Virus record (IMG/VR): IMGVR_UViG_3300041809_002179
Coordinates: 1-55,202 of that record
Strand: one strand, 5' to 3'
Length of the DNA: 55,202 bases
From: a virus
Taxonomy: Duplodnaviria; Caudoviricetes
The notes under the pieces are model-generated. The model saw only the letters and a program-made list of their open reading frames with translations. It searched no databases and had not been told where the DNA came from. Positions 1 to 55,202 of the stretch are shown here, one piece after another. Within the stretch, counting starts at the first letter, position 1; the number at the start of each line of letters is the position of its first letter. Both the position numbers and the translations under genes were made by a program.

Positions 1-25
1 AGGTCTTTGAGAGTTTGGTGGCTGC

Positions 26-235
26 TGCACGAGCCGCTGGACCGCAGGCCAAAAGTTTGAAAAACCGTTTTGCAGTTCGTGTCGAACCGTACCGTCCCGT
101 GATCAGCATGCACGGTGGAGCTCACGAAGTTGCACGAGCCGCTGGACCGCAGGCCAAAAGTTTGAAAAACCGTTTTGCAGTTCGTGTCGAACCGTACCGT
201 CGCGTGATCAGCATGCACGGTGGAGCTCACGAAGT
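26..235. repeat. Tandem duplication, 2 x 105 bp
   Basis: 26-130 and 131-235 are identical except one base (cgtcccgtg vs cgtcgcgtg). Confidence 0.95.
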
Positions 236-250
236 TTAGTATCTGAATTC

Positions 251-1012
251 ATGCGGTTGCAACTTATCTCAGACCTCCACACGGAGTTTTACAAGACTCC
301 GTTAGACCCATACCCCACTGCGCTTGAATTCTGCCGTTCCATCGAAATCGCGTCTAACGTAGATTTCTTGGTGATTGCAGGAGATTTAGTGGTCGTGGCC
401 CGTCAAGATCTCAATGTCCTCATGGGTATCCTCGACCATTTCTCGCAGTTTGCAAAGCACGTCATCTATGTAGAGGGCAATCACGAGTTCTACTGGGGTG
501 AACAGCTGAGAACCTTATCCGCCCTCCGTTCCGTGATGCCGAAAAACTACACTTGGCTCTCCAACGAAGCGGTAACGTTGGAAGGCGTGCATTTCTACGG
601 CGGAACGATGTGGTTCCCTGATCTCGATGGTTTGAATTGGTTGTTCCGTGACGACTTTAATGATTGGTTTCTCATTGAAAATCTTCGGAATTGGGTTTAC
701 AATGAAAACACTGAATTCACGAGAAACGCGATGGAGTTAGTCCGGGAAGAAACTATCATCGTCAGCCACCATCTTCCCCACGAACGTAGTGTGGCCCGTG
801 AATATCGAGATGCTTGTAATCGTTTCTTTCTTTCGGACCAAACGCCTCTCATTTCAGAAAAGACGCCCAGACTATGGTTACACGGACATTCACATGCAGC
901 CTGTGACTACACCTTACCGGGTGCGTTGACTCGTGTAATCTGCAATCCCTATGGCTATCCTAAAGAGCGCAAGTGGAAAAGACCATATCTTCCAGTTGTC
1001 CTAGACGTCTAG
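251..1012 (+). CDS. Calcineurin-like metallophosphoesterase
   Basis: SDLH, AGD, GNHE, SHH and HGHSH motifs. Confidence 0.9.
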   Translation: MRLQLISDLHTEFYKTPLDPYPTALEFCRSIEIASNVDFLVIAGDLVVVARQDLNVLMGILDHFSQFAKHVIYVEGNHEFYWGEQLRTLSALRSVMPKNYTWLSNEAVTLEGVHFYGGTMWFPDLDGLNWLFRDDFNDWFLIENLRNWVYNENTEFTRNAMELVREETIIVSHHLPHERSVAREYRDACNRFFLSDQTPLISEKTPRLWLHGHSHAACDYTLPGALTRVICNPYGYPKERKWKRPYLPVVLDV

Positions 1013-1034
1013 TATTTCCTATAGAGGTGAGGAA

Positions 1035-1241
1035 ATGCTGATTCATGTTCAAGAATGGAATTGGTGGACGGGCGGTACCCACCGATTGATAAACAGTGAT
1101 CTCATAAAGACAGTGGACTTCTACACTTGTGGAAATTTTCACCGGGACCGCTGTGCCAAGATCACATTCGTAGATGGCAGCGTTATGAAAGTAACGGACT
1201 CCGTCGAAGAGATCTCAAAAAAGACGCTCGGCCTGAAGTGA
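1035..1241 (+). CDS. Small protein, FlbD/SwrD-like
   Basis: LINSDLIKTV...KITFVDG...VTDSVEEI pattern; SD gagg upstream. Confidence 0.5.
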   Translation: MLIHVQEWNWWTGGTHRLINSDLIKTVDFYTCGNFHRDRCAKITFVDGSVMKVTDSVEEISKKTLGLK

Positions 1242-1804
1242 TCAAAGTCGACCCATTCAATCTCCCGAGTAGACCTATGACCCGGCCCGAGCTTCAGTAC
1301 TGGATTCTGTTCACTATAGCTGTGGCCGGGAAGGGTGCGAAAGTCACCGAGCAGAAAATGCTCGCTTTCCTGCGCGACGCGGGTCGCCCGCTAATGTCCC
1401 CATTTCGGATCATCTACCTGTATATCACAGAAAATAGCCTGCTCAGAAAACTCAAGAAACATAAACTGGGGAAGTACACCTTGCTTATGAAAGGATTCCC
1501 AGCCGCGCTGGATCTGGACCTGGACAATCTGGACGTGGAGAAGCTGATGAAGATCCCTGGCATTGGCCCGAAAGGTGCTCGGATGATTCTGATGTACGGC
1601 TTCCCAGATGTGAAGGATTATGCTGTCCTGGATACTCACGTCTTGAAATGGATGCGCGCCCACGGCTACGAAGTTCCGGATGCAACCCCGGACGGCAAAG
1701 TCTACGAGAAACTCGAGCGATGGGTAATTGCTGAAGCCCGTGCTCGAGGCATGTCACCCAGGCAGTTTGATACTTTTGTCTGGCAGCAATACGCCCGCCT
1801 GTAA
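1238..1804 (+). CDS. HhH-GPD DNA glycosylase/AP lyase (Ogg-like)
   Basis: LMKIPGIGPKGARMIL helix-hairpin-helix followed by AVLDTHV; GTG start overlapping the previous stop. Confidence 0.8.
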   Translation: MIKVDPFNLPSRPMTRPELQYWILFTIAVAGKGAKVTEQKMLAFLRDAGRPLMSPFRIIYLYITENSLLRKLKKHKLGKYTLLMKGFPAALDLDLDNLDVEKLMKIPGIGPKGARMILMYGFPDVKDYAVLDTHVLKWMRAHGYEVPDATPDGKVYEKLERWVIAEARARGMSPRQFDTFVWQQYARL

Positions 1805-2333
1805 ATCTCCTCAAAATGAAAGGACCGGATCCTAAAATCCGGTCCTAATTGTCTCCTGGACCAGTGGTCGCGACCACCGTTCTCTAAGGGACTTTGCCAC
1901 ACACGAGAGTGGTGGCTTGTCAATGTTCCTAGCGCCCTCTATAGGCACCCCTGATGAAGTATCATCATGTAATTGGGATAGAAAGTTCCAAAAGAGACTA
2001 TCGAAACCGAGGGTAGAGTCCGCCTATGCCCTTTTTCTGTTTCACTGCCAAGTTTTTGACAAAGAAAGCCTATGGCTATGACATTGCAGATGAAGTCACC
2101 GAGGGCAGTGGCCCACGTGCAGAACAAGAGAATTTGGACGATACCATGGAACCCCAAGATCACCATGAGACCCCAAGAAATCCGGCTAACATGGCCATGG
2201 ACACCGAAGCCGAACAAGAATTCCCAAATCTGAAGGACAATACGATCCAAAGATTTCTCCCACAACGTTCAAGATAAAGTAGATAATTACTATCCAACAA
2301 ACAAACTTCCGACTCCTAATTTAAGGAGTCATT

Positions 2334-2939
2334 ATGCCAGAGTACTTTCGTCCTGTCACAGTAGAAGAACATCAAGCCCGAAATCTCATCCTCAACCTTG
2401 CCAATTACCGAGTTACCCTCGGAGAATACACCGAAACTCTAACCGAACAAAATAATGGGTGTGCTATTTGTGGCCGTGTTGACCCAGGAAAACGCTTGTC
2501 CATAGATCACGACCATTCTTGCTGTGCTACTCCATGGAAAGCCTGTGGGAAATGCGTTCGCGGCTTGCTCTGCCAGAATTGTAACGTAGCTCTAGGAAAA
2601 TTTCAAGACAACATAGAATTGCTCTTAAAGGCCGTTGAATATCTCCGCTTTTGGAAAGCTAACCCCCGTCCCGCTCGTAATCCTCTAATTATTCCCCATG
2701 GAAATATAGGTCGTAAGCATCGGCCTTCTTCCTGTCAAAGCATGAGCATCACTCGAACGGGCCGGACTGTTTCTGAAGAAACTAAGTCTTTGATGTCTAA
2801 ATCCCAACATTCTGCAAAAACTCTGAAAAACAACAGAAGCAGAAGATTAGGAACGCATCTTGAAACTGATAAAATCACTGGAAGGCGGAAATGGGTACGG
2901 GCTGAAAATTCTGTTGTTTCTCTACTTCCTAATTCATAA
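2334..2939 (+). CDS. Endonuclease VII-family (His-Me) homing-type endonuclease with NUMOD3-like tail
   Basis: CAICG...SIDHDH...VRGLLCQNCNVALG; GRTVSEETKSLMSKS. Confidence 0.85.
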   Translation: MPEYFRPVTVEEHQARNLILNLANYRVTLGEYTETLTEQNNGCAICGRVDPGKRLSIDHDHSCCATPWKACGKCVRGLLCQNCNVALGKFQDNIELLLKAVEYLRFWKANPRPARNPLIIPHGNIGRKHRPSSCQSMSITRTGRTVSEETKSLMSKSQHSAKTLKNNRSRRLGTHLETDKITGRRKWVRAENSVVSLLPNS

Positions 2940-2960
2940 TGAGTAACAAGGCAAAGATAA

Positions 2961-5900
2961 ATGGCACTCACCGGTCCTCCACTATTTACGATTTTCAATC
3001 CGGTCTCCCACCTGCTAGACCCCGTTCAAGGTTTAACCGCCTCAGGCGGCACAGGGAGTGCTTATGCACCGGTTGTTCTCGGGCCAGACGGCACATTTGA
3101 TCCATCTGTGATACCTGGTGGCACTGGCGGAAGTGGAGCAACTGGGCCAACGGGGCCAGCCGGGCAAGGTTTCACTTGGTTGGGACCATGGGTCAACACT
3201 ACAGCTTACGTTCCATACAACGTTGTTGAAGATGCAAATTCATCCTGGGTTTGTATTCTTGCAAATACTGGTCAAGAACCATCGTTAGATCTCACTTTCA
3301 CCTATTGGAATCTAGTTGCCCAAAAAGGTGCAACTGGAGCGGTGGGACCGACTGGCTCATCCGGAACTGGTGGTTCTGGATCGGGTGGAACGGGGGCTAC
3401 GGGAGCAACAGGTGCGACTGGCGCGACTGGGCCAACAGGTTCAGGTACTACAGGGCCAACCGGACCGGGCGGAGGTGCGACCGGGGCAACGGGCGCGACG
3501 GGTGGAACAGGCGCGACTGGCACTGGCGGACTGCCTTCCGACTTCCTGCCCGAGAACTATGGCGCAGTTGGTAACGGTTCTACAGACGACACTACGGCAC
3601 TTCAGGACTGCCTGAATGCTGCTGCAGTTTCTGGTGGAACGGTTTGCCTCAGCGCCAAGAATTACTACACTGCCTCGGGTGGTTTGACTTTCACCTACGG
3701 TGTGAACATCGTCGGCGTCAATTATGATGTGAGCATCATTTCATGCGGCAGCGCGACGGCCACCATTCTGGCGATGACAGGATCGGGCCGAACTACATTT
3801 GGAGGAAACCTCCTTCAAGACTTCAAGATTATACGAAATACAGCACCCACAAGTGGCACGGCCACGGGGTTGAGTTGGAATGGATGTTTGGGAGCGAACA
3901 GTGTTCGCGTTGCATCCTTCAACAGCAACTACTGTTTCTATCAGACGGATTGTGCGAATATCAACTACGACAAATGCATTGTCTCGTGGACGATCTCGAA
4001 TACATACAGTTCCTACGGATTCTTTTATGACTCAACGAGTAATGGAGAGAATTCAAGCCGAAACATCGACAGTTTAATTGGAAACGGGTTTACTGACGGG
4101 GGCAACACGACTACGGGCCTGTATCTTTCTGGATCAGGCATCGCCGATTTATACTGCGAGAGACTGGAAACAGCGCAGTGCACTTATGGCGTCCAGGTCG
4201 ATTGCACAGGTTCAGGAACGAGCCACGGGAACATCCACTTCAAGGATTGTATCCATGATCAGATAGCGGTATCGTCATATGTATTGACGAACATCAATAA
4301 CCCGTCGGGTGCTCAAGATGTAGCCTACTGTGCGATTCAAGGCGGGTACATTCAGCAAGCATATCCTTCGTCCGCCCCGAACATCGACATCGAGAATTGT
4401 AACGGAGTAATCGTCTCAGGTGTCGATTGTCTCGTCAACAATGGCGGCGGAACTGGGGTTTCAGGGATTTACATCAACAGCGGCGGCGGAAACATCATCG
4501 ACGGTTGCGTATTCCAGCCACAGAATTCCACGGCTGGAACTGCGATCCTAGTAAACACATCTGAAACCAACAACATCGTCAACAACGTGTTTTCGACTCC
4601 AGGCAGCGTGTACACATGGACGAAAGGAATTTCCTTAACAGGATCTTCCTTCAACTTTGTGTCACAAAACAACTTTGGTGGCTGGGGAACGACTGCAATT
4701 TCTCTGGATTCATCTAGCACCTATAACCTGGGTATCAACATTGTTGGTACAAGCTGGACTACAGGCTTGTCAAACAGTGGTTCCAACAATAGCGTGTACG
4801 TCAACGCTTTCGGTGGTGGAGCAACTGGGGCAACGGGGGCAACCGGTCCGAGCGGTGCTGGGCAGATCACGGGTGACCTGCTTGAAACCCAAGTTTTGCC
4901 CTGGGACGGTCCAACACCCGGCACACCTGATGCCGGTCTATCTCGTGTATCTCCGGGTGTGATCGCGCTAGGCGACGGAACTGCTGCAAACGCGAGTGGC
5001 ACGCTACAATTGGCTTTCCTAGAGATTCTCGAAAGTGGCAATCCCACATTTGCTGCAACGGGCAGCAACGTGGCGCTTGCCAACACCACTTCGCTCAACT
5101 GGTCATCAAGCGCCGATGCGACGGCATCCGCAGACACAAACCTCATCCGTGGTGCTACAGGTACAATCTATGTATGTGCGGGTGGGACTGGAGCATCCGG
5201 CAGCTTGAAGCTGACCCACCTTGTGTTTCCAAGCGCAGGCGATGAGACATGGAACGGCGACACATCCATCAGCCGCGCCTCGGCGAACGTCATCCAGATC
5301 GGAATCACGTCTGGTACCCCTGACTTCAGCGGCACCCTGAAAACCACCATCGTTAATGCCGTCACAGGATTTCAAATTAACGGTGCCGCGTCCTCAGGCT
5401 ATGTCCTGCGGGGCAACAGCACAAATTTTGTGTCTGCTCAGTTGGCGGCATCCGATCTGAGTAACAATACTACAGGCAGCGGTGCGGTGGTGTTGGCGAA
5501 CGCCCCTTCATTCACGGCTAATCCGACATTTTTTAGTTCCACGGGGACAGGCGCGGTTGTCTTGGCTGGTTCCCCAACCTTTACGGGCACGGCAGTATTC
5601 GCTAACGCCAGTATCTCAGGCACTTTGACGGATGGTTCCAGCTCCGTTGGCTTCGCTGGATATGTTCTCACTTCCACTCACACTGGCATACAGTGGGTTT
5701 CGCCGTCAAGCGTAGGTTTCCAAGACCCCATGTCTACTGTTGGCGACATGATTTACTACGAGGCGTCCCCTGCGGGGCCTGCGGCATTGCCAATAGGCTC
5801 TACGGGTCAAGTCCTCACTGTAGTGGGTGGAGTGCCCGCATGGGCAGCAGCAAGCGGAGGCGGCTCACTGGACGTTAACGGCACACCTGTATCAAGCCCG

Positions 5901-6584
5901 AACTTGCAGAACAGTGCGAGTGTGACCTTCGGTGTTTCAGGAAGCAACATCCAACTCACGACGACGGCAGCGGCGTCTGGCAGCAATGGGGTGTTTGTTT
6001 ACACGCCCCCAGTATTAGCTGACTTCTCATGGGGTTACCAAGGGGCAAGTTCTCAAGCGTCTGCTGTTCAGAACGGCAACACCGTGTTTCTGTCCACCAC
6101 CGCAGTGAGCGGTGACCAATACATCTGTCAGGTGCAGGCGATCCCAGCGAACTCCATAACCGCGTGGTTTGTCCCCGGCTTGTTTGGATACAACTATAGC
6201 CAGTGTGGTTTGATTCTGCGCACCAGTTCAAATGGCAAGGCGACAACTTTCAGCTTGCAAGCAACAGCGGGCAGTGACGGACAGACTGTACCAATTGCTT
6301 ATCCCGTGCTGTCGGTGGACACATTGAGCAGTGCAACCAACCATGATGCCCAAGTTGCCCACCTGAACCTGATTGCTATGCCGGTAGATGGCTTTGGTCT
6401 ACAAATCACATTCAGTGGTGGAAATAGCCAATTCAACTATTCCTTCGACGGGGTTAATTGGGTCAACCTTTATTCCGCGTCCACCACCGGGTACGCCACT
6501 CCCGATACGTGCGGTATCTACGTGGACTCGAACAACACAGCAGCGCCCGTTACTATGTCCTTGCTGTCGTGGGCTACGACGTAA
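2961..6584 (+). CDS. Tail fibre/tailspike with collagen-like repeats and pectin-lyase-like beta-helix
   Basis: GATGATGPTG triplets; ENYGAVGNGSTDDTTALQ beta-helix start; GAVVLA repeats; beta-rich C-terminal tip. Confidence 0.85.
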   Translation: MALTGPPLFTIFNPVSHLLDPVQGLTASGGTGSAYAPVVLGPDGTFDPSVIPGGTGGSGATGPTGPAGQGFTWLGPWVNTTAYVPYNVVEDANSSWVCILANTGQEPSLDLTFTYWNLVAQKGATGAVGPTGSSGTGGSGSGGTGATGATGATGATGPTGSGTTGPTGPGGGATGATGATGGTGATGTGGLPSDFLPENYGAVGNGSTDDTTALQDCLNAAAVSGGTVCLSAKNYYTASGGLTFTYGVNIVGVNYDVSIISCGSATATILAMTGSGRTTFGGNLLQDFKIIRNTAPTSGTATGLSWNGCLGANSVRVASFNSNYCFYQTDCANINYDKCIVSWTISNTYSSYGFFYDSTSNGENSSRNIDSLIGNGFTDGGNTTTGLYLSGSGIADLYCERLETAQCTYGVQVDCTGSGTSHGNIHFKDCIHDQIAVSSYVLTNINNPSGAQDVAYCAIQGGYIQQAYPSSAPNIDIENCNGVIVSGVDCLVNNGGGTGVSGIYINSGGGNIIDGCVFQPQNSTAGTAILVNTSETNNIVNNVFSTPGSVYTWTKGISLTGSSFNFVSQNNFGGWGTTAISLDSSSTYNLGINIVGTSWTTGLSNSGSNNSVYVNAFGGGATGATGATGPSGAGQITGDLLETQVLPWDGPTPGTPDAGLSRVSPGVIALGDGTAANASGTLQLAFLEILESGNPTFAATGSNVALANTTSLNWSSSADATASADTNLIRGATGTIYVCAGGTGASGSLKLTHLVFPSAGDETWNGDTSISRASANVIQIGITSGTPDFSGTLKTTIVNAVTGFQINGAASSGYVLRGNSTNFVSAQLAASDLSNNTTGSGAVVLANAPSFTANPTFFSSTGTGAVVLAGSPTFTGTAVFANASISGTLTDGSSSVGFAGYVLTSTHTGIQWVSPSSVGFQDPMSTVGDMIYYEASPAGPAALPIGSTGQVLTVVGGVPAWAAASGGGSLDVNGTPVSSPNLQNSASVTFGVSGSNIQLTTTAAASGSNGVFVYTPPVLADFSWGYQGASSQASAVQNGNTVFLSTTAVSGDQYICQVQAIPANSITAWFVPGLFGYNYSQCGLILRTSSNGKATTFSLQATAGSDGQTVPIAYPVLSVDTLSSATNHDAQVAHLNLIAMPVDGFGLQITFSGGNSQFNYSFDGVNWVNLYSASTTGYATPDTCGIYVDSNNTAAPVTMSLLSWATT

Positions 6585-6934
6585 AGGGGGCTTTTTCCAT
6601 CATTCTTACAGGTTGCCACACCGCAGCTTGGACGGGAGATTTGACGGTGGATGGTGTGGACTGGGGAGTCGTCAGCATCAACGGACCACTCACGGGCGCG
6701 TACTTCGGTTTCTGGGCGCAAAACGGTTTAGGCAGCCTGTACATCTACGGTCTGACGGTGGTGTAATCTGCTGCAATAGAACTCACGACAGTGTAACTAC
6801 CTGATTCCAAAGGCGCAAGAAATCGGCGACCTCGTACACGATGGGCACCGCAGGGGGCCCATCATACGGCGATTGCACCGCCGTCGAAGTCACAATGGTG
6901 TAACAAACATAAGATACGCAGTATTCAAAAAGAA

Positions 6935-7105
6935 ATGTTCGAGCATCCTGAATCAGACAACTTCGAACCCGAACTCTATGACGGGGATGATGAAGATCTT
7001 GAAGAATTCATAAACGCCGAAGATCCCATCTGTGCTGCTTGTGATGGCACCGGGCTACAAAACGGTCACCTCTGCAAAACCTGCCAGGGAACAGGACTTT
7101 CTTGA
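6935..7105 (+). CDS. Small acidic protein with DnaJ-type zinc finger
   Basis: Manual translation, 56 aa: CAACDGTG...CKTCQGTG. Confidence 0.6.
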   Translation: MFEHPESDNFEPELYDGDDEDLEEFINAEDPICAACDGTGLQNGHLCKTCQGTGLS

Positions 7106-7761
7106 AAATCGAAATCGAACGTCAGGCACCTCTTCAGGATTTTAGGACCCTTCGCGATCAATTGATACAACGAAACGAGAAATTCACTCTCCAAACCCTT
7201 TCCAAAATCCCTTATGCACAATTACTCTTCTGTTGCACCGGGGAAGCCGGAATAGCTGCCTGTTCTCAGGGTCTAGTTGTTATGGAACGGCGGGCGCGGC
7301 GGAGGCGGTTCTTGGATATGGAGACCGACGAATTGGAGACAGTTCAAAAATACTTAGTCGTGAATCAGATGGATGCTGACGTTCGATACGACTTCACATA
7401 CCGCGCTGCCCCGCGCTGGGAAGATCTAAAACCCCGCCAGCAGATCTGGGTGAAATTGAACTGCATCTACAACCACGTTGACCATCCCGCTGCACGTCTC
7501 AAGGAAGCCATCCTTCTCCTGAGGACTTGTGCAATGGTGCACTCGCTCCCTCCGGAGGTTGCTAAGAGCTACATGCCCCGGTTGCGCGGCTTACTGACAG
7601 TCTTCCCCGGAACCATCTCTCCTGAACTCTTCCGAGCCAAGATCACCGAAATAGCTGAAAACCTTTTTGATTTCCTTCCACCAGAAGAAGCTGCTGTCCT
7701 CCAACGCGAAGAGATCCAAAATTACCAATGTACATCAGATTGTTACCGGGTGTTCGTATAG
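7102..7761 (+). CDS. Hypothetical protein
   Basis: 219-aa ORF coupled to the previous stop. Confidence 0.6.
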   Translation: MKIEIERQAPLQDFRTLRDQLIQRNEKFTLQTLSKIPYAQLLFCCTGEAGIAACSQGLVVMERRARRRRFLDMETDELETVQKYLVVNQMDADVRYDFTYRAAPRWEDLKPRQQIWVKLNCIYNHVDHPAARLKEAILLLRTCAMVHSLPPEVAKSYMPRLRGLLTVFPGTISPELFRAKITEIAENLFDFLPPEEAAVLQREEIQNYQCTSDCYRVFV

Positions 7762-7805
7762 CTAAAGTTGCTCCTCAATCAGTAGTATAAACTGGAGAGA
7801 AGCAA

Positions 7806-8072
7806 ATGACATCTGCTGCAATCGAGAAAAGCAACCGCAGCCGCGCCAACGATGAACTCATCGCCATCAACCGTGAATACCATCATGGCCTTCCTCTTTC
7901 CGAGATAGACGCTATCCTCACCAAACACGGATTCACAGGGATGGAAGCCGCAATCTATTGCGGGCGTGAGGGCCGCGTGCACGAGCAGGTTGGACCAAAG
8001 ACTTGGATCTTGTTAACCTGGCACAAAATGGAAAACACGGGGCGCTACGAAATCGTCGCGTATCTAGGCTAA
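7806..8072 (+). CDS. Hypothetical protein
   Basis: SD ggag, 88 aa, stop overlaps next start. Confidence 0.65.
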   Translation: MTSAAIEKSNRSRANDELIAINREYHHGLPLSEIDAILTKHGFTGMEAAIYCGREGRVHEQVGPKTWILLTWHKMENTGRYEIVAYLG

Positions 8073-10816
8073 TGGATCTCCTTGATCCCAACCCGTCGCC
8101 AGAAGTGTTTAAGAACCTTCTGACCAATTTCTCGCCGAACATTCGCGACCACTTTCCGTTCCCAACGATCCGGCCTTCACAAGAGTTAGGTCTACAGGCC
8201 ATCGAGCGAGCCTACGCGAGCGACAAGAAATTTATCATACTGGAATTACCCACTGGTGTAGGAAAATGTCTAGCAAAAGGAACCCTGGTTTTGATGTTTG
8301 ACGGTTCTACTCGAGAAATAGAAAAAGTCAAAGTGGGGGAACTGGTGATGGGACCGGACTCTCGTCCGCGCCGGGTACTTTCTCTTTCTTCTGGCGAATC
8401 TGAAATGTTCATTGTTCGGCCCGACAAGGGAGAGGCATACACCGTTAACGAAAACCATATTTTAAGTTTACGTCATTCCGGGCGGGTAGTTCGAGAGCAC
8501 CAGAAGTATCTGGACAAAGAAAATGTTTGTGAAATTTCTCTCCAAGAGTATGTAGGAAAAAGCAAATGGTTCAAACACTGTTTCAAGGGGTTCAAAACTG
8601 GGGTAGAATTTGTCAACCGACCAGTTCCGCTGTCCCCGTATTTCATCGGCTTGTGGTTGGGTGACGGGAACTCTCGATGGCCAACTGTCACAACCTCTGA
8701 CAAAGAAATCACAACCTTTTTAGAAGGGTTTGCGAAATCCTACGATCTTTTCCTCACACAAGACGACGTAGCCTCAGTCGGACCAACAGGAATTATCACC
8801 TATTCTTGGAATATTTCCAGCAAAAATCATGGGGGAAGTCAGAGGCAAAAACAGAGACAGAACCCTGTTCTTAACCGAATGCGAAGACTAAATATCCTAG
8901 GAAACAAGCACATTCCCTCAAGCTACCTCGTAAACTCCAGGCGGAAACGGCTTGAACTTTTAGCTGGTCTTTTGGATTCGGATGGTGAATTGGTACACAA
9001 CACTTATGGTATTTGGAGCAAGTGGCAACAGTTGGCAAACCAAATTTGCTTCTTAGCTCGCTCTCTAGGATTTGCTTCTTTTGTCAAACCTGGAATAGCC
9101 AAACTCGACGGAAAGGAATTCCCTGGATTTCGAGTCACGATTTACGGAAAAGGACTCGAGCAAATCCCAGTTCTATTGAAACGCAAAAAAGCAACCACAA
9201 GAACCCAAATCAAAAATGCTCTGCACACAGGAATCACCATAGTCCCTGCTGGGCGGGGAGAATATTTTGGATTTAGCCTAGATGTAGATGGTAGGTTCCT
9301 GCTTGGAGATTTCACTGTAACTCACAACAGTGGTATCGCGGTTGCCGCCGCGTCCTGGGCTAAGACCCTCCCCACCACAGGGGAATTCCAACAAGGTGCG
9401 TACATCCTTTCCCCACAGAAGACTCTTACCGCGCAGTACATGAAGGACTTCGCCAACCTGGGCCTTCTAGAACTCAAGGGTAAAGCGAACTATTGGTGCC
9501 ATCAGTTTGAAACCGATTGTGACACCGCTTCACTTTTACACGGTGGACGGGACGACGAAGACGCCGGGGATAACCGGGGCAATCCGGACCTTTGTTGCGA
9601 ATACAAGCCTGCAAAGAAAGCATTCATTGCCGGCTTGATGGGTGTGACCAACTTCGCATACTATCTGAACGAAACGCAGTATTCCGGACAGCTCAAGAAC
9701 CGACAATTGTTGATCCTGGACGAAGGACACAACACCGAAGGCCAGATCCTGGGATTCACCGACACCGTGATCAATCCCAAGCGCAGCGAAGAGCACGGTG
9801 CGGGAAAACTTCCGTTTATCAAACCGGGCGAGAACGCCAAGACGCGAGAGTGGTTGGTCAAAACCTTCGTACCGGCGACGCAGGAATACATGCGCAATCT
9901 GGAAGAGCTGATGAATGAAGCGAAGTATGCCCAGAACCGCGAGGACCAGATCAAATACGGGCGCAAACTGGACAGTACCGACAAATTCCTTTGCCGGCTG
10001 AACCGCTTTATCAATAGCGAAGACCCCGGCAACTGGCTTTGTTGGTCGGACAAAGACAGCAACGTTCTGACCATCAAACCGTTGACTGCTACCTTGTACG
10101 CAGATGAAGTTCTGTTTCGCAAGGCGAAGAAGATTTTAATCATGTCCGCGACGATCCTGGACTTCAACACATTTATGAGGAACTTGGGGATCAAGCGTGA
10201 AGACGCTGAGATCTTGGCCGTACCTAGTGAATTCCCGGTTGAGAACCGCCCGATCTTCTACCGTCCGGTTGGCTTGATGTCCCATAAGTACATCGACCAG
10301 ACATTACCCAAGATGGGCGCGATGGTGGAGAAGATCCTCGACAAATATGCAAAGCACAAGGGAATCACCCAGACACACAGCTATCGCATCACCAAGTACC
10401 TTACAGATTTCTTACGGGGCAAGCCTGCCTCGAAGCGCATCCTCACGCACACTGGCGAAATCCAGGGATCGCGTGACCTGGCTGTACAGAAGCACCTTTC
10501 AAGTCCGGACCCTACCGTCCTCTTCTCTCCAAGTATGACCGAGGGTCTGGACTTGAAAGAAGATCTCGCCCGCTTTGGCATCTCCTGCAAAGTACCATAT
10601 CCATACATGGATCCCTACGTCAAAGCGCGCATGCAGCGCGACCCTGCGTGGTACGAATGGTTGACCGCGCTGGCGATAGTCCAAGGCACCGGGCGTATCG
10701 TACGCTCCCGAACTGACAAAGGGCATTTCTATATCCTGGATGGCAGCTTTGAGTACTTTCTCACGAAGAACCAAAAGGTACTGCCAAAATGGTGGACAGA
10801 CAGTATCATTTGGTAG
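8072..10816 (+). CDS. DinG/XPD-family SF2 helicase, intein-containing
   Basis: Q-motif RPSQ, Walker A PTGVGK|S split by intein, ILDEGHN, MSAT, EGLDL, QGTGRIVR. Confidence 0.9.
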   Translation: MDLLDPNPSPEVFKNLLTNFSPNIRDHFPFPTIRPSQELGLQAIERAYASDKKFIILELPTGVGKCLAKGTLVLMFDGSTREIEKVKVGELVMGPDSRPRRVLSLSSGESEMFIVRPDKGEAYTVNENHILSLRHSGRVVREHQKYLDKENVCEISLQEYVGKSKWFKHCFKGFKTGVEFVNRPVPLSPYFIGLWLGDGNSRWPTVTTSDKEITTFLEGFAKSYDLFLTQDDVASVGPTGIITYSWNISSKNHGGSQRQKQRQNPVLNRMRRLNILGNKHIPSSYLVNSRRKRLELLAGLLDSDGELVHNTYGIWSKWQQLANQICFLARSLGFASFVKPGIAKLDGKEFPGFRVTIYGKGLEQIPVLLKRKKATTRTQIKNALHTGITIVPAGRGEYFGFSLDVDGRFLLGDFTVTHNSGIAVAAASWAKTLPTTGEFQQGAYILSPQKTLTAQYMKDFANLGLLELKGKANYWCHQFETDCDTASLLHGGRDDEDAGDNRGNPDLCCEYKPAKKAFIAGLMGVTNFAYYLNETQYSGQLKNRQLLILDEGHNTEGQILGFTDTVINPKRSEEHGAGKLPFIKPGENAKTREWLVKTFVPATQEYMRNLEELMNEAKYAQNREDQIKYGRKLDSTDKFLCRLNRFINSEDPGNWLCWSDKDSNVLTIKPLTATLYADEVLFRKAKKILIMSATILDFNTFMRNLGIKREDAEILAVPSEFPVENRPIFYRPVGLMSHKYIDQTLPKMGAMVEKILDKYAKHKGITQTHSYRITKYLTDFLRGKPASKRILTHTGEIQGSRDLAVQKHLSSPDPTVLFSPSMTEGLDLKEDLARFGISCKVPYPYMDPYVKARMQRDPAWYEWLTALAIVQGTGRIVRSRTDKGHFYILDGSFEYFLTKNQKVLPKWWTDSIIW
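8267..9328 (+). mobile_element. Intein with LAGLIDADG homing endonuclease (354 aa)
   Basis: Starts CLAKGT, block B VNENHIL, IGLWLGDG and LLAGLLDSDG, ends VTHN before Ser. Confidence 0.95.
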
Positions 10817-10936
10817 GATGCTAACTCTCAAAGACAAGAAGTGGCTGTTCAGCCTTGCTTTCTACATTGTCATCGCCTTGAAAGGCGATGGAACTTTCTT
10901 TGGTAGCTTGAAAGAACGAATGTTGGGAGAATAGAG

Positions 10937-11257
10937 ATGAAATACCGCTGCCCCGCCTGTGGCGTAATTCTTGAACGCGACAGCAAGAAGATGTGGGTCA
11001 AATCGTATTGCGATGTGGCGGGGAGAACAGCCCGCCTTCAACGAGTGATGACAATCGAAATCACTCCCATTCCAAAACGGAAGCGGGTGCGCTGCTGTGA
11101 TAATGGATTCTTCGGCACTAAACACAAATGCCAAAAGCAATCCGGTCCGACCTTCGAGATCGCTTCAATGCCCATGATTTCAAAGAGCGAGATTATCAAT
11201 CGTCGATTTGAGCGCCCTACACTGAAGCACAAACGGCGCTGCCGGCCTGGTCAATGA
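10937..11257 (+). CDS. Cys-rich hypothetical protein
   Basis: CPACG near the N-terminus; SD ggaga. Confidence 0.5.
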   Translation: MKYRCPACGVILERDSKKMWVKSYCDVAGRTARLQRVMTIEITPIPKRKRVRCCDNGFFGTKHKCQKQSGPTFEIASMPMISKSEIINRRFERPTLKHKRRCRPGQ

Positions 11258-11430
11258 AAAAGTTACCCCGAAAAGTAGGATCGAAGCGGCGGGATGGGCT
11301 TGAAGGTTTGCGGTTACTTGCTGCGATTACGAAATTTTGTCCAAAATGTGGTAGTGTGATGTGGAAAGAAAATCTAGGATGTATGGTTGGCTTCGTGTGG
11401 CACTGTGACAAATGTGGAGAGCGATGCTGA
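11254..11430 (+). CDS. Small zinc-ribbon protein
   Basis: Manual translation, 58 aa: FCPKCGSVM...WHCDKCG. Confidence 0.55.
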   Translation: MKKLPRKVGSKRRDGLEGLRLLAAITKFCPKCGSVMWKENLGCMVGFVWHCDKCGERC

Positions 11431-11795
11431 AACTCGTCCAACAACGCGGGGAGAAAACTTGCGGGCAAGTCGTGGTTGCTATGCTTGGCAACATATCCTA
11501 CGAAGAAGCTGTCACTCTTATCGGCCATGAGGGCAGAACTTTCACTGGTCAACTTTACTTTGCGTTCCAATGTTTGGGTTTCGATTGTCCTGATCGCCTG
11601 GTAAGAAAAGGAAAGAAAACCGAACTGCCCGCCAGGTGTGCGGCCAAACTATCTTGCAAGGGAGACCGACACTGGGGACACTGGGTCGCATATTTTGAAG
11701 GCACCGTGTATGATCCTTGGTACGGAGTCAATCCGGTTTATCCCAAACGGGTCCGAGTGACGTCGTTTCTCCCTCTTCAGCTTCGTTCCCGGTAA
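11424..11795 (+). CDS. Peptidase C39-like cysteine protease
   Basis: VQQ...TCGQVVVAML, HWV, VYDP. Confidence 0.7.
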   Translation: MLKLVQQRGEKTCGQVVVAMLGNISYEEAVTLIGHEGRTFTGQLYFAFQCLGFDCPDRLVRKGKKTELPARCAAKLSCKGDRHWGHWVAYFEGTVYDPWYGVNPVYPKRVRVTSFLPLQLRSR

Positions 11796-11806
11796 TAGAT
11801 AGCCCT

Positions 11807-13315
11807 ATGGCAGATCTCAGCACTTTAAGTTTCTGGCGATTGTTCCACTCCCTTCTCCGACACAGCAACGGCAAGGGCGAAACTGCTCGGGCGCTAGAAG
11901 CCTACGAGTGGATAAATGATAACCTGACACAATTGCGCAAGTGTTGTGTCGACTACGAATTAGACCTAATCGGCGGAATTTACGATCTAAGCCGGGACAC
12001 CGAAACTCTCCCCACCTACGACATAGTTAAAGAGCGAGTCCAAAATCTCGACAAAAATGAGGGAGCGTTAGAAGCTCTCAAAGAGTATGAAAGTATCCGC
12101 GATTCCCAATTAACCGTTCACCAAGTTCCCGAAATGAATGTGGTTCTAAAGGACCACGCAACCACGTTTGAGAATCTCAAATTGGCCAGCATCCTCGACC
12201 GAGCCAAGCGGATTGTAACCAGCAGCATTGATTATAAACCGAAGGGTGGAAAAAGCGTAAAACTATCCGGAGCCAAGGATTGCATCAACTTTATCATGGA
12301 ATCCATTGAAGATGGAGTTTTAGTCGGATCAACGAGCGGAGTCAATCGTCCTATTGTAGTACAAAAGGAAGCAGCGGAGGCTGGAGTTTGGTATGACCGT
12401 GCCAAGTTGTCGGGTTTCCTTCCTTCCGGTCTGCCTGACATCAAATTCATGCGTAGTAATTTCGTGGGCCTTTTGGGGCATGCGGGGCATGGGAAATCCA
12501 CCCTGGGTAGATTTATCCTGTACACCATCGCGGCGGCGGGGCATCCTTGTCTCCATATTTCCATAGAAAATGACCAAGAGAACGAACGCAACAAATACGT
12601 TTTGCTCCATGCTCACAACCCCTGCTTCGACGGGGAATTTGCTACTTTGTCCTACGCTGATTATTACAAAGGAAAACTCACTGGGATGCAACGGAGTTGG
12701 ATTGATTTCGTGGCTGACGACTTCGAGAAGAACATCGCCGGCAAGATGGTTATACGACAACCACATGAACAAACCTGGGATGCTATACGCGGGATTTCTG
12801 AAACGCAAGACCGAGTAGACGAATTCGAAGCAGAATTGATAGACTATGTCCAATTGATAGACGCGCCGGGGCGTAGCACCGATGACCGGAAGTCAAAAAT
12901 GAACGCAATTGTTAAAGACATTCGACAGTACGCACTGCGATCAGGAACTGAGACTAAGCGCAAAGTCATAATCTCTCCGGTACAAGGGAACGAAGAAGGC
13001 AAAAAGTTCGCACAGGATAACGAAGGCCGCTGGGAACTCTCTGGCGTCAACAACGAAAAGGAACTGTCCCGTAGCATGGATGTTATCCTGGGAATTTTCC
13101 AAATGAATCAATACCTCACTCCCGAAGGGCCGGAAACCGATATGGTCATATCTTCTCCGAAAGCCCGCGATGTTGGTTTCAAGCCATTCCACATGGTGAT
13201 GTCCAGCTGTGGCTGGTTTAAATTGGTCGGAGGATCTAACGTAAAAATCGGGGACTCCCTACCAAGTCTCCCTTCTGACTCTATTGAGTCTGTTGATATC
13301 GGTAGCACTCTCTAA
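11807..13315 (+). CDS. Divergent DnaB-like replicative helicase
   Basis: GHAGHGKST Walker A, ISIEN, LIDYVQLI, SPVQ, KAR motifs. Confidence 0.8.
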   Translation: MADLSTLSFWRLFHSLLRHSNGKGETARALEAYEWINDNLTQLRKCCVDYELDLIGGIYDLSRDTETLPTYDIVKERVQNLDKNEGALEALKEYESIRDSQLTVHQVPEMNVVLKDHATTFENLKLASILDRAKRIVTSSIDYKPKGGKSVKLSGAKDCINFIMESIEDGVLVGSTSGVNRPIVVQKEAAEAGVWYDRAKLSGFLPSGLPDIKFMRSNFVGLLGHAGHGKSTLGRFILYTIAAAGHPCLHISIENDQENERNKYVLLHAHNPCFDGEFATLSYADYYKGKLTGMQRSWIDFVADDFEKNIAGKMVIRQPHEQTWDAIRGISETQDRVDEFEAELIDYVQLIDAPGRSTDDRKSKMNAIVKDIRQYALRSGTETKRKVIISPVQGNEEGKKFAQDNEGRWELSGVNNEKELSRSMDVILGIFQMNQYLTPEGPETDMVISSPKARDVGFKPFHMVMSSCGWFKLVGGSNVKIGDSLPSLPSDSIESVDIGSTL

Positions 13316-13333
13316 AATCAAGTATCTCATTTG

Positions 13334-13362
13334 ACGCGGGTTACACGCGGGCAACACGCGGG
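13334..13362. repeat. Three phased ACGCGGG direct repeats (11-bp period)
   Basis: Copies at 13334, 13345 and 13356, upstream of the Rep-like gene. Confidence 0.75.
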
Positions 13363-13382
13363 GACCAAAGTGAAGGAGACAA

Positions 13383-13919
13383 GTGCCAAGACGAATCATT
13401 GACGGGGAAAAAACCTGGAAGTCTACAAAACTGGGCCAAGTGGAACCCGAGTCCTACCGAGCGGAGTACACTTGGATGTTTGCCGTGGCAAATGACGTGG
13501 CTACATTTGAGTGCGATCCACGAACTATTTGGGGAACCGCCTACGCGATAAATCGACCTAGCATCACTCCGGAAGAAGTCTCTAAGATGTTGGAAGAATT
13601 CGAACGAGTCAAACTTTTGTTCCGTTGGAAAGTAGGCAACAAAATCTGGGGATACTGGACCGGAACAGACAAAAGAGGTCTGCTCCCGAAGCCCAGTGAA
13701 CGTTACAATAAGGGACCGGAACCTCCTGCCGCGGATTTGGAGCGGTTCCTCAGCGGGGATACAGCGGATGAGCCGCGCCAGTTCCGCGAGAATTCGCGAC
13801 AGGGTTTGGGTTTGGGTTTGGGTTTGGGTTTGGATGAGGGTCAGGTTGAGGTTGAGGAACAGGAGACAGACAGGACTCACGACAACAGCAAAAACCTAGT
13901 CGTACAGATCGAGGAGTAG
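13383..13919 (+). CDS. Phage replication-initiator-like protein (N-terminal winged-helix type)
   Basis: MPRRII...W...ANDVATFECDPR...LEEFERVKLLFRW pattern followed by a low-complexity linker. Confidence 0.6.
   Translation: MPRRIIDGEKTWKSTKLGQVEPESYRAEYTWMFAVANDVATFECDPRTIWGTAYAINRPSITPEEVSKMLEEFERVKLLFRWKVGNKIWGYWTGTDKRGLLPKPSERYNKGPEPPAADLERFLSGDTADEPRQFRENSRQGLGLGLGLGLDEGQVEVEEQETDRTHDNSKNLVVQIEE
13803..13832. repeat. (GGTTTG)x5 in Rep linker
   Basis: Five exact hexamer copies encoding GLGLGLGLGL. Confidence 0.9.
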
Positions 13920-13921
13920 CC

Positions 13922-14512
13922 ATGGGTATCAAGAATGCGGAAGCCCTCCGCGCCGGAAAACAAAATCAATCCTCATATCTCGCAAATGAGCTCCGGGGTT
14001 TAACCGGGGAGAAACTTTTGAACCCTTCGGATTTCACCACATGGGCCTCCGAAGCGGAAAAGTTGAAGGGCCGCGATCCGTTTGAATTGGCCGCCATTAT
14101 GTATTGGGCCGTTAAGGAGAGCGACTATTGGTCGGGTTGGGGCCTCACCATGGAGAAGTTTGTCAAAAAAGTTGATGACATTTCGCGGGACTATCGGGCA
14201 GCTCAGCGCCAAAAGCAGATTCTTGAGAACCAGACTTCAGGCGTCAAGTATTCTCCCACGTGTCTGGCCCTTTTCGCTCGCTATCCTGGGAAGACCCGGC
14301 CTTACATCGAGGATGAAGACACCAAAGCGCGGGCAGACGTCAAGGTTGTGGAGTTTAGCAAGACGTGCAGGGAATGTAAGGGGAAGCATGAAGTGAAGAG
14401 TAAGCTGCCCCGAATCAAAGGCAAGCCGATTTTGTGCCACACTTGTGAGGCCTACCGAGTTAAAATCTGGTCGGGCATCAAAACACAAGTCCACAAAGAA
14501 CTTTATGCGTAA
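13922..14512 (+). CDS. Hypothetical protein, possible Rep partner, with C-terminal Cys pairs
   Basis: SD gaggag; CREC...CHTC. Confidence 0.6.
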   Translation: MGIKNAEALRAGKQNQSSYLANELRGLTGEKLLNPSDFTTWASEAEKLKGRDPFELAAIMYWAVKESDYWSGWGLTMEKFVKKVDDISRDYRAAQRQKQILENQTSGVKYSPTCLALFARYPGKTRPYIEDEDTKARADVKVVEFSKTCRECKGKHEVKSKLPRIKGKPILCHTCEAYRVKIWSGIKTQVHKELYA

Positions 14513-14807
14513 GTCGCGTCCCCGTTATCCTCGTCAGAAGGAAGTCACTTTGGTGCTCCGTGCCTTGGAAGCGGTTCCTCGGGACGTGCCCTTCCGTATG
14601 GGCTGGCGTGAATCGGAACATTATGTTCCCAACTGGCGTGTGCAGACCCAGACGAACGAGATTGAATGGACGGTTGACATTTACGCCGGGGGTTACTACA
14701 TCGTGCGAGTAGGCAGCCGGTTGACTGAAGAGGTCACGTCAGTGTCTTCCCTAGTCGGCTACCTTTGCCGCATGCTACGTGTACAGCGAGTATCTAAACC
14801 AGTATGA
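14505..14807 (+). CDS. Hypothetical protein
   Basis: ORF overlapping both neighbours. Confidence 0.5.
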   Translation: MRKSRPRYPRQKEVTLVLRALEAVPRDVPFRMGWRESEHYVPNWRVQTQTNEIEWTVDIYAGGYYIVRVGSRLTEEVTSVSSLVGYLCRMLRVQRVSKPV

Positions 14808-15550
14808 CCGAAGCCCCTATTGTTAACCTGCGGACCTTAGAAGATTTGAAAAAGGTTCTGTTTATGCAGCGTATGGTCACGCGCCAAGCTAAGGAGGAAC
14901 TCTTGGCTGTGGCTTCAGATGCAGAGCTATTTGAATCCCCAAAAGAACCGGCTCGCCTAGAAGACTTAATCGGGAATGAATTCGCTAAGAAGGCCGCGAC
15001 GTTCATGGCGGATGAACGACACATCTTAGAGAAATACGCAAACAACCCCACATTGACCGAGTTTAACCTCATCCCCCATCTGGCCGGAGGGACGCATTGG
15101 GGAGCCACGTTTGGCGTTACGCTGCTCGTTGGGGAGTTAGTGCTGGAACAAGTGAAGGCCATGGAGGGGAAGTTTGAACCTCTGCTTCGCCGCCTCTATT
15201 TAATTCTGCTCATGGAACTAGACAAGCCGAAACATAACTACCTTGTAGAGCCTTTAGAGAAGGCAACGAATTTCAAAGTCACAAAACCGGATGGCAGTCC
15301 GGTTCCGCTGGAAGATCAAGTTGCTTACAAAAGGCGGATGATTCACCATTTGGTCGAGTCTTATCTCGTGATTAGTCTGGAATATGGGATTGTGGAATCT
15401 CTTCAGTCTGGTTTCGTACTTACCGACCTAGGAAAGCGCGTTCTCCTTCATTTGTTGGACGCAGAAAAATTTGTCACCCTGCTTGTAGAGGCCCACACTA
15501 GACTTCAGGGAATAAAACCGAGTATTGAACGCAAGGATTCTCTCCTATGA
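14804..15550 (+). CDS. Hypothetical protein
   Basis: 248-aa ORF. Confidence 0.65.
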   Translation: MTEAPIVNLRTLEDLKKVLFMQRMVTRQAKEELLAVASDAELFESPKEPARLEDLIGNEFAKKAATFMADERHILEKYANNPTLTEFNLIPHLAGGTHWGATFGVTLLVGELVLEQVKAMEGKFEPLLRRLYLILLMELDKPKHNYLVEPLEKATNFKVTKPDGSPVPLEDQVAYKRRMIHHLVESYLVISLEYGIVESLQSGFVLTDLGKRVLLHLLDAEKFVTLLVEAHTRLQGIKPSIERKDSLL

Positions 15551-16161
15551 ACAAAATCTATCTGGCCGCACCTTTCAGTTGGCAGAAACGTATTTTGGGT
15601 TATGCTCAGGAGCTCACGCGGATGGGCTATGTTCAAACTGGTGAATGGCTAGACCAGGAACCTAGTTTTATTAATTGGGATAACAGCACCAACACGAAAT
15701 TTGCGGGACTGCATGCTGAGTGCCTGACCCTTTCCATTCGCGATTTACGAAATATTGCGGAGTGCGATACTTTGATTCTTTTTGAACCGGGCATTCCGCT
15801 GGAACGCAACACTCGCGTTGCGGAATTTGGTGTGGCCTTAGCTTGGGGGAAACAGTGCATTGTAATTGGCCCGGAGGACGAGGACAAAAAAGATATCATC
15901 AGCAGTATCTTTGTGATGCTTCGCGAGAAACCCAAGAATTGGGGAGGTAAGTGGAGCGCTGACATTTACAATATGTTGGATGGGATCAAACCGGTTATTG
16001 GTTTCCAGACTTGGGAACAATTTTTAGAGGACATTTCGAATCCGGAAGAAATTGAACTCTGCGCGGGTTGCAGCCGGGGTTTCTTCGAGTGTGACAGGTG
16101 CGATTGTGGTACTTATTTGGGATACAGAAGCAAATCCGGTTTACTGGTTATGGGCCCATGA
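15547..16161 (+). CDS. Nucleoside 2-deoxyribosyltransferase/N-glycosidase-like protein
   Basis: KIYLAAPF, DLRNIAECD, AEFGVALAWGK. Confidence 0.75.
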   Translation: MNKIYLAAPFSWQKRILGYAQELTRMGYVQTGEWLDQEPSFINWDNSTNTKFAGLHAECLTLSIRDLRNIAECDTLILFEPGIPLERNTRVAEFGVALAWGKQCIVIGPEDEDKKDIISSIFVMLREKPKNWGGKWSADIYNMLDGIKPVIGFQTWEQFLEDISNPEEIELCAGCSRGFFECDRCDCGTYLGYRSKSGLLVMGP

Positions 16162-16628
16162 TTCTGGAAGTGAACCGTCTCCAGTACGTTCCTAATCCGC
16201 TATTCTACTTTCACTTGTCCTGGGCACTTCTGCTTGGCCTTCTGATAGGACTTGAGAGGCAAATTCATCATAGGGTCGCTGGCCTACGAACGACGGCCCT
16301 CGTCACCCTAGGATCAGCTCTTTTCTCCAGCATTCCGACTATGCTGATCTCTCCGTCCACAGATTTGCTGCGGATTGCTTCCACTGTTGTAACTGGCGTT
16401 GGATTCTTGGGGGGTGGAATTCTTTTACGAGAAGGGGTTAGCACTTCGTCGGTTCGCGTGAAAGGAATCAATACAGCGGCGACCCTTTGGTGCGCGGCGG
16501 CGGTGGGAGCTGCCTCTGGTCTTGGCTTGTGGACGCAAGCGGGATTCGCTACGGGTCTTCTCCTGGTGGTCAATATTGTGCTCCGGATTTTGGTTAAAAA
16601 ATTTGACCGGCCTATGGTTGAAGAATGA
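16158..16628 (+). CDS. MgtC/SapB-family membrane protein
   Basis: GLLIGLERQ...AGLRT...RIASTVVTGVGFLGGG...GINTAATLW. Confidence 0.9.
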   Translation: MILEVNRLQYVPNPLFYFHLSWALLLGLLIGLERQIHHRVAGLRTTALVTLGSALFSSIPTMLISPSTDLLRIASTVVTGVGFLGGGILLREGVSTSSVRVKGINTAATLWCAAAVGAASGLGLWTQAGFATGLLLVVNIVLRILVKKFDRPMVEE

Positions 16629-17422
16629 TGGAACACGAAAAATTTAGACCGGGCATTCGGGCAACCGTCTGGCCTACCACTCCACTCCTTCTCTTGCAGA
16701 AGACCTTTCGTCGTTTCAACATCTTAGTGGGGGATGATCCTGCGCAAGTTCGCTTCGCGGAACAAATTCTCGGTGTACCCTGTAAGTTTGTAGAGACTCT
16801 GCATGAGGAGGATCTGTTAGGAAAGGAGGAACCTTTGCTTTACCGGGTAGACTCCGCTCGATGTATGGAGTTGTCACCAAATACTAAAGCACTGGCGGGT
16901 ATCTGGTGCTTGGACCCTATCGAAAAAGGGAGTGCTGGAGCCAATGCCATCGTAAAATATGCGGCCACTATCTTGGACCTTGCAGCAGAGGCTAAATTGG
17001 TGCAACGTGTAGCGGACCAATTATTGGCGAGAGAGATAACTGACGTTCGGGCTGCAATTTGGGATGCCGCTTATTTGCTTACCGGACCACTCCCGCTAGA
17101 GAATAAAGAACGTTGGCCCGACCCTTGGGAGAGTCCTGTTGCTTGGGTGCCAGCAGGAGTAGATCCAGGCCTCCGACTCAATGCTCTATATCGTTTCTTA
17201 GTGGGCTATGTCTTTGCAAAAGAGGGAGATCAAGACGCGGCTCGCAAATTCGGGATTTCGGTAGCAAAATTTAAAGTCATGCAGCGGATCAATCTGGATC
17301 TCAATAAAGTGTACGATTGCGTCCGAGAACTCTCACGTTGGCGTACTCAGAAATACCCTCCGTTGGTCTGCGCTCTGCGGATTACAAATATCTGGAATCC
17401 CAGTAACGTAGGTAACTTTTAG
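16625..17422 (+). CDS. Hypothetical protein
   Basis: 265-aa ORF. Confidence 0.65.
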   Translation: MMEHEKFRPGIRATVWPTTPLLLLQKTFRRFNILVGDDPAQVRFAEQILGVPCKFVETLHEEDLLGKEEPLLYRVDSARCMELSPNTKALAGIWCLDPIEKGSAGANAIVKYAATILDLAAEAKLVQRVADQLLAREITDVRAAIWDAAYLLTGPLPLENKERWPDPWESPVAWVPAGVDPGLRLNALYRFLVGYVFAKEGDQDAARKFGISVAKFKVMQRINLDLNKVYDCVRELSRWRTQKYPPLVCALRITNIWNPSNVGNF

Positions 17423-17466
17423 TAACCTTTTGAGTAACCCAGTATTGATTGGACGAGGAATTGGAA

Positions 17467-17766
17467 ATGAACCCAAAGGATTCGGTGATCGCGAAGATTC
17501 AATGGGGACTGAGTCTTCCTACAAAGAAAGAAGCGGAAAATTTGCTGAACCGGGTTGTGTCTGCCATAGAGCTGACTTTACTTGAGAATCTAGACGATCC
17601 TCAGTTTTCTCTCAAACTCAACAGTCTCGGAAAATTTACCGTACACCACAAAGCAAGCATCATGCGCAAGATCCCGTGGTCGGGGGTTATGCATCAGACC
17701 AAAGCTCGACGTAAAGTCAAATTTGTATCCTTGGGACCACTCAGGGAACAAGAAGTAAAACAATAA
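17467..17766 (+). CDS. HU/IHF-family DNA-binding protein
   Basis: TKKEAE..., LNSLGKFTV, KIPWSG...ARRKVKF. Confidence 0.8.
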   Translation: MNPKDSVIAKIQWGLSLPTKKEAENLLNRVVSAIELTLLENLDDPQFSLKLNSLGKFTVHHKASIMRKIPWSGVMHQTKARRKVKFVSLGPLREQEVKQ

Positions 17767-17778
17767 GGAGAATCTACC

Positions 17779-18726
17779 ATGGCCGTGCCCACATTCAAGG
17801 ACGAGCTAGACGATCTGCCAATTAATGCTGCTGCCGCCACCCCGGTAGCAACCGCTGAGCCTGCCACTGCAACAACGGCTGCTCCCGCACAGCCAACAGT
17901 CGTTCATGTTGTTGAAGAAGAAGATGACGACAAGGCTGGAATGAAGCCAGCAAAGGCCGCTGAAGACGAAGAAGATTTGTCGGTTGATTGGGGTGACAAG
18001 GAACTGATGAAACGGGGTGATGGCCTCGATCGTCTGCGCCCGGAAAAGGGCAAGGCGGTGCGCTTCGCCATACTTGGCGAGTACATCAAGGCGCATATGT
18101 CGTACACGCACTTCATCGATAAGAAAGGCACCTATCGCTGTTTAGTGGACAAAATCAAGCGGGCCAATCCCAAAAGGTGCATGGTTTGCAAGGGAGTCGT
18201 TGTCACAGACGATGCGAACCCGAAAAAGACTTGCACTTGTGCCGTTCCCTCTCCTGGCAATCCGGATGCTACCGGCTATTGCTGCAAGAAATTGAAGGAG
18301 AACTCCGAACCCACGATCGTTGTGTTGGTTGTCCACTACAAGAATGCGGATCCAACTGAAGGCGGTTTGGAGAAGGGTGTTGCCATTGACTGGGACATCA
18401 AGTATGTCCAGTTAACCAAGGCCAACTTCCAGGCGATTACGCGGTTGCCCGAAGAAGAGCAGACCGTAAACGACGTGGACATCGTTATGATGCATGCAAA
18501 CCGAGCATTCGGTTACGAATTCCACAAGAAGTCAGCCAAGGCGCGTTGGAAGACCAATCCGGCTTGGATCGCTGAAGTAACCGAAAAGGTGAAACCTCTC
18601 CTGGATGGTAAGAAACTGGACGGCAAGTTGGGCCGCAAGGTCACCGACTTGGAAATGAAGGCATTGATTTCTTCGCTCGCAGCTGGCTCAGAAGATGCCA
18701 AGCTGGGGGACGTGGAGAGCCTCTAA
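17779..18726 (+). CDS. Probable single-stranded DNA-binding protein (gp32-like)
   Basis: Acidic N-terminus, RLRPEKGKAVRF...THF...YRC, Cys-rich insert, replication context, strong SD. Confidence 0.55.
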   Translation: MAVPTFKDELDDLPINAAAATPVATAEPATATTAAPAQPTVVHVVEEEDDDKAGMKPAKAAEDEEDLSVDWGDKELMKRGDGLDRLRPEKGKAVRFAILGEYIKAHMSYTHFIDKKGTYRCLVDKIKRANPKRCMVCKGVVVTDDANPKKTCTCAVPSPGNPDATGYCCKKLKENSEPTIVVLVVHYKNADPTEGGLEKGVAIDWDIKYVQLTKANFQAITRLPEEEQTVNDVDIVMMHANRAFGYEFHKKSAKARWKTNPAWIAEVTEKVKPLLDGKKLDGKLGRKVTDLEMKALISSLAAGSEDAKLGDVESL

Positions 18727-18786
18727 AACCCGACCTCCCTCCTTGGAATATGAGGGAGTCGCCCAAACGACTCCCTCAAGAGGCTT

Positions 18787-19182
18787 ATGGAAGACCAAAT
18801 CTACGTTGACGTCGTACTGTGTGACCGTAAGGGTCGTTTCCTGTTGCAACATCATCCCCGCAGTCAGATGAAGCCCTGGCGATTCCCGGGTGGCAAACCG
18901 GAGCCAGGAGAAACTTTGATTGGAGCTGCTGCTCGCGAAGCAAAAGAGGAGCTGGGCATCGAGCCTTTGTCCCTTGTATACATCGGAAAGAAAGAATCGG
19001 TCGTTGAAAGTGGGACTTGGACCGGTTATATGTTTTTGTGTGATCGTTACATTGGTCGGCCTCGTATAGTAGAGAAGACCAAGCATGATATGTTAGAGTG
19101 GATTCCGATTGAGAATATTGTGTCCGAACCAGAGCGTACTTTTGCTTTGCAAGTTCTCGGAGGACAGGTGGACGGATTCTGA
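18787..19182 (+). CDS. Nudix hydrolase
   Basis: GGKPEPGETLIGAAAREAKEELGI Nudix box. Confidence 0.95.
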   Translation: MEDQIYVDVVLCDRKGRFLLQHHPRSQMKPWRFPGGKPEPGETLIGAAAREAKEELGIEPLSLVYIGKKESVVESGTWTGYMFLCDRYIGRPRIVEKTKHDMLEWIPIENIVSEPERTFALQVLGGQVDGF

Positions 19183-19910
19183 TGCTCATTCTAGGTAAGG
19201 ACTACGAAACTACCGGCCTAGATCCCACAGTAAATTCCATAACAGAAGTTGGCTTGGTCCTTTGGGAAACAGACCTTCATGCGCCGGTAAAGGTGATGGG
19301 TTTTTTGGTTGACCCCGGCCCGGATGCCGTCTGGGATAAATGCATCGGCGACATGACAGGTATCACGCCGGAACTCTGCGCCAAATATGGCTACCCGAGC
19401 GAGCGAGCATTGAAACAAGTTCTGTCTTGGTATCAAATGGCCGACGTAGCTTGTGCCCACAATGGTGCAAAATTCGACCGCCCTTTCTTTAATAACTGGT
19501 GTAAACGTCACAATTATGATAGCGACCCAGCTAAACTCTGGATCGACACCAATACAGATATTGAACTCCCCTTCCCGGAGAAAATGAGTCGCAAGCTGAC
19601 TTACATGGCTGCAGACCATGCTTTTCTGAATCCTTTTCCCCACCGTGCTGTGTTTGACGTTATGACCATGCTACGCATACTAGACCAGTATGATTTGGAG
19701 CGAGTTCTTTTCTTGGCTAAACAACCGACGGTGGATATTCAGGCGCTTGTCTCTTACGACGATCGAGATCTGGCTAAGCAGCGGGGTTATCGCTGGCAAG
19801 ATAATCCTTTTGAGCCAAATGGCAAAAAGATCTGGATGCAAACCATCAAACAGTGCTTCTTAGAAAAAGAGATGGAAACTGCGGGTTTCCCAATTAAGGT
19901 TCTTACTTAA
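19182..19910 (+). CDS. DEDDh 3'-5' exonuclease (DnaQ/epsilon-like)
   Basis: DYETTG, AHNGAKFD, HRAVFD. Confidence 0.9.
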   Translation: MLILGKDYETTGLDPTVNSITEVGLVLWETDLHAPVKVMGFLVDPGPDAVWDKCIGDMTGITPELCAKYGYPSERALKQVLSWYQMADVACAHNGAKFDRPFFNNWCKRHNYDSDPAKLWIDTNTDIELPFPEKMSRKLTYMAADHAFLNPFPHRAVFDVMTMLRILDQYDLERVLFLAKQPTVDIQALVSYDDRDLAKQRGYRWQDNPFEPNGKKIWMQTIKQCFLEKEMETAGFPIKVLT

Positions 19911-20014
19911 AGAATCGACTTTCTCATCTCTAGATAGAATCACCCGAGCAGAGGGCTACGAAAGTAGACGGGAAATTCACGGCGGAATGCTCTGACTAAC
20001 GCTGGGAGAAGTTC

Positions 20015-20743
20015 ATGAAATATCTTCTTCTACGTTTCCTCGCTGGCGTCCTCATCTTCTCTCTGACAATCTCAGCTGAATTCCTGGTTTACAGAAAAGT
20101 TGAGCGCCGTACTCAACATCGTGCTACACATCTCATCTTGGTGATCAAGAGGTTTATCAACGAGAAGGGGAAGTTCGATTACGACTTGGGGAGTTGCACT
20201 GCGACTGCCATTGGCCCGCACACTTTGCTCACCGCTGGTCATTGTGATGACTACCATGTCGACAAGATTTATCTTGACGAAACTTACTTGCCATTCGTCG
20301 TGACCGACAAGGCGACCTCGTACCAGATCACTAAGAAAATTTTTGATGGCCAAGACCACATGCTTCTAGACATCGCGGGGGTGTATTTTCCATATTACGT
20401 TACTCTCCACTCAGCCGTTCGGGTTCCACATCAGGAAGAGGGATTTTACTATTGGGGTGCTCCTAATGCGACTATGAATCAATATCGGGAAGGGTACTTC
20501 ATGGGGGAGAGTCCTTACAATGAAAGCGATAAAAGTAATGACGAGGACGAACAGCCGATCCGGGTTCGGGGACCACTTTACTTAACAGCTGGATCCTCAA
20601 TCCCTGGTGACAGCGGTTCAGCCATCTATAGCCAGTTTGATGGGCATCTTGTTGGAATAGTTTCCATTTCCTATTCTGAAACAGTATTTGGGACCTTTCC
20701 TATTCAGTTCACTAAGGCACAAATTCAAGAGGCATTGCAGTAA
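20015..20743 (+). CDS. Trypsin-like serine protease with N-terminal membrane anchor
   Basis: LLTAGHC, GDSGS; hydrophobic N-terminus. Confidence 0.85.
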   Translation: MKYLLLRFLAGVLIFSLTISAEFLVYRKVERRTQHRATHLILVIKRFINEKGKFDYDLGSCTATAIGPHTLLTAGHCDDYHVDKIYLDETYLPFVVTDKATSYQITKKIFDGQDHMLLDIAGVYFPYYVTLHSAVRVPHQEEGFYYWGAPNATMNQYREGYFMGESPYNESDKSNDEDEQPIRVRGPLYLTAGSSIPGDSGSAIYSQFDGHLVGIVSISYSETVFGTFPIQFTKAQIQEALQ

Positions 20744-20759
20744 GGAGTATTGAAGCTGC

Positions 20760-21293
20760 ATGAGTAAAGTCTTCTTAGGAATAGATCCCGGACAAACGGG
20801 CTGTCTTGCAATGATTCAGCCCTTAACTTCCGGCCCAGCAATCATCCGCTTTTTTGATCCACCCCTTTTCCAAGTTAAAAGTGGAAAGAAAATAAAGAAT
20901 GAATACAATGAAATCCTTATGGCTCGGGCCTTAAAGGATTTTTCTTCCTACACCGCTGCGGGGGTATCAGAGGTTGTTTGCGTGTTGGAAAAAGTTTCCG
21001 CGATGCCGGATCAAGGTGTTGTCTCCATGTTCAATTTCGGAATGGGTTTCGGACTGTGGAGAGGAATGTTATCCGCCTTAGAGATCCCGTATTCCCTGGT
21101 TCACCCTGCTACTTGGAAGGCTGCTCTCATGAAAGACATGCCGAAGGAGAAGGACGCGGCCCGGTTGCGAGCCACCCAGTTGTATCCTCAAGCTGCTTCG
21201 GAACTTTCCCGAAAGAAAGATATAGGAAGAGCCGATGCCCTGTTGTTGGCTCATTATGGTATTTGGGCCTCTACACAGACATCCAGTATTTAG
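20760..21293 (+). CDS. ruvC: RuvC-like Holliday junction resolvase
   Basis: FLGIDPG, VLEKV, PATWK, GRADALLLA. Confidence 0.85.
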   Translation: MSKVFLGIDPGQTGCLAMIQPLTSGPAIIRFFDPPLFQVKSGKKIKNEYNEILMARALKDFSSYTAAGVSEVVCVLEKVSAMPDQGVVSMFNFGMGFGLWRGMLSALEIPYSLVHPATWKAALMKDMPKEKDAARLRATQLYPQAASELSRKKDIGRADALLLAHYGIWASTQTSSI

Positions 21294-21300
21294 GAGTGCT

Positions 21301-22587
21301 ATGCCACCAAAGAAAGCAGTTTCCAAAGAAGAAGAAAAGAAAGCGAAACATCCGCGAAACATGACCGCCGCCGAACGGCGCGAGACCTATCTGAAGGCCC
21401 AAAAAACCGAGAAGCCAGATTTTCACATCCTTCAAAGTGATGATGTGGAGGAATTGGTGCCCTATGGCATGATTGTTCTGGACAACGTTCTCGGGTTGCG
21501 AGGCATCGGACGCCGGGGCCGTGTTAGCCAAATACACGGCAATGAGGGAGCTGGCAAATCTACCCTGACTTACCAAATTGCTGCAAACTATCAGGAATTC
21601 TCGGGCGAACCGCTGGCCGATTACGACTTTGAACGAACCGGGACGGTGCCTTTCATACAACGTGTTGGTGTAGATCCTCGTTTTTGCCATTTTGAGCAGC
21701 CCGACTCCGTAGAAGCCTGCATAAAAGATGTCTGTCGCCGGATGCAACAAGGTATTCGTTTTTTCATCTTTGATTCTATCCCGCGTATGAAGTCTAAAGT
21801 TCCTATGGAAGATATCTTGAAGGGCAAGGCGTTTAAGGGGTTTGGCGCAAACCATGCCCGTAGCATGAGCATGTTCTTTGATTTGTTACTGCCCTGGGCA
21901 GCAGAGTACGACTGTCACTTTATGATGGTCAACCAGACCCGCGATCGCATTGAAGACTCAATGGATGCGCAGCAGGCTCAGAAATATCCTACGTTTACCA
22001 ATCTGCCTTACACTTTACCAGGTGGGCGTTGCTGCCGCTTCACTCCGTCGGTAATGATTGAGTTGAAGTTGATAAAGGCTATGCGTCCCTTCGCCGGCAA
22101 GGAGGGCGAAGATCCTTGGTTGGTTGAACCCTGCACTCCCGAAACTGAAGGTAAATTTGTTGTGAACCAAGTCCGGGCACGCACCTTGAAGAACAAAGTT
22201 ACTGGTATGGGGTACCGTGAAGGTCTACTTTATGTTCGCCCCGGCCAAGGTATTGATGACTGGATGAGCGTGCGCCAGTTGGCTTGTGATTACGGCTTGA
22301 TTGAATTTGTTAAGCCAAAGTGGATCGTAGGTAATGAGAAAGAAACCATAGCCACCTTTGAGAACAAGGGGCAGGCCATCCAGCACCTGGTTGCTGAACC
22401 TGACGAGGAGATCATGAAGCAGCTCAAGGCGATGACGGCCAAAATGATAGACTCGGATGAATCAGCTAAATTCGCCACAGCAGTCGATACGACCGAAAAG
22501 ACCTATCTTGAAGGCGAAGTCGCTATGGAACCGGGTGACGAAGTTGAGATGCCCAAAGGCAAGGTGTTTCAAATAGAAGAGGATTGA
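21301..22587 (+). CDS. recA: RecA/UvsX-like recombinase
   Basis: GNEGAGKST, DFE, IFDSI, VNQTRD, PGG, KNKV. Confidence 0.9.
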   Translation: MPPKKAVSKEEEKKAKHPRNMTAAERRETYLKAQKTEKPDFHILQSDDVEELVPYGMIVLDNVLGLRGIGRRGRVSQIHGNEGAGKSTLTYQIAANYQEFSGEPLADYDFERTGTVPFIQRVGVDPRFCHFEQPDSVEACIKDVCRRMQQGIRFFIFDSIPRMKSKVPMEDILKGKAFKGFGANHARSMSMFFDLLLPWAAEYDCHFMMVNQTRDRIEDSMDAQQAQKYPTFTNLPYTLPGGRCCRFTPSVMIELKLIKAMRPFAGKEGEDPWLVEPCTPETEGKFVVNQVRARTLKNKVTGMGYREGLLYVRPGQGIDDWMSVRQLACDYGLIEFVKPKWIVGNEKETIATFENKGQAIQHLVAEPDEEIMKQLKAMTAKMIDSDESAKFATAVDTTEKTYLEGEVAMEPGDEVEMPKGKVFQIEED

Positions 22588-22603
22588 TGTTTTGAAGGAA
22601 TTT

Positions 22604-23140
22604 ATGAGAACAGACAAGAAAGGCAAGAGCATCCAAGACCGGGTTGCTTTAGAGGGTCGTCGCAGTATGTGTGACGTGCTTGAAGTTTATCGCGACGGGG
22701 ATCGTTTGGTTTGCGGCTATTGCTATGGTATCGCTGACTCAGCAGCAAGAAGCTGTGACCAACAGAACTGTGGTTTTCATCTTCCAGAACCCGTGGAAGA
22801 TTATCGGGGTCCTATCAAAAAATGTCAAACCCCTGGCTGTGGAAGAGATTTTGAAACTGCACTGATGTCTGCCGCGAAGTTTGCTGCGACAGTTCCTAAC
22901 GACGGTCTCGTCGAAGTCGCCGTGACAACGCGGGTTAAACCGGAATTAAAACGAGCAATCGAGAAAGGACTTCCAGCCACAATTGGGTTTCATTCTGTAA
23001 AAGATGCCTCCAAGCCCATGGACATAGAGATCCCAGAAGAATACATGGAAGCGATTTTTATGAACATGAGGGCGAGAGGTATCGACACCCACGTGCAAAA
23101 ATGCGCGGGTTTGACCTTGGTTTGCCTTAGAACGGGATGA
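22604..23140 (+). CDS. Cys-rich hypothetical protein
   Basis: ORF between recA and the sbcC-like gene. Confidence 0.55.
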   Translation: MRTDKKGKSIQDRVALEGRRSMCDVLEVYRDGDRLVCGYCYGIADSAARSCDQQNCGFHLPEPVEDYRGPIKKCQTPGCGRDFETALMSAAKFAATVPNDGLVEVAVTTRVKPELKRAIEKGLPATIGFHSVKDASKPMDIEIPEEYMEAIFMNMRARGIDTHVQKCAGLTLVCLRTG

Positions 23141-24285
23141 ATTTCTCAGGTAGTAACTTCCAGATTTGGCCCGATTTCGATCTTGAAATCTCCGGGCTGA
23201 CCGTGATCGTCGGCCCTTCCAACAAGGGCAAAAGTGCCCTTTTCCGAGCACTAAAAGGTCTCATGCGCAATGAGCTTTCCGCCGCTTATGTGCGGAACGG
23301 CCAGAAATCACCGCTAGAGCTAACGACTAAGATAGACAATCACCTCGTGACGGCCATCCGCACCCGTGACGACTCCAGCGTTTACAGGATTGATGGCGAG
23401 AGATTCGCCAAGCTCAACCAAGCCATCCCTGACGACATCAAAAAACTAGGTTTTGGTGAGATTCAAGTCGGGGAATTTAGCGTCGACCCGATCTTTGCTA
23501 CCCAAAATGAACCACAATTTCTGTTGGATAAGAAAGCCTATGGGCCTTCCTTGTTGAATGCTGTCCTAGGGGCATTCGGTGGCACCGAGAAATTAGAATC
23601 AGGAAAGAAAGAAGCCAACCTTCGCGTCCGCCAGAAGAATGGAGAAGCCGATGCACTGTCTTACGAAATAGCTGATGCACACCGTCGCCGCGCTGCATTG
23701 GAAGTTCTGGCCCAAGAAGGCGATCAAATCAACGCGGAGATTCATGTGCTGGAGTCCTCAGCACGCCGTCTAGAAGCACGGGGTTACTGGATGAGTGAAG
23801 CCCACCAACGACGGCTTCGGCTCTCTCCAATGCTCGAGATCCTGGGATCTCTACTTATCCCAGAGACGGAAATAGTGGGGGATCTCCAGACTAAAGTAGA
23901 CAACTTGCGCCTGGCAGCAATAGCGCGGGGCCGATTGGAGAGTTTGGGAGATGTTGAACAATTTCTAGCCGACATTTCATCGTCTGGGTCATACGTGGTG
24001 GGGTTGTACAAGAAAGTTCGGGCGTTGCGTGAAGTTTCCCCGCTGGTAGAACTTCAAGAGGTTTCTACCGCTGAAGCGGATGCTAAGGAGTTGAATGCCA
24101 TAATTGGTCGTTTAGAAGATGTCCATTACGAAGCGATCAACCTGCAAGCAAGTATTAGGTACATCGGTAACGTGGTAACGTTACGTGCTCGGGTTGCGGA
24201 GTTGCAGCACGAACGATCTCACGTAGAAGCAGAGCAAGACGCGGCTTCCAAAATGAAATGCCCACAATGTGGCTTGGAGTTTTGA
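23137..24285 (+). CDS. SbcC/Rad50-like ATPase, N-terminal half ending at the zinc hook
   Basis: NFQ...GLTVIVGPSNKGKSA, Q-loop, coiled coil, terminal CPQCG. Confidence 0.85.
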   Translation: MNFSGSNFQIWPDFDLEISGLTVIVGPSNKGKSALFRALKGLMRNELSAAYVRNGQKSPLELTTKIDNHLVTAIRTRDDSSVYRIDGERFAKLNQAIPDDIKKLGFGEIQVGEFSVDPIFATQNEPQFLLDKKAYGPSLLNAVLGAFGGTEKLESGKKEANLRVRQKNGEADALSYEIADAHRRRAALEVLAQEGDQINAEIHVLESSARRLEARGYWMSEAHQRRLRLSPMLEILGSLLIPETEIVGDLQTKVDNLRLAAIARGRLESLGDVEQFLADISSSGSYVVGLYKKVRALREVSPLVELQEVSTAEADAKELNAIIGRLEDVHYEAINLQASIRYIGNVVTLRARVAELQHERSHVEAEQDAASKMKCPQCGLEF

Positions 24286-24414
24286 TGACTTACTACAAGA
24301 TTTGGAAATACCTGGTTGCGCAAGGATTGCCGAAAGGCAAGGCGCATTACGTGCGCAATATGATTCGCAAATTGGTGAAACATGCAAAGGTCGATGTGGC
24401 CATGGAGCGACACT

Positions 24415-24699
24415 ATGGCCGACCTTAAAGAAATCCAGGGCAAAGTCAAAGCACTCGCCGCCAAACGCGACCAGATCATTCGTGATCAGGGAATTGAAGA
24501 GCGTAGGCTGGAAGAGGCCTATGAGAAATTGCGTGAGCTCGGTATAGAAAAACCCGAGGATTTATCCGCTCAGGAGATACAAGACCTGGCGGATAAACTT
24601 CAGGCTGAGTTCGCCGAGAAACTCGCGGCTTTGGATATTCAGGTCAATCAAGGAGAAGCTTTAATGGCTAAGTATCAAGCAACACAGGAGAGTGCATAA
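24415..24699 (+). CDS. Small coiled-coil protein
   Basis: SD ggag; heptad-rich sequence. Confidence 0.65.
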   Translation: MADLKEIQGKVKALAAKRDQIIRDQGIEERRLEEAYEKLRELGIEKPEDLSAQEIQDLADKLQAEFAEKLAALDIQVNQGEALMAKYQATQESA

Positions 24700-25116
24700 A
24701 TGGGTAAATATGGGGACGGCCTACCGGTTCAAACGTTCGAAAGTTTCAAGAAGGCAATAGCGCAGAAGAACAGTGACGGTTCGTGGACCGTGCGGGTGTT
24801 TAGTTCTCCGGATCGATCGACGGATGTTCTGTTCCCTATGGATCCCTGGAATGAGAAGTTGGCCAGGGAATACGAGAAATTCAAGAATGAACAGTCTGGA
24901 CCAAACAGTCTGGAGACCAAGGCTGTGCTGGGAGATTTGCGGGGCATGGAAGCACATGACCGGCACGAGCAGTTGATGGAGAAGGCAACGCTGGTGCCGG
25001 ACACTGCAACTCGGAAACTGTTTTCATCCAACTTTCCGCTGGAGGGTTCGCCGAGCCGGGGCAGTGCGGATCGTAATTTGACCGACGAAGAACTGGGAGA
25101 CTTGGAAGGGAAATGA
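24700..25116 (+). CDS. Hypothetical protein
   Basis: SD aggag; 138 aa. Confidence 0.6.
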   Translation: MGKYGDGLPVQTFESFKKAIAQKNSDGSWTVRVFSSPDRSTDVLFPMDPWNEKLAREYEKFKNEQSGPNSLETKAVLGDLRGMEAHDRHEQLMEKATLVPDTATRKLFSSNFPLEGSPSRGSADRNLTDEELGDLEGK

Positions 25117-25607
25117 TCACAACTAGGCAATCTAAGGTTTGGGACCAACGCTTTATGGATATGGCCAAGTTGGTGTCTACTTGGAGCAAAGATCCTAGCA
25201 CCAAAGTGGGATGCATTGTAATTGGTCCAAAGCTCGAGATCAGAACCGTTGGGTACAACGGGATGCCTCGTGGAGTAAACGATGATTTGGAAGAGCGTTG
25301 TGTTCACCCATTAAAGGCTTGGTGGTGGGAGCACGCTGAGCGGAACGCTATTTACAACGCTTGCCGTATGGGGTTGACGTTGGAAGGTTGCACAATGTAC
25401 CTCAACGGTGATCATGGTTTCCCCTGCTCCGAATGTGCTCGTGCCATTGTGCAATCTGGAATTGAAGCGTTCGTAGGCCTCGCTCCGGATTTCAATAATC
25501 GGTATGGTGATTCCTACCGACAAACGATTTTAATGTGGCAAGAAGCGGGTGTTTCGTTCCGCAGTATCAAGTACGAAGGAGAAACTAAACATGGCAACCA
25601 TTCCTAG
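25113..25607 (+). CDS. dCMP deaminase
   Basis: SKDPSTKVG, GYNG, HAERNAI, PCSEC. Confidence 0.92.
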   Translation: MITTRQSKVWDQRFMDMAKLVSTWSKDPSTKVGCIVIGPKLEIRTVGYNGMPRGVNDDLEERCVHPLKAWWWEHAERNAIYNACRMGLTLEGCTMYLNGDHGFPCSECARAIVQSGIEAFVGLAPDFNNRYGDSYRQTILMWQEAGVSFRSIKYEGETKHGNHS

Positions 25608-25950
25608 GGATGTAGAAACCAACACAACAAACCGCGAAGAAGTTTACCGAGCTATAGATTCTGAGAGAGATTTCCAGGACAACTTCGTACTGCCGGAGCG
25701 CCGGTACTTCCGCACTCACACTTTGGGTGAATTTGTTCTGATGATCAATCAGTATGCGGCCCAGGCGATGAAAAGTTGGACTCACCACAGCGACGGCGAT
25801 TCGCCTGATGAATTCCCGCCTTCTCTCCACGAGGTTCGGAAGATTGCAGCATTGGCTGTTCGCTGTATGGAGCAGCATGGGGCACCCCACAGGAAAAGTC
25901 GACTAGAGCCGGTTGATGTTCCCTCCAACAAAGGGAAGATCGTAGCGTAA
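25591..25950 (+). CDS. All-alpha NTP-pyrophosphatase (MazG)-like small protein
   Basis: ERDFQD...EVRKIAALAVRCME helical pattern. Confidence 0.45.
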   Translation: MATIPRDVETNTTNREEVYRAIDSERDFQDNFVLPERRYFRTHTLGEFVLMINQYAAQAMKSWTHHSDGDSPDEFPPSLHEVRKIAALAVRCMEQHGAPHRKSRLEPVDVPSNKGKIVA

Positions 25951-25957
25951 AGGAACC

Positions 25958-26383
25958 TTGGGAAAACTCATCTATCTCGCAAGCCCGTACACTCACGACA
26001 ACTTTGCCGTGCGCGAAGCTCGTTTTCTGGAAGTTATTTTTTGCTGTGGTTGGATGATGAATCACGTCAAAGATACTTACTTCTATTCCCCTATAGCACA
26101 CACTCACCCTATCGCAATACGTTGCAAACTTCCAGGAGAATGGCAATTTTGGGCAGCGTTCGATGATTGCGTTATTTCGAAGTGCGACGCGATTTGGATC
26201 CTCTGTGTTCCTGGTTGGACTAAGTCCACTGGTGTGAAGGCGGAACGTAAACTGGCGGAGAAATATGGGCTGCCTTGTCGCTTCATTGTTCTACACCCAG
26301 AACATCCTGTAGAATCGGACTTGCGGTATGAAGTTGTTGACGCCGAACCCGAGGATACTTATGTGCCGCAATATTTTTCCTGA
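25958..26383 (+). CDS. DUF1937 / nucleoside deoxyribosyltransferase-like protein
   Basis: IYLASPY, YSPIAHTH, GWTKSTGVKAE. Confidence 0.8.
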   Translation: MGKLIYLASPYTHDNFAVREARFLEVIFCCGWMMNHVKDTYFYSPIAHTHPIAIRCKLPGEWQFWAAFDDCVISKCDAIWILCVPGWTKSTGVKAERKLAEKYGLPCRFIVLHPEHPVESDLRYEVVDAEPEDTYVPQYFS

Positions 26384-26580
26384 ACAACATCGGTTGAGAA
26401 TTCCCTTGCACGTTGTAAAGCGACTTCTAGAAGAGCACATAGCAGCCACTAGCGCACTCATTACCCATTATGATAGCTGCAAGGAATGCACTTTAGAAAA
26501 TTTTTGCAAGATAGCAGTTCCCTTGTACGAGATTTGGCAAACGGCAAAGATGCGTGCGCGTCTTTGTCCACAAGACACTT

Positions 26581-27222
26581 ATGTCGATGAAGATCCTAGT
26601 AGCAATCCCGACTTGCCACAAGAATGCCCTTTTAGTCCGAGCCTGTAAAGAGACTTGGGTAAACGAATGGAGCCATTTGGTGGACATTCGGTTTTTCTTT
26701 GGGCGGCCTACCTTCTTCCCCTGCACTCCATTGGAAATTTCTTTAGATGTTGATGACGGTTACAAACAACTTCCTCTGAAAGTTCTGGCCATGTATCGTT
26801 GGATTCTAGACAATGGTTATGACCGGGTTTTTAAGTGTGACGATGATACATACGTCCACATTCCAAGGCTTCTGTCCTGTGGTAAAGATGAATTTGACTT
26901 TGTAGGACGCCCAGATTTAGCCAGTCGTTACACTCACTGGATGCAGGGCGGGGCGGGCTATTGGCTTTCCCGTAAGGCGATGGAATACTTGGTCAATCTT
27001 CCTTTAGATTATTGGAAAAGCCACTGGGCTGAAGACCGTCTGGTGGGCATCGCGATGTACAAAAGCGGATTGAGCGTCAGCAATGATCGTCGCCTGTTTG
27101 ATGCTCCCTGGGTTTGCTATCCTTCTACCCCTGCACCCGGCAATAACAGCATCACAGCACATAAATGCGATGTAGCGAGACACCACGCGATTCACCAGGC
27201 ATTTGCGAGTATTAAACCCTAA
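26581..27222 (+). CDS. GT-A glycosyltransferase, GT31/Fringe-like
   Basis: LPLKV, FKCDDDTYV, GGAGYWLSR, WAEDRLVG. Confidence 0.8.
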   Translation: MSMKILVAIPTCHKNALLVRACKETWVNEWSHLVDIRFFFGRPTFFPCTPLEISLDVDDGYKQLPLKVLAMYRWILDNGYDRVFKCDDDTYVHIPRLLSCGKDEFDFVGRPDLASRYTHWMQGGAGYWLSRKAMEYLVNLPLDYWKSHWAEDRLVGIAMYKSGLSVSNDRRLFDAPWVCYPSTPAPGNNSITAHKCDVARHHAIHQAFASIKP

Positions 27223-28220
27223 TGCTCGTAAAACTTCCTCACCCCGAAATTCGATTTGTTTGGACCACGGATTGGCATTTTAGTGATCTGCCACCGGGCC
27301 GCCGCGCCGATGATTATCGGGCCGCGATGTTTGCTAAGTTAGAATTTGAAAGAGAGCTAACAGAAAAGATACATGGGGTTGCAATCACTGGTGCTGATAT
27401 CTTTCACCGCAAGCATCCCAAGGAGACCAGTGTCAATCTCATCATCAGTCTTATTCATGCTTTGCGCCGTTTTCCTACGGGACGTGTGTACGGCAGTGTT
27501 GGGAACCATGATCTCTCCTGGGATCGTTACTCTTCTCTCCCTCACCAACCGCTAGGCGTTTTAATCGCTTCCCAAGCCTATCACAATCTGTGCGAGGAGC
27601 CAGTCATTTTCACTAATGAAGATGAAAGCATACACACGTTGGTTGAAGCCTTTCCTTACGACGACGAATTGGTAACATTGGAACGTATCTTGGAAAGAGG
27701 GAAGACCCGGCCCAAGGGTATCGATTATCGCATAGGGATCGTCCATCAATTCGGGACACCAGGGAACCGGGGCAACCTGTACAACAGCATTAAGATTGGG
27801 TACAACGAGCTCAAGGACGTTGAATATGATTTCCTGTTCTGGGGCCACGACCATTCCCGCAAGAAGACAATGACGGTTGGCAATGTTACCCATATCAACG
27901 TGGGCAGTATGGCGCGGGCCGCGTTTGACTACGATGAGTTAGACCGCCCGGTAGTCGCGGTGATCCTTGCGATGGGTAAGGATGGGGTGAAGATACAAGA
28001 GAAGCCTATCCCGGTCAAACATATCGATCTAGTTTTCTCAAAAGCCGATAAAGGAATGGAGCAGGTCCGGAAGTCTGACGCTGTAACAGAACTTTTCTCG
28101 GAGATGGATGAGGCCGTAAGCGGGATTGATATCGGTTCAGCAGATTTTCACGCTGTACTCCGGGCGCTATGCCCGGACGACCCAAAACTCGTACAATTTG
28201 TGGAGGAATTATGCGTCTAG
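27222..28220 (+). CDS. SbcD/Mre11-like nuclease
   Basis: TDWH, GADIFH, GNHD, GHDH, NVGSMAR. Confidence 0.8.
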   Translation: MLVKLPHPEIRFVWTTDWHFSDLPPGRRADDYRAAMFAKLEFERELTEKIHGVAITGADIFHRKHPKETSVNLIISLIHALRRFPTGRVYGSVGNHDLSWDRYSSLPHQPLGVLIASQAYHNLCEEPVIFTNEDESIHTLVEAFPYDDELVTLERILERGKTRPKGIDYRIGIVHQFGTPGNRGNLYNSIKIGYNELKDVEYDFLFWGHDHSRKKTMTVGNVTHINVGSMARAAFDYDELDRPVVAVILAMGKDGVKIQEKPIPVKHIDLVFSKADKGMEQVRKSDAVTELFSEMDEAVSGIDIGSADFHAVLRALCPDDPKLVQFVEELCV

Positions 28221-28376
28221 AACTTTGGCAGTTGCTCAGTTTCATAGGCGCAGCGGGTTTTCTACTCGCGATCCCTGCCGGAGCGTTGGTTAGCCGATAC
28301 CTCCGCAAACATCGTAGTTTGCAACAGGACCGCTAGTTTCCGTCCTTTGTCGCTTGCTATTTCATAATTGAATCCT

Positions 28377-28640
28377 ATGTCTCGCCCGGTCCATGAACGA
28401 ACGTACATGTCCCTTTGGCATGTGGGACTAATGTGCATCGGGATCTTTGAGTACCAGGCTCATAAAGAAAAGCTTGCTGAGCGTCCAATAATCAGCTTAA
28501 TCGCCAGGGCACTTTCGGTTGGGATGATCCTCTTCCACGCAGATGCTGCGATAGGTGATGCGCTTGACACACCCAAATGCCTTTCGAGATTTCTTCTGGA
28601 AAAAGCCACGGGCATCAATTTCGAACTTTCAAGACGCTGA
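28377..28640 (+). CDS. Hypothetical membrane protein
   Basis: Two hydrophobic segments; start uncertain. Confidence 0.45.
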   Translation: MSRPVHERTYMSLWHVGLMCIGIFEYQAHKEKLAERPIISLIARALSVGMILFHADAAIGDALDTPKCLSRFLLEKATGINFELSRR

Positions 28641-28657
28641 ATCGGTATTACCCATCA

Positions 28658-29362
28658 ATGGCGAATATAAACAAAGGCATTCCTAACATCTGGTTCTCGG
28701 GTGACAAGCACTTGTTTCACGAGTTCATGGTCCGAGGTATGCCGGAGTGCGATAATTGTGGCAACAGGGTGAGCAATGAAGATGCGAAGAACGGCTTCTC
28801 AACCTGCTGCAAAGCCGCCGTGCTTACAGCGGAGCATCCACCGCGCCCGGGATTCGCCAACATTTGGGACATGAATAAAACCATCATCAACAATCATAAC
28901 GAGGTTGTTGAAAAAGGTGATTTGGTCTACGAAATCGGAGATTTTGCAGTCAAGTGTTCTCCACAACAAGCTCGTGACGCCCGTTACAAAATGAAAGGTA
29001 ATTTTTACTTTCTCCGAGGAAACCATGATCAAGTAGCCGAGAAGATTCCTGACTGTTGGATTTGGATGAAAGACTTGTATCGGTTCAAGCCCAAGGGTTG
29101 GGGTGACATTCCACACATCGTTCTGTGCCACTATGCTATGCGTGTTTGGCACGGTTCACACAAAGGAACGTGGCAACTATTTGGGCACAGCCATAATCAA
29201 CTTCCTGAAGAGCCAAGGTGGCTGGCTTTTGACGTTGGGGTTGATGCCCATAACTTCTATCCGGTTTCCATCCAACAAGTAATTGACAAGATGGCTAAGA
29301 AAATGCCGCTTTGGGAAGCGTGGAAGAAAAGACTCGGGAAACAGGGAGGAGTGGGAGATTGA
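28658..29362 (+). CDS. Calcineurin-like metallophosphoesterase
   Basis: GDKH, IGD, GNHD, CHY, FGHSH, DVGVD. Confidence 0.88.
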   Translation: MANINKGIPNIWFSGDKHLFHEFMVRGMPECDNCGNRVSNEDAKNGFSTCCKAAVLTAEHPPRPGFANIWDMNKTIINNHNEVVEKGDLVYEIGDFAVKCSPQQARDARYKMKGNFYFLRGNHDQVAEKIPDCWIWMKDLYRFKPKGWGDIPHIVLCHYAMRVWHGSHKGTWQLFGHSHNQLPEEPRWLAFDVGVDAHNFYPVSIQQVIDKMAKKMPLWEAWKKRLGKQGGVGD

Positions 29363-29661
29363 GCATAGAGGATTTCTGGAACGTACCTCCCCGACATGCG
29401 TATCCGGACGTGGGCACACTTATAGAGGAGACAGCGCGAAAGTTGAACGTCTCTCCTCGAGACCTGAAGGTCTTCGTCAAGAGATTTGTAGGCTTGGCAA
29501 ACGACCGCATAGAGGAAGTTGTGGGGTTCAATTCCGCTCCGGCCCGCCGCGCCTGCGCCGCGCTTTCTGAATTGATAGTGGAGGAGAAAAATGTTGGGGC
29601 GGATGACTCTGGGAACAACTATGTGTGTTTGGCAAGAATGGGTACTAAGGAGTCCTCTTGA
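29359..29661 (+). CDS. Hypothetical protein
   Basis: ORF coupled to both neighbours. Confidence 0.45.
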   Translation: MSIEDFWNVPPRHAYPDVGTLIEETARKLNVSPRDLKVFVKRFVGLANDRIEEVVGFNSAPARRACAALSELIVEEKNVGADDSGNNYVCLARMGTKESS

Positions 29662-30608
29662 CGGAGATATATCAGCGCGTCGCAACTAAATTCGTAGAAC
29701 GTATTCACGAAGTCTGGAATTCCGAAGAGACCCTGAAAGAAGAGTTTCTAAAGAGCTTTCCTCATTTACCTTTCACCCGCACCGACAATTGGCAACTCAT
29801 AGCGCATAAGCTCTTCCGTGACGTCTGGCTGGAAGCAGGGCCGGAAGTCAAAGGGGAACCAACCGGATATGATAAGATGGTTGTCATGCGCATAGTGCAC
29901 CCGAAGCTGGATTACAATTTGTTTACACAGATTCTGCTCAACCTTCAAAACTATCTCGGCATAGGCTACGCGGTAGAGGACGCGGAACGCGAAATTCTAG
30001 AGCTGAAAACCAAATGGCCGAAGGAGGCGAAGCTAGATCCCTTTAAACCGGGTAGCAAGATGGTCAAAAATGCTTCCAATTTTGAAGAGATCGCTTACAA
30101 CAATGTTCTTTCAACGCAGCGAGCGCATAAGATCATCTCGGAATTTAGCGGAGGGACTAGTTTTCGAGTTTCTCCAGCCGGCAGCACTCCGGCCTTTGCC
30201 GACAGCCGGAATATATCGATGATTGGTGTAGGTGGGGACAAGTACCTTCGCACATTATCTACCTTGGCTCCTTACTACATCACTTGGGAACAAGCGCCTG
30301 AAATGGCGCGGTTGGATGATCGTCCCGGTTTTCCAAATGGCCTTTGGTTTTGGGCGGAAGGGATTTCTTACCCGTTTGTTTCCAAGTCCGGAGGAGAGAC
30401 TCTACAGGATGTTCTATTCGCCCGCAAGATCATGTATGAGGTCTTTTGGGGCGTAGACATAACCCAGAAGCAGTGTATCCAGATTCCGCGGATGAACTCC
30501 GTGCTGGTGATCACTGGTAAGCCCGCGCCGGATTTGAAGATTGTGGTGGAGAAGTTGCAGGCCCGTTGGCCCGGTGTGATTAGCTTTTATGAAGGAGCGC
30601 GGGGATGA
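29658..30608 (+). CDS. Hypothetical protein
   Basis: 316 aa, SD aaggag. Confidence 0.7.
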   Translation: MTEIYQRVATKFVERIHEVWNSEETLKEEFLKSFPHLPFTRTDNWQLIAHKLFRDVWLEAGPEVKGEPTGYDKMVVMRIVHPKLDYNLFTQILLNLQNYLGIGYAVEDAEREILELKTKWPKEAKLDPFKPGSKMVKNASNFEEIAYNNVLSTQRAHKIISEFSGGTSFRVSPAGSTPAFADSRNISMIGVGGDKYLRTLSTLAPYYITWEQAPEMARLDDRPGFPNGLWFWAEGISYPFVSKSGGETLQDVLFARKIMYEVFWGVDITQKQCIQIPRMNSVLVITGKPAPDLKIVVEKLQARWPGVISFYEGARG

Positions 30609-30853
30609 AAAAAGTCACTTTTGATAATTTGCCCATGGCATTGCAAACCGCCGATGATAAGTGGATCGTACTGTTTGTTTTGAACAACGTAGAGTTTTCT
30701 TCAACCAAAATCGAAACCAAAGAAGAAGCGATGGCTGTTGTACAGCGGGTGGAAGAACGAGTCAAGGAATGGGCCGCTCCAGGGGGAGCGTGGGTGGAAG
30801 AATTGGAAGATCCGCCCCGGCTGGAAATCCCCGGTCCGAATTCCAATCGCTAA
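30605..30853 (+). CDS. Hypothetical protein
   Basis: 82 aa, coupled start. Confidence 0.6.
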   Translation: MKKVTFDNLPMALQTADDKWIVLFVLNNVEFSSTKIETKEEAMAVVQRVEERVKEWAAPGGAWVEELEDPPRLEIPGPNSNR

Positions 30854-30893
30854 TGAATAGCTGATTTTAGAAATTCAGCAGTAGTATATGAAC

Positions 30894-30968
30894 ATGAAAC
30901 GCAGCCTATCACTATCGAGCTATTATCTGTTGCTTAGCAACGGCTGCGCGGAGGTTCGCGTCGGATAA
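30894..30968 (+). CDS. Leader peptide of the Tyr/Leu tRNA operon, MKRSLSLSSYYLLLSNGCAEVRVG
   Basis: Manual translation; codons CTA, CTA, TAT, TAT, CTG, TTG, CTT; embedded in alternative hairpins; alternative in-frame ATG at 30888. Confidence 0.8.
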   Translation: MKRSLSLSSYYLLLSNGCAEVRVG

Positions 30969-31013
30969 AAGACGAGAACTGACCGAAAGCAGCCGCCGAA
31001 AGGCGGCATTTTT
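30900..31013 (+). promoter_or_regulatory. Transcription attenuator (1:2, 2:3, 3:4 hairpins)
   Basis: cgcagcc 30900-06 pairs ggctgcg 30942-48; cggctgc 30941-47 pairs gcagccg 30989-95, which overlaps the terminator stem. Confidence 0.8.
30992..31013 (+). terminator. Intrinsic terminator directly upstream of the tRNA cluster
   Basis: gccgcc-gaaa-ggcggc then attttt. Confidence 0.9.
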
Positions 31014-31024
31014 ATTGTTCGGAC

Positions 31025-31113
31025 GCATGCGATGGGAGAATTGGCTGATCCCAGTGGTCCGTAAAACCACCGCCCTCAGGGGCATGGGGGTTCGATTCCC
31101 TCGGCATGCACCA
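31025..31113 (+). tRNA. tRNA-Tyr(GTA)
   Basis: Stem gtggt/accac, loop CC-GTA-AA, long variable arm, T-loop TTCGATT, ACCA end. Confidence 0.85.
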
Positions 31114-31129
31114 GTTTAGATGTAGACGT

Positions 31130-31216
31130 GCGCTTGTGGCGAAATTGGCAGTCGCGCCAGCTCGAGGGGCTGGTGGTCGCAAGGCCGTGTCGGTTCGAGT
31201 CCGACCAGGCGCACCA
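31130..31216 (+). tRNA. tRNA-Leu(GAG)
   Basis: ccagc/gctgg stem, loop TC-GAG-GG, long variable arm, ACCA end. Confidence 0.88.
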
Positions 31217-31221
31217 AGTTT

Positions 31222-31308
31222 GCAGCTGTGGTGGAATTGGAAGACGCGCTGGACTTAGGATCCAGTGGCCGAAAGGCCGTGCAGGTTCGATGCCTGTCAG
31301 CTGCACCA
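31222..31308 (+). tRNA. tRNA-Leu(TAG)
   Basis: ctgga/tccag stem, loop CT-TAG-GA, ACCA end. Confidence 0.92.
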
Positions 31309-31314
31309 AGATTT

Positions 31315-31404
31315 GCGCGGGTGATGAAATTGGCAGCCATGTAGGATTCAGAATCCTATGCCCTTCAGCAAGGCGTGCCGGTTCGACTCCGGTCTCGCGC
31401 ACCA
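31315..31404 (+). tRNA. tRNA-Leu(CAG)
   Basis: tagga/tccta stem, loop TT-CAG-AA, ACCA end. Confidence 0.92.
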
Positions 31405-31409
31405 AGTTT

Positions 31410-31495
31410 GCGGTTATGGCGGAATGGCAGACGCGCTAGGCTCAAACCCTAGTGGGAGCAATCCCGTGGAGGTTCGACTCCTCTTAGCCGCACCA
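31410..31495 (+). tRNA. tRNA-Leu(CAA)
   Basis: ctagg/cctag stem, loop CT-CAA-AC, ACCA end. Confidence 0.93.
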
Positions 31496-31789
31496 ATCTT
31501 CTAGCTGTTCTCCTTCCTTTACCCGTAGTTTACTTTGAGAGGCAGAGACTCTAGGTCTAGTTTGTGGTAGGAATCCAGCCTCTCCCGAGCCATAGGAGGC
31601 CGCGCTTGTTAATCAGTCCAAAACCTCTTGAGAAGATGATTGAATCCGCCACTTTTCGGCTGGATATGGATTCGACTTTGTTTACCCTGGAGGAGATCCC
31701 TCGTCTTTATCATTTGTTTTTGTCATTAGCCGAAGAAGTGAAAAAGTTGCAAGTGGAGAGTAACAAACTTTATGGGGGTGATGACATCT

Positions 31790-32110
31790 ATGAAGAAAGT
31801 CTCCTTTAACCCGACCACCGAAGCCTTCACAATCACTTGTTGCAAGTTCTCGGTCTCCGCCAAGTACAAGTACGATTGCGCAAATAAGTTCCTCAACCAT
31901 GTTCGTCGACATCATTCAGACGAGTACGAGAAATTGAAAATTCAGGCGCGCAAATTAGCTCGAAGCCAAAACGGCTGCGGATATTTTGACGCCGGTGAAG
32001 ACGGTCCGACTTCGGGCTGGGCTAAGGCAGGCCACGAATTCAGAGAAGCCTGGGTTCGACAAGCATTGATGGACAAGTTCGCAGCCGGGCAAAGTCCGTG
32101 GGGAGGATAG
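31790..32110 (+). CDS. Hypothetical protein
   Basis: ORF of about 106 aa; start uncertain. Confidence 0.55.
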   Translation: MKKVSFNPTTEAFTITCCKFSVSAKYKYDCANKFLNHVRRHHSDEYEKLKIQARKLARSQNGCGYFDAGEDGPTSGWAKAGHEFREAWVRQALMDKFAAGQSPWGG

Positions 32111-32111
32111 C

Positions 32112-32585
32112 ATGAAAACTCATCTCTTGGTGGTGGACGACGACAACGATGTTCGCGAGGGACTCGCTATGCACCTTTCGGACTTAGGGTACGCGGTTCG
32201 CCAAGCACGAAGCGGCGACGAGGGTCTAGAGTACTTCCACAATCGCGGGCCGTTTGGTTGCGTGATTTCCGACTACCAAATGCCTGGTTTGAAGATCAGG
32301 GACGGTGTGGCGATGCTCGCAGCCATCCGCGCCGAAGTACCGGAGCAGAAATGTATCATCCAATCTGCCAGTTGGAACTTAGCGGAATTGATGGAGGAGA
32401 TGGGGATTGGGGATATTCCGATTCTGCACAAGCCTTACAGTTTGAAAGAGATGGCGGAGGCTCTTACGAAAATGGGAGTGTTGGCCGATTATGGGAAGGC
32501 CGATCTCGACGACATTCGTTACGCTCAAGATTGTGAGTCAACAGATGGTGGAGTAGACGGCATAATCCAAGGATGGAAGAAATGA
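32112..32585 (+). CDS. Stand-alone response-regulator receiver domain (CheY-like)
   Basis: LLVVDDD, ISDYQMPG, QSA, HKPY. Confidence 0.9.
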   Translation: MKTHLLVVDDDNDVREGLAMHLSDLGYAVRQARSGDEGLEYFHNRGPFGCVISDYQMPGLKIRDGVAMLAAIRAEVPEQKCIIQSASWNLAELMEEMGIGDIPILHKPYSLKEMAEALTKMGVLADYGKADLDDIRYAQDCESTDGGVDGIIQGWKK

Positions 32586-32700
32586 AAAGTTGGTTAACGG
32601 CCACACTCACCGTTCTCTTTTTGGTCTTGACTGTAATTCGTTGTGCACAGATTTATCAGACGATCCAGTTAACGCACCAAATCGAACACCGGCTCAAGAA

Positions 32701-33234
32701 ATGAATTTACCCACCCGCATCGGTTGCTTCAAAGGTCCATGGGGCTTTTTGTCCAACTTTGCCCCGGCCAAAGTCAAGCTGTGGATAGACGAACGAAATG
32801 TTCCCTACGCTCACGACATCCATCTGTTCATTGCTCTCGATGTAGAAGAATACGAGAGTGTTGAACATGCCTATCACGCAGCCAAGTTTCTAGACCCAAA
32901 GATTCGCGCCTTATTCCGATTGGCCATATCACCCTCCGACGCTAAAGCGCAGGCTCACAAGCTCAAAGACAAGATTCGTCCGGATTGGAAAGAAGTCAGT
33001 CTGGTCATTATGAAGGACCTAGTCCTCCAGAAGTTCGCCGGCAGCATCATGCGCCGGAAGCTGCTGTCGACATTCCAAGCGGAGTTAGTCGAAGGCAACT
33101 GGTGGCATGACAACTTCTATGGTGATTGTCTCTGCGAAGACTGCGCGAACATCCCAGGCGAGAGCCATCTGGGAAAAATACTCATGGAAGTACGGGGGAT
33201 CATCTATGCTCGTGGTTTGTGCAAAGACAACTAA
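32701..33234 (+). CDS. NADAR (YbiA-like) family protein
   Basis: FLSNF, SVEHAYHAAKF, KF...LVEGNWWHDNFYG, LGKILMEVR. Confidence 0.9.
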   Translation: MNLPTRIGCFKGPWGFLSNFAPAKVKLWIDERNVPYAHDIHLFIALDVEEYESVEHAYHAAKFLDPKIRALFRLAISPSDAKAQAHKLKDKIRPDWKEVSLVIMKDLVLQKFAGSIMRRKLLSTFQAELVEGNWWHDNFYGDCLCEDCANIPGESHLGKILMEVRGIIYARGLCKDN

Positions 33235-33598
33235 AACGATGGACGGGACCTACCGCGTTACCCGTTGCCTGCATCCTTGGGAATCGATCGTAACCTGCGG
33301 AGTTCTAGCCGTTTATTTTCCGGACATCAAGCAAAACGATGCTCTCGATTTCATGACTTGGGTACGAAATTTTCAGCCTCTTTTTACGGATGTGATGGCC
33401 GCCGTTATCAGTGATGGATTGTTCTGGAGGACCGGGTCAATAGATGCCCCAACTTCTATAAGCATCCCAACATCGGAAGCTGAAAATCTTATCGACGCCG
33501 CGTTTGGAAAAGTTATCATAACCCCAAACGACAACGATCTCAAGTTTCTGAAGTCCCTGCGGATCAAATGGAGTTCCGATGAAGAAGTTGAAGCCTAA
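33206..33598 (+). CDS. Hypothetical protein
   Basis: ORF overlapping neighbours; start uncertain. Confidence 0.5.
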   Translation: MLVVCAKTTKTMDGTYRVTRCLHPWESIVTCGVLAVYFPDIKQNDALDFMTWVRNFQPLFTDVMAAVISDGLFWRTGSIDAPTSISIPTSEAENLIDAAFGKVIITPNDNDLKFLKSLRIKWSSDEEVEA

Positions 33599-34076
33599 GA
33601 AGCCGAAGATCAACCCGGACTACACTTGGTTCGATCTCAAGGTTGTCCGATCGCCCATCCACCGTTATGGTGTTGTCGCGAACGTGGACATCTCGAAGAA
33701 GAAATGGGTGATAGAGTACACTGGCGTCCTCATGAATCGCAGGCAGCACCGGTGGATGATCGACAATACTTCTGAGGAGCGCCAGATTTACATTTGGCAG
33801 GTGGCCAAAGGGCAAAACGATAGTGCAAACTGGGATTGGGTTATCGACGGCTGGACGAACGGTAGCGGAGCGGAGTTCATCAACCATTCCTGTGACCCCA
33901 ACCTGTACATGCATTTCATTGGACGCCGGGGCTATTATGTTTCTCTTCGCCCGATTAAGAAGGGCGAAGAACTAACCATTGACTATGCTTTTCGGTGGGA
34001 GAAAGATGAGAAGCGCCGGGTGAAGTGTAATTGTGGAAGCCCGAAATGCCGAGGCTGGATCAACAGAGAACGATAA
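33579..34076 (+). CDS. SET-domain protein-lysine methyltransferase
   Basis: SPIHRYGV, IEYTG, FINHSCDPN, GEELTIDY, post-SET CNCGSPKCRG. Confidence 0.95.
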   Translation: MKKLKPKKPKINPDYTWFDLKVVRSPIHRYGVVANVDISKKKWVIEYTGVLMNRRQHRWMIDNTSEERQIYIWQVAKGQNDSANWDWVIDGWTNGSGAEFINHSCDPNLYMHFIGRRGYYVSLRPIKKGEELTIDYAFRWEKDEKRRVKCNCGSPKCRGWINRER

Positions 34077-34355
34077 TCTAACTGAAATTGTTAATTTCCC
34101 AGTAATATGTAGAGGACGGCGAGACTCGCACCACTACGCTCTAGTAAGACCAAAGAGACTTGGGCCTTCGTTGGACCGTCCACTAGCACTGCGAAATTTC
34201 TTAGTGCGCTGCAAAGTGCGCTCGGGGATAAAGTAGCAGTGCAACCAGAAGCTAAGGTTGCCCAGCGATAGAGGCGAAGCCGGATATTGCACTGGGTTGG
34301 CGAACAGCGACACCGGACCTGCCCTCCGGACTATCTGGTTACATGGCATAATTTT

Positions 34356-34421
34356 ATGGCGACGAAGATACCAACGATGCGACCGCAACCCCGAGTGCTC
34401 GGGGTTTCTGAAGGCGACTAA
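34356..34421 (+). CDS. Leader peptide of the Pro/CAT tRNA operon, MATKIPTMRPQPRVLGVSEGD
   Basis: Manual translation; codons ATA, CCA, ATG, CCG, CCC; preceded by TGgCATAAT extended -10-like sequence and no SD. Confidence 0.75.
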   Translation: MATKIPTMRPQPRVLGVSEGD

Positions 34422-34456
34422 GCCTTCGAACCCTGAGCGCAATGCCAGGGTTTGTT
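34387..34456 (+). promoter_or_regulatory. Transcription attenuator (1:2, 2:3, 3:4 hairpins)
   Basis: aaccccga 34387-94 / tcggggtt 34399-406; ctcggggtt 34398-406 / aaccctgag 34429-37 enclosing gaaggc/gccttc; terminator aaccctg 34429-35 / cagggtt 34446-52 + tgtt. Confidence 0.75.
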
Positions 34457-34500
34457 CCGGATTCAATCCCAACAATTCACTGGCTTCCCCGTTTTGATAT

Positions 34501-34578
34501 CGGGACATGGCGCAGTCTGGTTAGCGCACCGGTCTGGGGGACCGGGGGTCGCCAGTTCGAATCTGGCTGTCCCGACCA
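34501..34578 (+). tRNA. tRNA-Pro(GGG)
   Basis: C1-G72, ccggt/accgg stem, loop CT-GGG-GG, ACCA end. Confidence 0.95.
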
Positions 34579-34589
34579 ATTTTTGAATC

Positions 34590-34782
34590 GACCGCATAGC
34601 TCAAAGGTTAGAGCGGCGCAAATGGACAGGGCGTGGCAAGGGCAGCAAGTTGCGGAAGAACCGAAAAGGCTGTTGAGCCGGAGGCCGGGGATAATCCGGT
34701 CACTCTACGGAGTGTAGGGAATCGCGTTGCAGCTGTCTAAACGGCGGAAGCCGGATGGGGTTCGAGTCCCCTGCGGTCATCA
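34590..34782 (+). ncRNA. tRNA-like RNA with a large structured insert in place of the anticodon arm
   Basis: Acceptor gaccgca/tgcggtc, D-arm tagctcaaaggttagagc, T-arm gggg-ttcgagt-cccc, ATCA end. Confidence 0.6.
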
Positions 34783-34794
34783 GTTTAGGAGTAT

Positions 34795-34871
34795 CAGGGT
34801 ATAGCTCAGCCTGGTAGAGCGCACGTTTCGGGAACGTGAGGTCGCTGGTTCAATCCCAGTTACCCTGACCA
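34795..34871 (+). tRNA. tRNA-Pro(CGG)
   Basis: cacgt/acgtg stem, loop TT-CGG-GA, ACCA end. Confidence 0.95.
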
Positions 34872-34886
34872 ATTTAGGAGGATGTT

Positions 34887-35006
34887 ATGGGGTTGAGGCT
34901 GCTGCTTGTAGGCTTGATGGTTTCAGGAAGCCTGATGCTTGGTGCAAGTGTGCTTCTCAGCGTCATGGCTCTGGTTGAGAAGTACCGGCCATCGGGTAAG
35001 TTTTAA
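34887..35006 (+). CDS. Small single-TM peptide between tRNAs
   Basis: SD aggagg; MGLRLLLVGLMVSGSLMLGASVLLSVMALVEKYRPSGKF. Confidence 0.5.
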   Translation: MGLRLLLVGLMVSGSLMLGASVLLSVMALVEKYRPSGKF

Positions 35007-35010
35007 GTTT

Positions 35011-35087
35011 CGGCGATTAGCGCAGTCGGGTAGCGCACATGCCTTGGGCGCATGGGGTCGGGGGTTCAAATCCCTCATCGCCGACCA
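35011..35087 (+). tRNA. tRNA-Pro(TGG)
   Basis: catgc/gcatg stem, loop CT-TGG-GC, ACCA end. Confidence 0.95.
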
Positions 35088-35327
35088 ATTTTGAGTGTGC
35101 GGTCGGGCACCCCACTCCTTGCTTCTGCTTGGGTGCAAGTGGTGCATGCGAGTGCCGACCGCCTTGAATTTCGGAGGAACAATGTTCGAGGCAGACAAAT
35201 GGCAGCACAAGAATTGCGGCGGGCAACCCCGTGAGTTTGAGCCAGGAAAATGGGAGTGCACGAAATGCAACGGTGCATGGTACGCCGGGGTTGATTTCTT
35301 CAAGTACCTGGCAAATGTAGTGTTCGT

Positions 35328-35404
35328 GGCTCTGTAGACTGGAGACGGTTCCAGCGTGGCCTCATAAGCCAATCACGTCGGTTCGATTCCGACTAGAGCC
35401 ACCA
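35328..35404 (+). tRNA. Elongator tRNA(CAT): Met or Ile2
   Basis: ggctctg/tagagcc acceptor, loop CT-CAT-AA, atypical D-arm, ACCA end. Confidence 0.8.
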
Positions 35405-35552
35405 AATTTAACTTTCAAGAACTATTTCAGCGCTGTGGCAAGGGAACCGGCTCCTTCTTTGGTCCGGCCAGCGCATAACACATAAGGAGGATATCAGATG
35501 GCTATGCACACGTCCCATACCGCGTAATGTGTGGGCGGAAAGGCTTAGTCAT

Positions 35553-35852
35553 ATGGATCATCCGAAGGATCGCCGGGAACGGCGGGCCGTGCGGGATGTT
35601 GTAATCGCTCGTAGAAAGTTTATCGTCACCCAAATTTGGGGACAAGACTCATATAGTAAGAGCAGCGACTTTCAACGTAAGTGGATCGCTGAAATGGAGT
35701 GGGGTAAGTACGCCAAGTTCAATTTGAACTGTGGTTGTATGATGTGCCACTCTCCGAAGTATCTCAGTGCCAAGCGCAAGCGCCGGTTGGCCCTAAAATT
35801 TTCTGAGTCACAGGCAGAATTTCGCCATAATGACAACGCAATTAAGTATTGA
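35553..35852 (+). CDS. Basic hypothetical protein
   Basis: Arg/Lys-rich with CGCMMC. Confidence 0.55.
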   Translation: MDHPKDRRERRAVRDVVIARRKFIVTQIWGQDSYSKSSDFQRKWIAEMEWGKYAKFNLNCGCMMCHSPKYLSAKRKRRLALKFSESQAEFRHNDNAIKY

Positions 35853-35858
35853 AGATTG

Positions 35859-36122
35859 ATGGCAAAGACCAAGAGATCGGAACTTAGAGAAAAATTGCTG
35901 GCCTTGGTGACGGAGATGGGTGTATTGCCTCCTGCCGAAGCCAAGCGGCTCGCGAGTAGACTTTGTGACATGGCATATGGTTGGATGAGGACTCCTGAAT
36001 CTGAAGGAGATGCTTTTCTGACAGCTTTCAAAGCCAAGTTGCTTGAAGAGTTTTCGCCGAAGGTGAAGAAGAGAAAGGAAAATAGTCGGGGTGGTGGGCT
36101 TAAAAGCAGCCATCCTCAATGA
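35859..36122 (+). CDS. Hypothetical protein
   Basis: AGTATT motif 14 nt upstream; 3' end overlaps the structured RNA. Confidence 0.5.
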   Translation: MAKTKRSELREKLLALVTEMGVLPPAEAKRLASRLCDMAYGWMRTPESEGDAFLTAFKAKLLEEFSPKVKKRKENSRGGGLKSSHPQ

Positions 36123-36282
36123 GTGTCTCGCTGAATCCTCGAATACGAGGTCGTGGCTGCCGAAGAAGGGCCGAACGTACTCACGCGGAAGGCAAGAGGA
36201 TTGCAGTTCAGCTACCGAGTAAGAAGCGGCTGACCGACATTGAGTTGTGGCCAGGACTTTAGCGTAACAGCACGCCTCGACT
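36084..36282 (+). ncRNA. RNA resembling 23S rRNA helices 43-44 (uL11-binding site) with internal insert
   Basis: GGTGGGCTTAAAAGCAGCCATCC ... AGCGTAACAGCAC closed by agtcggggtg/cgcctcgact. Confidence 0.7.
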
Positions 36283-36372
36283 TTACGACTTTATGATTTC
36301 AAGTGGCTGCTCCGCACTAAACGACGGAGCGAGGAACTAAGTATCATTGAGGGATACCAGCCACAGTTTTGA

Positions 36373-36449
36373 AGCGGGGTAGAGCAGCCAGGTAGCTTGT
36401 CGGGCTCATAATCCGAAGGTCGTCAGTTCAAATCTGACCCCCGCAACCA
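36373..36449 (+). tRNA. Initiator tRNA-fMet(CAT)
   Basis: 1:72 mismatch, tcggg-CTCATAA-tccga, ACCA end. Confidence 0.9.
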
Positions 36450-36778
36450 ATTTGGAAGACCGGAGTCCGCGGACCCATCCGAGGCTATAGCGTCGTGCAT
36501 CATAGCACTAGGCCAGTTTGGCTGATGGCGATTAACTGCCCAAACACAGTATCGGATACCCGGTCACCATTTTTGTATCAGTCAGTCCGGTGGGAGTTGC
36601 ATCAACCATATGTTCGAACCGGATCCGGCAGGAGTCGAGATGGGCGCACTCGAGCTGACGTAGCTTTGGTCCGAGGCCCGTTATGGGCGAGTGGCCTTAG
36701 CGGGGAAGCTCCCTTGTCCCTTTACCCGTGGTTGGGAGTCCGCTGCAGCGGATCACGGGTCACATTTTAGGAGTGAGA

Positions 36779-36994
36779 ATGGGTAGCCCTTCAGAATATA
36801 ACAGACGGCAGTGGCTTTCCGACAATCCCCATCATTATGTAGCGTCTCGGGGAGAAGAACCTCTCCCTTTCTTAAAGTGCTCGTCATCGGTCTGTCCCAG
36901 ACCAGCGAGCATTACTCGGAACAAACTTGTGTTCTGTCAACCCTGCTTTGACCAGGACGAGAGACTAAAGAACGACTATCGACCCGGACTATGA
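36779..36994 (+). CDS. Small Cys-containing protein
   Basis: SD aggag; CSSSVC...CQPC. Confidence 0.45.
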   Translation: MGSPSEYNRRQWLSDNPHHYVASRGEEPLPFLKCSSSVCPRPASITRNKLVFCQPCFDQDERLKNDYRPGL

Positions 36995-37275
36995 ACCTCT
37001 TCCAGCTAGGCCAATTCAAACTTCATTCAGGCCAAGTCTCAGATTTCAAGATCCAATGTGAAGCGTTGACGGACGCTGACCTAGACTGCATAGCGTTTCT
37101 GTTGTCCCGTAGGGTGCCTCCGTTTGGTTCGGTTGAAGGTGTTCCGACGGGCGGTAATGCTCTCGCCTTGAAGATGGAACGTTATATTGTGAAAGGAAAT
37201 CATCGTCTGTTGGTTGTAGACGATGTGTTTACTACCGGAAGATCGCTGAGCAACCCTACAATCCTGAAACTCTGA
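36991..37275 (+). pseudogene. Truncated orotate phosphoribosyltransferase-like gene
   Basis: GQFKLHSG, EGVPTGG, LLVVDDVFTTGRS, then stops right after the PRPP motif. Confidence 0.6.
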
Positions 37276-37664
37276 AGAGGATCGTAAATCTTAATGCGAA
37301 CTTCCCCAAGGCACTATTCGCTGTGGACATCAAGGGGGTCACGCCGGAGGATTACGAAAAGAATACCCGGAAACCTTTCAAGGCTGAGCTGTTTTGGTCC
37401 AATCTGAATGCATTGGTGGATCACGGAATCAATTTCTACATCACCTACACAAATCCGGACGAAAGGTTCCGGCCCGCGTTCGAGTACAAACTCAAATATC
37501 ACTTCGGAAGCGATGTTCTCAACGACAGCTTTGTGATTCCTTTGATTGACTATGACGCTACGCCGTTCGTGGACATTCGACCGCTGCATGGCAACTCGTG
37601 TTGCTCAATGTCCGTGGATGATTGGAACCCTCAAACTTCGGGTGGAAACTCTCCCAAGTTGTAA
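37245..37664 (+). pseudogene. C-terminal fragment of a possible radical-SAM-like gene
   Basis: Frame is open upstream of the GTG at 37323; AVDIKGVTPEDYEKNT..LFWSNL resembles a radical-SAM barrel end; no CxxxCxxC present. Confidence 0.3.
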
Positions 37665-37915
37665 TCCAGAAGCTTCAAGAAAACGTGCCATCCGCAGCCG
37701 CCGCCTGCATAGTTGATATCCGGATGTGGGTTGACGTCGTGGAAGAAACTCGCGGTTATGGTTCCGTCAGCATGAACGTGGCGCAGACTGATGTGGGAAA
37801 TGTGACCGCACTGGCACTTGATAATTGGTCTGCACATCTTCCCCTCCCACTCGTGGGGGATCCAGCACGGGGAGGGGCTATCGTAATCCCCCTTTGGGAT
37901 CTCCGTTAGTTCCAT
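37631..37915 (-). CDS. Small Cys/His-rich protein
   Basis: CQCGH...DGTITASF...GCGWH. Confidence 0.6.
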   Translation of the reverse strand: MELTEIPKGDYDSPSPCWIPHEWEGKMCRPIIKCQCGHISHISLRHVHADGTITASFFHDVNPHPDINYAGGGCGWHVFLKLLDYNLGEFPPEV

Positions 37916-37944
37916 AAAAGAAAAAGGGCCGGTCGACCGGCCCT
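37916..37944 (-). terminator. Intrinsic terminator
   Basis: agggccgg-tcga-ccggccct followed by ttttctttt on the minus strand. Confidence 0.85.
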
Positions 37945-37978
37945 CATCTCACTTCACTTCTTGCCGGCGCAGGCCGAC

Positions 37979-38149
37979 TTACAGCTTTGCTTTTACGTCA
38001 GCCACAAGAGTCTTCACTTCGGCAACCGCCGAAGTTTCGTACTTCTGGAGGGCTGTCTTGACGGCGGCCAACTTGGCAGCGTTCTTCACGCGGCCCGCTG
38101 CAAAGCCACCGGCGAATACAACAAGAGCAGCAACGATTGTAACAACCAT
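37979..38149 (-). CDS. 56-aa membrane-anchored Ala/Lys-rich peptide
   Basis: MVVTIVAALVVFAGGFAAGRVKNAAK...; SD aaggag, upstream AGTATT, downstream terminator. Confidence 0.7.
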   Translation of the reverse strand: MVVTIVAALVVFAGGFAAGRVKNAAKLAAVKTALQKYETSAVAEVKTLVADVKAKL

Positions 38150-38421
38150 GGTTTTACTCCTTCAGGGTGATCTACCCTCTACTTCAATACTCCGAAGTTG
38201 AAATTCTTGGGTGCTATCGGAACCAAATAAGAAGGCATTTATGTCCACGCAGGTTCATCCTCTCAAATTCGGCTGTCAATGTGCTAAATGTGCAAAGCTC
38301 TCAACACTTTCGATGTGGGACCTTCAATTCCTTTGGAGTATCGGGGTAGCCTGGAGCAAGCGAAATTTGAAACCTGAACTCCCCAAAAAAGTATCCAAAT
38401 GAAGTATTTAGCCATAGGAGA

Positions 38422-38652
38422 ATGCTTATGGTCTTGGATGCCGCGATTGAAGAACTCACCCGTAAAACACTAAATGAAATTTTTGCCCACGTTGGAGACA
38501 TTCCAAGCGATGGACGCACCGAGCTTCATGGCGTGATGGACTCATATTTCACCAAGCGCCAACAGCTAGAGATGGAAGCCGACCGGAAGGCTTCTTTCCT
38601 ATCTTCGCCAACGAATTTGAAAATTGAAGTGGGCCGCCCGGACGGATTTTGA
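38422..38652 (+). CDS. Hypothetical protein
   Basis: AGTATT motif and SD aggag upstream. Confidence 0.55.
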   Translation: MLMVLDAAIEELTRKTLNEIFAHVGDIPSDGRTELHGVMDSYFTKRQQLEMEADRKASFLSSPTNLKIEVGRPDGF

Positions 38653-38960
38653 CTCGAGTCGTACACGTCCGGCAAGCTAAGTTCATACAATTCGCGCCAG
38701 GTAACGTCTACATCGGGCGCGACTATCAAGAGTTTGAAGACGAAGGATGGGGCAACCCTTTCCACATTGGCCCTGACGGTGACCGAGCTGAGGTGCTGCG
38801 TAAGTACCGAAAGTGGATTTTGGGCAACAAGTACCTGTTGAGTCGTTTGCATCTTCTTATCGACAAGACGTTAGGGTGTTGGTGCAAACCAGAAGATTGT
38901 CACGGTGACGTTCTAGTAGAGTTAGTGGAAGGACTTCGGATAGCTTTATGTCTGGGATAG
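38649..38960 (+). CDS. DUF4326-family protein
   Basis: VYIGR, WGNPF, LGCWCKPEDCHGDVL. Confidence 0.85.
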   Translation: MTRVVHVRQAKFIQFAPGNVYIGRDYQEFEDEGWGNPFHIGPDGDRAEVLRKYRKWILGNKYLLSRLHLLIDKTLGCWCKPEDCHGDVLVELVEGLRIALCLG

Positions 38961-38985
38961 ACGACTTTATGTCTGGGATAGACGA
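38944..38985. repeat. Tandem duplication, 2 x 21 bp
   Basis: ctttatgtctgggatagacga twice. Confidence 0.95.
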
Positions 38986-39296
38986 TTTTTTACACCGGTT
39001 TCCTGATTATCCAGTCATGCAACGGCAGTTGGATTATGCTCGTTTCCTGGAGCAACAAGGATTGGTGTTCCTCGTTGAATTTGGTTTTGAAAATGCCGAG
39101 GAAATCGCTTGGGCCTTTACTGATCCGATTCCCCAATGAATACCCGCGAGATCGTTTTGGCCTATTTGGACGCGGTTATGGAGCGCACAGTTGCTGCCCA
39201 TGAGAAACTATGCGATGAAGGAAAGTGCTCTCTGGATGCTCCCTGTCCTTATTGCAAGGTCAACGAGATCCTAATGGAAGAGTTAGAGAAGCTAAA

Positions 39297-39734
39297 GTGA
39301 GCGAACGTCGCTGTCCCCAGCAGCTAACCTGGGATGACTTCCCCAAGCGAAAAGAAGCAGACGGTTGGCATTGTCGCAAATGTAGGGTACTTTTAACCGG
39401 GCGACGGACTTCTTGGTGCAGCCGGCAATGCGAGCGCGAAGTTCTCTTGCTGGTAGAATGGCCCTACATTCGCATCTGCATTCTCCGTCGGGACAAGTTC
39501 CGGTGTCAAACGCCGTTAGAGTCGGGAGGAGTTTGTGGCAAAGGTGCACATGAGGTAGACCACATTGTGGAGCTAGCCGATGGAGGTAGCTTTAGTGATT
39601 GGGCTAACCTTCGTGCAACCTGTGTAGATTGTCACAAGAAAAAGACAGCTGAAAACCGCACAGCCCGCGCGAAGAGGAAGAAAGAAATTGCCAGTAAAAC
39701 ACCAGATCCTCCAAATCCAGTATTACAAGAGTGA
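39297..39734 (+). CDS. HNH endonuclease
   Basis: RDKFRC...EVDHIVELADGG...NLRATCVDCHKKKT. Confidence 0.9.
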   Translation: MSERRCPQQLTWDDFPKRKEADGWHCRKCRVLLTGRRTSWCSRQCEREVLLLVEWPYIRICILRRDKFRCQTPLESGGVCGKGAHEVDHIVELADGGSFSDWANLRATCVDCHKKKTAENRTARAKRKKEIASKTPDPPNPVLQE

Positions 39735-39742
39735 GGTGCCTT

Positions 39743-39976
39743 ATGGCCGCAAAAACTATTAAAGTCGCTTTCACCAGTTTGAAGGTTGGAGCCTATTTCA
39801 CCATCAATGGTGAACGTTTCAAGAAGTATTCCGCTCTTACCTACGAAAGCCTGGACAATTCCATCCTTGGCGAGACTTACTCTGTACCGAACTTGGTGGT
39901 GGAAATCGTCGCGCCGGTCAATCCGGCTAAGACCGCAAAGGTCGCTCCGAAGGCCGCCAAAACCAAGAAGCGGTAG
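39743..39976 (+). CDS. Small protein with basic tail
   Basis: AGTATT motif and SD gaggtg upstream. Confidence 0.55.
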   Translation: MAAKTIKVAFTSLKVGAYFTINGERFKKYSALTYESLDNSILGETYSVPNLVVEIVAPVNPAKTAKVAPKAAKTKKR

Positions 39977-40156
39977 TCCCGTGGATGAACTCTACACTGC
40001 CGAGTTACGACACCACTTGGAAACTTGCACCAAGTGTGTCGATCCCAGCAAGGATGGCGGTGATGCTTTTTGGTGCTCTGAAGCTGAAATGTTGTTTCAG
40101 ATTTTTCGAGTCCAGGTAAAGGCTAACGAATTTCAGTTCGCTTTGGTGAATTAAAT

Positions 40157-40462
40157 TTGAATACAAATGCTATCCGTGAGGCCGCTTTACCTCACCTGAA
40201 GGATGTTGTAGGATCTCTGCTAGTTACAGAGAAGACATCTTTAAGCCGGACATTGAATGTCTTAGCAGCTTGGGCAAAGGCTCATCCTCCACTTCCGGTT
40301 GTACGGGGTGAATGCGCAGTCTTTATGGTTGGGGAAGGTCGTCGATGCGGGAAACCAGCACCATTTCCGTTTAACGACAGTTCTCGAGATGCTGATTTCA
40401 CACGATGCATTGAACATCAGGAAGAACATATGGCCTGGTGCAAGAAAATGGGGCTCGAATAA
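40157..40462 (+). CDS. Hypothetical protein
   Basis: 101-aa ORF. Confidence 0.45.
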   Translation: MNTNAIREAALPHLKDVVGSLLVTEKTSLSRTLNVLAAWAKAHPPLPVVRGECAVFMVGEGRRCGKPAPFPFNDSSRDADFTRCIEHQEEHMAWCKKMGLE

Positions 40463-40779
40463 TTATGTCAGTTTTCCAGAGGCAGAAAGTCCATCGAGGC
40501 AAGATGGCCAAATGCAAACTCTGTTTGGCCAAGATTGCTGCACAAGATCCGGCATTCGCGGCACAATTTGCAAAATCTGCACAACCACCGCGTAAGGGGA
40601 GCAGCAGAGGCTGATATGGGCTTTCACTTCTACACCAAGTGTGATTGTTTCGATAGTTGTACGGAAGATCACAAAGACATAAGGCATGAAGGAAAGTGTC
40701 TCAAGTGTCGCACGAAGGTTCTTTTTGAGACTCAATTGGACCGCATCGAACGCAAACTCAATGAGATAAGGAGCTGACC

Positions 40780-41367
40780 GTGGGAAGAGGGATTCTAAAG
40801 CGCAAGAATGCCATCAAGAAGATGTACTTGGGACAGATGGACAAAGAAGTGGAACGTTTGACAGCGGAAAACAAAGCTCTCAAGGAAGACCCCACTTCTG
40901 TCATCGGTAGGTTTATCGGCCAGTTTAACGAAGTTGTCAGCCAGAACCAGCGGCTGTCCACTTTGGCCTGTGCGATGATAGATCTTCAAGGCGGCAGCGT
41001 AAAAATTACCCGCGATCAGATTGAAGTTTTCCGAGGCAAGCGACTCAGCATAGAAATTGCTACGCCCGAAGGTGGCGTCGAGAATCTGGATACTGCGACA
41101 GAATATGTATTCACGTTTAAGGCCGTGGAAGCTACGGCTCCCACCGGGCCAGTGGCTCCTCCAGCCGAGATCCATCCTTGCACGGATCCCGAATGTACGT
41201 TGCCTAAGGACCTGAAACATACGCACAGTGCAAAGCCGGTTGCCGGCGAAGCGGTGCCAGTCCCGGACGCCCCGGACGCCGACGAACCTCAATCTGGCAA
41301 GGTGGCCATTGCTGCCTCAGAGGTAGAAAGTACGCCTGAACAGGTAGAAAGTACGCCAGCCGAATAA
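40780..41367 (+). CDS. Hypothetical protein, coiled-coil N-terminus and Pro/Glu-rich tail
   Basis: SD aaggag; ends with VESTP repeated twice. Confidence 0.7.
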   Translation: MGRGILKRKNAIKKMYLGQMDKEVERLTAENKALKEDPTSVIGRFIGQFNEVVSQNQRLSTLACAMIDLQGGSVKITRDQIEVFRGKRLSIEIATPEGGVENLDTATEYVFTFKAVEATAPTGPVAPPAEIHPCTDPECTLPKDLKHTHSAKPVAGEAVPVPDAPDADEPQSGKVAIAASEVESTPEQVESTPAE

Positions 41368-41441
41368 GTCGCCGAAGCCAATAGTCGCGAGGCTCCGGGG
41401 AGATAGCTAATTAGTGGGGAGGAGGCTTTCCTCTTACACTA

Positions 41442-42506
41442 TTGAAACTGCTTTTTCCTTTGGAGGTTAGTTTGCCCAATCCTCGCGTGCTGTTCGTTCT
41501 AAAACAACGCAATGGATACGAATCTAGTGGCTTGTCCAATTCTGTTCGTTTTGTAGTGGATATGCTATGGGCGGATGGAATTGAAGCTGGCAGCGTCGAG
41601 GTTGTAGACAACAATTCCATACATCGCGAAGTCACCCGTTACAAGCCCACCCATGTAGTGATTGAAGCTCTTTGGGTGGTGCCATCCAAGTTTGAAATTC
41701 TCCAAAATCTAAATCCGAATGTCCATTGGGTAGTTCGCACTCACAGCGAAATTCCTTTCCTAGCTGGGGAAGGCATTGCCATAGACTGGTGTTGCAAGTG
41801 CGTAGAAATGCCCAATGTTGCGGTAGCCGCTAATTCCGCCGCCGCCGTTCGAGATATGCGACGGATAGTACAAGCCGCGCATCCCGGTTGGAGTTCGGAG
41901 CAAATTGAGGCGAAGGTTTTGGATCTCCCTAATTTCTATCCATTTCACTTGCGCCTTCCCCATGGGAAGAAACCGGACAATTTTCTAGATGTAGCTTGCT
42001 TCGGTGCTATTCGACCATTGAAGAATCAATTGTTGCAAGCGGTGGCTGCCACCGAATATGCCGGGTTTGTTGGGAAGACACTACGATTCCATGTTAACGG
42101 AACTCGATGTGAACAAGGTGGCGATAATGTACAGCGCAACTTACGAGCTTTGTTCAGCAACACGGATCACCAACTAGTTGAGCACGCTTGGCTTAACCAT
42201 AAAGATTTCTTAGACACCCTTTCAGAAATGGATATGGGGATGCAAGTTTCGTTTTCCGAAACCTTTAACATAGTGGCCGCCGATATGGTCGTGTCTGGGC
42301 TGCCGATCGTTACTTCACCTGAGATCACTTGGGTGACGAAATGGTGTCAGGCGGAACCGACGAACTCTGAGGACATCGTCGCGAAGATGATGCGAGCCAA
42401 TGACTGGCGTCTAAAAATGACGCTGCGAGTATTAAACCTACGCGGTTTGAAACATTACTGCGAGCATTCGAAAATGCGTTGGCGAGAATACTTGCTTAGT
42501 CGTTAA
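41442..42506 (+). CDS. GT-B (GT4-like) glycosyltransferase
   Basis: FGAIRPLKNQ, QVSFSETFNIVAAD..SGLPIVTS. Confidence 0.8.
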   Translation: MKLLFPLEVSLPNPRVLFVLKQRNGYESSGLSNSVRFVVDMLWADGIEAGSVEVVDNNSIHREVTRYKPTHVVIEALWVVPSKFEILQNLNPNVHWVVRTHSEIPFLAGEGIAIDWCCKCVEMPNVAVAANSAAAVRDMRRIVQAAHPGWSSEQIEAKVLDLPNFYPFHLRLPHGKKPDNFLDVACFGAIRPLKNQLLQAVAATEYAGFVGKTLRFHVNGTRCEQGGDNVQRNLRALFSNTDHQLVEHAWLNHKDFLDTLSEMDMGMQVSFSETFNIVAADMVVSGLPIVTSPEITWVTKWCQAEPTNSEDIVAKMMRANDWRLKMTLRVLNLRGLKHYCEHSKMRWREYLLSR

Positions 42507-42563
42507 TCTTTCATATCCGAGCGGGACGTGTGTGTCCCGCTCATTCTTCCAGTATTGAGTTTT

Positions 42564-42683
42564 ATGGCCCGTCAAATAATCATCATTCTGCTCGCTCCTT
42601 TTGCTCTAGCTTCCTTGGTTTTCCTTTGTATCCTTATGGTTCGAGCTGTCTTGAGACAATGGCTTGTAGAGGACTCCTGGTGA
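42564..42683 (+). CDS. Small single-TM peptide
   Basis: MARQIIIILLAPFALASLVFLCILMVRAV...; AGTATT 13 nt upstream. Confidence 0.5.
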   Translation: MARQIIIILLAPFALASLVFLCILMVRAVLRQWLVEDSW

Positions 42684-43201
42684 GAAACATCGACAACGCT
42701 TACGAAGCCTGGCATTTCCTGTATGACCATCCGTCTTTCATGCTGCGTGAACGCCACGAGATCCCGCCCGAAGATTACGACATGTTGGAATCGCGAGGAT
42801 TTCTCGTAAACAAGGACCGGAGTGGCAAGTGCTGGCGCCAAATGCGGCATCTTTACCGCCATGCTGTGGCCATGAATTTGACCATTGGCTACATGAAGGT
42901 TGATGCTACCGGACATACCACAACCGCGCCGGGGGTCGCCAAGACAACCGATGTTTGGCTCGAGCTTGGCCCCGAGAGCTACGATTATGACGGTGATGGA
43001 TTTGACGAGACCACACTACAACAAACCCATGATTGGCACTTAGACTGCGGAGGGCCAACTTTTGATGAGGCTTTGGTAACTTTGGCCAACAAGGTCTTAG
43101 CAAAGTACGGGGATTACAAGGAAACCCATCCAGAGTCCCATTGTCAAACCTGTGTGGACTGCCAGCAAGCGAAGGAAATTTGTAGCCGTTTGGGAATCTA
43201 A
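42680..43201 (+). CDS. Hypothetical protein
   Basis: SD gagga, GTG coupled to previous stop. Confidence 0.6.
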   Translation: MRNIDNAYEAWHFLYDHPSFMLRERHEIPPEDYDMLESRGFLVNKDRSGKCWRQMRHLYRHAVAMNLTIGYMKVDATGHTTTAPGVAKTTDVWLELGPESYDYDGDGFDETTLQQTHDWHLDCGGPTFDEALVTLANKVLAKYGDYKETHPESHCQTCVDCQQAKEICSRLGI

Positions 43202-43302
43202 CTTCGTAGATTCGTATGAATGACTAAAAGTGAATTGATTTAAGTGGGGCACGAGACTTAACAGAAAGAAACAGGAGGCGTCATGTGTATAGATAATCAC
43301 TA

Positions 43303-44070
43303 GTGACAGGAGGTCACAATCTATGCGTCATGATATCCGTAAGGATTATCTCAAAAGGGTCTAGCCGCCATCATCGCGGTCATTCTCCGTTCCCGTTCGA
43401 TCGTTTTCTCAACAGCCGTCTTGGCCGTCCTTGGGATGAAGTGTATTCCGAAGTGAGCCAATCGTTTGATCATCGTTCTTACGCCGGTCATAGCTTCTTT
43501 CGCGACCTTCGCTGGCATGTCGCTACCAACTGCTGGATTGGGGCCGAGACCGGAACCCTCTATTCCAACGAGTATGGTGGCTCCGTCGTACAGAACGAAT
43601 TCTACGTTCATCCCTGGACCGGTATCCTTTCCTGGGCGGAGCCTGTGGATCGTACCTGGCCCAATCCGCCTAAAACCCAAGTGGATATTGAAGTAAAACG
43701 GGACGACTACGGCAAAATTCTCACAGGTAAGTTCTACGAGAAGGTTGATGGAATCTGGTACTATTTCGAGACTTATAGCATCGAGCACCAGGGTTTCACT
43801 AACATCTGCCCTTACGATGGGTGGCGTGGGGAGACCGTGGAAATTGATGGTGAGAAGCTCTACCGTCTCACCTGGAACGAACACATCAACATCAAACGTC
43901 AGCTCAGCAAGAAAGAACTTCGCCAGAACGGTCTGCACAACGGGAGTCGGTTCAATGCCTGGAAGCGTTGCGCTGTCTGCGGGGCGAATGGTTTCCGCTG
44001 TATTCACATAATCAAAGAGGAGGCGGAAAAACGCTCGAAACAATGGCCGTATTGCGTTAAAGGATCTTAA
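43303..44070 (+). CDS. Hypothetical protein (start uncertain)
   Basis: RFLNSRLGRPWDEVYSE...FYVHPWTGIL...KRQLSKKEL. Confidence 0.65.
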   Translation: MTGGHNLCVMISVRIISKGSSRHHRGHSPFPFDRFLNSRLGRPWDEVYSEVSQSFDHRSYAGHSFFRDLRWHVATNCWIGAETGTLYSNEYGGSVVQNEFYVHPWTGILSWAEPVDRTWPNPPKTQVDIEVKRDDYGKILTGKFYEKVDGIWYYFETYSIEHQGFTNICPYDGWRGETVEIDGEKLYRLTWNEHINIKRQLSKKELRQNGLHNGSRFNAWKRCAVCGANGFRCIHIIKEEAEKRSKQWPYCVKGS

Positions 44071-44521
44071 TCATGTACAGAGCAGTAGATCCGTCTTCAT
44101 ACCATCCCTTGCGGACAGCATGGACCCGGTAGCCCATCTTGAAGTACAACGTCTGGGCTGGGTTGTTTTGCTCAACTTCTAGGCGCACTTCGGTGAAGCC
44201 ACCTTTGCGATAGAAGTCTTCCGCCGCCGTTAACAGTTTGGCGGCGATGCCGCGTCTGCGATGTTTTGGGTCTACATTTATGGTTCCAATGTAGCCCTGA
44301 TTACGACGAACTTCTCCTGCAAGGAAGCCAATAATTTCTTTTATCGGATTGCAGAAACCACAATCACAGTCAGTTTTTTCAGCGACCCAAACGTCCATCT
44401 TGGTTATCCCTGGCAGGAAATCCTTCTCTTCCCAACGGATAGGAGGTTCAAAACAGAGACATTCCAGCTCATAGAGACGTGGAACTTCTTCCGGAGCAAA
44501 GCCTGGACGTATGGTAATCAT
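44057..44521 (-). CDS. GNAT acetyltransferase (RimI-like)
   Basis: INVDPKHRRRGIA, LEV..NNPAQTLYFKMGY. Confidence 0.92.
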   Translation of the reverse strand: MITIRPGFAPEEVPRLYELECLCFEPPIRWEEKDFLPGITKMDVWVAEKTDCDCGFCNPIKEIIGFLAGEVRRNQGYIGTINVDPKHRRRGIAAKLLTAAEDFYRKGGFTEVRLEVEQNNPAQTLYFKMGYRVHAVRKGWYEDGSTALYMIKIL

Positions 44522-44741
44522 GTTCAATTCCTGCAATCTCGTTTGTATTTGTTGTCAAAATCCCGGGCTTCCATCGGCTGTTTAGTGCAAAATTTTCCAG
44601 CATCAAAACAATCCCTCTCTTCCAAGAGCCAACCGCAGTATTCTTCGTGAGAGGAAAATCCACCTTTTCTTTCAAGTTGCAGCCGATTTGGCTAGCACAA
44701 CCAACGCATAGAAGTAATGCCAACGCTGTTGCCAAGTGCTA

Positions 44742-45518
44742 CTAGAATATACTGCAAGCAGTGACGGAACGGTTAAAACGTTTTCCCTCTTGGAAGAAAT
44801 CAGATAGCTTTCCTCGGCGTTTGCATTGACAGGAATGAAAACCACAGGAGGGACACAAGGAGCCGTTACTTTCTCTGAGTTTTCGCACTTGGATTAAAGC
44901 AGGTCGCAACAATTGCATCTCTTCAAAAGTTAGCTGGTTACTTTTCAAATTATTGCAATCCCAGCAGCAAACTACACAGTTGTCTCGTAGGTATCCTAGA
45001 GCGTTGTTTTTTCTATCAAGATTGTATCGATACCGGCTGCCTTGAGAATACGGTTCCCAAATGATAGGAGCGTCACAGTAATGACAGCTCTTTACTTTTG
45101 TAAATTCTAGAAAATGTTCGTATGTGAACAAAACCGGGTTGGCTGCTCTGGTTGAGATGCTGTTGTAGAGACTTTCAAATGGCCGCTTGCGCGTCTTTAA
45201 CGATTGCTCCCTTCCAATTTTGGTCAAGTGGCATTTCGCACAAAGACCATTTTTCATAGTGCCTTTGTTGCCACAGGCGCAAGTTTTCGACAAATCCAAC
45301 TTTTGACTGCAACCAGGATATTCGTGGCCACAGTCATAACACCCACTCCCATGTTTGTGAGCAAAAGGTTTTTGTTGAAAATCCCCGTGCTTACGGCAAA
45401 TGATAGTGACGGGAGTTGAATCATTCTTTATGGTGATAACCAGGGAATAGTCGTACTGATCACCGTGGACAGCTCGCGCTTTGCGAAGAAAATCTTCTAC
45501 AGTATCTCGTTTTGCCAC
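44742..45518 (-). CDS. HNH-type homing endonuclease with N-terminal Zn module
   Basis: ARAVHGDQYDYS...CRKHG; CHYCD...LDRKNNALGY..NCVVCCWDCNNLK. Confidence 0.8.
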   Translation of the reverse strand: MAKRDTVEDFLRKARAVHGDQYDYSLVITIKNDSTPVTIICRKHGDFQQKPFAHKHGSGCYDCGHEYPGCSQKLDLSKTCACGNKGTMKNGLCAKCHLTKIGREQSLKTRKRPFESLYNSISTRAANPVLFTYEHFLEFTKVKSCHYCDAPIIWEPYSQGSRYRYNLDRKNNALGYLRDNCVVCCWDCNNLKSNQLTFEEMQLLRPALIQVRKLRESNGSLCPSCGFHSCQCKRRGKLSDFFQEGKRFNRSVTACSIF

Positions 45519-45521
45519 ATA

Positions 45522-47204
45522 TCAGGCCCGCCAGTTGCCTGCATACATGGTAATGATAGTTCTTTTCCCATTAGGATATGTGAGTATTGCAGAATGACTC
45601 CAACTGCTTGGGCCGTGGTTGTAGCCCATGCTCAATGTGGTCGAAGTACCAGCCACGTATAATCCGTTCCAGATCCCTGCCGAGTGTGTATGGCCGATGT
45701 TTGCCTTGCGGCCTATCTTACTCATCTGCGTGGGTGTACCCCGCGCTCCATCCGCGCCAAGATGTCCGTGCATTCCACACTCAATCTTGCGATTGCAGAT
45801 GGTATAAGACTCGTCCAAATCCAGGAACTTGGCTGGTGCCTTGAATCCGCCAAATTGGCGCAATAGATATTCGGTGACATTGAGCTCCTTGGTGCCCCGA
45901 CCCGGACCGTTAAATTCAGTTTCACGTAACGTTGCGAACCGAGCCGCGTTGCCGGCGAAATAGATTTCAGCGTTCTGGGGATCATCTTGTCGTGGGTCGT
46001 ACTCATCCAAAAATCGATCCATCCACCGATCGTGGTTGGAATTTACAACGACCATTTCTACGCCAGGACGAACATAATCATTTAGCAGGGCTTTGGACAC
46101 CTTGAGTTCGTACTCTAATGATGTGAGCCCTCGCAAATGCGTCTTGAATCGCGAGTATGGTCGATTCGCTTCATGGTGGTTGACCGAAGCGCCTTCCATA
46201 AGGTCGTGGATAAACTGGTATTTGGGCTTGAGGGCGTCCAGCATTTCAATGTTGAGTCGGTGCACCGTCGGGTCTATTGTAGTGCAGTGGATGTCACCGT
46301 AGGTGATGGCTTCTACCGGATTGCCAGTAGTAACTTGGCCATTATCCACGACCACGTCCAAATCCTGCATATGCCCGGTATCGTCAGCGTCTAGCTGCCG
46401 GACCCACCAGTTGCCATTGTGGTTTACTTCTACCAAGACCGCGCCGTACACGTGATGATGCTCGGCTTTTAGACCGGCTTTCTTCTGAATGTAATTGCGC
46501 TTGGTGCAAGTTCCTGTCGTGTAATTGAACTTGGTACCTTCTCCCTGCATCGTAGCTATGGAACGCATGGCCATCTTCGCATGGGGAAAGATGGCGGATT
46601 TACGTCCGGAATAGGTTTCAAGACCGGAAAGCGGATCGGTAGCGGTGGGGAGAATGTTCATCTTGCCACACCAGAGCAAGCCAGTGCCTAATTCCACTTG
46701 ACCATCGTTGATGTAACTTTCGATATCTGGATCATACCAGAGATCTTCATCTTCTTCTTCGTAGGTTCCACGCTTCACAGCCAATGGGCCATAAGCATTT
46801 TTGTCATAAGAATAGGTGCCAACGAAGATTTCAGCCTTATAGAATTCAGCCAGGGCTAGAAGGTTCACCCAAAGTTTGTCGTGAACGTAAGTGTTGTTTT
46901 GGGCAGAAGTTAAAATGTATCGCTTTACTTCACCGGCTGCGGGTAGTCTTGCTGCCTTAACCGCAACACCGTGGATGGAACCGGCTGCCACTGGTTTGCG
47001 TTGTTTGCCCTTTTTCAGATTTCCAGATCGCCGGAGTTGACGGTACACCGAGGAGCGACTGATACTCAATTCGCGTGCCGTAGCAGACACGTTGCCTGCA
47101 TTATGGTTGTACGACGCGACGATTTTTTCTAGAAGGGCGATCTGTTCAGGTGAGTCGGGGATAGATTTTTTACTCAAACCGTTTCCTCCACGATGGCCGG
47201 ACAA
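45522..47204 (-). CDS. T5 A1-like metallophosphoesterase-fold nuclease with N-terminal HTH
   Basis: GNVSATARELSISRSSVYR HTH; ILTSAQNNT, GDIH, HDL, NSNHD, HGH, GHTHS, GYNHGPSSWS..YPNGKR. Confidence 0.7.
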   Translation of the reverse strand: MSGHRGGNGLSKKSIPDSPEQIALLEKIVASYNHNAGNVSATARELSISRSSVYRQLRRSGNLKKGKQRKPVAAGSIHGVAVKAARLPAAGEVKRYILTSAQNNTYVHDKLWVNLLALAEFYKAEIFVGTYSYDKNAYGPLAVKRGTYEEEDEDLWYDPDIESYINDGQVELGTGLLWCGKMNILPTATDPLSGLETYSGRKSAIFPHAKMAMRSIATMQGEGTKFNYTTGTCTKRNYIQKKAGLKAEHHHVYGAVLVEVNHNGNWWVRQLDADDTGHMQDLDVVVDNGQVTTGNPVEAITYGDIHCTTIDPTVHRLNIEMLDALKPKYQFIHDLMEGASVNHHEANRPYSRFKTHLRGLTSLEYELKVSKALLNDYVRPGVEMVVVNSNHDRWMDRFLDEYDPRQDDPQNAEIYFAGNAARFATLRETEFNGPGRGTKELNVTEYLLRQFGGFKAPAKFLDLDESYTICNRKIECGMHGHLGADGARGTPTQMSKIGRKANIGHTHSAGIWNGLYVAGTSTTLSMGYNHGPSSWSHSAILTYPNGKRTIITMYAGNWRA

Positions 47205-47355
47205 CGCTACACTTAAATACTCCGTAGTGGCGTTACTAAGACGTTACCTTAGTTGGGGTTGATACTCGCTAACACGAGGGTTTGAGAGGTTTTTGAGAGC
47301 CTTTAGTGAAGGGGATGTGTTGGCTCTTCTAGTTTCCCCAACAAGACTGGTAACA

Positions 47356-48483
47356 ATGGAATTCACTGCCCAATTTCTTCAGAGAGCGGATCAAGAAAAA
47401 CGGTCATTCCGGGGATTGCCAATTGTCATAACAGACCCCAGAGGAACGATTCGCGAAGGAGTTGACCCAATGTCAGGCCGGGCTTGGTCTCGCGAAATGA
47501 AGTGCGACTACGGGTATATCCCAGGCACTTCCGCTGCCGGCGATGAAGAGAGTGTGGATGTGTACGTCGGTCCTGATGAAAATTCAGAATTTGTCTATGT
47601 CGTGGAACAGGTGGGGCCGACCGGCGAGTTCGATGAGTATAAATTGATGCTGGGTTTTCCGAATCTAGAAGCTGCCGAGGAAATGTTTGAACAACAGGGG
47701 CCAGAAGAATGGGATGGCCTGGGAGACATTTCTGAAATTCCATTGGAGCATCTATTTGACGCCGTTGAAGAGCACCGGAAGACTGCTGCTGATCCAGATC
47801 TCATAGAGAAGTTCGTGGTACAATATGAGCGCCAACGTGGTGTATACGGCAAGGCCGCCGATGTGGTACGGAAAGAGATTGCCGATGCTTGTGAGAAGAA
47901 AGGTATACGGTGTGCAGTCGTCTCTCGTGCCAAAGAAGTGGATAGTCTCCGTAAGAAACTGGAGAAGCGAAATGCTCTCCGCCCATACGTAGACTTCAAG
48001 GACATTCGAACAGATATCAAAGATTTAGCCGGAGTCCGAGTCGCTCTTTACTTTCCTATTGATCGGGACGGGGTGCGAGACATCATCAAAAAATTATACA
48101 AAATGGCGCGGCCTGTGAAACATTTCCCTGAAGATCGTGGTCCAGAAGATGGTGAAGACTATGAGGCAGACCATTATGCCATCAAGTACGCGGGTTTGAT
48201 TGTAGAGATCCAAGTGGCTTCAGCTTTGATGCTCGCCTGGTCCGAGGTCGCCCACGATTTAGTTTACAAGCCAAGAATGGGCGAAGTGACTCCGGCTGAG
48301 TATCAATTATTGGACGAGCTTAAAGACATTGTGAAGGCGGGTGAGCACACTGTCACCCAGTTGCAAGATTCAGTTATGAGTCGAATCGCTAGCATTCCTT
48401 CGGAAGCGCAGCGCGTGGCCGCTCGGTTGTACGCCACAACCATACTCACTCGTCGCAACGAAATCTTGGCAGGTGGCGTTTAG
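47356..48483 (+). CDS. Fusion of inorganic-pyrophosphatase-like domain and RelA/SpoT-type synthetase domain
   Basis: DYGYIPGT...SVDVYVG...FDEYKLMLGF; SRAKEVDSLRKK, DLAGVRV, VEIQV...AWSEVAHDLVYK. Confidence 0.85.
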   Translation: MEFTAQFLQRADQEKRSFRGLPIVITDPRGTIREGVDPMSGRAWSREMKCDYGYIPGTSAAGDEESVDVYVGPDENSEFVYVVEQVGPTGEFDEYKLMLGFPNLEAAEEMFEQQGPEEWDGLGDISEIPLEHLFDAVEEHRKTAADPDLIEKFVVQYERQRGVYGKAADVVRKEIADACEKKGIRCAVVSRAKEVDSLRKKLEKRNALRPYVDFKDIRTDIKDLAGVRVALYFPIDRDGVRDIIKKLYKMARPVKHFPEDRGPEDGEDYEADHYAIKYAGLIVEIQVASALMLAWSEVAHDLVYKPRMGEVTPAEYQLLDELKDIVKAGEHTVTQLQDSVMSRIASIPSEAQRVAARLYATTILTRRNEILAGGV

Positions 48484-48499
48484 AACAGAGGACACCTAA

Positions 48500-49045
48500 A
48501 TGGCGCTGGCTCCCTTCACTAAGATCGTCATCGATAAACGCGAAGAGAGAAAATTTCGCCGTCGTGCTCTCGCGCACTATCCCTATGAGCATATCGAAGC
48601 CTTATGGGGTGAAGTGCGTGGGGACACTGTCTATGTTGTTGCTTTTATGGCTATGGAGCATAGAAGTTCTCTTAAATCTCTCCAGTATGAAGACGCAGAA
48701 TTAGATGAGCATGAAGATGACGCAAAGGATGCACACCTTGAATTTTTAGGTACCATTCATAGTCATCCTGATTGTAACGATAATCGTTTTGGAGATCGGG
48801 ATTTGGCAACTATGCAAGAATCCCAGGAATCAGTTATGGGAATTTTAGCTATTGAAGCCGAAGTGAAGGGCAAAAAGCTCAAGAAGCGCCGGTGCCGGGT
48901 TGCATACTGGCCCTCTACAAGACCGTTGGAAGTTATACGTAAGGAATGGGATGCATCCACTTCTAAAAAGATTAAGCGACCGCGTCGCGCTGGCGTCAAA
49001 CTCAATTACGCCACGGCATCCAGCCGCAAACGCAAGCGCCGATAA
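48500..49045 (+). CDS. JAB/MPN metalloprotease
   Basis: YPYE..., GTIHSHP...DL JAMM-like motif. Confidence 0.75.
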   Translation: MALAPFTKIVIDKREERKFRRRALAHYPYEHIEALWGEVRGDTVYVVAFMAMEHRSSLKSLQYEDAELDEHEDDAKDAHLEFLGTIHSHPDCNDNRFGDRDLATMQESQESVMGILAIEAEVKGKKLKKRRCRVAYWPSTRPLEVIRKEWDASTSKKIKRPRRAGVKLNYATASSRKRKRR

Positions 49046-52000
49046 AATCGCGAAACTTCCCCTCGTCAAGACGGCTCCTTTCATAACGGCGCTGAACAGA
49101 GTCAAGGATCAAATCATCGGCAAGAATCTGGGCAGCTTAGAAATCGCCCAAATCCTTAACAGTGCGCTGTATTCTTACCACATAACATTTGAACCAGGAA
49201 TGGGAAGTGAGTCAGGGCATCCTGACCAAGCTAGGTTTCATATCATCCGGGGTTGGATGGACGACAATTCCAACATTGGCATCGAATATGAAAATGATTT
49301 CTATGAACAATTTGACGACATGAGTGACAACGAGTGGAATGACTTCGTTAAAACTGTGGTCGCGATCATAGCTCACGAGGCCACCCATCGTAATCAGATG
49401 GAGAGCATTAAAGAGAAGTACCAATACGAAACCGGTGCGAATTACCACTACAAAATTGATCAAGCGATACGTAGTTTCGGAGGGGTGCCCACCGACATTT
49501 TCAAATACATGTCCAATCCCCACGAGATCGCTGCGTTTGCTCGCGAGGCCGTTGAAGAGTTGCGTGCCGTGGGGTATTCCGATGAACGCATCTTAGAGAC
49601 TCTTAGAAATCGGGAAGAGCTCAAACACATCGTTGGTGATGCTCACACATTCTGGCGGTATTGGGATTTCTTCGGACCGGGAGATCCAGTCTTCACCAGA
49701 CTTCTGCAACAGATGTACAAAGTGTTGACTAACAAGACGGCTGCTTTGAAAGCTGAAGGTCTGTTACGCCTGCACGACATGATTAAGAACAATCCTAGTC
49801 GCCTTCGCACGCGCGAAACCCATATTGCTGAAGCAGTTTTCGAGCGTCAACAGCCCGCGCTTTATGAGCTCTTGAAGCAGGTCCAAAAGACTACGCGAAA
49901 AGATGAACGCATTCAAGAAATACTAGGGGATACCGTTCTGCCCGCTCTCCAAAAGGCCGACGATCTATTTGCAAAATACAAAGATGGCGATGAATTTCTA
50001 ATCGATCAAGCGTTGACTAAACAGGAACATGCATTGATGACGCTGCACAACATCATAAGGATTTTGAATGAAGTAGAGCAAGACAACAAGACGGCAGCGG
50101 ATGTTCACAACGAAGACAACGGAGGCTTTGAACCCTGGATAGGTGTAGATCTGGACGGTACGTTGGCTGAGGAACAGAAACCCTTCCAGGAATATGGCAT
50201 CGGTGCTCCTGTCCCGGCGATGGTGAAAAAGGTGCAGGACGCAATTGCTTTAGGAGAATTGGTGAAGGTCTTCACCGCCCGCCTAGCAGTACCGGAAACT
50301 CATGATCGGCTCCAGGTTGTAATTCGGGAATGGACTAAGAAGTTTGTTGGTGTGCCTTTGGATTCTACATGCGTCAAGGATCCGGGCATGAAAGAGATCT
50401 GGGACGACCGGGCGCGGCAAGTGGTGAAGGATACCGGCGAGTTTAAGTGCGCTTCTATCAAATTGTATCGGGGGATGTCGCAAGATGAATATCAAAATCT
50501 GTTAAAGACCCACGTCCTTCAGCCCAACCCGCATAATCCTCACAATAATTGCACCCAGGATTTGGAGACTGCGAAATTCTACACTAAGCAGCACGATGAT
50601 CCCGGGGTTGTGGTGGAGTTTTCCGCACCGGTTGATGCTGTGATTGAAGATGAGATCTACAAAGGCGATTACAGGCTGATAAAACCCGTTCCGTTGGAAG
50701 AGATAAAGACCGCTGGTCAAGGTAGAGACATAACACGTCGCCAACACTCGGATCATTCAGAGAACGACATCACCATGACGGATCCGGAACATCCGTTTAC
50801 TGATGAGATGGAGAAAGTCAAAGAGGCCAAAACCGGTCTGCATCCCAATCACAATGTGCAAATAACTCTACCGCCCGCCGCCGTCGCTGAAGTTGCCGGG
50901 GCTTCTAAAAATATTCCCGACGCTGAGCTAGGCATAGATGGACGCGAAGATGATCCGCATATCACTGTTAAATTCGGGGTTAGGGATGACATAGACACTC
51001 TAGCAAATGTAGTTGAGTCTGTTATGCCTTTTAGCGTTACACTTGGGAAATTAAAAGTGTTTCACGCTGAAGGAGAGCAAGTGGCTGTTGTGGCAGAAGC
51101 TCAATCGCCGGAGTTGCCGAAGTTACACAAACTTGTAGACAAGGCTATTGGACATCGGCCTGATGATTGGCCCTACAGCGCCCATGTAACATTGGCTTAT
51201 GTCAAAAAAGAATTCAGCAAGAAGTATGAAGGGTCTGCTTTAGTTGAAGGGCTATCTTTCACCGCTAATTCTGTAACGTTGTCCCGAAAAGGTGGCGAAC
51301 GTACCACTATTCCTCTGGGAAAGAAGACGGCGGCTACAGGCTTATCCGCTATCGTAAAGACTGCATCCATAACTCACAAATGCGCTCGGATGGGTACGTT
51401 GTCGGATTACCAGGCAGCCCTTTCGGATCATTACACTCTAGACCATGCCAAGGGCGGGGTCTACGACTACAGCACAACAACTGCTCTAGGCCCATCGATT
51501 GTCCGACTCATAGCACAACCCGACGGTACGGTAAAGTGGATTCGCCAGTCGGAAGGGAATGTTAAAACTCGTGGCTCCGATTTAGATAAATTCCTGGCAA
51601 CCATGGAGATGAGTGCGGGCTACTTGGAACACCCTCAGACTTACATAAAGGTCAAAGGTAAAACTTTGAGTGTAGATGTGGGGGTCAAAGAACTTGTGTG
51701 GTTCTTAGGTAATCTTCCTGGAGTTAAGACTACAGCATCATGCCAGGGTGAACCGGGTCATTGGAAGGGCGGATACGTAGCGATTCAAGTTGGTGACAAA
51801 ACGGCTGCCAATCTGCAGCACTACCTCTACAGCGATGAAGTGCCGCGAGGAGTGATAAACAGCCAATCCCGTTATTCGGGAGGCATTGCGATTTATTGGA
51901 AGACCGAGAATTACCCGGCTGTTCTGAAAGCCATCAAAGCCTTCTTCCAAAAAGGAGCTACGGCATCCCACAAGACTCCACCGTTCGACGACACACAGTA

Positions 52001-53195
52001 CAACGACCAGGAAGCGACAGAGGGCTCAAATGCCTATGATGCCGTTCACGAACGGGTCAAAGGTGTCTATGAAGACTTCCCGTTGGAAGAACTGTCGCCG
52101 GGGATCTTCAAAGATGCGGCTCTTCATATGGAAATGGATGACCAAGGAGAGAATGACAGCCGTCGTATGTTCCGCTTCTATTCGGGGCCGGGGCAAGACG
52201 TTGGACCGGGAGATGAACTTGGATGGATTGAGGTTCGAATCGAGGGCACTACAGCTTACGTAGACGATGTCTTTTTGAAAAAGACGATGCGCGGGCACGG
52301 TGAAGGCCGGGGTATGTACAGACAGGTCTTTGGTGCACTCAGGCAGCAGGGCATCACGGACGTTCAGACAATGCGTTCCGGTCCCAGCCCAGATGCCCGT
52401 CGTGCTTGGGAGAGTTTGAAGCGGGAATTTCCGATTGAGGAGTTCGCGCCGAATCAATTCCGAGTTCATCTTGCTGCCGCCAGCGATATAAAGGACATCG
52501 ATCGGGAACTTCAACGGGTAGCTTTCGGCACCGTGGTGGCCCTTCCTCTTAAGAATGGCTTGATCCGGGTGATGGACAACCATTACGATGTAATCAAGCC
52601 ACACGATTGCGATCCGGTTGAATTATATATGTGGCTCTTAGAGCAGCCGGATAACGTTGATCTCCAGACATTTAATACCGGGTGGCAGCAGTTCATTGGA
52701 GGAAAGACCGCTGCGACCTATCAAAGCAAGCCCGTGCTGCTGAATCTCGGAGATGGTTACTGGCTGTCCTATGCCAAACATCCGGTGGAAGCAGAATCAA
52801 ACACTTGGTCGGTGCTGTCTGATGAAGACAAACTTTTCAACATGGGAGAAATCACTGTAGATTTTTACAAAGATCTGCCGTTCCCATCCATCAACAGCAT
52901 CCGCCTAAACGACAAGCACCAGGGCAAGGGTCTAGGCCGTCATATCATCCAGGCGTTGGCAAAATTTTACGGCGGCTTGACCTCTGATCCACAACGTAAC
53001 ACGAATGATAATGCCATACGTATGTGGCGTGGCATTCCTGGAGTAGAAGAGGTTCCTTCACCACATAGTAACTTGACTCCCAAAGGCACTTTCTTCGTGC
53101 TGAAATTCGCCAAGGAATACAATCGTTTTCGATATGCTACAGATGCTTCAGGGGATTGGTTGGAGTTAGAGGATGTATCCGATAACGAAGTGTAA
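48951..53195 (+). CDS. Polyvalent multi-domain protein (zincin, HAD, ART-like, 2H phosphoesterase, two GNATs)
   Basis: HEATH ~49374; DLDGT ~50148; LYRGM ~50463; HIT ~50958 / HVT ~51183; MRGHGEG ~52287; HQGKGLG ~52917; start uncertain. Confidence 0.85.
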   Translation: MHPLLKRLSDRVALASNSITPRHPAANASADKIAKLPLVKTAPFITALNRVKDQIIGKNLGSLEIAQILNSALYSYHITFEPGMGSESGHPDQARFHIIRGWMDDNSNIGIEYENDFYEQFDDMSDNEWNDFVKTVVAIIAHEATHRNQMESIKEKYQYETGANYHYKIDQAIRSFGGVPTDIFKYMSNPHEIAAFAREAVEELRAVGYSDERILETLRNREELKHIVGDAHTFWRYWDFFGPGDPVFTRLLQQMYKVLTNKTAALKAEGLLRLHDMIKNNPSRLRTRETHIAEAVFERQQPALYELLKQVQKTTRKDERIQEILGDTVLPALQKADDLFAKYKDGDEFLIDQALTKQEHALMTLHNIIRILNEVEQDNKTAADVHNEDNGGFEPWIGVDLDGTLAEEQKPFQEYGIGAPVPAMVKKVQDAIALGELVKVFTARLAVPETHDRLQVVIREWTKKFVGVPLDSTCVKDPGMKEIWDDRARQVVKDTGEFKCASIKLYRGMSQDEYQNLLKTHVLQPNPHNPHNNCTQDLETAKFYTKQHDDPGVVVEFSAPVDAVIEDEIYKGDYRLIKPVPLEEIKTAGQGRDITRRQHSDHSENDITMTDPEHPFTDEMEKVKEAKTGLHPNHNVQITLPPAAVAEVAGASKNIPDAELGIDGREDDPHITVKFGVRDDIDTLANVVESVMPFSVTLGKLKVFHAEGEQVAVVAEAQSPELPKLHKLVDKAIGHRPDDWPYSAHVTLAYVKKEFSKKYEGSALVEGLSFTANSVTLSRKGGERTTIPLGKKTAATGLSAIVKTASITHKCARMGTLSDYQAALSDHYTLDHAKGGVYDYSTTTALGPSIVRLIAQPDGTVKWIRQSEGNVKTRGSDLDKFLATMEMSAGYLEHPQTYIKVKGKTLSVDVGVKELVWFLGNLPGVKTTASCQGEPGHWKGGYVAIQVGDKTAANLQHYLYSDEVPRGVINSQSRYSGGIAIYWKTENYPAVLKAIKAFFQKGATASHKTPPFDDTQYNDQEATEGSNAYDAVHERVKGVYEDFPLEELSPGIFKDAALHMEMDDQGENDSRRMFRFYSGPGQDVGPGDELGWIEVRIEGTTAYVDDVFLKKTMRGHGEGRGMYRQVFGALRQQGITDVQTMRSGPSPDARRAWESLKREFPIEEFAPNQFRVHLAAASDIKDIDRELQRVAFGTVVALPLKNGLIRVMDNHYDVIKPHDCDPVELYMWLLEQPDNVDLQTFNTGWQQFIGGKTAATYQSKPVLLNLGDGYWLSYAKHPVEAESNTWSVLSDEDKLFNMGEITVDFYKDLPFPSINSIRLNDKHQGKGLGRHIIQALAKFYGGLTSDPQRNTNDNAIRMWRGIPGVEEVPSPHSNLTPKGTFFVLKFAKEYNRFRYATDASGDWLELEDVSDNEV

Positions 53196-53220
53196 CAAGT
53201 AGACTTTCTGTAACTAATAC

Positions 53221-54012
53221 ATGATGTTACAGAACCTTTACGTTTTGTTTGACCCTATAGAACCGGAACATTTTCGCTACGCGGGTTATACGGTTCACAG
53301 AGTTAAACAGCGTTTGAGCGAGCATTTAGAAGAAGCCCGCAGCGGAAGGTGGAACCACACCCACAAAAATCGTTGGGTGAACAAGGTTTTGAGACAAGGT
53401 CGAACGCCCAGTGTCCGTTGGGTGGGTGCTTCTTCCGATCCTGATCAAGCTGAACGTGCTTTGATTAAAAGATTGAAGGAGGAAGGTCATCGACTTACAA
53501 ATGGTACTGAGGGTGGAAAGGGTTGTTTAGGTGCCCGGTGGAAATTAAAACCGGATCAAGTCAAGGCTTTACGAAATAGAAAGTTGAAGCCCGCTACTCC
53601 AACGACTAGACGGAAACGGCGCGATGTTGCGATGGGCAATCAACATTGGAAAGGGAAAGACGGGACTAAACTTGGATTTAATGCACCAGAAGTTAGGGCA
53701 AAACGAAAAGGGAGGAAGCTGTCGGCTGCTCATATTGTTAGTTTGAAAATTGCCTGGGGTAGACGCAAGGCGGCTATCCCGCCAAAACCTCCTAAGGAAC
53801 CAAAACTTCCGGGTATGACAGGGAAACACCACAGCGAAGAGACAAAGCGGCTATGGAGCAAGAGGAGGAAGGGCGTTAAACGTTCGGCAGTTGCCACTCA
53901 ACGCGCTGCTGAGAGTAACCGAGGGAGGACGAGAACGCTGGAGCAACGCATTAGGATTAGTGAAGGTCGTAAGAAGGCTTGGGACAGGGAGAAAAATGTC
54001 GTTCAACAATAA
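53221..54012 (+). CDS. GIY-YIG homing endonuclease with NUMOD3 repeats
   Basis: LYVL...RYAGYT...RLSEH...E...LTNGTEGG; GKHHSEETKR, GRTRTLEQRIRISE. Confidence 0.85.
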   Translation: MMLQNLYVLFDPIEPEHFRYAGYTVHRVKQRLSEHLEEARSGRWNHTHKNRWVNKVLRQGRTPSVRWVGASSDPDQAERALIKRLKEEGHRLTNGTEGGKGCLGARWKLKPDQVKALRNRKLKPATPTTRRKRRDVAMGNQHWKGKDGTKLGFNAPEVRAKRKGRKLSAAHIVSLKIAWGRRKAAIPPKPPKEPKLPGMTGKHHSEETKRLWSKRRKGVKRSAVATQRAAESNRGRTRTLEQRIRISEGRKKAWDREKNVVQQ

Positions 54013-55202
54013 TGCGAAGGGAAAGCTGATCGGGCAGGTGTATTTGTTGCATTTTAATATCTCTCCGGGTACAGTGATTCCAAGTTCTCGTCCAGATGCC
54101 TTAACAAAGAAATTCCATGCTCGTCACTATTGTGGTTGGGCAGAAGATTCTGAACGACGCATTCAAGAACATCGTGAGGGTACCGGTGCGCGCCTGATGC
54201 AAGTTCTAAAGCAACGAGGAATCACCTTCCAGGTTGCCCGCATCTGGGATAACGTGGCACGCGGGTTCGAACGCCAACTGAAGAACCAAGGTGGGCTGTC
54301 GCGCCACTGTCCGCTCTGCCGAGCTGAAGGCATCGATCGTGACACGGCTTACAAACAGAAGAAAGAAGTCCAGGTCGCGCCGGAAACTCCGACGGCGGGG
54401 CCGGATTTTGTAGAGGTGGAAAAGACAGCCGGTAGGCCCGTACAAATTCGTCTGGCTGCTGATACTGAAGATTATTCCGCGTATCTGCGTGGATTGATAG
54501 AACGTGATTTGTTTGGTGTAGGCCCGAATAAACCTCTGGGATACATGCCTTTGAGCACGGTCTATCAAGCCGGGGTTAACGCGGATCAGCTTGAAGAACA
54601 ACTTAAATCGAGAGGGCTGAAAGTCTTTCAAGTTCACCAGCATGGCATGGTGCATTCAGGAGCAATTTGGGCCTACGATGAGGCTGCTTTGAATGCTTTG
54701 CTACAGAATAACTTTGAGACTCTTCGGAAGTACAAGTGGCCTGAGCAACCTGCTGCGTTTGTCAAGAATGTTGTCAGAAAATCTGTTGGCAAAGCAGACA
54801 GTCCTGATTTGTATCGGCTCATTGGCCTAGCGTTCTCTGACGCGAGATTTAAGACAGCAGGATGGCGGGAAGCTGTCGGTGAACGTTGGATCTACCATCC
54901 GAACTATGGCGCGTTCTGGATGAGTGGAAAAACAGGCCCACACATACTTCTGATAGAAAAAGCCATGGGGAAAGATATGGCTTTCGGCAAGAAATTTGAC
55001 GAAGTGGATAGAGGCTATGCGGAGATTGACCCAGTCGAAAAGACAGTAACCCTGGAAAGTTTTGACCTTCGCAACAAAGAATTTATTGAGAATGATGTAG
55101 TGGATTTGTACAAGAAGAGATTCCCAAAATACACCATCCTGATTCCGCAAGAATCTGATCCGATGGCGATGGAAAAGGCGATGAATGCCGCTAAGACGGG
55201 GG
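53996..55202 (+). CDS. Second polyvalent protein (partial) with N-terminal GIY-YIG-like domain
   Basis: Manual translation open to the window end: VYLLHF...ARHYCGWAED.ERRIQEH..G.GARL...FERQLK; KTAG linkers. Confidence 0.8.
   Translation, partial: MSFNNNAKGKLIGQVYLLHFNISPGTVIPSSRPDALTKKFHARHYCGWAEDSERRIQEHREGTGARLMQVLKQRGITFQVARIWDNVARGFERQLKNQGGLSRHCPLCRAEGIDRDTAYKQKKEVQVAPETPTAGPDFVEVEKTAGRPVQIRLAADTEDYSAYLRGLIERDLFGVGPNKPLGYMPLSTVYQAGVNADQLEEQLKSRGLKVFQVHQHGMVHSGAIWAYDEAALNALLQNNFETLRKYKWPEQPAAFVKNVVRKSVGKADSPDLYRLIGLAFSDARFKTAGWREAVGERWIYHPNYGAFWMSGKTGPHILLIEKAMGKDMAFGKKFDEVDRGYAEIDPVEKTVTLESFDLRNKEFIENDVVDLYKKRFPKYTILIPQESDPMAMEKAMNAAKTG

Follow-up and report, generated by a model that had tools for sequence, protein, structure and literature searches.

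Both tRNA operons of the window (the whole 55,202-nt stretch of DNA that was analysed, IMGVR_UViG_3300041809_002179:1-55202) appear to be governed by ribosome-mediated, leader-peptide transcription attenuators that regulate the phage's own tRNAs, a reading drawn from sequence and folding models to which we assign a probability of roughly 0.8. The evidence consists of the anatomy of the leaders and its conservation, the tracking of downstream anticodons by leader codons over many operons and phage lineages, and the complementarity of the antiterminator strand to the terminator.

The source is a large phage, and each of the two tRNA gene clusters in the window stands behind its own leader. For comparison with the first cluster, 53 loci with tRNA-Tyr were collected, which gave 27 distinct upstream regions. 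The parts of the first leader and operon are:

30879..30889, + strand: promoter-like motif CAGTAGTATAT with a -10-like TAGTAT at 30882-30887; the exact motif has one other occurrence in the window, at 34100
30894..30968, + strand: leader ORF 1, MKRSLSLSSYYLLLSNGCAEVRVG plus stop; a homologous ORF is found in 27/27 distinct related loci
30900..30906, + strand: region 0, CGCAGCC, complementary to region 1; 30900-06 pairs with 30942-48 in the MFE fold of the free leader
30906..30935, + strand: control codons CTA TCA CTA TCG AGC TAT TAT CTG TTG CTT, cognate to Leu-TAG, Tyr-GTA, Leu-CAG, Leu-CAA and Leu-GAG
30942..30948, + strand: region 1, GGCTGCG, the putative antiterminator 5' strand, within the ORF; pairs with 30989-94 in the nascent-transcript fold
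30954..30979, + strand: predicted hairpin GTTCGCGTC..GACGAGAAC, from folding, its loop holding the stop codon TAA (30966-68)
30989..31019, + strand: region 2, GCAGCCGCC (30989-97), overlapping an intrinsic terminator with 6 G-C pairs, from a terminator scan
31025..31495, + strand: tRNA operon 1, Tyr-GTA, Leu-GAG, Leu-TAG, Leu-CAG and Leu-CAA, from ARAGORN and cmscan

Two starts are available to leader ORF 1, ATG 30888, which gives 26 aa (adding MN), and a second ATG at 30894, which gives 24 aa. Because the second lies only 7 nt past the promoter-like motif, the leader 1 mRNA may be leaderless; a related -10-like motif (GGTATTATGTAG and variants) stands upstream of most homologous leaders. The terminator comprises the stem GCCGCC/GGCGGC (30992-31007) and a T-run (31009-19), and this unit (GCCGCCGAAAGGCGGC plus T-run, 30992-31019) sits 5 nt ahead of tRNA-Tyr. 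Over the 27 leaders, 99.4% of 162 stem cells are paired and 3 pairs are altered on both sides, so that the stem of 6 G-C pairs and T-run expected of an intrinsic terminator are kept with compensatory changes. The hairpin around the stop codon has its equivalent in relatives as GTTC..GGG / CCC..GAAC.

The second leader and operon are made up as follows:

34100..34110, + strand: promoter-like motif CAGTAATATGT with a -10-like TAATAT at 34103-08, from a motif search of the window; a metatranscriptome contig begins at 34119
34112..34355, + strand: 5' RNA of ~240 nt ahead of leader 2, covered more deeply in two RNA runs than the rest of the stretch
34356..34421, + strand: leader ORF 2, MATKIPTMRPQPRVLGVSEGD plus stop, 21 aa; homologous leaders are found in 8/9 distinct Pro-cluster loci
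34368-34391, + strand: control codons ATA CCA ACG ATG CGA CCG CAA CCC, of which CCA, ATG, CCG and CCC are cognate
34389..34456, + strand: predicted switch region, from folding, with r0 CCCCGAG (34389-95), r1 GTGCTCGGGGTTT (34395-407), a stop-codon hairpin (34410-27), r2 GAACCCTGAGCGC (34428-40), a terminator-like hairpin (34429-52) and TTTGTT (34451-56)
34501..35404, + strand: tRNA operon 2, Pro-GGG, Pro-CGG, Pro-TGG and Met-CAT, from ARAGORN

The terminator of leader 2 is a weak candidate (-9.5 kcal/mol, with TTTGTT as its U-tract); it is absent from the standard terminator-scan list, and the equivalent hairpin has no U-run in the relatives L006, L021 and L035. The ~240-nt 5' RNA is partly conserved in L035. 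Operon 2 also contains a tRNA-like element carrying a long insertion (34588-34783) and two small interspersed ORFs.

Within the window, leader 1 covers 5/5 of the anticodon types downstream of it and leader 2 covers 4/4, coverage that would arise by chance with a probability of 0.036 and 0.031, respectively. Matched codons make up 7/23 of leader 1 (binomial P 0.009) and 4/20 of leader 2 (P 0.04). The earlier note had described a short leader ORF, mutually exclusive hairpins and a terminator ahead of the first tRNA of both clusters, with codons in each leader for the tRNAs behind it and no sequence shared between the two leaders, and this description holds throughout, the terminator of leader 2 being weak. 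Leader 1 of the window also has five Ser codons, yet operon 1 carries no Ser tRNA, which counts against codon matching. Since significance beyond chance is weak to modest for the window alone, the case rests on comparison with other loci and phages, and the comparative data make it strong. Mere chance placement of short ORFs and hairpins ahead of tRNA clusters, which could appeal to these per-leader P values of 0.009-0.04 and to a terminator scan of 30000-37500 that shows no enrichment (10 sites versus 6.9 in shuffles), has a negligible probability, being contradicted by the results on conservation, pairing, reading frame and independent lineages that follow.

The Tyr/Leu leader and its terminator are present in all 27 distinct loci (in 25 directly upstream of the tRNAs and in 2 another 250-275 nt up, past an inserted ORF), and the Pro leader in 8 of 9, counts that are to be read with the understanding that related leaders are not independent samples. 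Homologous clusters thus keep the leader ORF and terminator on which the earlier note had based its proposal. No leader was found for clusters L101 and L106, for Pro-CGG of L003, or for the tRNA cluster of Xanthomonas phage XacN1. Every one of the 27 Tyr/Leu leaders contains at least one each of CTA, CTG, TTG, CTT and TAT, in 20 different orders; under genomic usage all four Leu codons would occur by chance with a probability of 0.017-0.24 per leader, and CTA accounts for 7.8% of Leu codons in long ORFs. The codon set of the Tyr/Leu leaders is probably under selection.

The placement of these codons bears on a ribosome-free, T-box-like switch, in which tRNA anticodons would pair directly with the leader codon run and so control the terminator, as the complementarity of leader codons to downstream anticodons would allow. 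The codons share one frame, however, which opens with an ATG and closes with a stop codon that ends 20-29 nt ahead of the terminator arm in 27/27 Tyr/Leu leaders. The ATG-to-CTT spacing in 26 of the 27 is a multiple of three, namely 39, 42, 48, 51 or 54 nt (the other is a script mis-pick). Moreover, a single RNA would need to read up to 14 anticodons, the number of types listed by the leader of L108. Finally, a cmscan of 30000-37500 (E up to 1) returned tRNA matches and two weak antisense Plastid-ycf2 matches, with no T-box and no other Rfam family; identity as a T-box riboswitch, with its Stem I/specifier loop and T-box sequence, was rejected on this result, and we give the direct-pairing model hardly any credence.

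Leader codons also follow operon content when the latter changes. Leu-TAA occurs in 3 operons of the Tyr/Leu family, and all three of their leaders contain TTA, a codon found in 6/27 leaders of the family; the Ser/Leu-TAA leader of L104 holds TTA as well. The leader of L029 contains 10 Ser codons ahead of an operon that encodes Ser-GCT, Ser-TGA and Ser-GGA. Similarly, CAA accompanies Gln-TTG (L100, L110), CAG accompanies Gln-CTG (L105, L108), and in L031 TTT occurs twice in the leader and Phe-GAA in the operon. Codons match in the ORF frame at 199/450 positions, versus 70/450 and 72/450 in the other two frames. In two related complete megaphages (G001 and G002), ten leader-operon pairs were found in which further unrelated leaders list the tRNAs downstream, the groups being Ile/Thr/Gln; Val/Gly/Ala/Asp/Glu/Cys; Ser/Leu-TAA; Lys/Arg/His/Gln/Asn; and one fused operon. 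Together with the two operons of the window, this makes 12 operons whose leaders cover 85/86 anticodon types, and the true leader-operon pairing ranks best of 720 permutations in G001 and of 24 in G002. An unrelated, AT-rich phage of 735 kb (LR756501.1) has 5 leader-operon pairs with different terminators, 4 of which entered a pairing test, where the true pairing ranked 1 of 24. Matched leaders also occur in cultured phages, namely Caulobacter phages CcrColossus and CcrKarma and Brevundimonas phages Gurke and Papperlapapp; the leader region of CcrColossus is matched by 31 phage records, 2 of which (Sphingobium) match the tRNA part only. The check proposed in the earlier note, whether leader codons track downstream anticodons, thereby comes out in its favour (as in the Leu-TAA, Ser and Gln cases), and other tRNA operons of relatives and unrelated phages have different leaders obeying the same logic.

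These comparisons speak to the possibility that the leaders are real attenuators of a generic kind, sensing ribosome availability or a global slowing of translation, with incidental codon content. Just 13/37 leaders have a Shine-Dalgarno-like motif no more than 18 nt from the ATG, leaving 24 without one, and neither window leader has such a motif in that interval, while neighbouring small ORFs of the window do have GGAGG. Furthermore, the predicted fold of free nascent RNA contains the antiterminator, which sequesters 0.55-1.00 of the arm, so that an untranslated leader might also give read-through and any failure of translation could open the operon. A sensor of this kind is very unlikely all the same, as it needs no codon sets that list anticodons, would not account for the rank of the true pairing among permutations, and leaves unexplained that codon sets shift along with operon membership.

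For codon-specific attenuation, the folding models provide a plausible switch. Both window leaders allow the alternative pairings 0:1, 1:2 (the antiterminator, which overlaps the terminator 5' arm) and 2:3 (the terminator). The antiterminator duplex of leader 1 is calculated at -15.1 kcal/mol (z -1.78 versus shuffles), and the duplex between the 3' part of the ORF and the terminator 5' arm beats shuffles (z < -1.64) in 28/31 leaders, with a mean z of -2.9. Where the terminator arms are flipped, in L029 and L109, region 1 is correspondingly different, C-rich, and still pairs with the arm. In 15/16 leaders, the model gives the terminator a lower probability while the ribosome occupies matched codons than once it has passed them (mean 0.62 versus 0.95). 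For leader 2 this probability stays at 0.00-0.22 as long as the A site is at ATG..CAA and then rises to 0.82-1.00, and equilibrium folding of leader 1 gives only a partial switch, with terminator probability at matched codons averaging 0.81-0.89 (minimum 0.31-0.65). Computation thus predicts an antiterminator that has one strand in common with the terminator and depends on ribosome position, with a modest effect at equilibrium for leader 1; equilibrium folding with a ribosome mask shows no switch for L110, L113 and the second L111 leader. The folding models alone predict the direction of the switch: with a ribosome stalled at the control codons the antiterminator would be left free, and with one that has reached the stop codon the terminator could form. 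Direction and size in vivo are inferred.

The proposed sequence of events would begin with transcription from a phage promoter just upstream and translation of the 21-24-codon leader by a ribosome; the predicted ORFs, like those of known attenuators, start and end within the interval from the promoter to the first regulated gene. With all listed aminoacyl-tRNAs plentiful, the ribosome would reach the stop codon and cover region 1, the GC-rich terminator would form, and transcription would stop a few bases short of the first tRNA. If any listed tRNA were scarce, the ribosome would stall on its codon, upstream of region 1, which could then pair with the terminator 5' arm, allowing polymerase to read through and the entire tRNA operon to be made.

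RNA data, available as contigs only, weakly favour such read-through into the tRNA operons. An X3 contig (30964-31155) bridges terminator 1 to tRNA-Tyr, an X2 contig (34119-34626, depth 18) bridges leader 2 to tRNA-Pro, and a second X3 contig (34170-34368, depth 9) lies over the 5' RNA of leader 2; run X1 covers everything evenly and so may be DNA. The contig that spans the terminator into tRNA-Tyr argues against an alternative account, in which the short ORFs code for small proteins or have no meaning, the hairpins are ordinary insulating terminators and the tRNAs have promoters of their own. That account agrees with existing annotation, in which the CcrKarma leader is a hypothetical protein (gp083) and the hairpins are merely rho-independent terminators, and with the inserted ORF between some leaders and their tRNAs. 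In most Tyr/Leu loci, however, the gap between the T-run window and the first tRNA is just 3-18 nt, which is probably too short for a promoter, and leader peptides of different operons have no common sequence, yet all mirror their own operon. Given in addition the frame-specific codon match and the complementarity between ORF 3' end and terminator arm, insulation is highly improbable.

Because the molecule sensed by the proposed attenuators would be the product itself, each operon would constitute a closed negative-feedback loop on its own isoacceptor supply. Isoacceptor-specific feedback through stalling on cognate codons, as put forward in the earlier note, is supported by conservation, codon tracking and recurrence in other phages. 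The physiological trigger could be phage gene demand, loss of host tRNAs or tRNA-cleaving defences; counter-defence, i.e., rescue from anticodon nucleases, is one possible, hypothetical use of the sensor, and plain supply-and-demand feedback explains the data equally well. We lean towards a broader interpretation, namely that several unrelated lineages of large phages, from cultured Caulobacter phages to 735-kb megaphages, keep a private tRNA pool under codon-resolved supply-demand control, with the leader of every tRNA operon serving as an anticodon table of contents and shortage of one isoacceptor re-opening exactly that operon. If so, the shortage might come from codon demand of the phage, its own removal of host tRNAs or host anticodon nucleases, and these elements would be the first class of attenuators with the sensed tRNA itself as output, a built-in sensor of tRNA depletion.

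A literature search returned no description of leader-peptide attenuation with tRNA genes as output. In phiCbK-like Caulobacter phages, tRNA clusters and predicted rho-independent terminators were annotated in the same genomes, and Rfam found no functional RNA element besides tRNAs; the main text of that report contains neither 'attenuat' nor 'leader' (PMC3556154). Phage tRNAs can replace host tRNAs destroyed by defences, in work whose abstracts make no mention of regulation by leader peptides (PMC10264068; PMC10802454), and this counter-defence resembles the present system in that phage tRNAs make up for isoacceptors that a failing host pool no longer provides. T-box riboswitches likewise sense tRNA status and govern the choice between terminator and antiterminator, but they do so with one specifier codon and direct tRNA binding, without a ribosome, and regulate synthetase or amino acid genes, whereas the phage element is an ORF. 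In pheST-type attenuators of synthetase genes, codon-specific ribosome stalling controls genes of the translation apparatus; their output is a synthetase and one amino acid is sensed, while that of the phage leaders is tRNA. Close counterparts are the leader-peptide transcription attenuators of amino acid operons (leader peptides, PMC2965389; pheL, PMC3082878), such as trpL, hisL, leuL, thrL, pheL and ilvL. These share with the phage elements a short leader ORF carrying a series of regulatory codons, a terminator ahead of the genes under control, and an antiterminator whose competition for the terminator 5' arm is set by ribosome position. One leader can sense several amino acids, as in ilv and thr. 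The phage leaders differ in listing up to 14 anticodon types, with synonymous codons told apart (CAA versus CAG, TTA), in being carried by phages, and in that several appear to be leaderless mRNAs. Above all, the genes downstream are tRNAs, and so sensed molecule and product coincide, rather than genes for amino acid biosynthesis, transport or synthetases; with tRNA genes as output, the element is classed as a variant of the leader-peptide attenuators.

Two same-strand tRNA clusters were called in the window by ARAGORN and Rfam, and each is preceded, as the earlier note had described, by a leader ORF, alternative hairpins and a terminator before the first tRNA, the terminator of leader 2 being weak. 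All window positions below lie on the strand presented.

Features of the tRNA region of the window
30888-30968 (30894-30968 if the second ATG is the start): leader ORF 1; peptide from 30894, M K R S L S L S S Y Y L L L S N G C A E V R V G
30906-30935: leader 1 control codons, CTA TCA CTA TCG AGC TAT TAT CTG TTG CTT
30954-30979: leader 1 hairpin, whose loop contains the stop codon
30992-31007: leader 1 terminator, GCCGCCGAAAGGCGGC; its T-run (31009-31019) ends 5 nt short of tRNA-Tyr
31025-31495: tRNA cluster 1, Tyr-GTA, Leu-GAG, Leu-TAG, Leu-CAG, Leu-CAA (ARAGORN, Rfam)
34356-34421: leader ORF 2, M A T K I P T M R P Q P R V L G V S E G D
Downstream of leader ORF 2: CCCCGAG/CTCGGGG; stop-codon hairpin; AACCCTG..CAGGGTT, followed by TTTGTT at 34451-34456
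34501-35404: tRNA cluster 2, Pro-GGG, Pro-CGG, Pro-TGG, Met-CAT (ARAGORN, Rfam)
36373-36449: second CAT (Met-type) tRNA, outside both clusters (ARAGORN, Rfam)

The leader 1 terminator is the strongest terminator-like site of the region in the terminator scan. Within ORF 1, GGCTGCG (30942-48) has two complements, CGCAGCC at 30900-06 and GCAGCC at 30989-94; the second of these overlaps the 5' arm of the terminator, and leader 1 is thus predicted to have the four-region layout of a classical attenuator. Leader 2 carries CCA, ATG, CCG and CCC; its terminator is absent from the list of the standard terminator scan, and the standard promoter and terminator scan of 30000-37500 showed no enrichment over shuffles. 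The claim that leader codons are read by the downstream tRNAs held for all anticodon types (5/5 for leader 1, 4/4 for leader 2). For the window alone, the binomial P of matched codons was 0.009 for leader 1 and 0.04 for leader 2, and full anticodon coverage is expected by chance at 0.036 and 0.031, respectively, so that the window leaders judged alone are modest evidence of codon matching.

Rfam found tRNAs and nothing else in the tRNA region of the window. No leader or terminator was seen ahead of the Met-type tRNA at 36373, whose acceptor end and anticodon stem presumably resemble those of a bacterial initiator tRNA. The window makes up its entire record of 55,202 bases; phage genes elsewhere in it include those for a tail fibre, a helicase/terminase-like protein, a UvsX-like recombinase and a DNA transfer protein, and genes for receiver-domain, NADAR-domain and SET-domain proteins lie between the tRNA operons (32112-34076). 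Between Pro-GGG and Pro-CGG, a tRNA-like element (34588-34783; folding z-score -2.2) has acceptor, D and T arms and an insertion of ~100-120 nt at the expected site of the anticodon arm; it was called by ARAGORN only in intron mode and is of doubtful identity. Its inner part is 81% identical to 2874-2953 of L108, a locus of the related megaphage G002, between Met and Pro tRNAs, and comparable insertion-bearing calls occur at L102 733-860 and L105 2927-3115. The tRNA identities given by intron mode are doubtful and were set aside. Interspersed with the operon 2 tRNAs are two small ORFs (34887-35006 and 35182-35337), each preceded by a strong GGAGG ribosome-binding site. They encode a hydrophobic peptide of 39 residues and a Cys-rich one of 51 residues, with no Pfam match for either, and both would share the attenuator of operon 2 if this is a single transcript.

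Stronger evidence comes from relatives of the two operons (L numbers denote fetched tRNA loci of other phages and metagenomes). A blastn search of the window against the phage collection returned tRNA-sized matches only, and no relatives were found via the SET-domain protein. Tyr/Leu relatives were fetched via a neighbouring 316-residue protein, a choice blind to the leader, which gave 8 loci first and then 26 viral and 66 metagenome loci; the 53 with a tRNA-Tyr and sufficient upstream sequence comprised 27 distinct upstream regions. A scan of homologous clusters for an upstream short ORF and terminator, as the earlier note had proposed, found a homologous ORF with a GCCGCC..GGCGGC terminator immediately 5' in 25 of these regions. 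In L039 and L085 the unit is displaced upstream by 250-275 nt, and a protein ORF intervenes before the tRNAs, giving 27/27 in total. A Pro leader (consensus M..MRPTPMFRPC.PT..GG) occurs within 420 nt in 7/9 distinct Pro-cluster upstream regions and ~600 nt upstream in L031; upstream of the Pro-CGG of L003 no leader was found.

The Tyr/Leu leaders each contain CTA, CTG, TTG, CTT and TAT at least once (27/27), in 20 different orders, even though in the long ORFs of these phages CTA makes up 7.8% of Leu codons and TAT 33% of Tyr codons; under genomic usage a single leader would contain the four Leu codons together with a probability of 0.017-0.24, and leaders of related phages are not independent samples. 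The distance from ATG to CTT is 39, 42, 48, 51 or 54 nt in 26/27 (L016 is a mis-pick of the pattern), that from the end of the stop codon to the terminator arm is 20-29 nt in 27/27, and the terminator stem is paired in 161/162 cells; three pairs show changes in both partners.

Leader codons also follow the downstream anticodons, as had been predicted. TTA occurs in 6/27 Tyr/Leu leaders, including those of all three operons that contain Leu-TAA (L029, L043, L085); the TTA leaders whose operons are without Leu-TAA are L004/L053 and L005. Fisher's test, hand-calculated from counts of 3, 0, 3 and 21 that include five truncated operons, gave ~0.007. Throughout the analysis, operon ends were defined by a 1,500-nt gap rule, and the counts are uncorrected for some tRNAs that ARAGORN overlooks. 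The leader of L029 has 10 Ser codons, and its operon also contains Ser-GCT, Ser-TGA and Ser-GGA. All Pro leaders carry CCA, CCG, and CCT or CCC, and that of L031 has TTT twice, with Phe-GAA in its operon.

Every tRNA cluster was then fetched and examined from two complete megaphages related to the window, G001 (455,708 bp, 64 tRNA hits) and G002 (316,945 bp, 62 tRNA hits). Further units of a short ORF and a terminator were found, with sequences unrelated to one another. Five more leader units were found in LR756501.1, a 735-kb AT-rich uncultured phage that matched the window only through tRNA-Leu; their terminator is of another sequence (CCCAATCA..TGATTGGG). The same leader-terminator-tRNA design occurs in cultured phages of Caulobacter and Brevundimonas.

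Leaders and the tRNAs that follow them
G001/G002, L105: ..KSSRKHQRRNNRW..; Gln-CTG, His, Arg-CCG, Arg-ACG, Asn, Lys-CTT
G001/G002, L108: MRNRKPNPMQWQPKRHFSRP..; fused His/Arg/Asn/Lys/Phe/Met/Pro/Gln/Trp operon, 14/14 anticodon types covered
G001/G002, L109 and L102: ..VDLIEAVAAVCEGGD.. and ..GAVGAVAAVCEAEG.., respectively; Val/Gly/Ala/Asp/Glu/Cys operons
G001/G002, L104: ..LSSSSSSSRS.. (TTA TCG TCG TCC TCA AGT AGC TCC); four Ser tRNAs and Leu-TAA
G001/G002, L100 and L110: Thr/Ile/Gln leaders with CAA; Ile, Thr, Gln-TTG
LR756501.1: CTA CTT CTG TTA CTC TTG; Leu
LR756501.1: ..YNDYCIND..; Ile, Cys, Asp, Asn, Tyr
LR756501.1: ..IINMIQEQMQQIQ..; Met, Gln, Ile-TAT, Glu
LR756501.1: ..KHSKHFSSSSKWF..; Trp, His, Phe, Lys, Ser
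LR756501.1: ..TPAPAVAFRRGTGTGTGT..; Arg, Thr, Val, Ala, Gly, Pro
Caulobacter phage CcrColossus: MMTYRNNVRQIRVRQFN.., followed by a strong terminator; Val, Ile, Gln, Asn, Arg
Brevundimonas phage Gurke, unit 1: ..YRQNVQNIRVVRFY..; Tyr, Val, Ile, Gln, Asn
Brevundimonas phage Gurke, unit 2: ..KLSHKLSLHSTAASALSTLAYAPATLSPKSP..; Pro, Lys, Leu, His, Ala, Ser

Over 12 leader-operon pairs, the window's two included, 85/86 anticodon types were covered, the sole uncovered one being Gly-CCC in L102. The match extends to synonymous codons, CAA being paired with Gln-TTG and CAG used in leaders preceding Gln-CTG. Among 720 permutations for G001 and 24 for G002, the true pairing of leaders and operons scored highest, and it ranked first of 24 for four of the five LR756501.1 units, where coverage was lower (11/14 anticodon types in L116, 5/6 in L113, 5/6 in L114) and leader tails end in LIG, a copy of the terminator's 3' arm. 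No leader was found for the G001 clusters L101 (two CTA-anticodon tRNAs) and L106 or for the Ala-TGC upstream of the L102 leader, and no matched leader was seen in Xanthomonas phage XacN1, in which tRNAs are not grouped by amino acid. Among the cultured phages, CcrKarma carries both units, and its hypothetical protein gp083 (L121 92-229; JX100811.1 49065-49202) is the leader of a Pro/Thr/Lys/Leu/Ala/Ser tRNA operon. Further leader ORFs of the Caulobacter phages lie at L121 2493-2591 and L119 14891-14986. The CcrColossus leader region matched 31 phage records; two of these, from Sphingobium, matched only in the tRNA part.

Several observations were made alongside. In the gp083 operon, ARAGORN adds Thr-GGT and Ala-TGC tRNAs that are unannotated in the record. 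Protein ORFs of ~75-110 residues lie between attenuator and tRNAs in L039 (7580-7810), L085 (9100-9260), L100 (400-780), L104 and L110, and would be co-regulated with the tRNAs. Pairs of CTA-anticodon tRNAs (amber suppressors) occur in L101 (G001:25600-27100), L117 (LR756501.1:689700-690800) and L112 (1700-1858, XacN1, where they are annotated tRNA-Sup); no leader was seen ahead of them, the window has no such pair, and they hint at stop-codon recoding.

The codon match is specific to the reading frame and to the leaders. In 16 leaders, 199/450 codons of the ORF frame matched the operon versus 70/450 and 72/450 in the other frames, and the share of real short ORFs (18-45 codons, same loci) that reached the leader's match and coverage was 0.000-0.021, in control pools of 187-378 per genome that include the leader itself. 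A preference for U-ending codons read by G34 tRNAs was too weak to support a claim (42 U versus 37 C in leaders, background 40% U). Chance would leave unexplained that, in leaders of unrelated sequence, the codons of a single frame vary with the tRNAs of the operon, and the same observations are left unexplained if the leaders act as a generic translation sensor, if the ORFs encode small proteins and the hairpins are insulating terminators, or if the switch is ribosome-free and T-box-like.

Folding was examined for the switch itself. Complementarity between the 3' part of the ORF and the 5' arm of the terminator exceeded that of composition-matched shuffles in 28/31 leaders (mean z -2.9), which accounts for their Gly-rich tails (GGC GGC against GCCGCC). 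In L029 and L109 the terminator arms are flipped, and region 1, the antiterminator 5' strand within the leader ORF, is different and C-rich and still pairs with the arm. At equilibrium, terminator probability averaged 0.62-0.65 with the ribosome on matched codons versus 0.95-0.96 beyond them and was lower in 15/16 leaders; the effect was small for window leader 1 (0.81-0.89 versus 0.99), and L110, L113 and the second L111 leader were flat, with no switch. Because the equilibrium switch was clear in only about half of the leaders, the nascent transcript was also modelled. With the A site on control codons the arm was sequestered in 12/12 leaders modelled, and once the ribosome had moved on it was released fully in four of them (window leader 2, L104, L108 and L110) and in part in window leader 1. 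Both kinds of model use assumed limits for the ribosome footprint.

Most leaders are preceded by a conserved promoter-like motif, and the window's two copies of CAGTA[GA]TAT are the sole exact ones in its 55 kb. In the window (30879-30896), L001 and L012 only 11-12 nt separate the start of the -10-like hexamer from the leader ATG, a spacing which suggests that these mRNAs may be leaderless, starting at or next to the AUG; in other family members hexamer-to-ATG spacing indicates a 5' UTR of ~8-55 nt. A Shine-Dalgarno-like motif was present in 13/37 leaders only. Three metatranscriptome runs (X1-X3) contain the stretch as contigs only, from which starts, ends and levels are unreadable and in which gaps in X2 and X3 are uninformative. 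The deepest X2 contig (34119-34626, depth 18) starts ~10 nt past a -10-like hexamer and runs through leader 2 as far as tRNA-Pro. X3 has one contig over 34170-34368 (depth 9) and another, at 30964-31155, that extends across terminator 1 to take in tRNA-Tyr and tRNA-Leu sequence, and X1 covers the stretch evenly and may contain DNA. The X2 and X3 contigs are compatible with co-transcription of leaders and tRNAs and prove neither regulation nor a single transcript. The RNA of ~240 nt that separates leader 2 from its promoter-like motif (34112-34355) is covered more deeply than any other part of the stretch in two runs and is partly conserved in L035 (94% over 73 nt, 90% over 52 nt); it may represent a small stable RNA or an additional regulatory domain.

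From this entirely computational analysis, the best reading is that the leaders are probably classical ribosome-mediated attenuators with tRNA genes as their output. A stall on any listed codon would leave region 1 free, allowing the antiterminator to form and the operon to be transcribed, while fast translation to the stop codon would mask region 1 and allow the terminator to form. Because the product, tRNA, would relieve the stall, the loop would be self-regulating; candidate natural triggers are phage codon demand, host tRNA loss and defence nucleases.

The regulation and purpose of phage tRNAs have been debated for decades, between codon compensation and the replacement of tRNAs lost to host shut-off or defences. 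If leaders sense the codons of their own operon, these phages would gauge tRNA sufficiency codon by codon and respond, and the attenuator reading would account for the fixed tRNA sets in these genomes. It would also provide an annotation rule for dozens of 'hypothetical' short ORFs, gp083 among them, and, more speculatively, leaders might find use as natural reporters that reveal tRNA availability codon by codon. Because the design occurs in cultured phages of Caulobacter crescentus, the idea is directly testable in a model host. In the literature searched, which covers few subscription journals, no description of a leader-peptide attenuator ahead of tRNA genes was found, and the main texts of the phiCbK genome paper (PMC3556154) and of the huge-phage paper contain neither 'attenuat' nor 'leader'. 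On the attenuator reading, the new elements would be the tRNA target, direct autoregulation, synonymous-codon resolution and the spread in large phages, giving a textbook mechanism a new class of output, stable RNA genes under direct autoregulation.

Follow-up and report, generated by a model that had tools for sequence, protein, structure and literature searches.

A candidate leader-peptide attenuator ahead of a tRNA-Tyr/tRNA-Leu array in a jumbo phage, and similar leaders before other phage tRNA arrays

Phage tRNA genes are usually regarded as constitutive codon-usage helpers or as spares against host anticodon nucleases. The logic of leader-peptide attenuation is known for amino-acid operons. 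The locus described here raises the question of whether the two may be combined: in a stretch of viral DNA of 55,202 nucleotides (the window), itself part of a jumbo-phage genome, a short open reading frame (ORF) and a predicted terminator precede an array of five tRNA genes. A preliminary description, made from the sequence alone, had read this region as a Tyr/Leu attenuator, and that reading was upheld in every computational test run (conservation, energetics, ribosome footprints, and promoter scan). On the basis of sequence comparison and modeling, we consider it highly probable that the element is a ribosome-mediated (leader-peptide) transcription attenuator of the tRNA-Tyr/tRNA-Leu array, reading the decoding of Leu, Tyr, and probably Ser codons.

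The leader and its alternative RNA structures

The features of the locus are collected in Table 1; the positions given earlier for the leader, segments 1 to 3, the terminator, and the tRNA genes all agree with the sequence.

Table 1. Predicted features of the Tyr/Leu leader, the array that follows it, and a second leader in the same window
Feature	Position	Strand	Remarks
-10-like hexamer, putative leader promoter	30882..30887	+	6 nt 5' of ATG; proposed from sequence
Leader ORF	30894..30968	+	24 codons and stop; 5 Leu, 2 Tyr, and 5 Ser codons
Segment 1	30900..30906	+	Pairs with segment 2 (anti-antiterminator); helix 1:2 present in minimum-energy fold
Regulatory codon block	30906..30938	+	Leu-Ser-Leu-Ser-Ser-Tyr-Tyr-Leu-Leu-Leu-Ser; terminator-to-antiterminator switch falls inside block (footprint folding)
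Small hairpin	30929..30941	+	5 bp and 3-nt loop; covers last Leu codons
Segment 2	30941..30948	+	3' third of leader ORF (folding)
Middle hairpin	30949..30985	+	Stop codon in apical loop; helix 2:3 stacks on hairpin
Segment 3	30989..30995	+	Pairs with segment 2 (antiterminator) or, via 30992-97, with segment 4 (terminator)
Predicted intrinsic terminator	30992..31019	+	6-bp G+C stem and 4-nt loop (30992-31007); T-run to 31019
Regulated tRNA array	31025..31495	+	Tyr(GTA), Leu(GAG), Leu(TAG), Leu(CAG), Leu(CAA)
Second leader	34356..34457	+	21-codon ORF with CCA, CCG, CCC, and two ATG; precedes tRNA-Pro x3 / tRNA-Met x2 array
Hairpin of second leader	34389-34404	+	Within Pro/Met leader
Weaker terminator-like hairpin of second leader	34430-34451	+	T-rich tail after hairpin

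The leader ORF starts at an ATG (30894) that is common to the window and its relative L002 and ends with TAA at 30966-68; a second in-frame ATG lies at 30888. With a -10-like hexamer so close to the start codon, the leader mRNA would be leaderless or nearly so, and no Shine-Dalgarno sequence is visible ahead of the ORF in the window. The ORF is presumably translated. The promoter itself is putative: its -35 element is weak, the consensus promoter scan did not list the site, and a phage-specific -10 motif occurs in the window about as often as expected by chance (5 matches against 4.37). Clear promoters of the -35/17-nt/-10 type are found in relatives at the same position. The preliminary description had considered that a separate promoter between the terminator and tRNA-Tyr might drive the array constitutively; the promoter scan contains no promoter-like site in this 17-nt gap.

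Leu is encoded in the leader by CTA (twice), CTG, TTG, and CTT, and Tyr by tandem TAT codons, so that these two amino acids account for 7 of 23 residues, compared to a background of 0.12 (fold 2.55). The codon pattern of the window leader alone (five Leu codons, four isoacceptor classes, TTA absent) is not beyond chance, with p ~0.10; the signal rises above chance when related phages are compared, not in the window alone. The earlier proposal that one Leu codon stands for each downstream Leu isoacceptor fits the window, but it does not hold as a general rule, as phage Tunturi_5 breaks the match; the leader of L077 carries a TTA codon without tRNA-Leu(TAA) in its array. No tRNA-Ser is present in the window array despite the five Ser codons of the leader. 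These codons probably belong to the sensor, since Leu, Ser, and Tyr tRNAs share arrays in the relatives G003 and Tunturi_5, whose leaders are the richest in Ser.

The terminator, which is also listed by a terminator scan, lies 17 nt ahead of tRNA-Tyr and is expected to be active in the host; terminator-like sites in the region as a whole are not enriched over shuffles (8 against 8.0 expected). The 171-nt intergenic RNA folds with a z-score of -4.62, and none of 200 shuffled sequences folds as well. Its minimum-energy fold combines helix 1:2, the middle hairpin, and the terminator. For the free RNA spanning segments 2 to 4, the antiterminator form is predicted at -34.5 kcal/mol and the forced terminator form at -33.4 kcal/mol; with a difference of about 1-2 kcal/mol the conformers are nearly iso-energetic, the free RNA preferring the antiterminator.

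Constrained folding with simulated ribosome footprints, proposed in the preliminary description, places the switch point at the Tyr/Leu codons. In the final model, only the RNA 3' of the ribosome is folded; an equilibrium version that left the 5' RNA free permitted helices enclosing the ribosome and was dropped. When the A site is placed on any of codons 8-12 (Ser, Ser, Tyr, Tyr, and the first Leu of the run), the terminator is predicted to form with a probability of 0.13-0.36; from the TTG codon onward this probability is at least 0.93. Simulated stalls at the last two Leu codons favour termination, which bears out the earlier caveat that a ribosome at this place might partly cover segment 2. 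The small hairpin over these codons may be a pause hairpin; its counterpart in seven relatives has changes on both sides at five pairs.

On these predictions, transcription would start a few bases before the ATG at 30894 or at the ATG itself, and a ribosome would translate the 24-codon leader. When cognate charged tRNAs are plentiful, the ribosome would advance into the last third of the ORF and as far as its stop codon, where it would cover both segment 2 and the middle hairpin; with segment 3 left free to pair with segment 4, the terminator would form, and RNA polymerase would halt before reaching tRNA-Tyr. When a cognate tRNA is scarce, the ribosome would stall in codons 5-12 and hide segment 1, so that segment 2 would pair with segment 3 atop the middle hairpin, the terminator would be blocked, and polymerase would enter the five tRNA genes. 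Read-through would in this manner respond to tRNA supply, and the new tRNAs would relieve the stall, closing a negative feedback loop. In the absence of translation, helix 1:2 and the terminator would form.

Conservation among related phages

The comparison covered 27 sources, namely the window and 26 loci reached via the upstream gene for a 316-aa protein. A tRNA-Tyr/Leu array lies downstream in 19 of the 27, which represent 13 distinct upstream regions. The parts of the attenuator (ORF, terminator, and the 2:3 alternative) recur in every one of these 13 loci, in a common layout in which a small ORF rich in Leu, Ser, and Tyr is followed by a long hairpin, a terminator, and then the array. The ORF begins with ATG and has 23-30 codons; 21-31 nt separate its end from the G+C terminator, and 7-49 nt lie between the terminator and tRNA-Tyr (13/13). 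In the long hairpin, the stop codon lies close to the apical loop and the base includes the 5' arm of the terminator, again in 13/13. The neighbouring protein is only 44-90% identical among the loci, and mean column identity is 55% for leader DNA and 48% for the leader peptide. The leader frame is open in all 13 regions, against none for frame +1 and one for frame +2, and Ser positions alternate between TCN and AGY codons across leaders. In L002, the upstream gene is a different one and the leader is retained.

When the ribosome footprints were simulated in the relatives, the terminator arm could be sequestered only with the ribosome at or before the Leu/Ser/Tyr block (13/13). In four of the 13, the predicted probability of the terminator is at least 0.79 at all ribosome positions (at equilibrium, with the full terminator present), and the attenuator model therefore needs kinetics. 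Alignment-based folding added little: RNAalifold found no consensus structure in a MAFFT alignment of all 13 leaders and little co-variation in the antiterminator of a seven-sequence clade. Against dinucleotide shuffles, upstream pairing of the terminator arm reached ≤0.05 in only 5 of 13 relatives, the window not among them; this statistic was replaced by a test of each leader's own arm against swapped arms, described below. A degenerate DNA pattern of leader and terminator matched 57 stretches in viral contigs, five of them followed by tRNA-Tyr, all on known contigs, and so gave no new members; blastn of the region against phage records returned matches to tRNA genes only.

Leaders of other tRNA arrays and alternative readings

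Other tRNA arrays of these phages have leaders of their own, rich in the amino acids of the array that follows, and such array-specific leaders are also present in the cultured Tunturiibacter phage Tunturi_5. Under a fixed rule, 28 arrays in seven genomes were examined; 16 have a strict terminator and an ORF, and the remaining 12 have no leader by this rule. For 15 of the 16 rule-chosen leaders, fold-enrichment is highest for the own array when all arrays of that genome are compared. Among 22 leaders chosen by position, the own array ranks first in all 22, and none of 20,000 within-genome permutations reaches the observed sum; homologous leaders are not independent, which leaves an effective sample of about 8-10 classes or lineages. 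For example, the leader of an array with three tRNA-Ser genes has 10 Ser codons, two Cys codons stand in the leader of the Tunturi_5 array that includes tRNA-Cys, and Thr, Gln, and Ile make up 13-15 of the 28 residues in the leaders of Ile/Thr/Gln arrays. A single leader may cover up to about nine amino acids, as before a G003 array. The window itself contains a second leader, ahead of a Pro/Met array (Table 1), for which the automatic test did not show an antiterminator.

The architecture is shared as well. In 17 of the 22 leaders, across all classes, the stop codon lies in or beside the apical loop of a hairpin that holds the 5' arm of the terminator in its base, although terminator sequences vary by class. 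The predicted duplexes of segment 2 with segment 3 sum to -258.2 for own arms against a mean of -186.3 for swapped arms, and 0 of 20,000 permutations reach the own sum. The ORF segment predicted to pair with the terminator arm is thus one that changes along with the terminator sequence; segment 2 of L087 is altered to match the swapped arms of its terminator. The design recurs, built from unrelated sequences, in an independent lineage represented by Brevundimonas phage Gurke and Caulobacter phage CcrColossus.

These results bear on the other readings of the locus. One of them, which we regard as improbable, is that the ORF is translated and acts on the array without tRNA-specific attenuation, through processing or stability of the precursor or by linking read-through in general to the capacity for translation, with the codons tuning speed only. 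The relatives whose terminator is very stable at every simulated ribosome position (at equilibrium) would fit it, as would a conserved Gly/Trp/Asp-rich C-terminal motif in leaders of different classes, which hints at a role of the peptide end or of the RNA. It gives, however, no purpose to the match of amino acids between leader and array, and the co-variation of the pairing segment with the terminator arm also speaks against it. A second possibility, with a small chance of being right, is that the ORF encodes a conserved micropeptide with its own function and that the hairpin serves either as an ordinary terminator that leaks in part or as a signal for processing ahead of the tRNA genes. The conserved open frame agrees with this, and one such ORF is annotated as a protein in Tunturi_5 (gp308, hypothetical); yet the peptide sequence is poorly conserved except in composition, this composition tracks array content across classes, and neither the fixed distance between stop codon and terminator nor the pairing of the ORF 3' part with the terminator arm would be expected for a free-standing gene.

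It is very unlikely that the element is a T-box-like RNA that binds uncharged tRNA directly, the ORF being incidental. Its place before genes of the translation apparatus and its alternative terminator and antiterminator helices are what such an RNA would have, but it is only about 120 nt long, its ATG-to-stop frame is open in 13/13 with many different cognate codons in frame, and a cmscan search of positions 29000-38000 against Rfam, with E-values up to 1, returned only tRNA and two weak matches to an unrelated plastid family. A chance ORF beside the terminator of the upstream gene, as the codon statistics of the window and the unenriched terminator-like sites might allow, is hardly credible in view of all the comparative results, including the leader that L002 keeps beside a different upstream gene.

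Taking the tRNA-sensing attenuator as the preferred reading, we find a broader proposal reasonably likely: that large phages of at least two unrelated lineages, Acidobacteriota-type jumbo phages (the window and Tunturi_5) and the Caulobacter/Brevundimonas Dolichocephalovirinae, transcribe their tRNA arrays on demand, with a "table-of-contents" leader ORF that lists the amino acids of each array, so that a shortage of any of them opens that array only. The shortage could stem from codon-usage mismatch, from demand late in infection, or from tRNA cleavage by host defence nucleases. As the leader would sense ribosome trouble at given codons, tRNA supply would be regulated, self-correcting, and modular by amino-acid set. 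This would explain the grouping of tRNAs in these genomes and is directly testable, with two culturable systems at hand: Tunturi_5 on Tunturiibacter psychrotolerans and CcrColossus on Caulobacter crescentus. If true, phage control over translation would have a general layer that has so far been overlooked, and the leaders would be small natural sensors for the supply of almost all tRNA species.

Comparison with known systems

Our literature search found no description of leader-peptide attenuation of tRNA genes, and as far as it shows, the candidate element is a variant of ribosome-mediated attenuation not previously described. Among curated Rfam families, the leaders of the Leu, Thr, His, Trp, and Leu/Phe types gave no covariance-model match in 29000-38000.

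T-box riboswitches bind uncharged tRNA directly, need no ORF, are 200-300 nt long, and carry a conserved T-box sequence. Like the phage leader, they sense tRNA status and place a terminator/antiterminator switch ahead of translation-related genes, but their hallmarks (size, T-box sequence, and direct tRNA binding without an ORF) are not seen in the phage element, which is far shorter and has no T-box match in Rfam over the same interval.

A closer parallel in what is regulated is the E. coli pheST attenuator with its pheM leader, by which a cellular synthetase gene is placed under attenuation. Both systems control a component of the translation apparatus for the amino acid of the leader codons, a synthetase gene in pheST and tRNA genes in the phage. 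A Phe leader before the tRNA-Phe genes of E. coli K-12 was considered and is not supported: pheV has only a promoter upstream and pheU only a 106-nt gap, and these genes give no precedent for tRNA genes.

In the multivalent attenuators of ilvGMEDA (Ile, Leu, and Val codons) and thr (Thr and Ile codons), any of the amino acids can trigger read-through. The phage leader likewise carries codons for several amino acids; in ilvGMEDA and thr these are the end products of the pathway, whereas in the phage the set follows the tRNA content of the array and may be far broader, as in G003.

The enterobacterial trp, leu, his, and pheA attenuators consist of a short ORF, a run of regulatory codons, segments pairing as 1:2, 2:3, and 3:4, and a terminator before the genes, with the stop codon at a position where a ribosome that completes the ORF keeps the antiterminator from forming. 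The phage leader has the ORF, the codon run, the four segments, the terminator, and the stop placement in common with them. In contrast to them, it mixes the codons of several amino acids, and its mRNA seems leaderless in the window. The classical attenuators regulate enzymes, whereas the phage leader would regulate tRNAs, so that the sensed molecule would be the operon's own product. Classical attenuation would thereby be extended to RNA products and, if true, this would be the first case of an attenuation system that senses its own product.

The leader ahead of the Tyr/Leu tRNA array

In the window, whose record (55,202 bases) is estimated to be 17% complete, two tRNA arrays are preceded by a leader of related design, the parts of which are listed in the table. 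All positions given for the Tyr/Leu locus in the preliminary description match the sequence.

Leader and tRNA features in the window
Feature	Position	Remark
Tyr/Leu leader ORF, 24 codons	ATG 30894 to TAA 30966-68	read from sequence
Terminator hairpin (6-bp G+C stem, 4-nt loop, then T-run)	30992-31007	sequence and terminator scan
tRNA-Tyr(GTA), then tRNA-Leu GAG, TAG, CAG, CAA	31025 to 31495	
Pro/Met leader ORF, 21 codons	34356-34421	same family as Tyr/Leu leader
Pro/Met leader hairpin	34389-34404	T-rich tail
Pro/Met leader, weaker terminator-like hairpin	34430-34451	T-rich tail
Whole Pro/Met leader element	34356-34457	ahead of tRNA-Pro x3 / tRNA-Met x2 array, 34501-36449

The Tyr/Leu leader ORF, which has a second in-frame ATG at 30888, contains the Leu codons CTA, CTA, CTG, TTG and CTT, two TAT codons and five Ser codons. 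The proposal that its Leu codons mirror the downstream isoacceptors is correct in that all four classes are covered and TTA is absent; in the window alone the pattern is not compelling, since five Leu codons would span four isoacceptor classes without TTA with a chance of about 0.10. The 171-nt spacer folds with z = -4.62, and none of 200 shuffles was equally good. Its best fold combines the anti-antiterminator helix 1:2 (30900-06 with 30942-48), a middle hairpin with the stop codon in its loop, and the terminator. Rfam held no family for the leader and gave tRNA matches only in 29000-38000 (E up to 1).

Relatives were collected with the upstream 316-aa gene (29658-30605, no Pfam family) as an anchor, and the search of viral contigs returned 8 loci at first and 26 with a profile. 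A tRNA-Tyr/Leu array lies downstream of the anchor in 19 of the 27 sources, the window included, and in eight there is none within the fetched flank. The 19 array-bearing sources represent 13 distinct upstream regions. In all 13, a rule-based script found an ATG frame of 23-30 codons followed 7-49 nt ahead of tRNA-Tyr by a G+C hairpin and its T-run. The stop codon precedes this hairpin by 21-31 nt. The leader frame is open in 13/13, the +1 frame in 0/13 and the +2 frame in 1/13. The peptides have mainly their composition in common, plus a Leu-Ser-Leu...Tyr...Leu-Leu-Ser-Gly core. Their Ser positions are encoded now by TCN, now by AGY codons, an argument that selection acts on the decoded amino acid.

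In most relatives, a clear promoter (-35, 17 nt, -10) with an A/T-rich upstream stretch directly precedes the ORF. The window and its closest relative, L002, show no more than a -10-like hexamer 5-6 nt ahead of the start codon, a putative promoter that would give a leaderless mRNA. An inverted repeat with 5-bp arms and a 10-nt spacer (30860-30879) overlaps the presumed promoter spacer, and L002 carries a similar one; the repeat may serve as an operator or mark where the upstream transcript ends. Beyond the last tRNA-Leu, no terminator-like site was found in 31496-34076, where same-strand genes include those of receiver-, NADAR- and SET-domain proteins. These genes might be co-transcribed with the array and hence fall under the same attenuator.

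Folding of the proposed switch and co-variation of its arms

The antiterminator, formed by segments 2 and 3 (30941-47 with 30989-95), is competitive, as had been proposed: in the RNA of window segments 2-4 it reaches -34.5 kcal/mol vs -33.4 kcal/mol for the forced terminator. Folding with simulated ribosome footprints, a check put forward in the preliminary description, was modeled with only the RNA 3' of the ribosome allowed to fold. The probability of the terminator in the window was found to depend on the codon occupied. With one of codons 2-7 in the A site, helix 1:2 still forms and the probability is about 0.65. For codons 8-12 (Ser, Ser, Tyr, Tyr, CTG) it falls to its lowest values, 0.13-0.36, and from the TTG codon onward it is 0.93 or more; a 3-nt displacement of the footprint edge moves this pattern by one codon. 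This puts the tandem Tyr codons and the run's first Leu codon in a good position, and the earlier doubt about late Leu codons was justified, as the last two are not well placed.

Among the 13 relatives, the 5' arm of the terminator can in every case be sequestered before segment 4 (the terminator 3' arm) is made only when the ribosome stands at or before the Leu/Ser/Tyr block. Ribosome-free folding favors the terminator in 11/13, where segment 2 pairs with the codon block, and the antiterminator in 2/13. A kinetic argument is needed, because in four relatives the terminator is stable at equilibrium for every ribosome position.

Across leaders of all classes, a hairpin that includes the terminator arm in its base carries the stop codon in or next to its apical loop (17/22). 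The terminator sequence varies between classes, and its pairing partner in the ORF varies along with it. Duplex energies of own segments sum to -258.2 vs a mean of -186.3 for swapped arms, and none of 20,000 permutations reached the own sum; the own arm ranks first among swapped arms in 9 of 17 leaders. Against shuffles, the arm-pairing statistic does not stand out for most single sequences (5/13 at 0.05 or less). RNAalifold found no structure in a MAFFT alignment of the 13 leaders and, within one clade, little co-variation in the antiterminator; the co-varying element in that clade is a small hairpin over the last Leu codons.

Leaders of other tRNA arrays

Five related records encode 32-62 tRNA genes each, in groups of Tyr/Leu (with or without Ser), Pro/Met/Phe, Val/Ala/Gly/Asp/Cys/Glu, and Ile/Thr/Gln; one related genome has a run of His/Arg/Asn/Lys/Phe/Met/Pro/Gln/Trp. 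In these groupings (L092-L106, L108), the five amino acids whose codons begin with G are all placed together, along with Cys. Small ORFs often interrupt arrays, such as an HNH-like ORF at 4232-4669 of L002. Anticodon-CTA tRNA genes, which would read the TAG stop, occur in L098, L101 and L102 (related jumbo-phage records G004, G001 and G002), one of them adjoining a tRNA-like gene whose anticodon was called with four letters.

Many arrays are headed by their own small ORF and terminator, the ORF being rich in the amino acids of the array. Cognate residues make up 13/28 and 15/28 in Ile/Thr/Gln leaders (background 0.14), 18/29 in the Tyr/Leu/Ser leader of record G003 (0.18) and 17/32 to 31/47 in Val/Ala/Gly/Asp/Cys/Glu leaders (0.36). 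An unbiased rule was applied to 28 arrays, and 16 had a strict terminator and a position-chosen ORF; 12 had no leader under this rule, among them five of the Pro class, which have weaker terminators. Fold-enrichment was highest for the own array, compared with others of the same genome, in 15 of the 16 cases, and in the single exception a one-tRNA array scored higher. The own array also came first for 22/22 leaders taken by position from ORF lists, and 0/20,000 within-genome permutations matched the observed enrichment sum, five Pro-class ORFs in this set having been chosen by eye, so that part is biased. Leaders of different classes (L092, L098, L100, L108 and others) have a similar Gly/Trp/Asp/Gly-rich tail right before the stop, which points to common descent or to a role of the peptide end or its encoding RNA.

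The Pro/Met leader of the window aligns with its homologs, the Pro/Met/Phe leaders in four relatives. Besides two ATG codons it has CCA, CCG and CCC, so that every one of the three tRNA-Pro anticodons has its codon; an automatic test detected no antiterminator in this class. A promoter-like site lies at ~34101, 250 nt upstream of the ORF, and a short conserved C/A-rich box (34465-34475, also in L096 and L106) separates the terminator-like hairpin from the first tRNA-Pro. An insert of ~100 nt splits the tRNA-like gene at 34590-34779, whose acceptor, D and T arms are clear; the ARAGORN intron search predicts tRNA-Ser(GGA) with a 98-nt intron, and the insert matched no Rfam intron family. A similar insert sequence precedes the Pro array of G003 (L093).

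Natural swaps are provided by relatives with deviating arrays. Tunturiibacter phage Tunturi_5, a relative from an acidobacterium host (anchor protein 39.6% identical, genome 308,711 bp, 43 tRNA genes according to PMC11924767), differs from the others in array composition, and its leaders follow. The leader of its Leu-Cys-Leu-Leu / Tyr-Leu-Ser-Ser-Ser array contains Leu, Ser, Tyr and two Cys codons, and its Trp/Asp/Met/Lys/Val/Arg/Glu and Gln/Gly/Thr/Pro/His/Ala/Phe arrays each have a matching ORF and terminator. In G003, an array with three tRNA-Ser and tRNA-Leu(TAA) is matched by 10 Ser codons and TTA. The match is weaker at the level of single codons: the Tunturi_5 leader has CTA with no tRNA-Leu(TAG) and lacks CTG and TTA despite CAG and TAA tRNAs, and the leader of L077 has a TTA without the corresponding tRNA.

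Two Dolichocephalovirinae phages, unrelated to the window and similar to it only in tRNAs, have the same leader design in different sequences. In Brevundimonas phage Gurke (L112, ON529850.1), a Tyr/Val/Ile/Val/Gln/Asn array follows an ORF rich in exactly those residues, with its stop 28 nt ahead of a 12-bp terminator; the 3' part of this ORF is the pairing partner of the terminator 5' arm. Caulobacter phage CcrColossus (L113, JX100810.1) has a homologous leader ahead of a Val/Ile/Gln/Asn/Arg array, its terminator lying 232 nt ahead of the first tRNA. The Pro x3 array of Gurke is preceded by an ORF in which four Pro codons stand in a row. Units of leader ORF, antiterminator and terminator with cognate residues stand before at least two arrays in these phages.

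Proposed mechanism and precedent

The layout in relatives, the cognate content of leaders, folding and arm co-variation together support the attenuator reading as a whole, and sequence comparison and folding make it quite likely that the element functions as an attenuator for the Tyr/Leu tRNA array. The leader peptide would tie transcription of the array to how much charged tRNA for Leu, Tyr and probably Ser is available, and newly made tRNAs would close a negative feedback loop. As cautioned earlier, the window array has no tRNA-Ser although its leader has five Ser codons. These codons are probably part of the sensor, and they fit because Leu, Ser and Tyr tRNAs, the three bacterial types with a long variable arm, are grouped together in the arrays of relatives.

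A full-text literature search returned no description of attenuation of tRNA genes or phage tRNA arrays, and older papers may hold precedent. A text search of the Tunturi paper (PMC11924767) found neither 'attenuat' nor 'leader'. A supposed precedent, a Phe leader upstream of the tRNA-Phe genes in E. coli, is not borne out by the K-12 sequence. The Tyr/Leu leader is apparently one instance of a general, apparently undescribed system of tRNA-array control. Leader-peptide attenuation is itself textbook knowledge, and this leader would belong to the same mechanism class as the trp, leu, his, thr, ilv and pheST attenuators.

Follow-up and report, generated by a model that had tools for sequence, protein, structure and literature searches.

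A conserved proline-codon leader, probably a ribosome-sensing RNA switch, upstream of phage tRNA-Pro genes

Leader-peptide attenuators are best known from amino-acid operons, where trpL, hisL, leuL, pheL, thrL and ilvL are the classical cases, and in E. coli pheST/pheM an attenuator of this kind lies before aminoacyl-tRNA synthetase genes. T-box riboswitches recognise uncharged tRNA by direct binding, with no ORF involved. The tRNAs that phages carry are usually regarded as constitutive supplements to the host pool, and to our knowledge the folding or processing of a tRNA gated by translation has not been described before. Our literature searches returned no description of a proline leader switch before phage tRNA genes. 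In the section of PMC8079986 on 5'-UTR cis-regulatory elements, leader-peptide attenuators are predicted from RNA-seq for leuS, trpS, alaS and thrS of Streptomyces lividans, and several Streptomyces leaders are described with hairpins but no uridine-rich stretch.

We analysed one stretch of phage DNA (the window, 55,202 nt at its full length), in which a short ORF precedes a cluster of tRNA genes:

34356..34421, + strand, leader ORF of 21 codons, MATKIPTMRPQPRVLGVSEGD, without a Shine-Dalgarno sequence
34371..34391, + strand, putative sensor codons: CCA (34371-73), CGA-CCG (34380-85) and CCC (34389-91), with ATG (34377-79) among them
34501..34578, + strand, tRNA-Pro(GGG), first gene of the putatively regulated cluster (ARAGORN and Rfam)
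34795..34871, + strand, tRNA-Pro(CGG) (ARAGORN and Rfam)
35011..35087, + strand, tRNA-Pro(TGG) (ARAGORN and Rfam)
35328..35404, + strand, tRNA(CAT), Met or Ile2 (ARAGORN and Rfam)

A second tRNA(CAT) at 36373-449 was called by ARAGORN and is also in the Rfam gathering scan. As in leader-peptide attenuators, the short ORF is enriched in the relevant codons, with CCA, CCG (34383-85) and CCC ahead of tRNA-Pro GGG, CGG and TGG; ATA (34368-70), the internal ATG and two CGA codons (34380-82 and 34392-94) are its other codons of interest. Three Pro in 21 codons are, taken alone, weak evidence. The first-pass annotation had reported the 21-codon ORF with its CCA, CCG and CCC codons, the overlapping hairpins and the three tRNA-Pro genes, all of which are present, and it was right that no Shine-Dalgarno sequence precedes the leader ATG, which holds for the window and its relatives alike, unlike the neighbouring phage genes with their strong Shine-Dalgarno sequences.

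The end of the ORF and the DNA behind it contain five regions that can pair in alternative ways:

34387..34395, + strand, region 1, a perfect 9-nt inverted repeat with 34398-406, pairing with region 2 (helix 1:2, dG -12.9)
34395..34406, + strand, region 2, pairing with region 1 or region 3
34410..34427, + strand, inner hairpin GAAGGC/GCCTTC (dG -10.5), whose apical loop contains the stop TAA (34419-21)
34429..34440, + strand, region 3, pairing with region 2 or 4 and beginning 12 nt past the first base of the stop
34444..34456, + strand, region 4 (34444-52, pairing with region 3 or 5) and a weak U-rich tail, TTTGTT (34451-56)
34444..34484, + strand, helix 4:5 domain, a putative tRNA-derived minihelix, with region 5 at 34477-84 (dG -15.9)

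The motif AACCCYGAG has only three matches in the 55 kb of the window, and these are regions 1 (34387-95), 2 (34398-406) and 3 (34429-37); 0.90 matches would be expected by chance, and three or more were seen in 4 of 100 shuffles. Helices 1:2, 2:3 and 3:4 are mutually exclusive and region 1 lies inside the ORF, as in attenuators. Folding of the 157-nt leader gives -56.2 kcal/mol (z = -3.9; one shuffle in 200 did as well), and two conformers are nearly isoenergetic, the combination of 2:3 with 4:5 at -53.2 kcal/mol and that of 1:2 with 3:4 at -49.4 kcal/mol, a gap of 3.8. The 3:4 helix proposed in the annotation is present, with its 3' arm corrected to 34446-34452 (CAGGGTT) and with an extension by GC/GC pairs between 34437-38 and 34444-45; the stem (9 bp, one bulge, dG -15.9) is followed only by UUUGUU, in keeping with the annotation's caveat of a weak U-tract, and a simple terminator scan did not call it. 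Region 5 comes in addition to the four regions first proposed, and also pairs with region 4. The inner hairpin of the 4:5 domain holds a T-loop remnant at 34462-71, a 10-mer that recurs without change in the T-arm of tRNA-Pro(CGG) (34849-58). Neither Rfam nor ARAGORN calls a tRNA in 34444-34484.

Three features upstream of the ORF bear on where its transcript would begin:

34101..34109, + strand, candidate promoter -10 AGTAATATG, like the -10/start regions upstream of the relatives' leaders
34115..34355, + strand, putative long structured 5' UTR, lineage-specific, with RNA-library contigs at 34119-34626 (X5) and 34170-34368 (X7)
34344..34352, + strand, TGGCATAAT, the extended -10 of the annotation, probably not a promoter and not conserved in relatives

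A leaderless transcript from TGGCATAAT, as first proposed, is not supported: only 3 nt separate the hexamer from the ATG, the contigs from the two RNA libraries cross the site from upstream, and the promoter-like sites of the relatives lie 40-110 nt upstream of the ORF. We weakly infer a start near 34115 from the candidate -10 at 34101-34109. One RNA-library contig starts at 34119, just past this -10, and the promoter consensus AGTAWTATR has a single match in the window with 0.53 expected, which is not above chance. The RNA evidence in all four sequencing runs consists of assembled contigs, so transcript ends, strand, levels and ribosomes are unreadable from it; stretches without cover in X5, X7 and X8 carry no meaning, and the contig that extends through 3:4 to 34626 shows only that read-through molecules or DNA exist. 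The peat and soil runs gave small shares, mostly tRNA matches. The region 34080-34500 folds with z = -4.0; blastn and nhmmer found no homologue of the 5' UTR (34100-34360) among 200 loci, and Rfam has no match for the leader or the 5' UTR.

Homologues were retrieved by synteny, independently of any leader motif, and comprise a distant relative (recombinase 46% identical) and five further lineages located via the neighbouring NADAR gene. All of these relatives have the order Tyr/Leu tRNA cluster, NADAR, Pro/Met/Phe tRNA clusters, and in 7 of 7 syntenic lineages, the window included, a short ATG ORF with 3-6 Pro codons stands directly before the first tRNA-Pro. A motif scan of viral contigs gave 58 matches, of which 12 have a tRNA within 600 nt downstream, the first being tRNA-Pro in every one (12/12), and a longer motif gave 30 matches in metagenomes, 25 of them leader-type short ORFs, 22 of which have tRNA-Pro ahead of any other tRNA. 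When a covariance model was built from 22 relatives with the window left out, its top match in the window was 34356-34472 (16.7 bits, a modest score, with an E of about 0.006 that is itself rough). The leader ORF matches the family leader over its full length, and the alignment to model R1 begins at the 34356 ATG. Motifs fixing codons 4-6 and 10-12 served to retrieve 16 of the 23 aligned rows, and for 13 rows columns 36-39 were fixed as well, so conservation at these positions is partly by construction. Only L096 and L138 are leaders among the 27 matches to the window-type motif CGACCGCAACC-N6-GCTCG, and therefore no close relative of the window's own version of the leader was found; the sequence of its region 1 is unlike that of the core family. 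Matches to GenBank phages were confined to the tRNAs, in 247 records that each covered at most about 3% of the query, and neither the SET-domain neighbour gene nor an exact 20-mer of hairpin 1:2 retrieved relatives in viral contigs.

In all 23 distinct variants the frame is open over 19-25 codons and indels within the ORF are of 3 or 6 nt, i.e. multiples of three. At least three Pro codons are kept in 23 of 23, which answers the annotation's check on their loss in homologues. The stop codon may be TAA, TAG or TGA and is always in the 2:3 apical loop (23/23), exactly 12 nt past region 2 in 18 of the 23 (the window has 15 nt), with region 3 beginning 12-16 nt after it in 20 of 23 (12 nt in the window). 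This is the placement seen in attenuators, where the terminating ribosome blocks the antiterminator, and in the light of published ribosome footprint sizes the spacings would be tied to the footprint. In every row of the alignment a Pro codon (CCG) is the first codon of region 1, and CGA-CCN pairs are conserved in the family, partly by ascertainment. Pro makes up 18.3% of the leader residues, non-initiator Met 9.7% and Phe 7.5%, against 5%, 2% and 4.1% in the long ORFs of the phage; these enriched residues have their counterparts in the Pro, CAT and Phe tRNAs that follow the leader in relatives, and the Met figure fits the annotation's remark that ATA and the internal ATG match the CAT tRNA. 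The Pro enrichment is modest per sequence (binomial p 0.0003-0.03), and CGA and Thr codons are also enriched in the leaders though the cluster is without matching tRNAs. Within codons 1-11 the variable columns number 5, 5 and 6 at the three codon positions, without a bias to the third, and therefore the peptide sequence itself is not under protein-like selection, which is expected for an attenuator, yet adds no proof of translation.

Pairing across the family is 91.9% for 1:2, 95.7% for 2:3 and 84.2% for 3:4, with slid controls at 70% or less. All three helices covary in the related phages, the outcome for which the annotation had suggested looking; the covariation score was reached by 6 of 500 shuffles for 1:2 and by 0 of 500 for both 2:3 and 3:4. 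One pair in 1:2 shows a CG/UA/AU exchange, four pairs in 2:3 are changed on both sides, 3:4 shows a UA/CG exchange, and column 104 in region 3 covaries with both its region-2 and its region-4 partners. Comparison of the aligned sequences shows selection on the ORF, on the four competing helices and on their geometry. The ORF with its Pro codons and the exclusive hairpins of the attenuator first proposed hold comparatively; its leaderless start is not supported. A chance ORF beside chance hairpins in a GC-rich spacer could have accounted for three Pro in 21 codons or for a motif triple that some shuffles reproduce, but given the conservation and covariation over 23 variants and the specific linkage to tRNA-Pro we regard coincidence as a negligible prospect.

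Considering these findings, we think it likely that the leader is a leader-peptide attenuator, a ribosome-sensing RNA switch that sets the output of the tRNA-Pro cluster, whatever the step at which output is set. Transcription would start upstream, probably near 34115, and the ORF at 34356-34421 would be translated. If tRNA-Pro, and probably the CAT tRNA too, were limiting, the ribosome would pause at CGA-CCG or CCC and mask region 1, so that region 2 could pair into the long 2:3 hairpin; region 4 would then close with region 5 as a tRNA-like minihelix and the tRNA genes would be expressed. With fast decoding, the ribosome would reach the stop in the 2:3 apical loop and keep 2:3 open as region 3 emerges ahead, while in an untranslated leader 1:2 would form instead. 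In either case region 3 would pair with region 4 and output would fall. Translation, stalling and the direction of this logic are inferred.

A leader that acts as RNA only, whose ORF is untranslated and whose hairpins and minihelix signal how the tRNA precursor is to be folded or processed, as sites for RNase P, RNase E or RNase III or as a structural insulator, would be in keeping with the missing Shine-Dalgarno sequence and the weak or absent U-tracts. It would also suit the reuse of tRNA-Pro acceptor-stem sequence in regions 2-5, the likeness of region 5 to a tRNA 3' end, the T-loop 10-mer in common, and the amino-acid changes at columns 41 and 52, which follow base pairing and not peptide identity. 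However, such an element would not need the ATG and open frame that 23 of 23 variants keep, indels in multiples of three only, or an in-frame stop of three kinds held in the apical loop at a fixed 12 nt from region 2, and it leaves unexplained the exact match of codons in the sister leaders described below to their own downstream tRNAs. We therefore consider it unlikely.

If the leader does sense the ribosome, as we prefer, the likeliest route from helix 3:4 to reduced output in the window is a weak intrinsic terminator formed by the hairpin and UUUGUU. As an alternative, pairing in 3:4 may keep the 5' acceptor strand of a tRNA or tRNA-like helix from being folded or processed. What leader translation gates would in that case be the folding or 5' processing of the precursor and not the release of RNA polymerase, with 3:4 termination not the output and with region 3 competing for the tRNA 5' acceptor strand in the short variants or for that of the 4:5 minihelix in the long ones, the window included. 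This possibility is supported by two independent lineages (L101/L113 and L111), which have no spacer and in which the 5' end of the tRNA itself, 4-6 nt of tRNA-Pro(TGG), serves as region 4, so that 3:4 cannot be a classical terminator there; region 3 covaries with this tRNA 5' end, as CGGGAU/AUCCCG in one lineage and CGGGGU/ACCCCG in the other. Helix 4:5 is found in 18 of 18 long variants, in 15 of which 5 or fewer of 200 shuffles are as good, and shows a compensatory change at the nucleotide bulged in 3:4 (U-A, A-U, C-G); region 5 of the relatives is the 3' acceptor strand and discriminator of tRNA-Pro. Because 4:5 forms after the 3:4 tail has been transcribed, it cannot affect termination there and must serve something else. 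The U-tracts after 3:4 are weak as well, several relatives have none, and in about 7 of 23 variants the tail is poor (L118, L172, L176, L161, L174, L108 and L154). On the other hand, the gated helix of the long variants is a pseudo-tRNA and not a functional tRNA, and the benefit would therefore be indirect; complementarity between region 5 and the real tRNA 5' end is only 3-5 bp by eye, no precedent is known, and in these phages the sister leaders end in plain terminators. Gating without 3:4 termination is thus, in our estimation, doubtful. A relay from region 5 to the real tRNA 5' end in the long variants was rejected, as this complementarity is too short.

The logic could also be inverted, with 4:5 and its G/U-rich tail as the terminator and 3:4 as the antiterminator, such that stalling at Pro would shut the operon. 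In several variants the U-rich run is indeed better after region 5 than after region 4 (UUUGUGCUUU in L118/L172, UUUUUGCAUUU in L095), but tails are poor elsewhere (L119, L160, L162, L178 and L182 among them) and the roughly 45 nt inside 4:5, which include an inner hairpin, are atypical of an intrinsic terminator. Moreover, the phage would be starved of tRNA-Pro exactly when it is short, by a logic opposite to that of the sister leaders, which makes this arrangement highly improbable.

Besides the proline leader, these phages carry two sister leaders, of which the one before the Tyr/Leu cluster has the following features in the window:

30894-30968, Tyr/Leu leader, one codon type per downstream tRNA (five tRNAs)
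30992-31007, terminator of the Tyr/Leu leader (terminator scan)

The Tyr/Leu leader was found in 7 of 7 lineages, and all three of the relatives examined (L018, L019, L064) have a Val/Gly/Ala/Asp/Glu/Cys leader; both leaders carry codons for their own downstream tRNAs. When every tRNA cluster head at all loci was scanned for cognate-codon leaders, the positives were the Pro, Tyr/Leu and Val-type leaders, with otherwise only weak, unconserved candidates. The sister leaders share with the proline leader a short ORF without Shine-Dalgarno sequence, at least one codon per downstream tRNA, a stop in a hairpin loop and competing helices, and so support its attenuator logic; unlike it, they have canonical terminators of GC stem and U-run (10/10 examined) and no tRNA-like 4:5 domain.

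It is tempting, if tentative, to envision a clade of large environmental phages with amino-acid-themed tRNA operons, each self-regulated by a leader that test-reads one codon per tRNA, in whose proline switch region 3 captures the 5' acceptor strand and the speed of translation gates co-transcriptional tRNA folding or RNase P processing. The conservation of the leader in related phages suggests, on sequence grounds, that the phage fits its tRNA output to how well ribosomes read the codons in it. If this is true, the phage would close a feedback loop on its tRNA supply, isoacceptor by isoacceptor, with the host ribosome as the sensor, attenuation would reach beyond enzymes and synthetases to tRNA genes, and the leader would be a compact natural sensor of codon-specific decoding capacity. 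Three differently themed leaders in one clade would offer a direct handle on why and when large phages need many tRNAs, and the tRNA-derived 4:5 helix, together with the variants that have the tRNA 5' end in the switch, raises the possibility of translation-gated tRNA maturation.

Set against known systems, the proline leader has in common with T-box riboswitches that expression would be fitted to the supply of a specific tRNA through a choice between antiterminator and terminator; in 33900-35600, however, neither a T-box nor any other Rfam family was found at E up to 10, save tRNAs and chance-level matches. With the synthetase leaders of pheST/pheM and Streptomyces, as PMC8079986 describes the latter, it would share control of the tRNA-charging supply via stalling at cognate codons; many of those leaders are without a Shine-Dalgarno sequence or leaderless, and several of the Streptomyces ones lack a uridine-rich stretch as the window leader does; they control a protein gene, whereas the targets here would be the tRNAs themselves. 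The classical attenuators (trpL and the others) come closest, with a short ORF containing the sensed codons, overlapping helices 1:2, 2:3 and 3:4, a stop so placed that the terminating ribosome blocks 2:3, and 1:2 as the default in an untranslated leader. The proline leader differs from them in that the genes downstream are tRNAs, and not proteins of biosynthesis or transport or aminoacyl-tRNA synthetases, so the molecule sensed would be the product itself. Its putative sensor codons (CCA, CCG, CCC) stand apart, one for each isoacceptor, instead of forming a run, its stop lies in the 2:3 apical loop, and it is a phage-encoded leader with a weak U-tract and an extra helix 4:5 of probable tRNA origin.

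The window comes from an uncultivated virus. On the CheckV estimate it covers ~17% of a complete genome, and since 55.2 kb makes up only that fraction, the phage must be large. Phage replication and structural genes are present, most window genes are carried on the + strand, and wetland metagenome runs contain DNA near-identical to the window. Its tRNA genes form two clusters, which are separated by response-regulator receiver, NADAR and SET-domain genes (32112-34076), the position of the NADAR gene between the clusters being kept in related phages. The Pro leader stands ahead of the second cluster:

31025-31495: tRNA cluster 1, Tyr and four Leu
34356-34421 (+): Pro leader ORF, 21 codons
34387-95, 34395-34406, 34429-40, 34444-52, 34477-84: pairing regions 1 to 5
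34501-36449: tRNA cluster 2, three tRNA-Pro (GGG, CGG, TGG) and two tRNA(CAT)

We consider it likely that this Pro element acts as a ribosome-sensing switch on the tRNA cluster. The first-pass annotation had read it as a Pro attenuator on a leaderless transcript, and its description of the frame was correct throughout, with three distinct Pro codons, ATA, an internal ATG and two CGA codons. The attenuator reading itself is largely borne out, as the frame, the competing helices and the stop geometry are conserved; the leaderless start is not supported.

Relatives sought through GenBank phages, the SET-domain neighbour and an exact 20-mer were not found by any of these routes, while a search with the UvsX-like recombinase gave four related viral contigs. 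The tRNA layout of a 170 kb contig (recombinase 46% identity) is the same as that of the window; ahead of its first tRNA-Pro, a strong sigma-70-like promoter precedes an ORF of 24 codons, among them CCA, CCG, CCA and CCC. A long hairpin holds the stop of this ORF in its apical loop, and an alternative 3:4 hairpin comes after it. With an alignment of two NADAR proteins as the query, 80 loci were obtained, nine of which, representing six lineages, have the order Tyr/Leu, NADAR, Pro/Met/Phe; in 7/7 lineages, the window and these six, the first tRNA-Pro is closely preceded by a short ORF that starts with ATG and has 3-6 Pro codons. A 16-position motif derived from the leaders gave 58 matches in viral contigs, 12 with a tRNA no more than 600 nt downstream, the first of which was tRNA-Pro in 12/12; the other 46, with no tRNA within this distance, were dismissed as chance. 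From metagenomes, a 20-position motif gave 30 matches, of which 25 were leader-type short ORFs and five fell in long unrelated frames and were set aside. Downstream of 22 of the 25 the first tRNA was tRNA-Pro; two of the remaining three end at a contig edge, and the third lacks a tRNA over the 600 nt that follow. In total, 23 distinct leader sequences were collected, the window included, 16 of them by motifs in which codons 4-6 and 10-12 are fixed; conservation at these codons is therefore partly built in. The motifs include neither the stop and the spacer nor any of regions 2 to 5.

When a covariance model was trained on the 22 relatives with the window left out, its best match in the window was 34356-34472 (16.7 bits, E ~0.006 by a rough calibration), the alignment starting at the ATG and including all eight 2:3 pairs. 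Run on the 80 NADAR-anchored loci, 1.17 Mb in all, it gave 9 matches, each just upstream of the first tRNA-Pro and all of them training sequences or duplicates of these. The window leader is a divergent member, with two 2-codon deletions and its own region 1 sequence, and a similar version was found in only one other contig pair. Also particular to the window lineage is a 240-nt structured 5' region (5' UTR) at 34115-34355, with a GCAA-tetraloop hairpin at 34203-34222; it matched no Rfam family and had no homologue in the loci compared.

Comparison of the leaders shows three things directly: the frame is open, four helices compete, and the geometry around the stop is fixed. An ATG with an open frame of 19-25 codons is found in 23/23 leaders, and alignment gaps span 3 or 6 columns within the frame and any length after the stop. 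The stop may be TAA, TAG or TGA, and in all 23 it lies in the 2:3 apical loop; it begins exactly 12 nt after the end of region 2 in 18/23, and region 3 starts 12-16 nt after it in 20/23, though the inner hairpin sequence varies freely. Over codons 1-11 the variable columns are spread almost evenly over the three codon positions (5, 5 and 6), without third-position bias, and the residues at columns 41 and 52 covary as base pairs (Thr/Val, Met/Met, Asn/Leu), from which it follows that the peptide itself is not conserved. Conservation falls on the openness of the frame, on where it ends and on certain codons, as would be expected of a leader that serves in attenuation. The main weakness of the case for a translated leader is the absence of a Shine-Dalgarno sequence before the ATG, in the window and relatives alike. 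At codons 5-6 and 11-12 in the family leaders (34380-85 in the window), nearly every Arg is CGA and lies directly 5' of a Pro codon; the cluster has no tRNA reading CGA, and the retrieval motifs partly impose these CGA-CCA and CGA-CCG pairs. They may be slow codon pairs that sharpen stalling, or may reflect an RNA-level constraint.

The helices were assessed on the 23-sequence alignment, the figure for 3:4 standing with six misaligned divergent rows included.

Pairing and covariation of the leader helices (cells paired; best slid control; shuffles reaching the covariation score; exchanges)
1:2: 91.9%; 67.4%; 6/500; one pair CG 8, UA 7, AU 1, UG 1
2:3: 95.7%; 69.7%; 0/500; four pairs altered on both sides
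3:4: 84.2%; 50.5%; 0/500; one pair CG 11, UA 6, UG 1

One region-3 nucleotide covaries with both its partners, in region 2 and region 4, which argues for selection on both alternative states. Helix 4:5 is present in 18/18 long variants, and in 15 of them it is equalled by <=5/200 shuffles; a nucleotide bulged in 3:4 is paired in 4:5, with a compensatory change. In the window, the leader folds far more strongly than its shuffles (z = -3.9), and its minimum-energy fold combines 4:5 with the long 2:3 hairpin, whose apical loop holds the stop codon. The sub-helices are computed at -12.9 (1:2), -33.5 (2:3), -15.9 (3:4) and -15.9 kcal/mol (4:5), and the global conformers at -53.2 (2:3 with 4:5) and -49.4 kcal/mol (1:2 with 3:4). 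The window has three copies of AACCCYGAG or its complement, all within the leader (chance expectation 0.90; 4/100 shuffles reach 3). An Rfam scan of the leader region returned only tRNAs.

The mRNA footprint of a ribosome is of known size, and on this basis the positions of a ribosome on the leader can be proposed. Awaiting Pro-tRNA at CGA-CCG or at CCC, it would cover region 1 and free region 2, favouring 2:3; at the stop, it would keep 2:3 open with region 3 just clear, favouring 3:4; and an untranslated leader would fold 1:2 and then 3:4. By analogy, and from the sister leaders, a shortage of Pro-tRNA would lead to more tRNA; an output with the inverted logic we regard as highly improbable.

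For the output in the window, weak intrinsic termination at 3:4 is a plausible though tentative reading. The tail after 3:4 is UUUGUU in the window and CUUUGU in ~1/3 of the relatives, it is poor in about seven, and 3:4 was not called as a terminator by a simple terminator scan. Alternatively, 3:4 could withhold an acceptor strand from folding or processing, which seems rather unlikely. In its favour, the spacer is absent in two independent lineages, where the first nucleotides of tRNA-Pro(TGG) themselves serve as region 4 and are matched by region 3, with a compensatory difference between the two lineages. Likewise, in many relatives region 5 has the sequence of the tRNA-Pro 3' acceptor strand and discriminator, and the window 4:5 domain has a 10-mer in common with the T-arm of tRNA-Pro(CGG), because of which the domain looks like a decayed tRNA-Pro that keeps an acceptor-like helix. 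Between regions 4 and 5 (34459-34475 in the window), a hairpin-loop motif similar to GAAAUUCCCAAC is conserved among the long variants, and is probably the T-loop remnant of a pseudo-tRNA.

Within the cluster itself, the tRNA-Pro(TGG) that comes first after the leader in most relatives is 87-90 nt long (e.g. 9053-9140 in the relative's locus L014) vs 75-78 nt for other tRNA-Pro, and has an odd D-arm region. A tRNA-like gene in the window at 34590-34779, between tRNA-Pro(GGG) and tRNA-Pro(CGG), has clear acceptor, D and T arms, but lacks an encoded CCA and has ~100-120 nt inserted in its anticodon/variable region; with introns allowed, ARAGORN called it, doubtfully, as Ser(GGA) with an intron of 98 nt, and Rfam matches were weak, YrlA-like and at its edges only. 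Two small inter-tRNA ORFs have strong Shine-Dalgarno sites and no Pfam match: 34887-35006 (39 aa, hydrophobic), between tRNA-Pro(CGG) and tRNA-Pro(TGG), and 35182-35337 (51 aa, Cys-rich), whose final codons and stop overlap tRNA(CAT) at 35328-404.

The leaderless start proposed from a -10-like hexamer near 34344-52 is unlikely, the hexamer ending 3 nt before the ATG. Contigs of two RNA libraries from different studies cover 34119-34626 and 34170-34368, with the flanks uncovered; being assembled sequence, they give a weak hint against such a start. Promoter-like sites in the relatives lie 40-110 nt upstream of the leader ORF, and a -10-like site at 34103-08, statistically not distinctive, is similar to these.

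A second leader in the window, at 30894-30968, encodes MKRSLSLSSYYLLLSNGCAEVRVG and contains CTA, CTA, TAT, TAT, CTG, TTG and CTT, which give every tRNA that follows (Leu TAG, CAG, CAA, GAG; Tyr GTA) one codon type. Just before tRNA-Tyr, a canonical terminator with a U-run (30992-31007) was called by the scan, and the minimum-energy fold is 1:2 plus this terminator. The element at 30882-31024 is a second, textbook-looking attenuator, with homologues in 7/7 lineages and a canonical terminator in all. Its region 1, CGCAGCC, is complementary to and pairs with GGCTGCG in region 2, a hairpin loop contains the stop, and a -10-like TAGTAT at 30882-87 would place the start at the ATG, giving a leaderless transcript. 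A third leader, its peptides rich in V, A, G, D, E, C (and I), stands in three relatives ahead of a Val/Val/Gly/Ala/.../Asp/Glu/Cys tRNA cluster, again with a hairpin-loop stop and a canonical terminator at its end:

L018, 8838-9017: third leader type
L019, 9219-9376: third leader type
L064, 8918-9085: third leader type

These Tyr/Leu and Val-type sisters make the Pro leader part of a wider system: within this clade of large phages there appear to be three or more leaders of the kind, the Pro leader among them.

In the freely accessible full-text literature, we found no description of leader-peptide control of tRNA genes. A report on Streptomyces lividans predicts leaderless leader peptides before leuS, trpS, alaS and thrS, several leaders there being without a uridine-rich stretch (PMC8079986). 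These predicted leaders are the closest published parallel to the Pro leader that we found.
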